DNA of 25,557 nt. It comes from Pyrinomonadales bacterium (GTDB taxonomy: Bacteria > Acidobacteriota > Blastocatellia > Pyrinomonadales > Pyrinomonadaceae). The stretch is from the NCBI GenBank assembly GCA_038323125.1, contig JBBQGO010000001.1:1-25557 (forward strand). The letters run 5' to 3'. A program made the translations under genes and the position numbers. Below the pieces are notes generated by a model, which made no database searches, was not told the origin of the DNA, and saw only the letters and a list, made by a program, of their open reading frames with translations. Shown in pieces: positions 1 through 25,557 of this stretch (position 1 is its first letter; every line of letters starts with the position of its first letter).

Positions 1-1
1 C

Positions 2-817
2 ATCGCGAATTTCGAAGTTACGGAAAAAATGCTTCAGCATTTTATCCGCAAGGCACACAACGGTAAGTCCTGGGTCCGCCCCAGGGTGGTGATCGGAATA
101 CCGTCCGAGATCACACAGGTCGAACGCCGCGCGGTCGAGGACTCAGCCTACAGGGCCAAAGCCTCTGAGGTTTACCTCGTCGAAGAGGCGATGGCCGCTG
201 CTATCGGTGCAGGCTTGCCGATCACGGAGCCGCACGGCAACATGGTTGTCGATATTGGCGGGGGCACCACGGATATCGCAGTTATCTCGCTTTCCGGCAT
301 CGTCTACTCCCGTGCCGTAAGGGTTGCCGGAAATGAAATGGACGAGGCCATTACGCAGTACATCAAGCGTAAATACAACCTGCTCATCGGCGAGCGCACA
401 TCCGAGGCCATTAAGATCGCTCTAGGCAGCGCATTCCCGCTCGAAGAACCTCTATCAATGGACGTCCGGGGCCGCAATCTGATCGAAGGGATCCCAAAGA
501 CTATTACGATGACCGACGAAGAGATCCGCGAGGCGTTGTCCGATTCGGTCTCAACGATCATCAATGCCGTCAGGGTGGCCCTCGAGCGGACGCCGCCGGA
601 ACTGTCGGCCGATATCGTCGAACGAGGTATCGTATTGACGGGCGGCGGGGCTTTGCTGAAAAATCTGGATAAACGGCTAATGATCGAAACAGGGCTTCCG
701 GTCGTGATCGCCGATGACCCGCTTTCGTCCGTTGTCCTTGGTACGGGCAAGATGCTTTCAGATTTCGAACTCCTCAAGCGTGTTAAGTGGGACAATTCAT
801 TGATGACAGGCAACTAA
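2..817 (+). CDS. mreB: Rod shape-determining actin homolog MreB (5' end lies before the window)
   Basis: Frame is open from position 2 (IANFEVTEKMLQHFI...). Motifs DIGGGTTDIAV, GERTSEAIK and VLTGGGALL are actin/MreB ATPase signatures. First gene of an mreBCD-mrdA-rodA cluster. Confidence 0.97.
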   Translation: MANFEVTEKMLQHFIRKAHNGKSWVRPRVVIGIPSEITQVERRAVEDSAYRAKASEVYLVEEAMAAAIGAGLPITEPHGNMVVDIGGGTTDIAVISLSGIVYSRAVRVAGNEMDEAITQYIKRKYNLLIGERTSEAIKIALGSAFPLEEPLSMDVRGRNLIEGIPKTITMTDEEIREALSDSVSTIINAVRVALERTPPELSADIVERGIVLTGGGALLKNLDKRLMIETGLPVVIADDPLSSVVLGTGKMLSDFELLKRVKWDNSLMTGN

Positions 818-901
818 ACTCTTCCGGACATGCAAAGTGCCGCGTGCCGGTCCGAAAAGCGTCCCTAACGCAGGCTCCGGACCTGCCGCACCCCTCTTTC
901 T

Positions 902-1795
902 ATGGTTGAGCGCAGTCAAAAAGATGTGTGGCGGCTGACACCTAGGCTGATGATCGCCCTGCTCCTGATCAATTTTGTTCTGATGGCCTTTGACGCGAGA
1001 GAGATCAGCAGCGGCCAGCGGGTCATCCGGGCGTGGACCCAGACCGCGGCAGACTTTGTCCAGTCGCCGGTTACAACCGTCACTTCCTCGATCTCAAACT
1101 ATTTTATTTCTATTTCAAATCTGCGGTTGGCACAGGACGAGAACAGCCAACTGAAACAGCGCGTTCAGGAGCTTGAGATCGAATTAAAACAGAATTCGGA
1201 GCTGGCCTCTGAAAACACGCGGCTCCTCTCGCTCTTAAGTCTAACGGAACAAAGTCAGTACAAGGTGTTGACTGCCAGGATAATCGGGCGGGACCCGTCT
1301 GTTTGGTTTGACTCATCGATAGTCAACCGAGGCAGCCTCGATGGGGTCACACTCAATATGCCGGTGGTGACCAATGGAGGCGTCGTAGGCCGTGTGACCG
1401 CCGTCAGCCCCCTGACATCTCAGGTAGATCTGATAACGCGCGATAAATCGGGCCTTGGGGCGGTGATAGGGGAGATCGGTGTTTCTAACGCTCTTGGCGT
1501 CGTCACCGGCACAAGCAAGCGGGAACTTCTGGAAATGAAGTATATTCCCGGCCACATTGACGTCGAAGTCGGCCAGGTAGTCTTTACTACTGGGCAGGAT
1601 GGAATATTTCCGGCGGGGTTAAAGGTTGGCGAGATCGTCAGCCTCGTTCGCGGATCGGCGACGACGCCGCATCAGATCATGATCCAGCCGGCCGCGCGGC
1701 TCAATTCGATGCAGGAAGTTGGCATCCTGCTCTATCAGCCCCCCGAACGCATAGAATTTGAGAAAACGCTGCCGAACGCCGTCAAACCGAAATGA
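902..1795 (+). CDS. mreC: Rod shape-determining protein MreC
   Basis: N-terminal TM helix, coiled coil (ENSQLKQRVQELE), then ARIIGRDP...NRGSLDGV...PVVTNGGVVGRV and TGQDGIFPAG.KVG beta-domain motifs; directly after mreB. Confidence 0.95.
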   Translation: MVERSQKDVWRLTPRLMIALLLINFVLMAFDAREISSGQRVIRAWTQTAADFVQSPVTTVTSSISNYFISISNLRLAQDENSQLKQRVQELEIELKQNSELASENTRLLSLLSLTEQSQYKVLTARIIGRDPSVWFDSSIVNRGSLDGVTLNMPVVTNGGVVGRVTAVSPLTSQVDLITRDKSGLGAVIGEIGVSNALGVVTGTSKRELLEMKYIPGHIDVEVGQVVFTTGQDGIFPAGLKVGEIVSLVRGSATTPHQIMIQPAARLNSMQEVGILLYQPPERIEFEKTLPNAVKPK

Positions 1796-1867
1796 ATGGT
1801 ACGGCCGGTAACTAAATATTGTACTAGCGGAGGCGAACGAATTTGATCGCCTAATACGCCGGAAGTT

Positions 1868-2413
1868 ATGGAAGGGGTAAAGTTAACAGTTTCACTGATC
1901 ATCGCTGTGATCCTGCAATGGACGCTGCGGAATGTCTTTGAACCGTTCGCCTATATAGACCTGCCGCTGATAATCGTCGTATATGCCGCATTGCAACGCA
2001 ATTCGATCCGTGCCATATTGTTTGGAACCCTTTCCGGCATCTCGGTCGACGCTCTCAGCGGGGGCCTGCTGGGTGCCAGCGGATTCTCCAAAACCCTTGT
2101 TGCTTATTTAGTTTCCGAGATCGCCCGGAGGGTCTATATGGACAACCTTCTGCTACGGATTCCCGTCTTAGCGGGAGCGTGTCTGCTTGACGATTTTGTA
2201 TACTATGGATTACACCGGCTCCTCGGCCAGCCACCCGTGGGTGACGCGGTGGTGATAGCCGCATATTCGCTGATCGGTACGACCATTGCAGGCACACTCA
2301 TTTACATGCTTTTACAGAACGTCTCGGTCGACGGGACCCGTCCCAAGAGAAGAGATATGTTCGCACCGCGACGTCAGACCCGGCGGCGCAATCCGATACG
2401 GCTAAACAAGTGA
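1868..2413 (+). CDS. mreD: Rod shape-determining protein MreD
   Basis: 181-aa multi-TM protein with DLPLIIVVY and G...DALSGGLLG motifs, between mreC and mrdA. Confidence 0.9.
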   Translation: MEGVKLTVSLIIAVILQWTLRNVFEPFAYIDLPLIIVVYAALQRNSIRAILFGTLSGISVDALSGGLLGASGFSKTLVAYLVSEIARRVYMDNLLLRIPVLAGACLLDDFVYYGLHRLLGQPPVGDAVVIAAYSLIGTTIAGTLIYMLLQNVSVDGTRPKRRDMFAPRRQTRRRNPIRLNK

Positions 2414-2443
2414 ACGAGCAGTTCCTGATTTGTTTTCTGAAGT

Positions 2444-4336
2444 ATGAAAATAGGAGATCATGTACAAAATCTCGGTTTGAGAGTCGTCGCCATTCAGGTC
2501 ATGGCTTTTATATTGCTTGCCCTGCTGGGGGTCCGCTTATATTACCTGCAGATCGTGAAGGGGGATTATTATAGCGACAGGGCGGAAAGTCAGCGCGTGC
2601 GTTTCATACCGATCCCTGCTCCCCGCGGTGCGATAATGGACCGCAACGGAAAGATACTCGTAGATTCGCGGCCCACCTATAACATTGTCCTCTCAAATGA
2701 ACCTCTAAAGTCGATCAACGTGAATGAACGTGTAGACGATTATTCGCTCGGCTTAAACCTGGACCCACAGTTTGTTATCGAGCGGCTCAATCTCATCAAG
2801 TCTCAAAACGAATTTGAAGCATTGGTCCTCAAGGACAACGCGGACATGGGCGATATTACATGGGTCGAATCTCATTCGTTGGAGTTTCCGGAGCTTCGCG
2901 TCGAGTTGCAGCCTCAGCGGTTCTACCCACTGGGAACCACACTTGCGCATGTTCTCGGATATGTCGGCGAAATAAGCCCGGCCCAGCTAAAGGAGCGCGA
3001 CAGGCAGGAAAAAGGATTCAGGCCCGGCGACATTATCGGCAAGGGGGGCCTGGAACAATATTACGACGAGTACCTGCGCGGCCGTCCAGGCTATCGAAAG
3101 GTGTTGGTGGACAGCCGCGGGCGTGTCCAGAGCGAACTCCAGATCGTTGCGCCGCAGTCCGGCCAGGACCTGGTGACAACCATAGATCTCGATCTGCAGA
3201 CAACAGCGGAGCTTCAACTCGCAACCTCGACCACGAAGCGAGGGACGGTCATTTCCATGGACCCAAACAACGGCGAGATCCTGGCCATGGCATCCGCACC
3301 ATCGTTCGATCCGAACATATTTGTGCGCGGCAGTTCGACCCCCGAGGGCCGCAAACAGATCGCAGCGTATTGGCAGGACGAAAAGCGGCCGCTTTATAAC
3401 CGGGCCATACAGGGAAGGTATCCGCCCGGTTCGACTTGGAAAATACCTGAGTCTGTGGCGGCACTGCAGCAGGGACATATAACCGTAGCACGATCGAATG
3501 TCGCCTGTGGGGGCGGTATTAAGATCGGCAACAAATTTACGCGCTGTATGGGCAGCCACGGTTCGCCCCCTCTAAGCTTCGCGATCACGAAATCGTGTGA
3601 CGGGTATTATTACCGCATCGCGCTGATGATGGGTATCGACGGCATAACCGAGATGGTCGAGAATTTTGACTTCGATAAGCGCTCCGGTGTTGACCTGCCA
3701 AATGAAAAGATCAGTCAAACGCCGAAGAGCTGGCGAAAATGGGTCGAGAAGAATGAGGGCAAATGGAGCGATATTCGCACCGTTTACTCGGGCATTGGCC
3801 AGGATACCGTGGTGACCACGCCGATCTCATTGCTTCGGGCGATCGCGAGTATCGGGGTTGCCGGTAATATGCAGATCCCTCATTTTATGCGTGAGATCAG
3901 GCCGATCTCGGCTGTCGGCGAACTCGGAGATGTAAATTACTTTCCTGAGCGTTCGGGTTTTCCGTACTCGTATACTCAGCCGAAGCTGATCGAGATGACG
4001 CCGGAACAGAATGAGGTGATGGTAAAGGGTATGTGGGGCGTTGTTAATGGCGGCGGCACTGCGGGCTCGATACGTATCCCCGGATTCGAGATCGCGGGAA
4101 AGACAGGAACGGCCCAGGTTGCCGAACTGGGCAAGGATGTCGGAGAAAATAAGGATCACGCCTGGTTTGTTTCGTTCGCTCCTGCGTATAAGCCTGAGAT
4201 CTCAGTGATCGTTCTGATCGAGAACTCAGGGTTTGGCGGTTCGCATGCGGCTCCAGTGGCCAAGGCTGTCTACGAGGCTTACTTAGAAAAACATCCGCGA
4301 TCGGCGGTCGAGGGCCAGGAGGTTGCCGCACGATAG
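2444..4336 (+). CDS. mrdA: Penicillin-binding protein 2 (class B transpeptidase)
   Basis: RLYYLQI anchor, PAPRGAIMDRNG dimerisation domain, catalytic SxxK (PGSTWK), SxD (KSCD), KTGTAQ; upstream of rodA. Confidence 0.96.
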   Translation: MKIGDHVQNLGLRVVAIQVMAFILLALLGVRLYYLQIVKGDYYSDRAESQRVRFIPIPAPRGAIMDRNGKILVDSRPTYNIVLSNEPLKSINVNERVDDYSLGLNLDPQFVIERLNLIKSQNEFEALVLKDNADMGDITWVESHSLEFPELRVELQPQRFYPLGTTLAHVLGYVGEISPAQLKERDRQEKGFRPGDIIGKGGLEQYYDEYLRGRPGYRKVLVDSRGRVQSELQIVAPQSGQDLVTTIDLDLQTTAELQLATSTTKRGTVISMDPNNGEILAMASAPSFDPNIFVRGSSTPEGRKQIAAYWQDEKRPLYNRAIQGRYPPGSTWKIPESVAALQQGHITVARSNVACGGGIKIGNKFTRCMGSHGSPPLSFAITKSCDGYYYRIALMMGIDGITEMVENFDFDKRSGVDLPNEKISQTPKSWRKWVEKNEGKWSDIRTVYSGIGQDTVVTTPISLLRAIASIGVAGNMQIPHFMREIRPISAVGELGDVNYFPERSGFPYSYTQPKLIEMTPEQNEVMVKGMWGVVNGGGTAGSIRIPGFEIAGKTGTAQVAELGKDVGENKDHAWFVSFAPAYKPEISVIVLIENSGFGGSHAAPVAKAVYEAYLEKHPRSAVEGQEVAAR

Positions 4337-4339
4337 AGA

Positions 4340-5461
4340 ATGGCTGCCATCATCGACAAACACGATCTTAGAGATTTTGACTGGCTGACTTCGCTGTTGG
4401 CGTTGGCGATCGCGGGCTTTGGCGTTTGGCAGATCCACAATGCCCTGCCAACCGAAAGCTATTGGTCTAAACAGATCATAGGCATCGGTATCGCGCTGGT
4501 TGCTTTTCTGGTAGTGGCATTTAGCGACTATCGCCGGATCATCGAGGCCGCTCCGTTATTTTACGGCATCGGATTGGTTTTGCTCCTCTTAGTGCTCACC
4601 CCGCTCGGTGTCGAGGTCAACGGGCAAAAAGCGTGGCTGAGGATACCTGGGATCGGACAGCAGTTCCAACCCTCTGAGTTTGTCAAGATAACGACGGTCT
4701 TGATGCTCGCCAAGTATTTCGGTGCTCGCAAAGCAAAGACGCTGACGTTCAAGGAGATGATGGTTGGCGCTGCGATCCTGGCGGCGCCGATCTCACTCAT
4801 AATGCTGGAACCAGACGCGGGCCAGGCCATAACGTACTTTCCAATACTGGCTGCCGTCCTTTTTCTTTCAGCGGTTCGAATCAGGTACGTCGTGATCATA
4901 ATCGTTGCCGCGGCGATCTTTATTCCTTCGGCATGGGTCGTCGGCGTCAAAACCGGCATGATCAAGCGGTATCAGCAGGAACGTATAATGGCGATCATCG
5001 ACCCCGACAGCGTCGACCCGCGGGGATATGGTTATCATACGATCCAGTCGACCATTACTGTCGGCAAAGGCGGGCTATCGGGATTAAAGGGCGACACTGA
5101 AACTTCACAAAGCGTTTTAAAGTTTCTGCCGGAACCTCATACCGATTTTATTTTCGCGGTAACGTCCGAAAATACTGGCTTTATCGGGTGCATCTCGCTG
5201 CTGCTCGCCTATGCGTTGCTGCTGTCCAGAATGATAGCAGGTGCTCGAGAGGCATCGGATAGGGCGGGAATGCTTGTTATAATGGCAATTGTATGCGGCA
5301 TGGTATTTCAGATATTTATGAATGTCGGTATGGCAGTCGGGTCTTTGCCTGTCATCGGTGTCCCGTTGCCGTTATTGAGCGCGGGGCTTTCGGCGATCAT
5401 GTCGACGTTTGTCGCTATTGGTTTTGTGGTCAGCGTAAAGCTGCGTCGGTTCGTCAACTAG
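4340..5461 (+). CDS. rodA: SEDS peptidoglycan polymerase RodA
   Basis: Multi-TM protein with QPSEFVK, EPDAG, LPEPHTDFIFAV and GVPLPLLSAG SEDS motifs; 3 nt after mrdA. Confidence 0.96.
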   Translation: MAAIIDKHDLRDFDWLTSLLALAIAGFGVWQIHNALPTESYWSKQIIGIGIALVAFLVVAFSDYRRIIEAAPLFYGIGLVLLLLVLTPLGVEVNGQKAWLRIPGIGQQFQPSEFVKITTVLMLAKYFGARKAKTLTFKEMMVGAAILAAPISLIMLEPDAGQAITYFPILAAVLFLSAVRIRYVVIIIVAAAIFIPSAWVVGVKTGMIKRYQQERIMAIIDPDSVDPRGYGYHTIQSTITVGKGGLSGLKGDTETSQSVLKFLPEPHTDFIFAVTSENTGFIGCISLLLAYALLLSRMIAGAREASDRAGMLVIMAIVCGMVFQIFMNVGMAVGSLPVIGVPLPLLSAGLSAIMSTFVAIGFVVSVKLRRFVN

Positions 5462-5472
5462 GAGGTTAAGCG

Positions 5473-8043
5473 GTGGCAGTAAATTTACAGAAATTTAAGA
5501 CAGCAAGGGCAGTTTCGAATGGTTCGGGGAAAAGCTGGGTCCCAGGCCTGACGTTTTTAACAGCAGCTCTGATCCTGGCCTTATCAGCCGGTGCTCTCAC
5601 CGGTGTGCTCGCTTCGTACTACCTCAACAACTCGCGCTACACGGTCGAGGTCTCGGCGTTGGCCACCTATAGGCCGCCCCAGGTGACGACCATCTACGCT
5701 GATGACGGCGAGACTATCCTTGCCGAATTTGCCATCGAGAAACGCATTCCGATCAAGATCCAGGACGTGCCGGACAAGGTGACCGACGCTCTGCTCGCCA
5801 TCGAAGATTATCGCTACCGCGACCATATCGGCATCGACCCGTACCGTATAGCCGGCGCTATCGTACGTAATATTACATCGAGCCGAACCGAGGGAGCATC
5901 GACTATCACGCAGCAGCTTGCCAAAAACCTGTTTTTGTATAAAGACCAGACCTATACTCGAAAGATAAATGAATGGGCTGTCGCCTTGCAGATCGAGCGG
6001 TTATACACAAAGGACCAGATCCTGGAGATGTATATGAACTACGTCTTTCTGGGCGCAGGGGCATATGGTTTTGAGGCGGGGTCGCGGACTTACTTTGGTA
6101 AATCTATAAAGGACCTTAGTCTGGAGGAGGCCGCCCTTTTAGCCGCCATCCCGAAGTCGCCGGAATATTCGCCAACCCGAAGCCTCGAAAAAGCCAAAAT
6201 GCGACGCGATATCGTGCTTGATCAGATGACCAAGTACTATCCCGACAAATATTCGCAAGCTGACGTAGATGCCGCAAAGGCGACCCCGATCAACCTTGCC
6301 GGAACGGCGTATTACCAGTCGCAGCCAAAGTCCACGGCTTGGGATTACCCGGTAGAAGAGATCCGCAAGTCCCTCGAAGACAAGTACACGACGCGAGTTG
6401 CACAGGGTGGTTTGAAGGTCTATTCAACCATCAATGTCGAAGCCCAGAAGATCGCTACTCGAACCATTCGCGAACGTCTGCGCGCCTATGACCGAGGCCG
6501 GCGTTGGAGATCGGATTATAAGAACATACTTCTCGATCCGGACGATGTACCGCTCACGGATGAGAAGGAGATAACAAAAACGCTCGAATCCTTCAAACAC
6601 CCGGACTGGTACGGCGACGATTACAAAGAGGGCGAGTACATCAAGGGCCTCGTGATGAAGGCAAATAGCGGAGCCGATGAGGTTGGTGTTCGGTTCGGGC
6701 GATACAGAGCCATCGTGCGTCCGGCCAACATGGGCCGAAGCGGCAAAAAGCCGCGTGAAGAACTTAAGCCCGGATTCCTCGCCGAGTTCCTGATCAAGGA
6801 GGTCGATAAGGACGAACAGACGCTTAGTGTTGAGCTTTCGCAAGTTCCCGAGATCCAGGCTTCAATAGTTTCGATCCATGCGCAGACCGGCGAGATCGTT
6901 TGTATGGTTGGCGGCTATGATTTTCATACCAGCAAGTTCAATAACGCCACGCAGGGGCTTCGGCAGACGGGATCGGCTTATAAGCCGTTTATCTACACCG
7001 CGGCGGTTGAAGATGGGATGACGCCTGATATGACCGTCAGCGGAGCCCCGATACGCCGCGGAGGATGGGCGCCGCACAACTATGACGGTAGTATGAGCCA
7101 CGGTAATGTACCGATGAAGATAGCTCTCGCCAAATCGTATAACATCGCTGCAGTGCACCTGCTCGAACAGGTCGGAATTCAAGCCGGCGGGCAGATGGTG
7201 CGTCGATTTGGTATTACAAACCCAATGGCCCCAAGCCTGCCGTCGGCTCTGGGCGCCAGTGAGGCCTCGCTGCTCGAGATGACGGCCGCGTACTCGGTAT
7301 TTCCAAATAAGGGGATCAGGATGGCCCCGCATTTGATACGCAAGGTCTATAACCGTGACGGCAGCCTGCTTGAGGAATATGACGGCTCGAGTTCCAAGGT
7401 AACCAGCGAATATGTCGCGCTGACGATGGTGCAGATGCTCAGGGGGGTAACCACCGGGGGCGGGACGGCGCCCGGTGCTAACGCTAGCGGACATCAGCTC
7501 GGAGGTAAAACCGGTACTGTAAACGATCACACTGATGTGTGGTTCGTGGGCTTCACGCCATCCTATGCCACCGGCGTGTGGATGGGAAATCCCCTGCGAA
7601 AAGAAAATCTCGGGAGGGGAATGACGGGCGGTGCTGGTGCCTTGCCCTATTTCAACGCGTTTATGATCCCATTTATGAAGGACAAGCCGCGTGAAACCTT
7701 CCCGGACCCGCCGCCGATGCCCTCAGAGGTCAAACGTGCCAGCGAACTCCGAAAGCGTGAGGAACTCGAGAAACTGGAGGAAGCCGACCTAAAGGGTCGT
7801 CAGACCGGCATCGCATTCACACCCGGCACCAAGATCGACCCGGATGCACCTATTTCAGGAGGTGCGGGTGACGAGCCGGGACAATCAAATCCGCCGCCCG
7901 CTGCGGTCAAGCCCGCGGGCGATCCGCCCGAGAGGCCGCCCGTCGTGAGGCCGCCCGTCGTTATCCAGTCAACTCCCAAGCCGGAACCACAGCCTGAACG
8001 GCCTATCGGCTCGACGCGAAAGGGACGAAAGGGGGACGGATAG
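5473..8043 (+). CDS. mrcA: Class A bifunctional penicillin-binding protein (PBP1A family) with a Pro-rich C-terminal tail
   Basis: GTG start after GGAGGT. Glycosyltransferase motifs EDYRYRDHIGID and GASTITQQLAKN; PBP1A-type insert between the domains; transpeptidase motifs GSAYKPF, SYN, KTGT. Confidence 0.92.
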   Translation: MAVNLQKFKTARAVSNGSGKSWVPGLTFLTAALILALSAGALTGVLASYYLNNSRYTVEVSALATYRPPQVTTIYADDGETILAEFAIEKRIPIKIQDVPDKVTDALLAIEDYRYRDHIGIDPYRIAGAIVRNITSSRTEGASTITQQLAKNLFLYKDQTYTRKINEWAVALQIERLYTKDQILEMYMNYVFLGAGAYGFEAGSRTYFGKSIKDLSLEEAALLAAIPKSPEYSPTRSLEKAKMRRDIVLDQMTKYYPDKYSQADVDAAKATPINLAGTAYYQSQPKSTAWDYPVEEIRKSLEDKYTTRVAQGGLKVYSTINVEAQKIATRTIRERLRAYDRGRRWRSDYKNILLDPDDVPLTDEKEITKTLESFKHPDWYGDDYKEGEYIKGLVMKANSGADEVGVRFGRYRAIVRPANMGRSGKKPREELKPGFLAEFLIKEVDKDEQTLSVELSQVPEIQASIVSIHAQTGEIVCMVGGYDFHTSKFNNATQGLRQTGSAYKPFIYTAAVEDGMTPDMTVSGAPIRRGGWAPHNYDGSMSHGNVPMKIALAKSYNIAAVHLLEQVGIQAGGQMVRRFGITNPMAPSLPSALGASEASLLEMTAAYSVFPNKGIRMAPHLIRKVYNRDGSLLEEYDGSSSKVTSEYVALTMVQMLRGVTTGGGTAPGANASGHQLGGKTGTVNDHTDVWFVGFTPSYATGVWMGNPLRKENLGRGMTGGAGALPYFNAFMIPFMKDKPRETFPDPPPMPSEVKRASELRKREELEKLEEADLKGRQTGIAFTPGTKIDPDAPISGGAGDEPGQSNPPPAAVKPAGDPPERPPVVRPPVVIQSTPKPEPQPERPIGSTRKGRKGDG
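7932..7961 (+). repeat. Perfect in-frame 15-bp tandem duplication (GAGGCCGCCCGTCGT x2, encoding RPPVV-RPPVV)
   Basis: Read directly at 7932-7946 and 7947-7961 in the PBP1A tail. Confidence 0.95.
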
Positions 8044-8045
8044 AA

Positions 8046-8115
8046 AAGGATGAAGGATGAGGGATGAAGGCGGAGGGAGAAAGGATGAGGGATGAAGGAT
8101 GAAGGATGAAGGAGA
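8046..8115 (+). repeat. Left arm: ten tandem heptamers, consensus A(A/G)GGATG
   Basis: Units: AAGGATG AAGGATG AGGGATG AAGGCGG AGGGAGA AAGGATG AGGGATG AAGGATG AAGGATG AAGGAGA. Starts 2 nt after the PBP1A stop codon. Confidence 0.97.
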
Positions 8116-8486
8116 TGTGGGAACTCAAAACAAACCCATTGAACTGAGGTTGAGACTTCGCCAATATTCGCTTAGGATAATCCGCCTTTATGATTCTTTT
8201 CCTAAATCCGGTGCGGTTCACGTGATCACACACCAACTCCTCCGGTCGGGAACGTCACCCGGGGCTCAGTACCGCGAAGCTTGTCGAGCGAAGTCGGATG
8301 CTGATTTCGTCAGCAAAATAGAACGCCTTACAAGAACTGGAGGAAAGCGATTACTGGCTAGATCTTTTGGTGGGGGGTGATTTTTCACACAAAGACAAAC
8401 TCCAACCGCTGATCGATGAAACTAATGAGTTGATCGCGATCTTTGTATCCATCGTCCTTAAAGCCAAAGGGCGAAAGAAAAAATAG
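8099..8486 (+). pseudogene. Four-helix-bundle protein (TIGR02436 / 23S rRNA IVS / Avd-like), frameshifted at about 8324
   Basis: The first frame gives QLLRSGTSPGAQYREACRAKSDADFVSKIE. The +1 frame from 8325 gives ALQELEESDYWLDLL...LIDETNELIAIFVSIVLKAKGRKKK with a stop at 8484-8486, the expected second half of this family. Start is ATG 8099 or GTG 8117. Confidence 0.88.
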
Positions 8487-8496
8487 CTGATGATGA

Positions 8497-8562
8497 CTGC
8501 CTTCATCCTTCATCCTTCATCCTTTCCCCCTCCATCCTTCATCCTTTCGTCCTTTCATCTTT
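8497..8562 (-). repeat. Right arm: about nine CATCCTT-type heptamers, inverted relative to the left arm
   Basis: CTGCCTT CATCCTT CATCCTT CATCCTT TCCCCCTC CATCCTT CATCCTT T CGTCCTT T CATCTTT. The outermost unit overlaps the esterase stop codon. Confidence 0.97.
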
Positions 8563-9295
8563 TCACAAACTCCCCGAGATAGTAGGGCAGCATCTTACGC
8601 CACCAGACCCAGTCGTGGTTGACGTCATGGCCCCACACGTCCAGGCGGTGCGGTATGCCCTTTGAATGCAAAAGGCCCGAGAATTCGCGACTGCGGTCCG
8701 GTGCCTCAAATGAACCCTGTCCCGTTACGACGACGATCGAATCCGCCTGTCTCAGCCGCGGCAGGTGAAAGTCATCATTTAGATGCTTTAGGTACATCGC
8801 AGGGTTATTAAAGTAGACGTTGTCGTCGAAGTACCTTTCGAGATAATTGTAGATATCGTAACTGCCGCTCATTGCGATAGTGCCGCGGAAATTATCGCTG
8901 TGCTTTAAATAAGTATTGGCCGCCAGAAAGGCTCCGAGCGAGGCTCCAGTCGTCAGGGGCTTGGCGTCATCGCCGCATTCGTTACGGATCAACGGCAGAA
9001 CTTCTTCGAGGATGTAGCGGTCATACCGGGCCAGCATCTCGACCTTCCAGGAGGGATGAGATTCCTTGTTCAACAGGCTATAGCGGTTTACCGAGTTGAT
9101 CGAGTAGGCCCTGATCAACCCGGCGTCGATGTAATCCTTGATCGCGTCCACCAGGTAGAAACGCTCATATTCCAAATAGTCGGCCGCAGCCGTCGGAAAC
9201 ATTAGCAGCGGATAGCCGGTATGCCCATATGCCACCAGCGGCATGTCCATTCCCAGATTGTGGCTAAACCACGATGTAATATCTCGTCGCATCAA
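8555..9295 (-). CDS. Putative esterase, alpha/beta hydrolase fold
   Basis: GASLG nucleophile elbow and C-terminal WGHDVNHDW His motif. SD GGAG upstream; start is TTG 9295 or ATG 9292. Confidence 0.85.
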   Translation of the reverse strand: MMRRDITSWFSHNLGMDMPLVAYGHTGYPLLMFPTAAADYLEYERFYLVDAIKDYIDAGLIRAYSINSVNRYSLLNKESHPSWKVEMLARYDRYILEEVLPLIRNECGDDAKPLTTGASLGAFLAANTYLKHSDNFRGTIAMSGSYDIYNYLERYFDDNVYFNNPAMYLKHLNDDFHLPRLRQADSIVVVTGQGSFEAPDRSREFSGLLHSKGIPHRLDVWGHDVNHDWVWWRKMLPYYLGEFVKR

Positions 9296-9328
9296 CGATT
9301 GTTCTCCAATATGAATTGTCTAAGTGGG

Positions 9329-10264
9329 CTATTTCTTTATCGTGATCTTGTTAAAAGTCGAATTGTACCCGCCGTTCTCGACCAACTGGCTGTTCGAATC
9401 GATTAGTTCCAACTGAAACATATGAGAACCTTCTCTCAACCCTGAGATCCAAATAGGAGCCCACTTGTCGATGAACTTTGTTTCGGTCCCATCGATGGTA
9501 TACCGGATCCTGTGATCGCCGCCATCGCCGGTAAGCTTTACGTTTGACAGCCAAAAATCGATCATGATGGCTTCGGCGTCCGGGCCGCTATACTCGCCTT
9601 TCGGACGGCTATATGTCAAAAGAGGTTTTTTGGGGTCAACAGCTCCTGCCTCGCTCGAAACCATTTCCTTGCCCTCGGGGGTCGATGCCGTGTTTGCGGC
9701 AACGTTTGACATTGGCTGGCCGTCAGCGGTTGCGGGTTTGGCGGGATCGCCGCCGCCGTTCTTGACCGTGAATTTTACCATCTGAAATGCACCGTCGTTC
9801 TTATAAGACTCATGCCATGGCCGCGACGGAAAGACGCGCAGGGTGTGTGGGCCGTCTGTTACGTTCCGCAGCTCGAATTCGCGTTCCAGATTGTAATAGG
9901 CCTCATACGGCTGATTATCGAGGATCACATGAACGTGGTTCCCGGTCTTTGTTTCCATGTCCATATGGGGCTTGTATCCCTTGAGATCACCTGACAGTTC
10001 AAGCTTGACCCTTACTGTCGAACTCGAAATCGTAGCGTCGGCTGCGGGTTCGATGATCTTCAGTGTCGGTGCGGCTGTGTCCTGTTCGCCCCTCGCGGCC
10101 ATCTGGTCCACCAGCTTCTGAGGACGGCCGACGACGGAAAGGCGCTGGAGTTCGGCCTTAGGCGTCCCAGCGGTATTTGCGTTTGCGTTATTGGTATTCT
10201 CAACACCGCCACAGGCGGCCAGCATTGCAGATACCAAAACGATAAATAAATTCTTGATTTTCAT
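9329..10264 (-). CDS. Lipoprotein of unknown function with two beta-rich (Ig-like) domains and His motifs
   Basis: MKIKNLFIVLVSAMLAAC lipobox. Domain 1 has GNHVHVILD, GPHTLRVF and PWHES; domain 2 repeats the pattern (LREGSHMFQLELID). Confidence 0.75.
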   Translation of the reverse strand: MKIKNLFIVLVSAMLAACGGVENTNNANANTAGTPKAELQRLSVVGRPQKLVDQMAARGEQDTAAPTLKIIEPAADATISSSTVRVKLELSGDLKGYKPHMDMETKTGNHVHVILDNQPYEAYYNLEREFELRNVTDGPHTLRVFPSRPWHESYKNDGAFQMVKFTVKNGGGDPAKPATADGQPMSNVAANTASTPEGKEMVSSEAGAVDPKKPLLTYSRPKGEYSGPDAEAIMIDFWLSNVKLTGDGGDHRIRYTIDGTETKFIDKWAPIWISGLREGSHMFQLELIDSNSQLVENGGYNSTFNKITIKK

Positions 10265-10304
10265 AAAGTTCTCCACAGAATGTTAAACGGCGACACAGTG
10301 TCGG

Positions 10305-10991
10305 CTAGACCGCCGCTGCAGTAACGCAGTCCACCGGAGCCACAACCTCCGTTCCCGCATACCCAAATACATCGCGAAAGTTAACAATGATCCGCTCCTC
10401 GACTTCGGCAAGCGTGACTTCGCGATCGAGCAGCCGCTCCATTGAGGTCACGGGCTCGCCCTCGCACGCAATGATCCAGTTGTAGTAGCTCAGATCGGTA
10501 CTGACGTTCAGAGCGAAGCCGTGCGTCGTCACCCAACGTTTGATATGTACACCGATCGCAGCGACCTTTCCTTCGGCCGTGTGAACACCCGTCAAGCCCT
10601 CTATCCTAAATGCGTTGATACCAAAATCAGACATCGTCCGGATAAGGACATCTTCCAGATCACGAACGTATTTATGCACATCTTCGCGATCCGGCGACAG
10701 GCTGATGACCGGGTAACCGACCAGTTGGCCGATGCCGTGATAGGTGACCTTACCGCCCCGGTTTATCTCAAAGACTTCGATGCCCAGTTGGCGGAGCGTA
10801 TCGGCTGTCGCAAGCACGCCGCTTTCTTTTGAACGCCGGCCGAGCGTAAACGTGTGCGGGTGCTCGAGCAGCAGCAAGTAGTCGTGCAGACGGCTTCCGA
10901 TGACCTCTGCCTCGAATTGCTTCTGCAGATCGAGGGCGTTTGAATAGCCAACGCGGCCGAGCCTGCGAACCTCTAAATGACGCTGGTGCAT
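10305..10991 (-). CDS. lipB: Lipoyl(octanoyl) transferase LipB
   Basis: LLLEHPHTFTLGR, NRGGKVTYHGIGQLVGYP, KVAAIG, THGFALN motifs and the catalytic Cys (IIAC). Start moved to ATG 10991. Confidence 0.95.
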   Translation of the reverse strand: MHQRHLEVRRLGRVGYSNALDLQKQFEAEVIGSRLHDYLLLLEHPHTFTLGRRSKESGVLATADTLRQLGIEVFEINRGGKVTYHGIGQLVGYPVISLSPDREDVHKYVRDLEDVLIRTMSDFGINAFRIEGLTGVHTAEGKVAAIGVHIKRWVTTHGFALNVSTDLSYYNWIIACEGEPVTSMERLLDREVTLAEVEERIIVNFRDVFGYAGTEVVAPVDCVTAAAV

Positions 10992-11040
10992 TATGACTAT
11001 GATAAGATTTTTATTGAGTTTTGAACAGGATGCCAAAATT

Positions 11041-11580
11041 ATGAAGTACCTCAAATACGCAATGCCGGTCCTGCTCGCCGCGTTTATCCTGGGCGGAACT
11101 GCGGACGCTCAGAGGAAAAAAACTGCGAGAAAACCGCCGGCGAAAAAGCCTCCGGTAACACGCAGTGTCGTTCCCCCTCTTGAGGTCCGGACAGCACGCG
11201 AAAAGGTAGCGATACAACGCAACAACGTCAGTAGGTTCGTCGATGTGCTGGGGCCGATCGCGCAGGGTATTGAGACCCTGGACGAATCATCTGCGACGAG
11301 GCATCTGCCGCGGGACGTATACGATCAAAATGAGGTCAACAAGTCGAAAGTGATCACCGCCATTCGCAACCTAAAGGACGGCTTGGAGATCCTCGAGTCT
11401 GAATTTCGCACGAAGACAGCTCTTCAAAAGTACCTGCCGACGATCCGGGGTATAGCGGACCTTGCGGCACAGTCAGAAAACACGGCTATCGCAGGAAGGT
11501 TCGTTGCATCAAAGGACCCGCTGAGGACCGTAGGGCAAAAGCTGACCGACACGCTCGCGACGCTTCCGTTTAGTCAGTAA
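11041..11580 (+). CDS. Secreted hypothetical protein (Lys/Pro-rich linker, helical domain)
   Basis: Signal peptide MKYLKYAMPVLLAAFILGGTADA; followed by a strong terminator. Confidence 0.75.
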   Translation: MKYLKYAMPVLLAAFILGGTADAQRKKTARKPPAKKPPVTRSVVPPLEVRTAREKVAIQRNNVSRFVDVLGPIAQGIETLDESSATRHLPRDVYDQNEVNKSKVITAIRNLKDGLEILESEFRTKTALQKYLPTIRGIADLAAQSENTAIAGRFVASKDPLRTVGQKLTDTLATLPFSQ

Positions 11581-11598
11581 TTGTTCAGGACGAAAAAC

Positions 11599-11640
11599 AA
11601 AGGCAATGTGGAAAGGGTGAACTTCCACATTGCCTTTTTT
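11599..11640 (+). terminator. Rho-independent terminator, possibly bidirectional
   Basis: AAAGGCAATGTGGAA, 9-nt loop, TTCCACATTGCCTTT, then TTT; A-tract on the 5' side. Confidence 0.88.
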
Positions 11641-11797
11641 CTTGTTTTACTACCCTCTTAGATAAAACAATCCACTAACGCTACTAAACTCAAGGTTTAA
11701 CTCCGATTCGCGAGATTAGCTGGTATGCCAGTAAAATTTTGACCACAGATGGCACAGAGACGCTTCTCAACATCCATTTACGTCCTAAATAAATGGT

Positions 11798-11990
11798 TAA
11801 ACAACGGGCGAAATGACAAGAACCGTTGGCGAAATCATTTCGCCGCTAGAAAAACGCCTAAACAACTAATATTGCAAGAAAATAACTGCCGCAGGAAATA
11901 AACAACTTAAATATCGACAAAAACAACAGCTAAGCCATTATTCCGTTGGCGAAATCATTAAATATTGGTCATTGTAACAATGCTAACAAC
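11798..11990. repeat. AT-rich cluster: 17-bp direct repeat, 8-1-8 palindrome and recurring AACAAC
   Basis: CCGTTGGCGAAATCATT at 11823 and 11943; GGCGAAAT-C-ATTTCGCC at 11828-11844; AACAAC at 11800, 11861, 11901, 11922 and 11985. Confidence 0.8.
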
Positions 11991-12065
11991 GCAAACCCTG
12001 TAAACACTGACTTTAATAAATGGAGGTAATACACGACCGCGACGGGGTTTTGTTCTAAAGGGGCA

Positions 12066-12716
12066 CTACGGTTTTTGCAGTTCGGCGAGTTTTTTGTCCG
12101 GATCGCATACTTCGATAGGGTCATTGGCGGCGAGCGGCGTTTTGAGCAGTAGGTGTTTTCGGATGAATTCCTCACCCTCCTTTTCGATAAGCTCACCATT
12201 GATAACGAATGCCCTATTGATGAGGGTTTCGCCCTTCTTCTCCATGGTCTTTGGCGACAAGAAAATGTACCAGGGCGATCCCCAGCCCCTCGCGTCACCG
12301 GTGGAGCGACGGTACTGGTAATGAAGAGTCTTTTGTTTGTCGGACCTTAATTCCGATTCGTAGACGGCCGGGAACGTGATCTTAAGAGCATCGAGGTTCT
12401 TCCTCATGGAATCGACCGGATCATACACGCCGACAGCGACGACGCCTAACCCCTGGTCCTTGTATTTGTCGTAAAGCTTTTGCAGCATCGGAGCATCGTG
12501 TCGCCAGTTCGGGCACCACGGAGCAAAATAAACGACCATGACAAGTTTTTTATCTTTTGCAAAATTGCGGAGATTTACATCCTCACCCGTGCGGATATTT
12601 TTGTAGGTCCAGTCCTTGTAAGCGATATCCTTTTCGAGGATCGGTGCCTGCTCGTTCTGGGCAAATGAAAAGGTCGCCGCGGCCAGTAAAATAAGGAGTG
12701 CCAATAAACTCTTCAT
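12066..12716 (-). CDS. Exported TlpA/redoxin-family thioredoxin-fold protein with an atypical WCPNW active site
   Basis: Signal peptide; LVMVVYFAPWCPNW...LQKLYDKYKDQGLGVVAVG follows the TlpA/AhpC-TSA pattern. Confidence 0.8.
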   Translation of the reverse strand: MKSLLALLILLAAATFSFAQNEQAPILEKDIAYKDWTYKNIRTGEDVNLRNFAKDKKLVMVVYFAPWCPNWRHDAPMLQKLYDKYKDQGLGVVAVGVYDPVDSMRKNLDALKITFPAVYESELRSDKQKTLHYQYRRSTGDARGWGSPWYIFLSPKTMEKKGETLINRAFVINGELIEKEGEEFIRKHLLLKTPLAANDPIEVCDPDKKLAELQKP

Positions 12717-12806
12717 CAATAAACCTCTGTGTATTAAAAGACTAATCTGTCAGATGCACGTTAGCAAGCAAAAAGATGGAAGCCAAAGCGCGACGAAGGC
12801 TCATAT

Positions 12807-13319
12807 CTAAGACGACAAATACCTGCGTCGGCGGGGCGACATCCTTCGGGACCAGTGCACGATGTTGAGATATATGCCGGTGAGTGCTGAAAGTGCTCCT
12901 AATGCGGAAAAGAACACGAGCAGGGTCACCTGCCAACTGCCGGCAAAAAAGTAGAAATGGGCCTGCCGGAAAAAGCTGGTTTTCCAGGTAGGCGGCCCGG
13001 AAATGGAGGCCACGCCTGTTTCGGCATCGATAAAGATCGAATCGGCCCCCATGCCCCCGATCGATTGATATTGCGCCCTGCCATCCTTCATCAGGAGCGT
13101 AAGGGCGGTCGTCGGCAGCGACCGTCCGGCGAGTTCATTGGCTTTTGCGATAGCGTCTCCGGGCGTGATCATCACCGTGGCGGCCTCGATCTGCTCGACC
13201 GAACCGCCCTCGACATTGTTGGGCAGCGCATATAATAGGCCGCTGAGTGCCCATGCTAATACAGGTATCGAGACCAAAACTCCGAGCAGGATATGTACCT
13301 GATAGATAAAATTTCTCAT
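12807..13319 (-). CDS. Small PepSY-associated TM protein
   Basis: TM1 VHILLG...WALSG, a PepSY-like domain ending IFIDAETG, and RQAHF followed by a TM ending LTGIYL. Confidence 0.75.
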   Translation of the reverse strand: MRNFIYQVHILLGVLVSIPVLAWALSGLLYALPNNVEGGSVEQIEAATVMITPGDAIAKANELAGRSLPTTALTLLMKDGRAQYQSIGGMGADSIFIDAETGVASISGPPTWKTSFFRQAHFYFFAGSWQVTLLVFFSALGALSALTGIYLNIVHWSRRMSPRRRRYLSS

Positions 13320-13396
13320 AATGTCGCTGTCATCAGATTAACATAGGTCGTCGGCGGCCTCGATCAAGGGGCGGGCATACTCGCCCGAGATTAAAT

Positions 13397-13424
13397 ATCC
13401 ATGTCTATCTGTGTTAATCTGTGG
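13397..13424 (-). repeat. CACAGAT decamer array (minus strand: CCACAGAT TAACACAGAT AGACATGGAT)
   Basis: 17/18 identical to the copy at 14724-14741. Confidence 0.8.
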
Positions 13425-13455
13425 ATTCCGAGCTTACAGAAAAAGGTTCACTATC

Positions 13456-13884
13456 ATGGCAGATCGATCAACAGTTTCCGATATTTTTCGACGGGCATTA
13501 GAGATGCGTTTGGCTAGCCCAGATGCCTCCTATAACGACGTCAAAGCCCAGATCATAAATGAGTTTGGCGGCGGTCCTGTGCCTGACACGGCATTCCTGA
13601 CCATTCCGGAATACGACAACATCGCCCCCGAAGAGGATTGGACGGCCGGCCTGCCGATCGTTCTGCGCGGCATTCAGAACGACGATTGGAATGATGTCGC
13701 ACATGGCATAATCATAAGCCTCGAACAGGTAGAGAATTATCCCAAGGAGTCCGGCCGCGAGGACGACCCGCAGAAGGAATGGCGTGACCGCACGAAACGT
13801 ATCGCCGGGGCCGAAGAGAAGGCCCTCGAAAACTGGATGCCTACCGACCTAATGGATATGGCCAAACGCAACGTCAAGGCGTGA
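13456..13884 (+). CDS. Hypothetical acidic cytoplasmic protein (142 aa)
   Basis: Clean ORF with protein-like composition. Start moved to ATG 13456 because the longer start falls inside the CACAGAT repeat. No family recognised. Confidence 0.7.
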   Translation: MADRSTVSDIFRRALEMRLASPDASYNDVKAQIINEFGGGPVPDTAFLTIPEYDNIAPEEDWTAGLPIVLRGIQNDDWNDVAHGIIISLEQVENYPKESGREDDPQKEWRDRTKRIAGAEEKALENWMPTDLMDMAKRNVKA

Positions 13885-13897
13885 CCGTTGTGTGAGG

Positions 13898-14665
13898 TCA
13901 GATGACAACTGTGAGACCGTCAACGGCTTCGATAACATCCAAACCGGACGATAACTTAGCGACCTCCTCGTGAAAATCTACATCATCCCACTCGGGATAG
14001 AAATGCGTCAGCATCGTGCGTTTTGGGGCAGCCTTGCGGATCAGAAAGATCGCCTCGGCGAGTTCAAGATGCTTTTTTGCAACCTTGTCGCGTATATAGG
14101 TACACTCCAGGATCAATAGGTCCACCCTGTTTGCAAATGCGGATATAACTTCTGAGAACGCTGTGTCGGATGAGTAGACAACAGTCTTCTGGTCATTGTC
14201 GCGGATGTGGATGGCATGGCTCTCGGCGGTATGCGGTGTCGCCATCGCGACGCCTGTGGCGCCGGGTACTATTTCAAACTCCTCGGCCGCTTCGACCTCG
14301 ACGATCTCAAGCGGAAAGGGCTGCTCAAAAAGCTTGTAATTGTTTACATCGTTTACCGCTGAGACCAATCGTTTTAGGCCCTTGGGACCAAATATACTGA
14401 GCGGCTTTTTGCGCCCCTTTAGCTGCGCGGTATGCTTCGTACCCGCAAGCAGTGGTCCGATCCCGCCGCAATGATCCATGTGAAAATGCGATATCCAGAT
14501 CGCGTCCAGATTAGGCCAATCGAGCCCTTCCTGCGCCATCCGCAGCGGCACGGGTGCCGAGCAATCAAGCAGGATATTGCCGCCGCTCGTTTCAAGCCAA
14601 TAGCCGGAACTGCTCCGCGCGGGATGCGGAACACCTGTGCCTGATCCGAGGACTGTAAGTTTCAT
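13898..14665 (-). CDS. MBL-fold metallo-hydrolase, RNase Z/BN-like
   Basis: VLGSGTG, ISHFHMDH (HxHxDH), PH, YSSDT, LILECT and LTHFY motifs. Confidence 0.88.
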   Translation of the reverse strand: MKLTVLGSGTGVPHPARSSSGYWLETSGGNILLDCSAPVPLRMAQEGLDWPNLDAIWISHFHMDHCGGIGPLLAGTKHTAQLKGRKKPLSIFGPKGLKRLVSAVNDVNNYKLFEQPFPLEIVEVEAAEEFEIVPGATGVAMATPHTAESHAIHIRDNDQKTVVYSSDTAFSEVISAFANRVDLLILECTYIRDKVAKKHLELAEAIFLIRKAAPKRTMLTHFYPEWDDVDFHEEVAKLSSGLDVIEAVDGLTVVI

Positions 14666-14721
14666 AATTTAATACTAGCAAAGAGCATTTCCGACATCAG
14701 AATTTGGTCCACAGAATCTCC

Positions 14722-14799
14722 GTCCACAGATAAACACAGATAGTCACAGATGAAGAACATACATAGATCAAAGAATCTTATCTGAGTTCATCCGTGGAC
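14722..14799. repeat. Inverted pair of CACAGAT decamer arrays (REP/MITE-like)
   Basis: GTCCACAGATAAACACAGAT (14722-14741) matches the reverse complement of ATCTGAGTTCATCCGTGGAC (14780-14799) at 17/20. CACAGAT recurs at 14725, 14735 and 14745. Confidence 0.82.
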
Positions 14800-14850
14800 A
14801 TATCGTCTGAATTCATTCATGTACGAGCGGGTGTGTTAAATTCAAAGGCT

Positions 14851-15585
14851 ATGAGCCAGGTTGATATACTCGCGGTCTTTGCACATCCTGATGATGTCGA
14901 GTTGACCGTTGGCGGCACTTTGTTAAAGATGAAGCATCTCGGTTATCGAACCGCTGCACTCGATATCACCCGCGGTGAAATGGGTACACGGGGTACGCCT
15001 GATGGTAGAGCATCCGAGGCGGAGGACGCGGCAAAGATACTCAAGCTGGACCTGCGCGAAAATCTCGGTTTGCCCGACGGGCACGTTTTTGTAGGAGATC
15101 AGGAGCGAACTCAATTGGTACGCGTCCTAAGGAGGTTAAAACCAAAGGTCATATTGACCCATCAGGAAGACGACCCGCACCCCGATCACGATCACATCGC
15201 CCGGCTGGTCCGCGAATCAGCCCGCCTCGCGAGCATGATGCGTTACGACGAGGAAACCGGCGGGGACAAGATACCGGTGCCAAACGTCGCCCACAATGTT
15301 TTTTCGCGACGCGTGCTGCCGTCGTTCATCGTGGACATCTCAGATTTCCTCGATGACAAAATGGCCGCGATCCGCGTTTACCGTTCGCAGTTTCACGACC
15401 CCGACTCAAGCGAACCCGAAACCCGCCTCTCCTCCACAGGGTTTCTCGACGAACTTGAAACTCGTTCTCGCTACTTCGGCTCATTGATAGGAGTCGCGGC
15501 GGGCGAACCGTTTTACGTTCGCGAAGCGTTAAATGTAGAAGATCCGGTTGAACTTCTAACGCGTCCAATGAATCTCTATTCCTGA
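14851..15585 (+). CDS. bshB1: Bacillithiol biosynthesis N-acetylglucosaminyl-malate deacetylase (PIG-L family)
   Basis: AHPDDVE, LDITRGEMGTRGT and HPDH motifs; C-terminal RSRYFGSLIGVAAGEPF typical of BshB1. Start moved to ATG 14851. Confidence 0.85.
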   Translation: MSQVDILAVFAHPDDVELTVGGTLLKMKHLGYRTAALDITRGEMGTRGTPDGRASEAEDAAKILKLDLRENLGLPDGHVFVGDQERTQLVRVLRRLKPKVILTHQEDDPHPDHDHIARLVRESARLASMMRYDEETGGDKIPVPNVAHNVFSRRVLPSFIVDISDFLDDKMAAIRVYRSQFHDPDSSEPETRLSSTGFLDELETRSRYFGSLIGVAAGEPFYVREALNVEDPVELLTRPMNLYS

Positions 15586-15624
15586 TCTCCCTCCGGTGTC
15601 AGGGCGGTTAAACTTTCGACAGGT

Positions 15625-16446
15625 ATGGATAAGCTCGCGCCCGAAGATATTGAACTTGATAAAAAGCGGGCCGTGCTCGAGCGGCTCAAGGACCGGCTTG
15701 CGGACCGTGAAGAGGAGATGACGGACCTGCGGGCGGAGCTCGAGCAGTTTGAGGCGCAATATACGATGGAGGTCGGGCGGTTGTATGCCGATCTCGATGA
15801 CATCGAGGCACAGATCGCCGAAGAAGAGTTTAAGCTAGTTCCTGATGATGAGGAGATAAAGAAAAAGGCCGAGGAACTCAGGCGGCGGGCTGAGGAATCG
15901 GCGGCGCGGGCGGATGAGGCAGCCGAGGCGGCATTGAACAAATGGCAGCCGACCCAGGAGGCAAAAAAGGCGTATCACGATCTGGCGAGGACCATCCACC
16001 CCGATCTTGCCCTCGACCCGCGTGAAAAAGAAAAGCGTCACGGCCTGATGGCGCAGCTTAATGAGGCATATTCGGCTGGTGATCAGACGAGGCTTAACAA
16101 GCTGGTCGAGGATTTTCGCAACAGCCCTGATCTGGTTAAAGGCGATTCAGTGGGCGATGAACTAATCCGAGCCATTCGCCAGATATCACAGGTAAAAGCG
16201 CGACTTACAGAACTTCGCGAAGAAAGGCACAACGCCGAACTTTCCGAGGTCTACACCCTCCGGGAAAGAATGAAGGCTGAGATGTCTGAGGGCCGGGACA
16301 TGATCAAACAGATGGCGGCAAGGACCGCGGTTCAGATCCGAAAATCAGAAAGGCGGCTGGCAAATCTGCGAAGCGTCAACCAGGCAGCCGAAGATTATGT
16401 TAAAGATAAATACGGGATGGATATTTCCAAGTTTCGCCAGAAGTAA
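15625..16446 (+). CDS. Coiled-coil protein with an internal J-domain
   Basis: KKAYHDLARTIHPD...MAQLNEAY is J-domain helices II-III with an intact HPD, flanked by long coiled coils. Confidence 0.8.
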   Translation: MDKLAPEDIELDKKRAVLERLKDRLADREEEMTDLRAELEQFEAQYTMEVGRLYADLDDIEAQIAEEEFKLVPDDEEIKKKAEELRRRAEESAARADEAAEAALNKWQPTQEAKKAYHDLARTIHPDLALDPREKEKRHGLMAQLNEAYSAGDQTRLNKLVEDFRNSPDLVKGDSVGDELIRAIRQISQVKARLTELREERHNAELSEVYTLRERMKAEMSEGRDMIKQMAARTAVQIRKSERRLANLRSVNQAAEDYVKDKYGMDISKFRQK

Positions 16447-16464
16447 AAACGTCAAAAATAATGC

Positions 16465-16491
16465 TTGACACCATTTGCAGATTATGTAAAT
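16465..16491 (+). promoter_or_regulatory. Perfect -35 hexamer with an adjacent operator-like dyad
   Basis: TTGACA at 16465-16470 and ATTTGCA-N5-TGTAAAT at 16473-16491 (one mismatch). No clean -10 at 17 bp. Confidence 0.4.
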
Positions 16492-16499
16492 GTACTTAT

Positions 16500-16628
16500 T
16501 CGCACCCACAGAGTTACTCTTGGCGGCAATTAAGATTTTGACAGTTCAGTTTCGCGACCGCGTACGCCCTGTATGCGACGCGAAAATAGGGGGAAACGGT
16601 GTGGGAGACGTTTCCCCCGCTCTTTTTT
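16500..16628 (+). ncRNA. Candidate small structured RNA
   Basis: Lies after the -35 element. Hairpin TTTCGCG-AC-CGCGTAC-GCCCT-GTATGCG-A-CGCGAAA (16550-16585) is followed by a terminator hairpin. No plausible ORF. Confidence 0.3.
16589..16628 (+). terminator. Rho-independent terminator between convergent genes
   Basis: GGGGGAAACG, 10-nt loop, CGTTTCCCCC, then GCTC and TTTTTT; AAAAT on the other side could serve the minus strand. Confidence 0.8.
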
Positions 16629-17784
16629 AAATCGCATTACCTGCGGCGTGACCGGACGCCCACGCCCACTGGAAGTTGTAGCCGCCCAGCCAACCCGTAA
16701 CATCTACCACCTCACCGATCATATACAGGCCCGGCACCCGTTTCGACCCCATCGTTTGGGACGAGAGTTCATCGGTCGACACCCCGCCTAACGTCACCTC
16801 CGCACGGTCATACCCCTCGGTTTTTCGAAATTGTACATTCCAGCTGTTTATCGCCATGCCCATGCCTTGGATCTCTTTCGGTTCAAGTTTGGCAAGAGGC
16901 TTGGTTGGAAAGTTGCGTTCTGCAAATCCACGGGCAAAACTCTGTGGGAGAAACTGGCTCAGATAGTTGTTGGGTGTTTGTCGGCTCGCACGGGCATTTG
17001 ACAGCAATTCCGCGGCGTCTTTGTCCGGCAACAGGTCGATCGAGACTGGTTCGCCGCGCTGCCAGTAATTCGAGATCTGGAGGATCGCCGGGCCTGAAAG
17101 ACCGGTATGGGTAAAGAGGATGTTTTCACGAAAACGCTGTCCCCGAGTTTTTACCGCTGCGTCCACTGTTACGCCGGCAAGTTCTCTATAGCTTTCGCCT
17201 TCGAGCACCATAGCCACAAGCGAAGGACGCGTTTCGGTAACTTTGAGTCCGAATTGCCGCGCCGCCCGATATCCGAGGTCTGTCGCCCCGATCTTTGGGA
17301 AAGAAAGACCTCCGGCGGCGATCACAAGTTGGTTAGCCTCAAATCGGCCTCGGTCGGTCTCGACCCTGAAAGCATCGCCCTTAGTGATCTCGGTGACCGT
17401 ACATCCGGTCTTAACTTCAACGCGGGCTCTACGACATTCTGCAAGCAGCATTTCGACGATCGACCGCGAACTCTCGCGACAGAATAACTGGCCCAGCTTT
17501 TTTTCGAAATAAGCGATCTTATGCTTTTTGACCAGATCGATAAAATCCTGAGGCGTAAAACGCGACAGGGCTGACTTACAAAAGTGAGGATTTTGCGAAA
17601 GGAAATTCTCGGGTGTTGTGTGGATATTTGTGAAGTTGCAGCGGCCGCCGCCCGAAATCAAGATCTTTCTACCGGCCTCAGCGTTTCGTTCGATCACAAG
17701 GACACGCCGTCCGCGGCCCCCCGCCGTCATCGCACAAAAGAGCCCGGCCGCACCACCGCCTATAATGATCGCGTCGTACCTCAC
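16627..17784 (-). CDS. HI0933/YhiN-family FAD-dependent oxidoreductase
   Basis: IIIGGGAAG Rossmann motif, GRKILISGGGRCNFTN, LFTHTGLSGPAIL, VTLGGV and GEVVDVTGWLGGYNFQWAWASG. Confidence 0.93.
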   Translation of the reverse strand: MRYDAIIIGGGAAGLFCAMTAGGRGRRVLVIERNAEAGRKILISGGGRCNFTNIHTTPENFLSQNPHFCKSALSRFTPQDFIDLVKKHKIAYFEKKLGQLFCRESSRSIVEMLLAECRRARVEVKTGCTVTEITKGDAFRVETDRGRFEANQLVIAAGGLSFPKIGATDLGYRAARQFGLKVTETRPSLVAMVLEGESYRELAGVTVDAAVKTRGQRFRENILFTHTGLSGPAILQISNYWQRGEPVSIDLLPDKDAAELLSNARASRQTPNNYLSQFLPQSFARGFAERNFPTKPLAKLEPKEIQGMGMAINSWNVQFRKTEGYDRAEVTLGGVSTDELSSQTMGSKRVPGLYMIGEVVDVTGWLGGYNFQWAWASGHAAGNAI

Positions 17785-17811
17785 TGCTGATATATGTTCA
17801 ACTTTAATGAG

Positions 17812-18330
17812 TTAGGTGCTGCCAAAGTAGCGCTCGTTCAGTATGTTGATGTGATGCTTAACATGCCCCGCCATGATATATGCGAGGGCTCGTACGGAAA
17901 CGGCCTTTCCGCTCGCCGTTCCCAAACGTCGGGCTGCCTCGGGTGAGAGATTGTTAAACATCAGCATGTTGGCCCGGCGCAGGAGGTCGAACTCGGTGAT
18001 CAGGTCGGCAAAGGACCGGTTGTCGGCGTTTGAATTCTCGATATACCCATCCTGTTCAAAACCTTCGATCGGTGTTGTGTCGCCGCGTGAGATGCGGAGG
18101 ATGCGGTAAGCAAACATTCGCTCGCCATCGATAATGTGGCTGAGCAGTTCCTTAATGGTCCATTTACCCACATCGTACGCAAATATGCCGCGTTCTTCCG
18201 GCACGTTCACAAACAGCGCGTTCAACTCGGACGGCTGTTTATCCAAGATAGGCAGCACATTATCACCAGAGATCAGCGAGACGTAGGTGCTGTAGTAGGG
18301 ATCAAACTCATCGGTGTCAGGTCGCATCAT
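17812..18330 (-). CDS. DinB/YfiT-family protein
   Basis: GKWTIKELLSHIIDGER, GFEQD and AGHVKHH (His triad). Start moved to ATG 18330. Confidence 0.9.
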   Translation of the reverse strand: MMRPDTDEFDPYYSTYVSLISGDNVLPILDKQPSELNALFVNVPEERGIFAYDVGKWTIKELLSHIIDGERMFAYRILRISRGDTTPIEGFEQDGYIENSNADNRSFADLITEFDLLRRANMLMFNNLSPEAARRLGTASGKAVSVRALAYIMAGHVKHHINILNERYFGST

Positions 18331-18363
18331 AATGCGGTATAGTAACAATAGTCAGTTAATAAT

Positions 18364-18381
18364 GCTCTCTCGGCTCTCTCG
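18364..18381 (+). repeat. 9-bp tandem repeat GCTCTCTCG x2
   Basis: Read directly between the divergent DinB and PliG-like genes. Confidence 0.7.
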
Positions 18382-18395
18382 AAAGCCTGTACGTT

Positions 18396-18779
18396 GTGAA
18401 ATCGATTTTACTGATTCTGTTTTTAACCCTCTGCGCTCTTACCATCTTGGGTCAGGGCGGTAAGGCTGAACCTAACCGAATAGTTTTTGTGCCTCACACT
18501 TCGAGTGCGGCCGTAAGCGGAAGGCTCTCAAACGGGCAGGAGATGGATTATGTCTTTGCGGCCCGGGCGGGTCAGACCGTCGTGATCAAAAACAACAAAC
18601 CCTCGCTTTCCGATTTCCGCGTATTTCATAGCCCGGCGGATTTTGAAACTGAGTTTGAAAGCTCGCCAACGCTTACCTTTGAGGTGCCCGAGACGGGAGA
18701 TTATATGTTTATTGTTCGAAAGAAGCAGGTAAGGGCGCCGCGGAGTGCGCGGTTCTCATTAACGCTGTCGATCAAATAG
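18396..18779 (+). CDS. Secreted PliG-like (g-type lysozyme inhibitor-like) beta-sandwich protein
   Basis: Signal peptide. IVF...SSAAVSGRL...DYVFAARAGQTV, FEVPETGDYMFIV and FSLTLSIK parallel E. coli PliG as recalled (VEF...SSAQYSGEI...YTFYAKKGQKV; YSLPASGKYELRV; YNVDIQIK). Confidence 0.6.
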   Translation: MKSILLILFLTLCALTILGQGGKAEPNRIVFVPHTSSAAVSGRLSNGQEMDYVFAARAGQTVVIKNNKPSLSDFRVFHSPADFETEFESSPTLTFEVPETGDYMFIVRKKQVRAPRSARFSLTLSIK

Positions 18780-18808
18780 TACTGGCATTACTTTACATGG
18801 AGATATTT

Positions 18809-19504
18809 ATGAAACGAACATCATTGTTAATAGGAATTGCATTTATTGCATTTGTGATGCTATCGCAAAGCGGAACACAGGCGGTCAGCCCGACCTTTGC
18901 CGACAGGTTTGCTGGCGGTACGGCTGCTTCTGGAGGATCGGGTGTATATCAGTTTGATAAAGCCCATAGCTTTATCGGCTTCAAGGTGCGTCATATGGGG
19001 CTCATCGAGGTTCCCGGCTACTTTCGTGATTTTACCGGCACGGTGAACTACGACGCCAAGGATGTGTCGAGATCGACTGTGGAATTTACGGCTCAGGCGA
19101 CCAGCGTTGATACCGGCGTTGGCAAGCGGGACGACCACTTACGCACAGCTGATTTCTTTGAGGCCGAAAAATATCCTACGATCACGTTTAAGAGCACTAA
19201 GGTTGAAAAGAAAGGAAATGCCTGGATGCTGTCGGGCGACTTTACGATGAAGGGCGTCACGCGATCGATCACCTTCCCGTTTGAGATAGCGGGATGGCTG
19301 CCGGCCTCTGAGAAGAGCGGCGGCACCATGGGCATAGCCGCTGAGACGAAGATCAATCGCCGTGATTATGGGGTTAATTACGGAACGACCTTGCCCGGAG
19401 GAGTTGCCGCCCTGTCGGACGACGTGACTATCGTTCTACAGATCGAGGCACCTATGATGATGAAAAAAGAACCGGCTGCGGCTGCGGCACTGTCTGCCGA
19501 TTAA
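18809..19504 (+). CDS. Exported YceI-family lipid/polyisoprenoid-binding protein
   Basis: SD GGAG and signal peptide; YQFDKAHSFIGFKVRH, SVDTGVGKRDDHLRTADFF and TKINRRDYG motifs. Confidence 0.92.
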   Translation: MKRTSLLIGIAFIAFVMLSQSGTQAVSPTFADRFAGGTAASGGSGVYQFDKAHSFIGFKVRHMGLIEVPGYFRDFTGTVNYDAKDVSRSTVEFTAQATSVDTGVGKRDDHLRTADFFEAEKYPTITFKSTKVEKKGNAWMLSGDFTMKGVTRSITFPFEIAGWLPASEKSGGTMGIAAETKINRRDYGVNYGTTLPGGVAALSDDVTIVLQIEAPMMMKKEPAAAAALSAD

Positions 19505-19515
19505 ACGAAATAAAC

Positions 19516-19553
19516 GGGCAGAGATGAACTTTTAATTCGTCCTGCCCTTTTTT
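19516..19553 (+). terminator. Rho-independent terminator of the YceI gene, overlapping the 3' end of the dipeptidase gene
   Basis: GGGCAG-A-GATGAA...TTCGTC-CTGCCC followed by TTTTTT. Confidence 0.7.
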
Positions 19554-20227
19554 GCGCCTGCCTGCTTATCGATATCCGCGACGGCGATGTCATATATGGC
19601 GTAGCGCTTCCAGCTTTTGTAATCGAAATGCCACCATTCGTTAGGATTAACCATAAACCCCTCCGCTTCCATAAGCCTGCGCAGCAAGTCACGGTTTCCG
19701 CGCTCCTAGGTGGTTCCGCCTTTATAATCAGGTGACGCGCGCTCTGTAAATTCGTCATAATCGGACGGCATCGGAAGCGGATCGCCGCTTTTAAGGTCAT
19801 AGATACCCAGATCGACCGCACAACCTCGATTATGCTGTGATCCCCGTGCCGGATCGGCAACAAACTTTCTCTGGTCACTAGGAACCACATCCCAGAATAA
19901 TTTTGTGATCGACCACGGCCTGTAACCGTCATAAATAACAAGCCCATAACCCTTTTTTCTGAGTGTGTCGTGAACGCGGACAACAGCCCTTGCGGCATCA
20001 AGCTGTAAAAATGCACGCGCCTCGGGATAAACCGCACGGCCGACAAAGTTGTCGGCCGTGGCATACCGGATATCAAGTTTTAGGGTGTCGTCGAGTTTTG
20101 TGAGTTCGATCAAATTTGCCCCTCGCTTGTTTGATTCATTGGGCGGCCCAAATTGAGCTTGAGCACAGTAAAAGAGAATAAGGCAAAACGCGCATAGAGC
20201 AAATACTTTCGTGGGATTTAGGTGCAT
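19532..20227 (-). pseudogene. VanX/DdpX-family (M15D) D-Ala-D-Ala dipeptidase interrupted by an in-frame TAG at 19706-19708
   Basis: LDIRYATADNF, YDGYRP and SQHNRGCAVD precede the TAG. The same frame continues for 57 codons (ERGNRDLLRRLMEAEGFMVNPNEWWHFDY...) to TAA at 19532. Start placed at ATG 20227. Confidence 0.9.
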
Positions 20228-20288
20228 CGAGTTCGAAATCAAGATCACTGGGGACCGCGCCCGCCGCAACCGGTTTGCCTCCGAAGTA

Positions 20289-21335
20289 TCATTCAGGCTC
20301 GGGCAATATATCTTCATCAAGGATCTTTACATCGGTTCCGTACTTTTGATAATCGCGGAATCGTATGACATTCCGCGTTTCCCATGTTCTTGCCTTTTCC
20401 CTGAGCGTCAACCGCACGTCGGATAATGAAGGCATCAGATATCGTTCCTCATCGATCGTGATCCAATCATAATCGATCGTTCGCCGGGCCGTCCTAACCG
20501 GAAAGTTTGCAGGTATCTCGGTTGCTTCGCTTTCGATCCGCAAAACGCGTGCATCCTCACGATCGATCCAAAGGCGTCCTTTCATGCCCGAAACGGTCGA
20601 ATCGGTGGAATAACCCACGGCGGTGATCACCTGTTTTGCGCGGTCACGCTCCACCGAAAAATCAAATACGAGCGACGGCCGGCCGCGAAGCAGATCGGTA
20701 TCGATTAGATCGAACCTGGTCTTGCTCTCGGGCCGAAAGATCGTGGCGAGTACGGTGACAAATTCACCGGTTGAACTCGTTCCGCCGACCTCTTCGTAGC
20801 TTCTCTTTAACTCGGATTCGGGTTGCGGCTGGCCATTGCGCGACAGCACACGGTAGTTTTCTTCACCGGAAACACGATAGCTGGCCGCGACCACCAGGCG
20901 GTCAAGATTGCGAAAGTTGTTAGTACCCGCATAGGCAACTGACCGCTGGATCTGTTGCTTAACGACAAAATCGGGCATGTCGCCTAAGGCATCGAGGGTG
21001 TTTTTCGTCGTAATTCTGAGGGCATCGCCCGCCTCTTTCTCAGAAGGAAGCTTGACTGTGCCGGGATTCTGACGACGCCGGTCCGCTTCCTCCAGAGCAC
21101 GTTTCAATTCTTCGTCATTAGAGCCCTTAGACCGGGTCAGGCTTCGAAGCCCGTCGGTCAGTACAAAGTCGATGCCGCGCTTACGAAGGGCTTCGACCAG
21201 GGCGGGCTTGGCGCCTGCGTCACTGGGAAGCGTGTAGAGGATCTTCACATATTCAGCCTGAGAAAGAGGCTTTTCCTGTCCAAAACCGAACTGCACCAAC
21301 GCGGAGATAACTAAAATAAAAACGATATGTTTCAT
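20289..21335 (-). CDS. Secreted hypothetical protein (helical N-domain and beta-rich C-domain)
   Basis: Signal peptide MKHIVFILVISALVQFGFG; 348-aa clean ORF. No function recognised. Confidence 0.8.
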   Translation of the reverse strand: MKHIVFILVISALVQFGFGQEKPLSQAEYVKILYTLPSDAGAKPALVEALRKRGIDFVLTDGLRSLTRSKGSNDEELKRALEEADRRRQNPGTVKLPSEKEAGDALRITTKNTLDALGDMPDFVVKQQIQRSVAYAGTNNFRNLDRLVVAASYRVSGEENYRVLSRNGQPQPESELKRSYEEVGGTSSTGEFVTVLATIFRPESKTRFDLIDTDLLRGRPSLVFDFSVERDRAKQVITAVGYSTDSTVSGMKGRLWIDREDARVLRIESEATEIPANFPVRTARRTIDYDWITIDEERYLMPSLSDVRLTLREKARTWETRNVIRFRDYQKYGTDVKILDEDILPEPE

Positions 21336-21419
21336 CTCTTTAACTGATGCCCGGTTACCTTCAAACGTTGGTTAGGCACACCCTTATCGTCACACGGCCG
21401 CAAGATCCTCGATCGGTTG

Positions 21420-23324
21420 TTATCTGCTTCTTGAGTTCCACTCGAGGCGTGTCGGCAGTTGAGGGTCGAGTTGGGTCGCTCGCTGAAAGTGTTTTTGGGC
21501 CATTTCGTTCATTCCGACATTCTGCAAACGTAGACCGACCATCCAGTGGAATCGCGCATCCGCGGGAGTCGACTGATCTGCCTGTTTTTCGTATGCTGAC
21601 GCCGCTTCTGCGTTACCGATTGATGAGGCCGCCCCGGATAGATAATAATTGGACAGAACGAGGCCGGGGTTGCGATCGACAGTGTCAGTCCATGCCTTGA
21701 CAGCTTCCTGCTTTCGGCCCAATTGCCAAAGCGCCTCACCGGTTTCTTCGCGAGCCAGGATCAGGTCCGGCCGCTCGGCCAGTGCATGGCCCAAACTCGT
21801 GGCCGCCTGGTCATAACGCCCAAGGCGATTCAGGATCGCACCGCGGTAATAGAAACTCAGGGCCCTGGCTTGTCCATCTTGATTTGCAGCCGACTCGCTG
21901 AGCAGCCGTAATGCTTCTTCTGCGTCACCGGAGAGGTATTTGAGCCACGCATGTTTAGATAAAGCATGACTGTTAACGAACAAGCCCGCCCTGGACGCCG
22001 AGTCGAAATGCCTGGTTCCGTCAGCAAGGTTTTTTCGATCTGCAGGGCCTAACCACTGGGCGGCATTTGATTGGGCAAGCGCCAACTCGTCAGGGATCTG
22101 AACGTTTTCATATGCCAGGGTACCTGCACGCTCGTGATAACGCACCCAACCGCTGTGTGCATTTAAGCCTATCCAAAGCACGGCGAAACTTAGAAATGCC
22201 CATCCGGCCCTCTTCATCGCGCCGGACGATTTTAAACTATAGCCGTAAAAGGCCAGGTCGCTGGCCTGAGCCAACCTTAGGGTCCTGAGTGCAAGAAACG
22301 TGGTTACAGTAGCGATTCCGAGCGCCATCAACATCGGAACGAGCTGGTACACGTCCCAAACGGCCAGAAAGCTCACAAAAAATGTTGCGGCGCCAAACGC
22401 TTCTTCCGGCCAGGCCAGGGAATAACTCTTCGCTGTCGACTTCGGTACAGAGAGTGCCGTTTTCCCAAAACCGAAATACAATGCGTCATTAGGGCACACG
22501 CTTATACAGTCCATGCATTTCATACATCCGGGATCGACGACCATTCCGAACTGCTTGACCTCAGCGTGTACCAAGACATTTGAGGTGCAAGTGGCCGTGC
22601 AATGCCCGCACTGATTGCAGGCGTCTGTGACGCGGATCCTTCCCGGAGCCGCCTTGTCGGCAAGGCCGAAAAAACCTCCATACGGACAAGCGTACGTGCA
22701 AAAACCCTTGGATCCGAGAAAATAGACTGTAACGAATCCGCAGATAAACAAAAATGGGATCGCCACCGCGACAGAAGGAAAAGTTCCCCAAAAATCGCTG
22801 GTGATCAAATGGTTTGTGAACTGCGGGATCAAAGGCTCGTCCGGAGGCTTTGCAATGAAACGAGCAACCGTGGGCCAAACGAACATATACAGAGCCACAA
22901 TGAGGGGGACAAAGACGAGCAGACGCGACCGAAACGGCTTAGGCTTAAGTCCCGCCTTTTTCAACAGCCAGGCGCAGAAATCCTGTAGGGCTACCAAATG
23001 ACAGGCCCAACCGCAGACAAAGCGGCCGAAGATTAGCGTAGCCAAAATCGCCAGGCTAAAAAAGATCATCCCTGCATTGATCGCACCCGTCTGAAGCGTA
23101 TGCATGGCCTCGGATGGTTCGATAGGCGTAATGGTCTCGCCCATCAGCCGCCATTGAACGATGTGGGCGATCATCAGGACGTGAAGGACGATCAGAGCGA
23201 TGGCTCGCCAGCGACTCGTCTTCGACTTGCGAATGCCGTCTTTAGGAGGAGGCACATTCTTGAGGACAGGTAGCTGAATAGACCGCGGAACGGACACTTC
23301 CTTGTTTTCACAACCACTTTTCAT
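21420..23324 (-). CDS. Membrane polyferredoxin (NapH/RdxA/CcoG-like) fused to a C-terminal TPR domain
   Basis: FGRFVCGWACH and FCTYACPYG motifs; two 4Fe-4S motifs (CNQCGHCTATC, CMKCMDCISVCP); several TM helices; TPR-like repeats (YYRGAILNRLGRYDQA, GEALWQLGRKQEA, GLRLQNVGMNEMAQKHF). Confidence 0.85.
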   Translation of the reverse strand: MKSGCENKEVSVPRSIQLPVLKNVPPPKDGIRKSKTSRWRAIALIVLHVLMIAHIVQWRLMGETITPIEPSEAMHTLQTGAINAGMIFFSLAILATLIFGRFVCGWACHLVALQDFCAWLLKKAGLKPKPFRSRLLVFVPLIVALYMFVWPTVARFIAKPPDEPLIPQFTNHLITSDFWGTFPSVAVAIPFLFICGFVTVYFLGSKGFCTYACPYGGFFGLADKAAPGRIRVTDACNQCGHCTATCTSNVLVHAEVKQFGMVVDPGCMKCMDCISVCPNDALYFGFGKTALSVPKSTAKSYSLAWPEEAFGAATFFVSFLAVWDVYQLVPMLMALGIATVTTFLALRTLRLAQASDLAFYGYSLKSSGAMKRAGWAFLSFAVLWIGLNAHSGWVRYHERAGTLAYENVQIPDELALAQSNAAQWLGPADRKNLADGTRHFDSASRAGLFVNSHALSKHAWLKYLSGDAEEALRLLSESAANQDGQARALSFYYRGAILNRLGRYDQAATSLGHALAERPDLILAREETGEALWQLGRKQEAVKAWTDTVDRNPGLVLSNYYLSGAASSIGNAEAASAYEKQADQSTPADARFHWMVGLRLQNVGMNEMAQKHFQRATQLDPQLPTRLEWNSRSR

Positions 23325-23627
23325 GCTTTGCTACGTGCCTCATCGAAATGCCAACTAGTGATCGATGACCTGCCCTTAAGGAATCTATATCCAAGGCCGT
23401 CAAATCCGGGGTTTAGATATTGCTTAGTCCGTGAGGTAAATCTCAAGCAGGGCGGAGCTTTCCCATACCAGTATGATTCGGGCCCTGTCATTATAGTTTG
23501 AATCATTCGGTGAACAGGCTCAAGCGGAGACGATGGTAGGCGCATGTAAGTGCTCTGCGTTGGCGTGCGGTAGAGCACCGTCGTGCTAATTAATATGATG
23601 TGTGTTTTGAAGATTAACGCGCATTTA

Positions 23628-23656
23628 TTGACTTCGGCCCTTGTGTAGTTTAAAAT
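23628..23656 (+). promoter_or_regulatory. Sigma70-type promoter for the large secreted protein
   Basis: TTGACT (23628-23633), 17 nt, TAAAAT (23651-23656); SD AGGAG at 23734-23738. Confidence 0.75.
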
Positions 23657-23749
23657 CAGAGACCATTTCCCGAGAAATAAAGTTGGTCATACGCTGCACC
23701 TTACGGGCTTAGAGGCCGAGATTAAAAACCAGTAGGAGTTAAAGAAATA

Positions 23750-25557
23750 ATGAAAAAGTTATTGCCGTACGACCGACATCGCGTCGTGTTGTCGGTGTTA
23801 GGATTTTGTTTGTTGATCGGCCTCGTTTTGAGCTACTCCGAGCAGGGGACCATGGCCGGCCCCGAGGGTGAAACCGGTACTCTCGAAAAATTGATCGTGG
23901 CTAACGGCACCGTTGCGATGGATATTGATTTGAACCGGCTTAGCGGGGTCAGGGCCGCAGCTTCCCAGAATACAATTCGTTTCACGGCGGTGCCGGATAC
24001 CTTCTTTAGGGTTCTAGTCTTTAACGATGAGGTCCGTGGAGCTTTGCCGAGCTCTATGGAACTGGTCCCGGAGGGTACTGCCCCGCTTCCTCCAAAACTA
24101 ATGTCCTCCTACGATCAACTCGTGGTTGAGAGCATGCCGTACGGCGGCCCCTACGAACTCGCCGTGCGCGATGCGAAGTCAGGTTTCATTTTCTTCAATA
24201 TAGAGGGCCATAATTTCGAATATGATCCTGAGGGCCGGGCCCTTAGCGTTCAGGGCGGACGGCTGTTGCTATCACCGGAATTTGCTGCTGAACTGGGACG
24301 TTCCTCCGAGAGCGGATCAGTAGTTGGAAATATCGCGATCTCAGCAACCATGCGACCGATCGAGGTAACGAGGGTTGTCGACGGGGAAGTTACATCCGAC
24401 ACGCTCCCTGCCGACGGCGGCACCGATAATGGGACTGTTCCGGGACCCGACGTCATCGTAGGTGACCTTATCGGCCTGGCACAGTTCGGCAGCGCCAGTG
24501 GCACGCAGGTTGGACTTGCCATTGGAACCGATTCGTGTAACGCAGGCACTATCGACCTGAACTGGTTTGCCAATCCTAACAACGACCATCCGGTCATTCC
24601 ACAAAGCCTATATAGAATGAGCGGTGGGCCTTCGAACAACGAACGATTCGAACAGATCGGCCAGTCAAGTGTCAAGCATGCATTCACGGCGCTAACTCAG
24701 AATCTTTGCCAATTTGGATGTAATGGCGTTGGTGGTTCCAGACTAGGTTCCGGATGTTCCGATCCGTATTCGGCCAGTCTCAATTCGGGTCCGAATCTTG
24801 GCTCGAAGGCGTGGATCAATCCTTTTACCGGAGCGTATCCGCGTAATGATTCGGCAACGCCGAACAATAGTCATACCGGTCATACGCACACTGGCACTTC
24901 GCACCGGGTTCTTACTGAAACCAGCGATCTAAATACCGCTTTGAACCCGGGCGCGACCTATTACGGGGAAGCACAGTACGTTACGCCGCATGAATATGCA
25001 TGGTGCCAAGCCAATCCTACGCAGTGCAATATGTACAATAACGTTTCGTACAGACGATACAATGTAACGGGAACCACTTGCGCTCCCGGGTCTTCGTCGT
25101 GCTACAGTTTTCCTGCAGCCGCATCGACGGTTCGAACCCAACGAGCCATTTCTGCCTGGACGGGAGCGACCCTTGTCGAGATCAAACCGGCGCCCGGTGT
25201 TGACGGCGTCGGCGTGGTGGCATACAAAGTAACGAATACGTCACCCGGTGTTTGGCACTATGAGTACGCTATCTATAATGAAAGCCTCGATCGTGCCATC
25301 CAGTCGTTCAGCATACCGACGGGCCAGGGTGTAACGTTTAGCAATCTTGGTTTTCACGCTCCTCCTCAACATCCGGGCTGGACAGGTGACGGCACCGTGG
25401 GTAATGCAGGATTTAGCAGTACGCCGTGGACGGCAAATGTGGCGGAGACGGCTCTGACATGGAATACGGAGACTGTTGCTCAGAATCCTAACGCCAATGC
25501 CATTCGCTGGGGGACGATGTACAATTTCCGGTTTGATTCGAACCGGCCTCCCGTATC
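23750..25557 (+). CDS. Large secreted Cys/His-containing protein (>602 aa, 3'-truncated; not in the ORF track) with a possible lysyl-oxidase-like domain
   Basis: ATG after SD AGGAG; no stop to the window end by manual translation. Signal/TM MKKLLPYDRHRVVLSVLGFCLLIGLVLS. Motifs PDVI, CNAGTIDL, KHAF, GSGCSDPY, HTGHTH, WHYEYA and NANAIRWGTMYNFRFDS. The CDS call is firm; the LOX call is inference. Confidence 0.85.
   Translation, partial: MKKLLPYDRHRVVLSVLGFCLLIGLVLSYSEQGTMAGPEGETGTLEKLIVANGTVAMDIDLNRLSGVRAAASQNTIRFTAVPDTFFRVLVFNDEVRGALPSSMELVPEGTAPLPPKLMSSYDQLVVESMPYGGPYELAVRDAKSGFIFFNIEGHNFEYDPEGRALSVQGGRLLLSPEFAAELGRSSESGSVVGNIAISATMRPIEVTRVVDGEVTSDTLPADGGTDNGTVPGPDVIVGDLIGLAQFGSASGTQVGLAIGTDSCNAGTIDLNWFANPNNDHPVIPQSLYRMSGGPSNNERFEQIGQSSVKHAFTALTQNLCQFGCNGVGGSRLGSGCSDPYSASLNSGPNLGSKAWINPFTGAYPRNDSATPNNSHTGHTHTGTSHRVLTETSDLNTALNPGATYYGEAQYVTPHEYAWCQANPTQCNMYNNVSYRRYNVTGTTCAPGSSSCYSFPAAASTVRTQRAISAWTGATLVEIKPAPGVDGVGVVAYKVTNTSPGVWHYEYAIYNESLDRAIQSFSIPTGQGVTFSNLGFHAPPQHPGWTGDGTVGNAGFSSTPWTANVAETALTWNTETVAQNPNANAIRWGTMYNFRFDSNRPPV

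What the first reader, a model, noticed from the sequence alone, without database searches (positions are those of the whole stretch)
8046..8562. Four-helix-bundle gene enclosed by inverted heptamer arrays that pair in register: candidate new cassette
Seen: ten AAGGATG-type units precede the gene and about nine CATCCTT-type units follow it. Both arms carry the same interruption (GGAGGG[A/G]GAAAGGATG), so 8072-8105 pairs with 8500-8533 over 34 bp (32 Watson-Crick, one G.U, one A.C). The arms start at the stop codons of the two convergent flanking genes, so the ~517 bp unit sits where a bidirectional terminator is expected. Known: this protein family (TIGR02436/PF05635) was first found in stem-bounded 23S rRNA intervening sequences and is homologous to Avd, the nucleic-acid-binding accessory protein of diversity-generating retroelements. 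Inference: this is a self-contained unit whose RNA forms a long stem that loops out the ORF and covers its start. It could be an IVS-like excisable RNA, a transposase-free mobile cassette, or an antisense/termination device.
Basis: partly seen in the sequence, partly recalled or inferred. Interest (0 to 1): 0.8.

Follow-up and report, generated by a model that had tools for sequence, protein, structure and literature searches.

The report
Broken four-helix gene in heptamer hairpin
A small, now frameshifted gene of the "23S rRNA intervening-sequence protein" family sits inside a roughly 70-base-pair hairpin made of mirrored 7-base repeats, exactly between two convergent housekeeping genes. It belongs to a widespread gene-plus-repeat cassette that I could not find described outside ribosomal RNA, and whose repeat word also marks many gene-less hairpins in related genomes.

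Summary
Inverted AAGGATG/CATCCTT arrays at 8045-8113 and 8499-8565 fill the whole gap between a PBP1A gene and an esterase gene and enclose a TIGR02436/PF05635 gene.

Gene and arms behave as one heritable unit.
- The nearest homologues, in other Pyrinomonadaceae genera, sit at four other gene junctions with the same (A/G)GGATGA arms.
- The same protein subfamily with this unit occurs in about a dozen phyla.
- Arms are 87-100% identical where silent codon positions are only 28-56% identical.
- Both same-genus genomes have a plain terminator hairpin at this junction. Two other genera have it filled by 4HB genes of other lineages, one in the opposite orientation.
- The cassette follows a co-directional gene in 80 of 83 loci and starts at that gene's stop codon.

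In two complete relatives, 35-50% of gene-less heptamer arrays carry exactly the unit of one of that genome's own four-helix genes, against 5-11% for the other genome's units. This resembles REPIN/RAYT logic.

RNA processing, protein binding and the way it moves are untested. The scan has reported this cassette class before on other DNA. Closest in print is the Coxiella/Leptospira 23S IVS.

The parts
5473..8043 (+). Flanking gene (context): class A penicillin-binding protein (PBP1A type). Its native stop TAG is at 8041-8043.
   Evidence: ORF list. Pfam Transgly 202.8 bits and Transpeptidase 101.3 bits. The C-terminus ...KGRKGDG* matches relatives' ...KGKKGDG*.
8020..8044 (+). Outer extension of the 5' side of the stem. 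It overlaps the last PBP1A codons and pairs with 8531-8555.
   Evidence: Inverted pair I9, 25 nt, 80% complementary. It is part of the stem in the RNA fold.
8045..8113 (+). 5' arm: about ten heptamer units of AAGGATG type, including in-phase variants AAGGCGG and AGGGAGA. It carries ATG and TGA in all three frames and holds the gene's start codon (ATG at 8099).
   Evidence: TRF 9.7 copies. Inverted pairs I1, I3 and I7. Stop and ATG counts per frame.
8099..8323 (+). Four-helix-bundle gene, N-terminal part (75 codons, helices 1-2).
   Evidence: TIGR02436 43.7 bits, profile positions 5-58. PF05635 31.5 bits. 73-79% identical to homologues L039-L042.
8324..8324 (+). Frameshift site: one base remains where homologues have a GGN (Gly) codon, so this is a 2-nt deletion.
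   Evidence: DNA alignment with five homologous cassettes. Translations in three frames. A Logan contig from public run X1 covers 8093-8448 without a gap.
8325..8486 (+). Four-helix-bundle gene, C-terminal part in the other frame (53 codons plus stop TAG at 8484-8486).
   Evidence: TIGR02436 22.7 bits, profile positions 61-107. Aligns with homologues through ALQELEES...LIAIFV.
8499..8565 (+). 3' arm: about nine CATCCTT-type units that mirror the 5' arm, including its variant units. The outer units are decayed and hold the esterase stop codon.
   Evidence: TRF 8.5 copies. Inverted pairs. RNA fold.
8555..9295 (-). Flanking gene (context): esterase-family protein, convergent with PBP1A. Its C-terminus has the normal length.
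   Evidence: Pfam PF00756. Found in 95 of 101 family genomes. C-termini compared.

Best explanation
This is a decayed copy of a single-gene cassette: a TIGR02436/PF05635 four-helix-bundle (4HB) gene plus two inverted arrays of its own 7-base word. It fills the whole space between two convergent genes, where both same-genus genomes have a plain terminator hairpin.

Shown:
- Gene and arms are inherited and relocated together.
- The arm word (A/G)GGATGA is specific to this protein clade and much better conserved than silent codon sites.
- The cassette almost always follows a co-directional gene and begins at that gene's stop codon.
- The word supplies a Shine-Dalgarno-like AGGA, an ATG and a TGA. 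Because 7 is not a multiple of 3, the array offers these in all three frames on both strands.
- In complete relatives, each 4HB gene shares its word with many gene-less hairpins that also abut stop codons.

Inferred:
- The cassette has no promoter and is transcribed by read-through from PBP1A.
- The arms form a stem of about 70 bp that hides the start codon. As in the 23S rRNA intervening sequences, this stem is a likely RNase III substrate, so the insert can be cut out of the host transcript and also closes both convergent transcripts.
- The intact protein probably acts on its cognate heptamer repeats, including the gene-less ones, in the way a RAYT gene relates to its REPINs.
- Here the protein is lost and only the hairpin is likely still functional.
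- How the cassette moves is unknown.
For: Anatomy and stem.

Broken gene. The same frameshift stands in a Logan contig from public run X1, which may be the sample the window was assembled from.

Own genome: all 7 4HB copies in this genome have inverted heptamer-type arms, each with a different unit, and 5 of the 7 are decayed.

Gene and arms travel together:
- The window's gene groups at 100/99 support with L040, L041 and L042, which lie at three different junctions. The frameshifted L039, at a fourth junction, was not in the tree but is the best protein hit at 79% identity. All four carry GGATGA arms.
- 88 of 104 homologous loci have an arm-pairing score of 15 or more. 57 of 104 carry GATGA-N2-GATGA on both flanks, against a background of 0.0096 per flank. 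By record titles these loci come from roughly a dozen phyla.
- Arms are 87-100% identical where third positions of conserved codons are 28-56% identical.

Filled and empty sites:
- G074 and G023 (same genus) have short plain hairpins at this junction. G033, G098 and G071 have gene-less hairpins of related GGATGA-type units there (G071's is GGGCTGA).
- G072 has the junction filled by another 4HB clade. G091 has it filled in the opposite orientation.
- At the pump-operon junction (membrane-fusion protein gene, then RND transporter gene), G049 is loaded, G082 has a solo GGGATGA hairpin, G043 is truly empty, and other genera have hairpins of other units.

Placement: the upstream gene is co-directional in 80 of 83 loci, the downstream gene in 43 of 78. 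The arm starts a median -0.5 nt from the upstream stop.

One gene, many hairpins: 61 of 175 (G049) and 110 of 221 (G072) solo arrays match exactly a unit of that genome's own 4HB arms, against 8 and 25 for the other genome's units and 0.5-1.7% for random heptamers. Hairpin edges lie a median 1 nt from a stop codon.

Precedent: the Coxiella 23S IVS has a 28-bp stem, tandem heptamers before the S23p ORF, RNase III cleavage in the stem and a decaying ORF (PMC4990558).
Against: - There is no RNA evidence at all: no RNA run holds the stretch.
- G.U versus A.C mismatches do not single out the sense RNA (57 against 40, p = 0.10), so the constraint could act on DNA.
- No enzyme, target-site duplication or near-identical second copy was seen, so movement is inferred from distribution only.
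- A stem with a 385-nt loop is a poor classical terminator, and the consensus scan found none.
- Several other 4HB clades use units without ATG or TGA, so the start/stop reading of the word is not general.
- Some large solo families have no detected 4HB gene (AAGTGAC and AATCCGC in G072).
- In the window's own 65%-complete genome the match between solo units and own 4HB units is weak: 8 of 62 against 1 and 5.
- Solo hairpins did not avoid divergent gaps under my crude gene calls.
Confidence: 0.6

Rival explanations
1. Host regulatory module rather than a selfish or mobile cassette. Each 4HB protein is a trans-acting factor for a 'regulon' of cognate heptamer hairpins at gene 3' ends, acting on mRNA stability, termination or translation termination. 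Its own gene sits in one such hairpin for autoregulation.
For: - One gene shares its unit with many hairpins in G049 and G072.
- Hairpins abut stop codons.
- Arm sequence is under strong constraint.
- Some cassettes stay at one junction across several genera.
Against: - Pseudogenes are frequent: 5 of 7 copies in this genome, and L039, L049, L059 and L064 in relatives.
- Presence at a given junction is patchy, and hairpin units turn over between genera and even within a genus.
- The same clade occurs in roughly a dozen phyla at 51-66% identity, which suggests horizontal spread.
- Large hairpin families exist without a detected gene.
Confidence: 0.2
2. The arms are resident 'landing pads'. Gene-less heptamer hairpins come first, and the 4HB gene is loaded into one of matching unit by homologous recombination between arms, in either orientation. 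No dedicated enzyme is needed.
For: - Gene-less hairpins of related GGATGA-type units sit at the same junction in G033, G098 and G071 (G071's unit is GGGCTGA), and at the pump-operon junction in G082 and G057.
- Both orientations occur at the PBP1A-esterase junction.
- No target duplication and no enzyme were seen.
- Many contigs in the metagenome runs join an AAGGATG arm to a CATCCTT arm across 13-39 nt loops.
Against: - It does not explain how hairpins reach new junctions, or why nearly all cassettes are co-directional with the upstream gene, unless selection is added.
- I have no direct evidence that solo hairpins predate rather than follow the gene.
Confidence: 0.12
3. Coincidence. Heptamer hairpins are simply this family's usual terminators, and an unrelated small gene happens to lie in one.
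For: Heptamer arrays are abundant genome-wide: 40 period-7 arrays against 1-8 for periods 5, 6 and 8-12, and 178-223 arrays per 0.8 Mb in relatives.
Against: - 7 of 7 own copies, 17 of 18 copies in two complete genomes and 88 of 104 homologues are armed.
- The unit follows the protein clade across phyla.
Confidence: 0.04
4. Remnant of a diversity-generating retroelement, with the 4HB gene as its Avd accessory gene.
For: PF05635 is the family that resembles Avd (PMC10053308).
Against: - No RVT_1 match anywhere in the own assembly, which is 65% complete.
- The 385-nt interior holds nothing but the 4HB gene.
- No template/variable repeat pair is present, and both neighbours are housekeeping genes.
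Confidence: 0.02

Closest known systems
ORF-bearing intervening sequences (IVS) of 23S rRNA (Coxiella burnetii S23p IVS, Leptospira; PMC4990558)
   Same: - The same protein family sits in the loop of a long stem formed by complementary termini.
- Tandem heptamers stand directly before the ORF.
- The total size is similar (428 nt there, about 520 nt here).
- The ORF decays while the stem persists.
- It has been proposed to be, or to have been, mobile.
   Different: - This one lies between two protein-coding genes, not in helix 25 or 45 of 23S rRNA.
- Both arms are full heptamer arrays.
- The arm word is clade-specific and shared with many gene-less hairpins.
- RNase III excision is shown for the IVS and not tested here.
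   Same: - A usually single-copy gene is flanked by its own cognate hairpin-forming repeat.
- Tens to hundreds of gene-less hairpins of the same sequence family lie in intergenic regions close to gene ends.
- Each gene clade has its own repeat family.
   Different: - The protein is a small four-helix bundle with no known catalytic motif, not an HUH/Y1 transposase.
- The repeats are tandem heptamer arrays rather than a fixed palindrome.
- The one Y1_Tnp gene in this genome (contig C206) is flanked by ordinary palindromes, not heptamers.
Inverted heptamer arrays in intergenic regions of Xanthomonas (GGGAATC) and heptamer repeats of Nostoc and Geobacter (PMC4692102, PMC2700814)
   Same: Tandem 7-nt repeats, often as convergent pairs able to form stem-loops, enriched between genes and close to stop codons.
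   Different: In my term searches of those two papers I found no link to a gene family; they are read there as G-quadruplex formers or regulator sites. Here the arrays enclose a gene whose clade predicts the unit.
Avd of diversity-generating retroelements
   Same: Homologous four-helix-bundle fold family. Avd is a nucleic-acid- and RT-binding accessory protein (PMC10053308).
   Different: No reverse transcriptase and no template or variable repeats here.

Membership tests
TIGR02436 / PF05635 four-helix-bundle protein | Profile match above the curated cut-off | tested here: met
   N-terminal part: TIGR02436 43.7 bits against a cut-off of 24, positions 5-58. C-terminal part: 22.7 bits, positions 61-107, in the other frame. 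PF05635 on the N-terminal part alone scores 31.5 bits against 33.8. The intact homologue L041 scores 81.6 bits.
TIGR02436 / PF05635 four-helix-bundle protein | One uninterrupted reading frame of about 115-130 codons | tested here: not met
   A 2-nt deletion at 8324 splits the gene into two frames. A Logan contig from public run X1 shows no gap there.
TIGR02436 / PF05635 four-helix-bundle protein | Four-helix-bundle fold | tested here: inconclusive
   A profile of 21 homologues matches solved chain 2rld_A over 115 residues, E = 1.2e-32. No structure was predicted for the broken gene.
23S rRNA intervening sequence (IVS) | Inserted in a 23S rRNA helix (25 or 45) | tested here: not met
   It lies between a PBP1A gene and an esterase gene. 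No Rfam family matches 7800-8800.
23S rRNA intervening sequence (IVS) | Complementary termini forming a long stem around an S23p-family ORF, with tandem heptamers before the ORF | tested here: met
   compared with PMC4990558.
23S rRNA intervening sequence (IVS) | Excision from the precursor by RNase III | not testable with these tools
   An RNase III gene is present in the genome, but no RNA data exist for this stretch.
Diversity-generating retroelement | Reverse transcriptase plus template/variable repeat pair next to the Avd-like gene | tested here: not met
   No RVT_1 match in the assembly, which is 65% complete. Both neighbours are housekeeping genes.
REPIN/RAYT-like system | Gene flanked by its cognate repeat, plus a population of gene-less hairpins of the same family in the same genome | tested here: met
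   Exact unit matches in solo arrays: G049 61 of 175 and G072 110 of 221 to the genome's own 4HB units, against 8 and 25 to the other genome's units. The own genome is weak: 8 of 62.
REPIN/RAYT-like system | The gene encodes an HUH/Y1 tyrosine transposase | tested here: not met
   The gene is a four-helix-bundle protein. The genome's only Y1_Tnp gene is elsewhere and has non-heptamer palindromes.
Insertion sequence / MITE | Terminal inverted repeats with a target-site duplication, and a transposase in cis or in trans | tested here: not met
   The arms abut the neighbours' stop codons with no duplicated flank in the filled versus empty comparisons. The 385-nt interior holds only the 4HB gene.
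Intrinsic (bidirectional) terminator | Short G+C-rich stem-loop followed by a T run | tested here: not met
   The consensus scan finds none in 7700-8900. Both same-genus genomes do have such hairpins at this junction.

The most novel reading that the evidence does not exclude
Each four-helix-bundle (Avd-like) gene is the usually single-copy 'master' of a genome-wide family of heptamer-repeat hairpins that carry its own 7-base word. The protein reads that word, in RNA or DNA, and maintains, spreads or exploits the hairpins. This would be a REPIN/RAYT-like partnership run by a protein with no known nuclease motif. It would account for the long-noted excess of heptamer repeats in bacterial genomes and for the ORF-bearing rRNA intervening sequences as one special landing site.
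Probability: 0.35. Interest if true: 0.9.

Novelty: new variant of a known kind. Interest (0 to 1): 0.68.

Why it matters
PF05635/TIGR02436 proteins are very common and have no known function outside diversity-generating retroelements. Heptamer tandem repeats are an unexplained, over-represented feature of many bacterial genomes. The ORF-bearing 23S rRNA intervening sequences have been a puzzle since the early 1990s.

This locus and its relatives tie the three together.
- The protein clade predicts the repeat word across phyla.
- The word is conserved far beyond silent sites.
- In two complete genomes the resident 4HB genes predict a third to a half of all gene-less heptamer arrays.

That turns a vague association into testable questions. 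Does the protein bind its own word? Is the stem cut by RNase III? Does loss of the gene orphan its hairpin family?

Practically, these hairpins sit at the stop codons of a large share of genes in Pyrinomonadaceae. They are therefore likely to shape mRNA 3' ends, and they also break short-read assemblies.

Tried and rejected
1. 'The arms are a resident, orthologous terminator and only the gene was inserted.' This was my reading after seeing gene-less hairpins of related GGATGA-type units at the same junction in G033, G098 and G071. I dropped it as the main reading once homologues at unrelated junctions and in other phyla proved to carry the same arms. It is kept as the 'landing pad' rival.

2. 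Sequencing or assembly error as the cause of the frameshift. A Logan contig from public run X1 covers 8093-8448 with no gap. The break is a 2-nt loss outside any homopolymer.

3. Programmed frameshift. L039 is broken at the same codon, but by 1 nt rather than 2, so the required shifts differ. I read this as independent decay or a local hotspot.

4. RNA-level versus DNA-level selection, judged from G.U versus A.C mismatches in 88 stems. The count was 57 against 40 (p = 0.10), with 114 transversion mismatches that mostly reflect register slips. Inconclusive.

5. Expression evidence. No RNA run holds the stretch. Reads were laid on DNA contigs.

6. A trans-acting enzyme. The one Y1_Tnp gene has its own non-heptamer palindromes, and no reverse transcriptase was found.

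7. Remnants of a 4HB gene in the 29 esterase-adjacent junctions of relatives. None was found at E < 0.07.

8. Rfam gave no match at E <= 1. The consensus terminator scan found nothing.

9. Avoidance of divergent (promoter) gaps by solo hairpins. Not seen with crude ORF calls: 17% of hairpins against 15% of gaps.

10. The own genome as a test of the one-gene-many-hairpins relation. It is too incomplete and fragmented: 8 of 62.

Full report
**1. What is there**

The 511 bases between the stop codon of a class A penicillin-binding protein gene (5473-8043, +) and the stop codon of a convergent esterase gene (8555-9295, -) hold only three things.
- An array of about ten AAGGATG-type heptamers at 8045-8113.
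- A 385-nt interior.
- An array of about nine CATCCTT-type heptamers at 8499-8565.

The two arrays are reverse complements. The best register is 34 nt at 94%, other registers reach 96-100%, and pairing extends outward to 8020-8044 / 8531-8555. As RNA the region folds into a stem of about 70 bp. The energy is -214.4 kcal/mol against -162.7 +/- 6.4 for shuffles, z = -8.1.

No Rfam family matches. No classical terminator is found by the consensus scan.

**2. The gene is broken**

The interior encodes a TIGR02436/PF05635 four-helix-bundle (4HB) protein in two frames.
- Codons 8099-8323 match profile positions 5-58 (43.7 bits).
- Codons 8325-8483 match positions 61-107 (22.7 bits).

Alignment with five homologous cassettes shows that a GGN codon has shrunk to one base at 8324, a 2-nt deletion. 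A Logan contig from public run X1 covers 8093-8448 without a gap. A contig from a second study matches 8079-8245 exactly. The break is therefore real, although X1 may be the sample the window was assembled from.

**3. The same design around every copy**

The genome is a 65%-complete MAG of 433 contigs and has seven PF05635 matches. All seven lie between inverted heptamer-type arrays, each with a different unit: ATTGCGG, AAAAGGT, AGAAGTC and others. Five of the seven are decayed by frameshift, stop codons or truncation.

Period-7 arrays are in clear excess in this genome: 40 against 1-8 for periods 5, 6 and 8-12. They also occur as gene-less hairpins and, once, as direct arrays around what looks by eye like a toxin-antitoxin pair; I did not run that pair against Pfam.

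**4. Gene and arms travel together**

Using the N-terminal part as a query against 100 genomes of the same family (Pyrinomonadaceae by the titles), 70 of 101 genomes have a relative.

The closest relatives are 73-79% identical and lie in four other genera at four other junctions. One lies between a membrane-fusion protein gene and an RND pump gene. Another lies between what look, from their translated ends, like an ECF sigma factor gene and a protein kinase gene; I did not run those two against Pfam. All four carry (A/G)GGATGA arms, and the DNA aligns from arm through gene to arm.

In a maximum-likelihood tree the window's gene groups with three of these intact copies (L040, L041, L042) at 100/99 support. 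It stands apart from a second supported clade (96/93). The fourth, the frameshifted L039, was left out of the tree.

A scan of one genome per species found the same subfamily in Chloroflexota, Planctomycetota, Verrucomicrobiota, Cyanobacteria, several Proteobacteria, Armatimonadota and others, including two isolates.
- 88 of 104 loci have an arm-pairing score of 15 or more.
- 57 of 104 carry GATGA-N2-GATGA on both flanks, against a background of 0.0096 per flank.
- Between homologous cassettes the 5' arms are 87-100% identical, while third positions of conserved codons are 28-56% identical.

So the arm sequence itself is constrained, not only the pairing. A second clade, that of the own copy on C269, is armed in 19 of 20 homologues with AATGG-type units. 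The own ATTGCGG copy shares its unit with its nearest relative in G020, which by its downstream neighbour lies at another junction.

Rows L021, L054 and L158 (G017) and L060 (G032) come from unpublished genomes.

**5. Filled, empty and re-used junctions**

Among 29 relatives' esterase loci, 11 keep PBP1A next to the esterase and none has a 4HB gene there.
- Both same-genus genomes (G074, G023) have a short plain hairpin.
- G033, G098 and G071 have gene-less hairpins of related GGATGA-type units (G071's is GGGCTGA).
- G084, in the same genus as G033, has an AATGGAA-type hairpin.

Cross-checking the places listed shows two further genomes with this junction filled. In G072 it is filled by a gene of the other clade in the same orientation. 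In G091 it is filled by a decayed gene in the opposite orientation, whose nearest relative is neither of the others.

On an esterase tree G072 and G091 are sisters, far from the window's genome. This gives at least two, and probably three, independent fillings of one junction.

At the pump-operon junction the picture repeats.
- G049 is loaded.
- G082 has a solo GGGATGA hairpin.
- G057 has GGGATGA arms with a 95-nt filler.
- G043 has only an 18-nt spacer.
- Other genera have solo heptamer hairpins with seven other units.

I saw no target-site duplication in any filled versus empty comparison.

**6. Placement rule and a reading of the word**

The gene upstream of the cassette is co-directional in 80 of 83 assessable loci. 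The gene downstream is co-directional in only 43 of 78. The best-paired 5' arm starts a median -0.5 nt from the upstream stop codon.

This argues for expression by read-through and for insertion at, or survival only at, gene 3' ends.

The unit GGATGA(A/G) contains an SD-like AGGA, an ATG and an overlapping TGA. Because the period is 7, the window's arms offer ATG and TGA in all three frames on both strands. Homologues begin with M-K/N-D/E residues read from the last units.

I infer that in this clade the array buffers the neighbours' reading frames and couples translation of the 4HB gene to the upstream gene. Units of several other clades lack ATG or TGA, so this is not the general reason for heptamers.

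**7. One gene, many hairpins**

In two complete relatives, all but one of 18 PF05635 genes have inverted heptamer arms, and each gene has its own unit.

In evenly spaced 0.8-Mb samples I found 178 arrays (G049) and 223 arrays (G072) of period 7. Arrays within 900 nt of a 4HB gene were removed before counting.

| Genome | Solo arrays | Exact match to own 4HB units | Exact match to the other genome's units |
|---|---|---|---|
| G049 | 175 | 61 | 8 |
| G072 | 221 | 110 | 25 |

Matches were counted in any rotation and on either strand. Random heptamers match in 0.5-1.7% of cases.

In G072, six of the eight largest solo families have a resident gene with that unit. Two large families do not. Solo hairpin edges lie a median 1 nt from a stop codon. 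The window's own genome is too incomplete to show this well: 8 of 62.

The logic is that of REPINs and their RAYT gene, with a four-helix bundle in place of a transposase. That comparison is from my own knowledge, not from papers read here.

**8. How it most likely works**

Shown: the cassette anatomy, its heritability as a unit, the clade-specific conserved word, the placement rule, the decay of this copy, and the link to solo hairpins.

Inferred:
- Transcription comes from PBP1A.
- A long stem sequesters the start codon and is an RNase III substrate, as in the Coxiella IVS, where cleavage in the middle of a 28-bp stem is demonstrated (PMC4990558). An RNase III gene is present.
- At this convergent junction the stem stands where relatives have a terminator.
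- The intact protein acts on its cognate repeats.

Unknown: the mechanism of relocation. Recombination between matching arms (the 'landing pad' rival) would need no enzyme and would allow both orientations.

**9. Novelty**

Full-text searches for the family names and for heptamer, inverted and four-helix terms found two relevant lines of work: the Coxiella IVS paper, and papers on heptamer arrays in which I found no link to a gene family. None describes this cassette outside rRNA.

The scan itself has reported this class many times on other DNA, including clade-specific words and orphan arms. My results agree with those notes. They add the placement statistics, the comparison of arms with silent sites, the repeated filling of one junction, and the genome-specific match between 4HB units and solo arrays.

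Noticed in passing
L039 (G070:C16), aligned with window 8321-8327: The closest homologue is also frameshifted at the very same codon (GAA GGN|GC), but by 1 nt where the window lost 2 nt. This is either independent decay or a local mutational hotspot.
   Followed up: partly
own genome contig C10:7962-8902: Direct (not inverted) GGAGTGC-type heptamer arrays flank two small ORFs that look by eye like a DUF433 / PIN-like toxin-antitoxin pair; I did not run them against Pfam. Cargo other than 4HB genes may therefore sit between heptamer arrays.
   Followed up: no
own genome contig C206:1700-2341: The only Y1_Tnp (IS200/RAYT-type) gene in the assembly is preceded by nested ordinary palindromes, not heptamers. 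It looks like a separate REP/RAYT-type system.
   Followed up: partly
L210 (G049:C1:1313698-1314530), same gene as L185: One 4HB gene in G049 has arms of about 147 nt, made of about 21 CAAGATT units on each side. These are far longer than the usual 20-40 nt.
   Followed up: no
L028 (G084) and L032 (G033), PBP1A-esterase junction: Two genomes of one genus carry gene-less hairpins of different units (AATGGAA type and GGGATGA type) at the same junction. Each unit is typical of a different 4HB clade. Hairpin replacement is therefore fast.
   Followed up: partly
window 7932-7961: A perfect 15-nt tandem duplication inside the Pro-rich C-terminal tail of PBP1A repeats the peptide RPPVV.
   Followed up: no
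window 8070-8116: Summed contig depth over the AAGGATG array is hundreds to thousands of times that of the flanks in four soil or outdoor metagenome runs. Many contigs join this arm to its complement across 13-39 nt loops, several of them G+C-rich. The word is therefore very common in those communities.
   Followed up: partly
G072 sample loci L243-L252: The largest solo heptamer family in G072 (AGTGACA/CTTGTCA, 34 arrays in 0.8 Mb) has no PF05635 gene with that unit among the seven detected. It is an orphan family, or its gene went undetected.
   Followed up: no
TRF lists a period-10 repeat at 14725-14751. I did not examine it.
   Followed up: no
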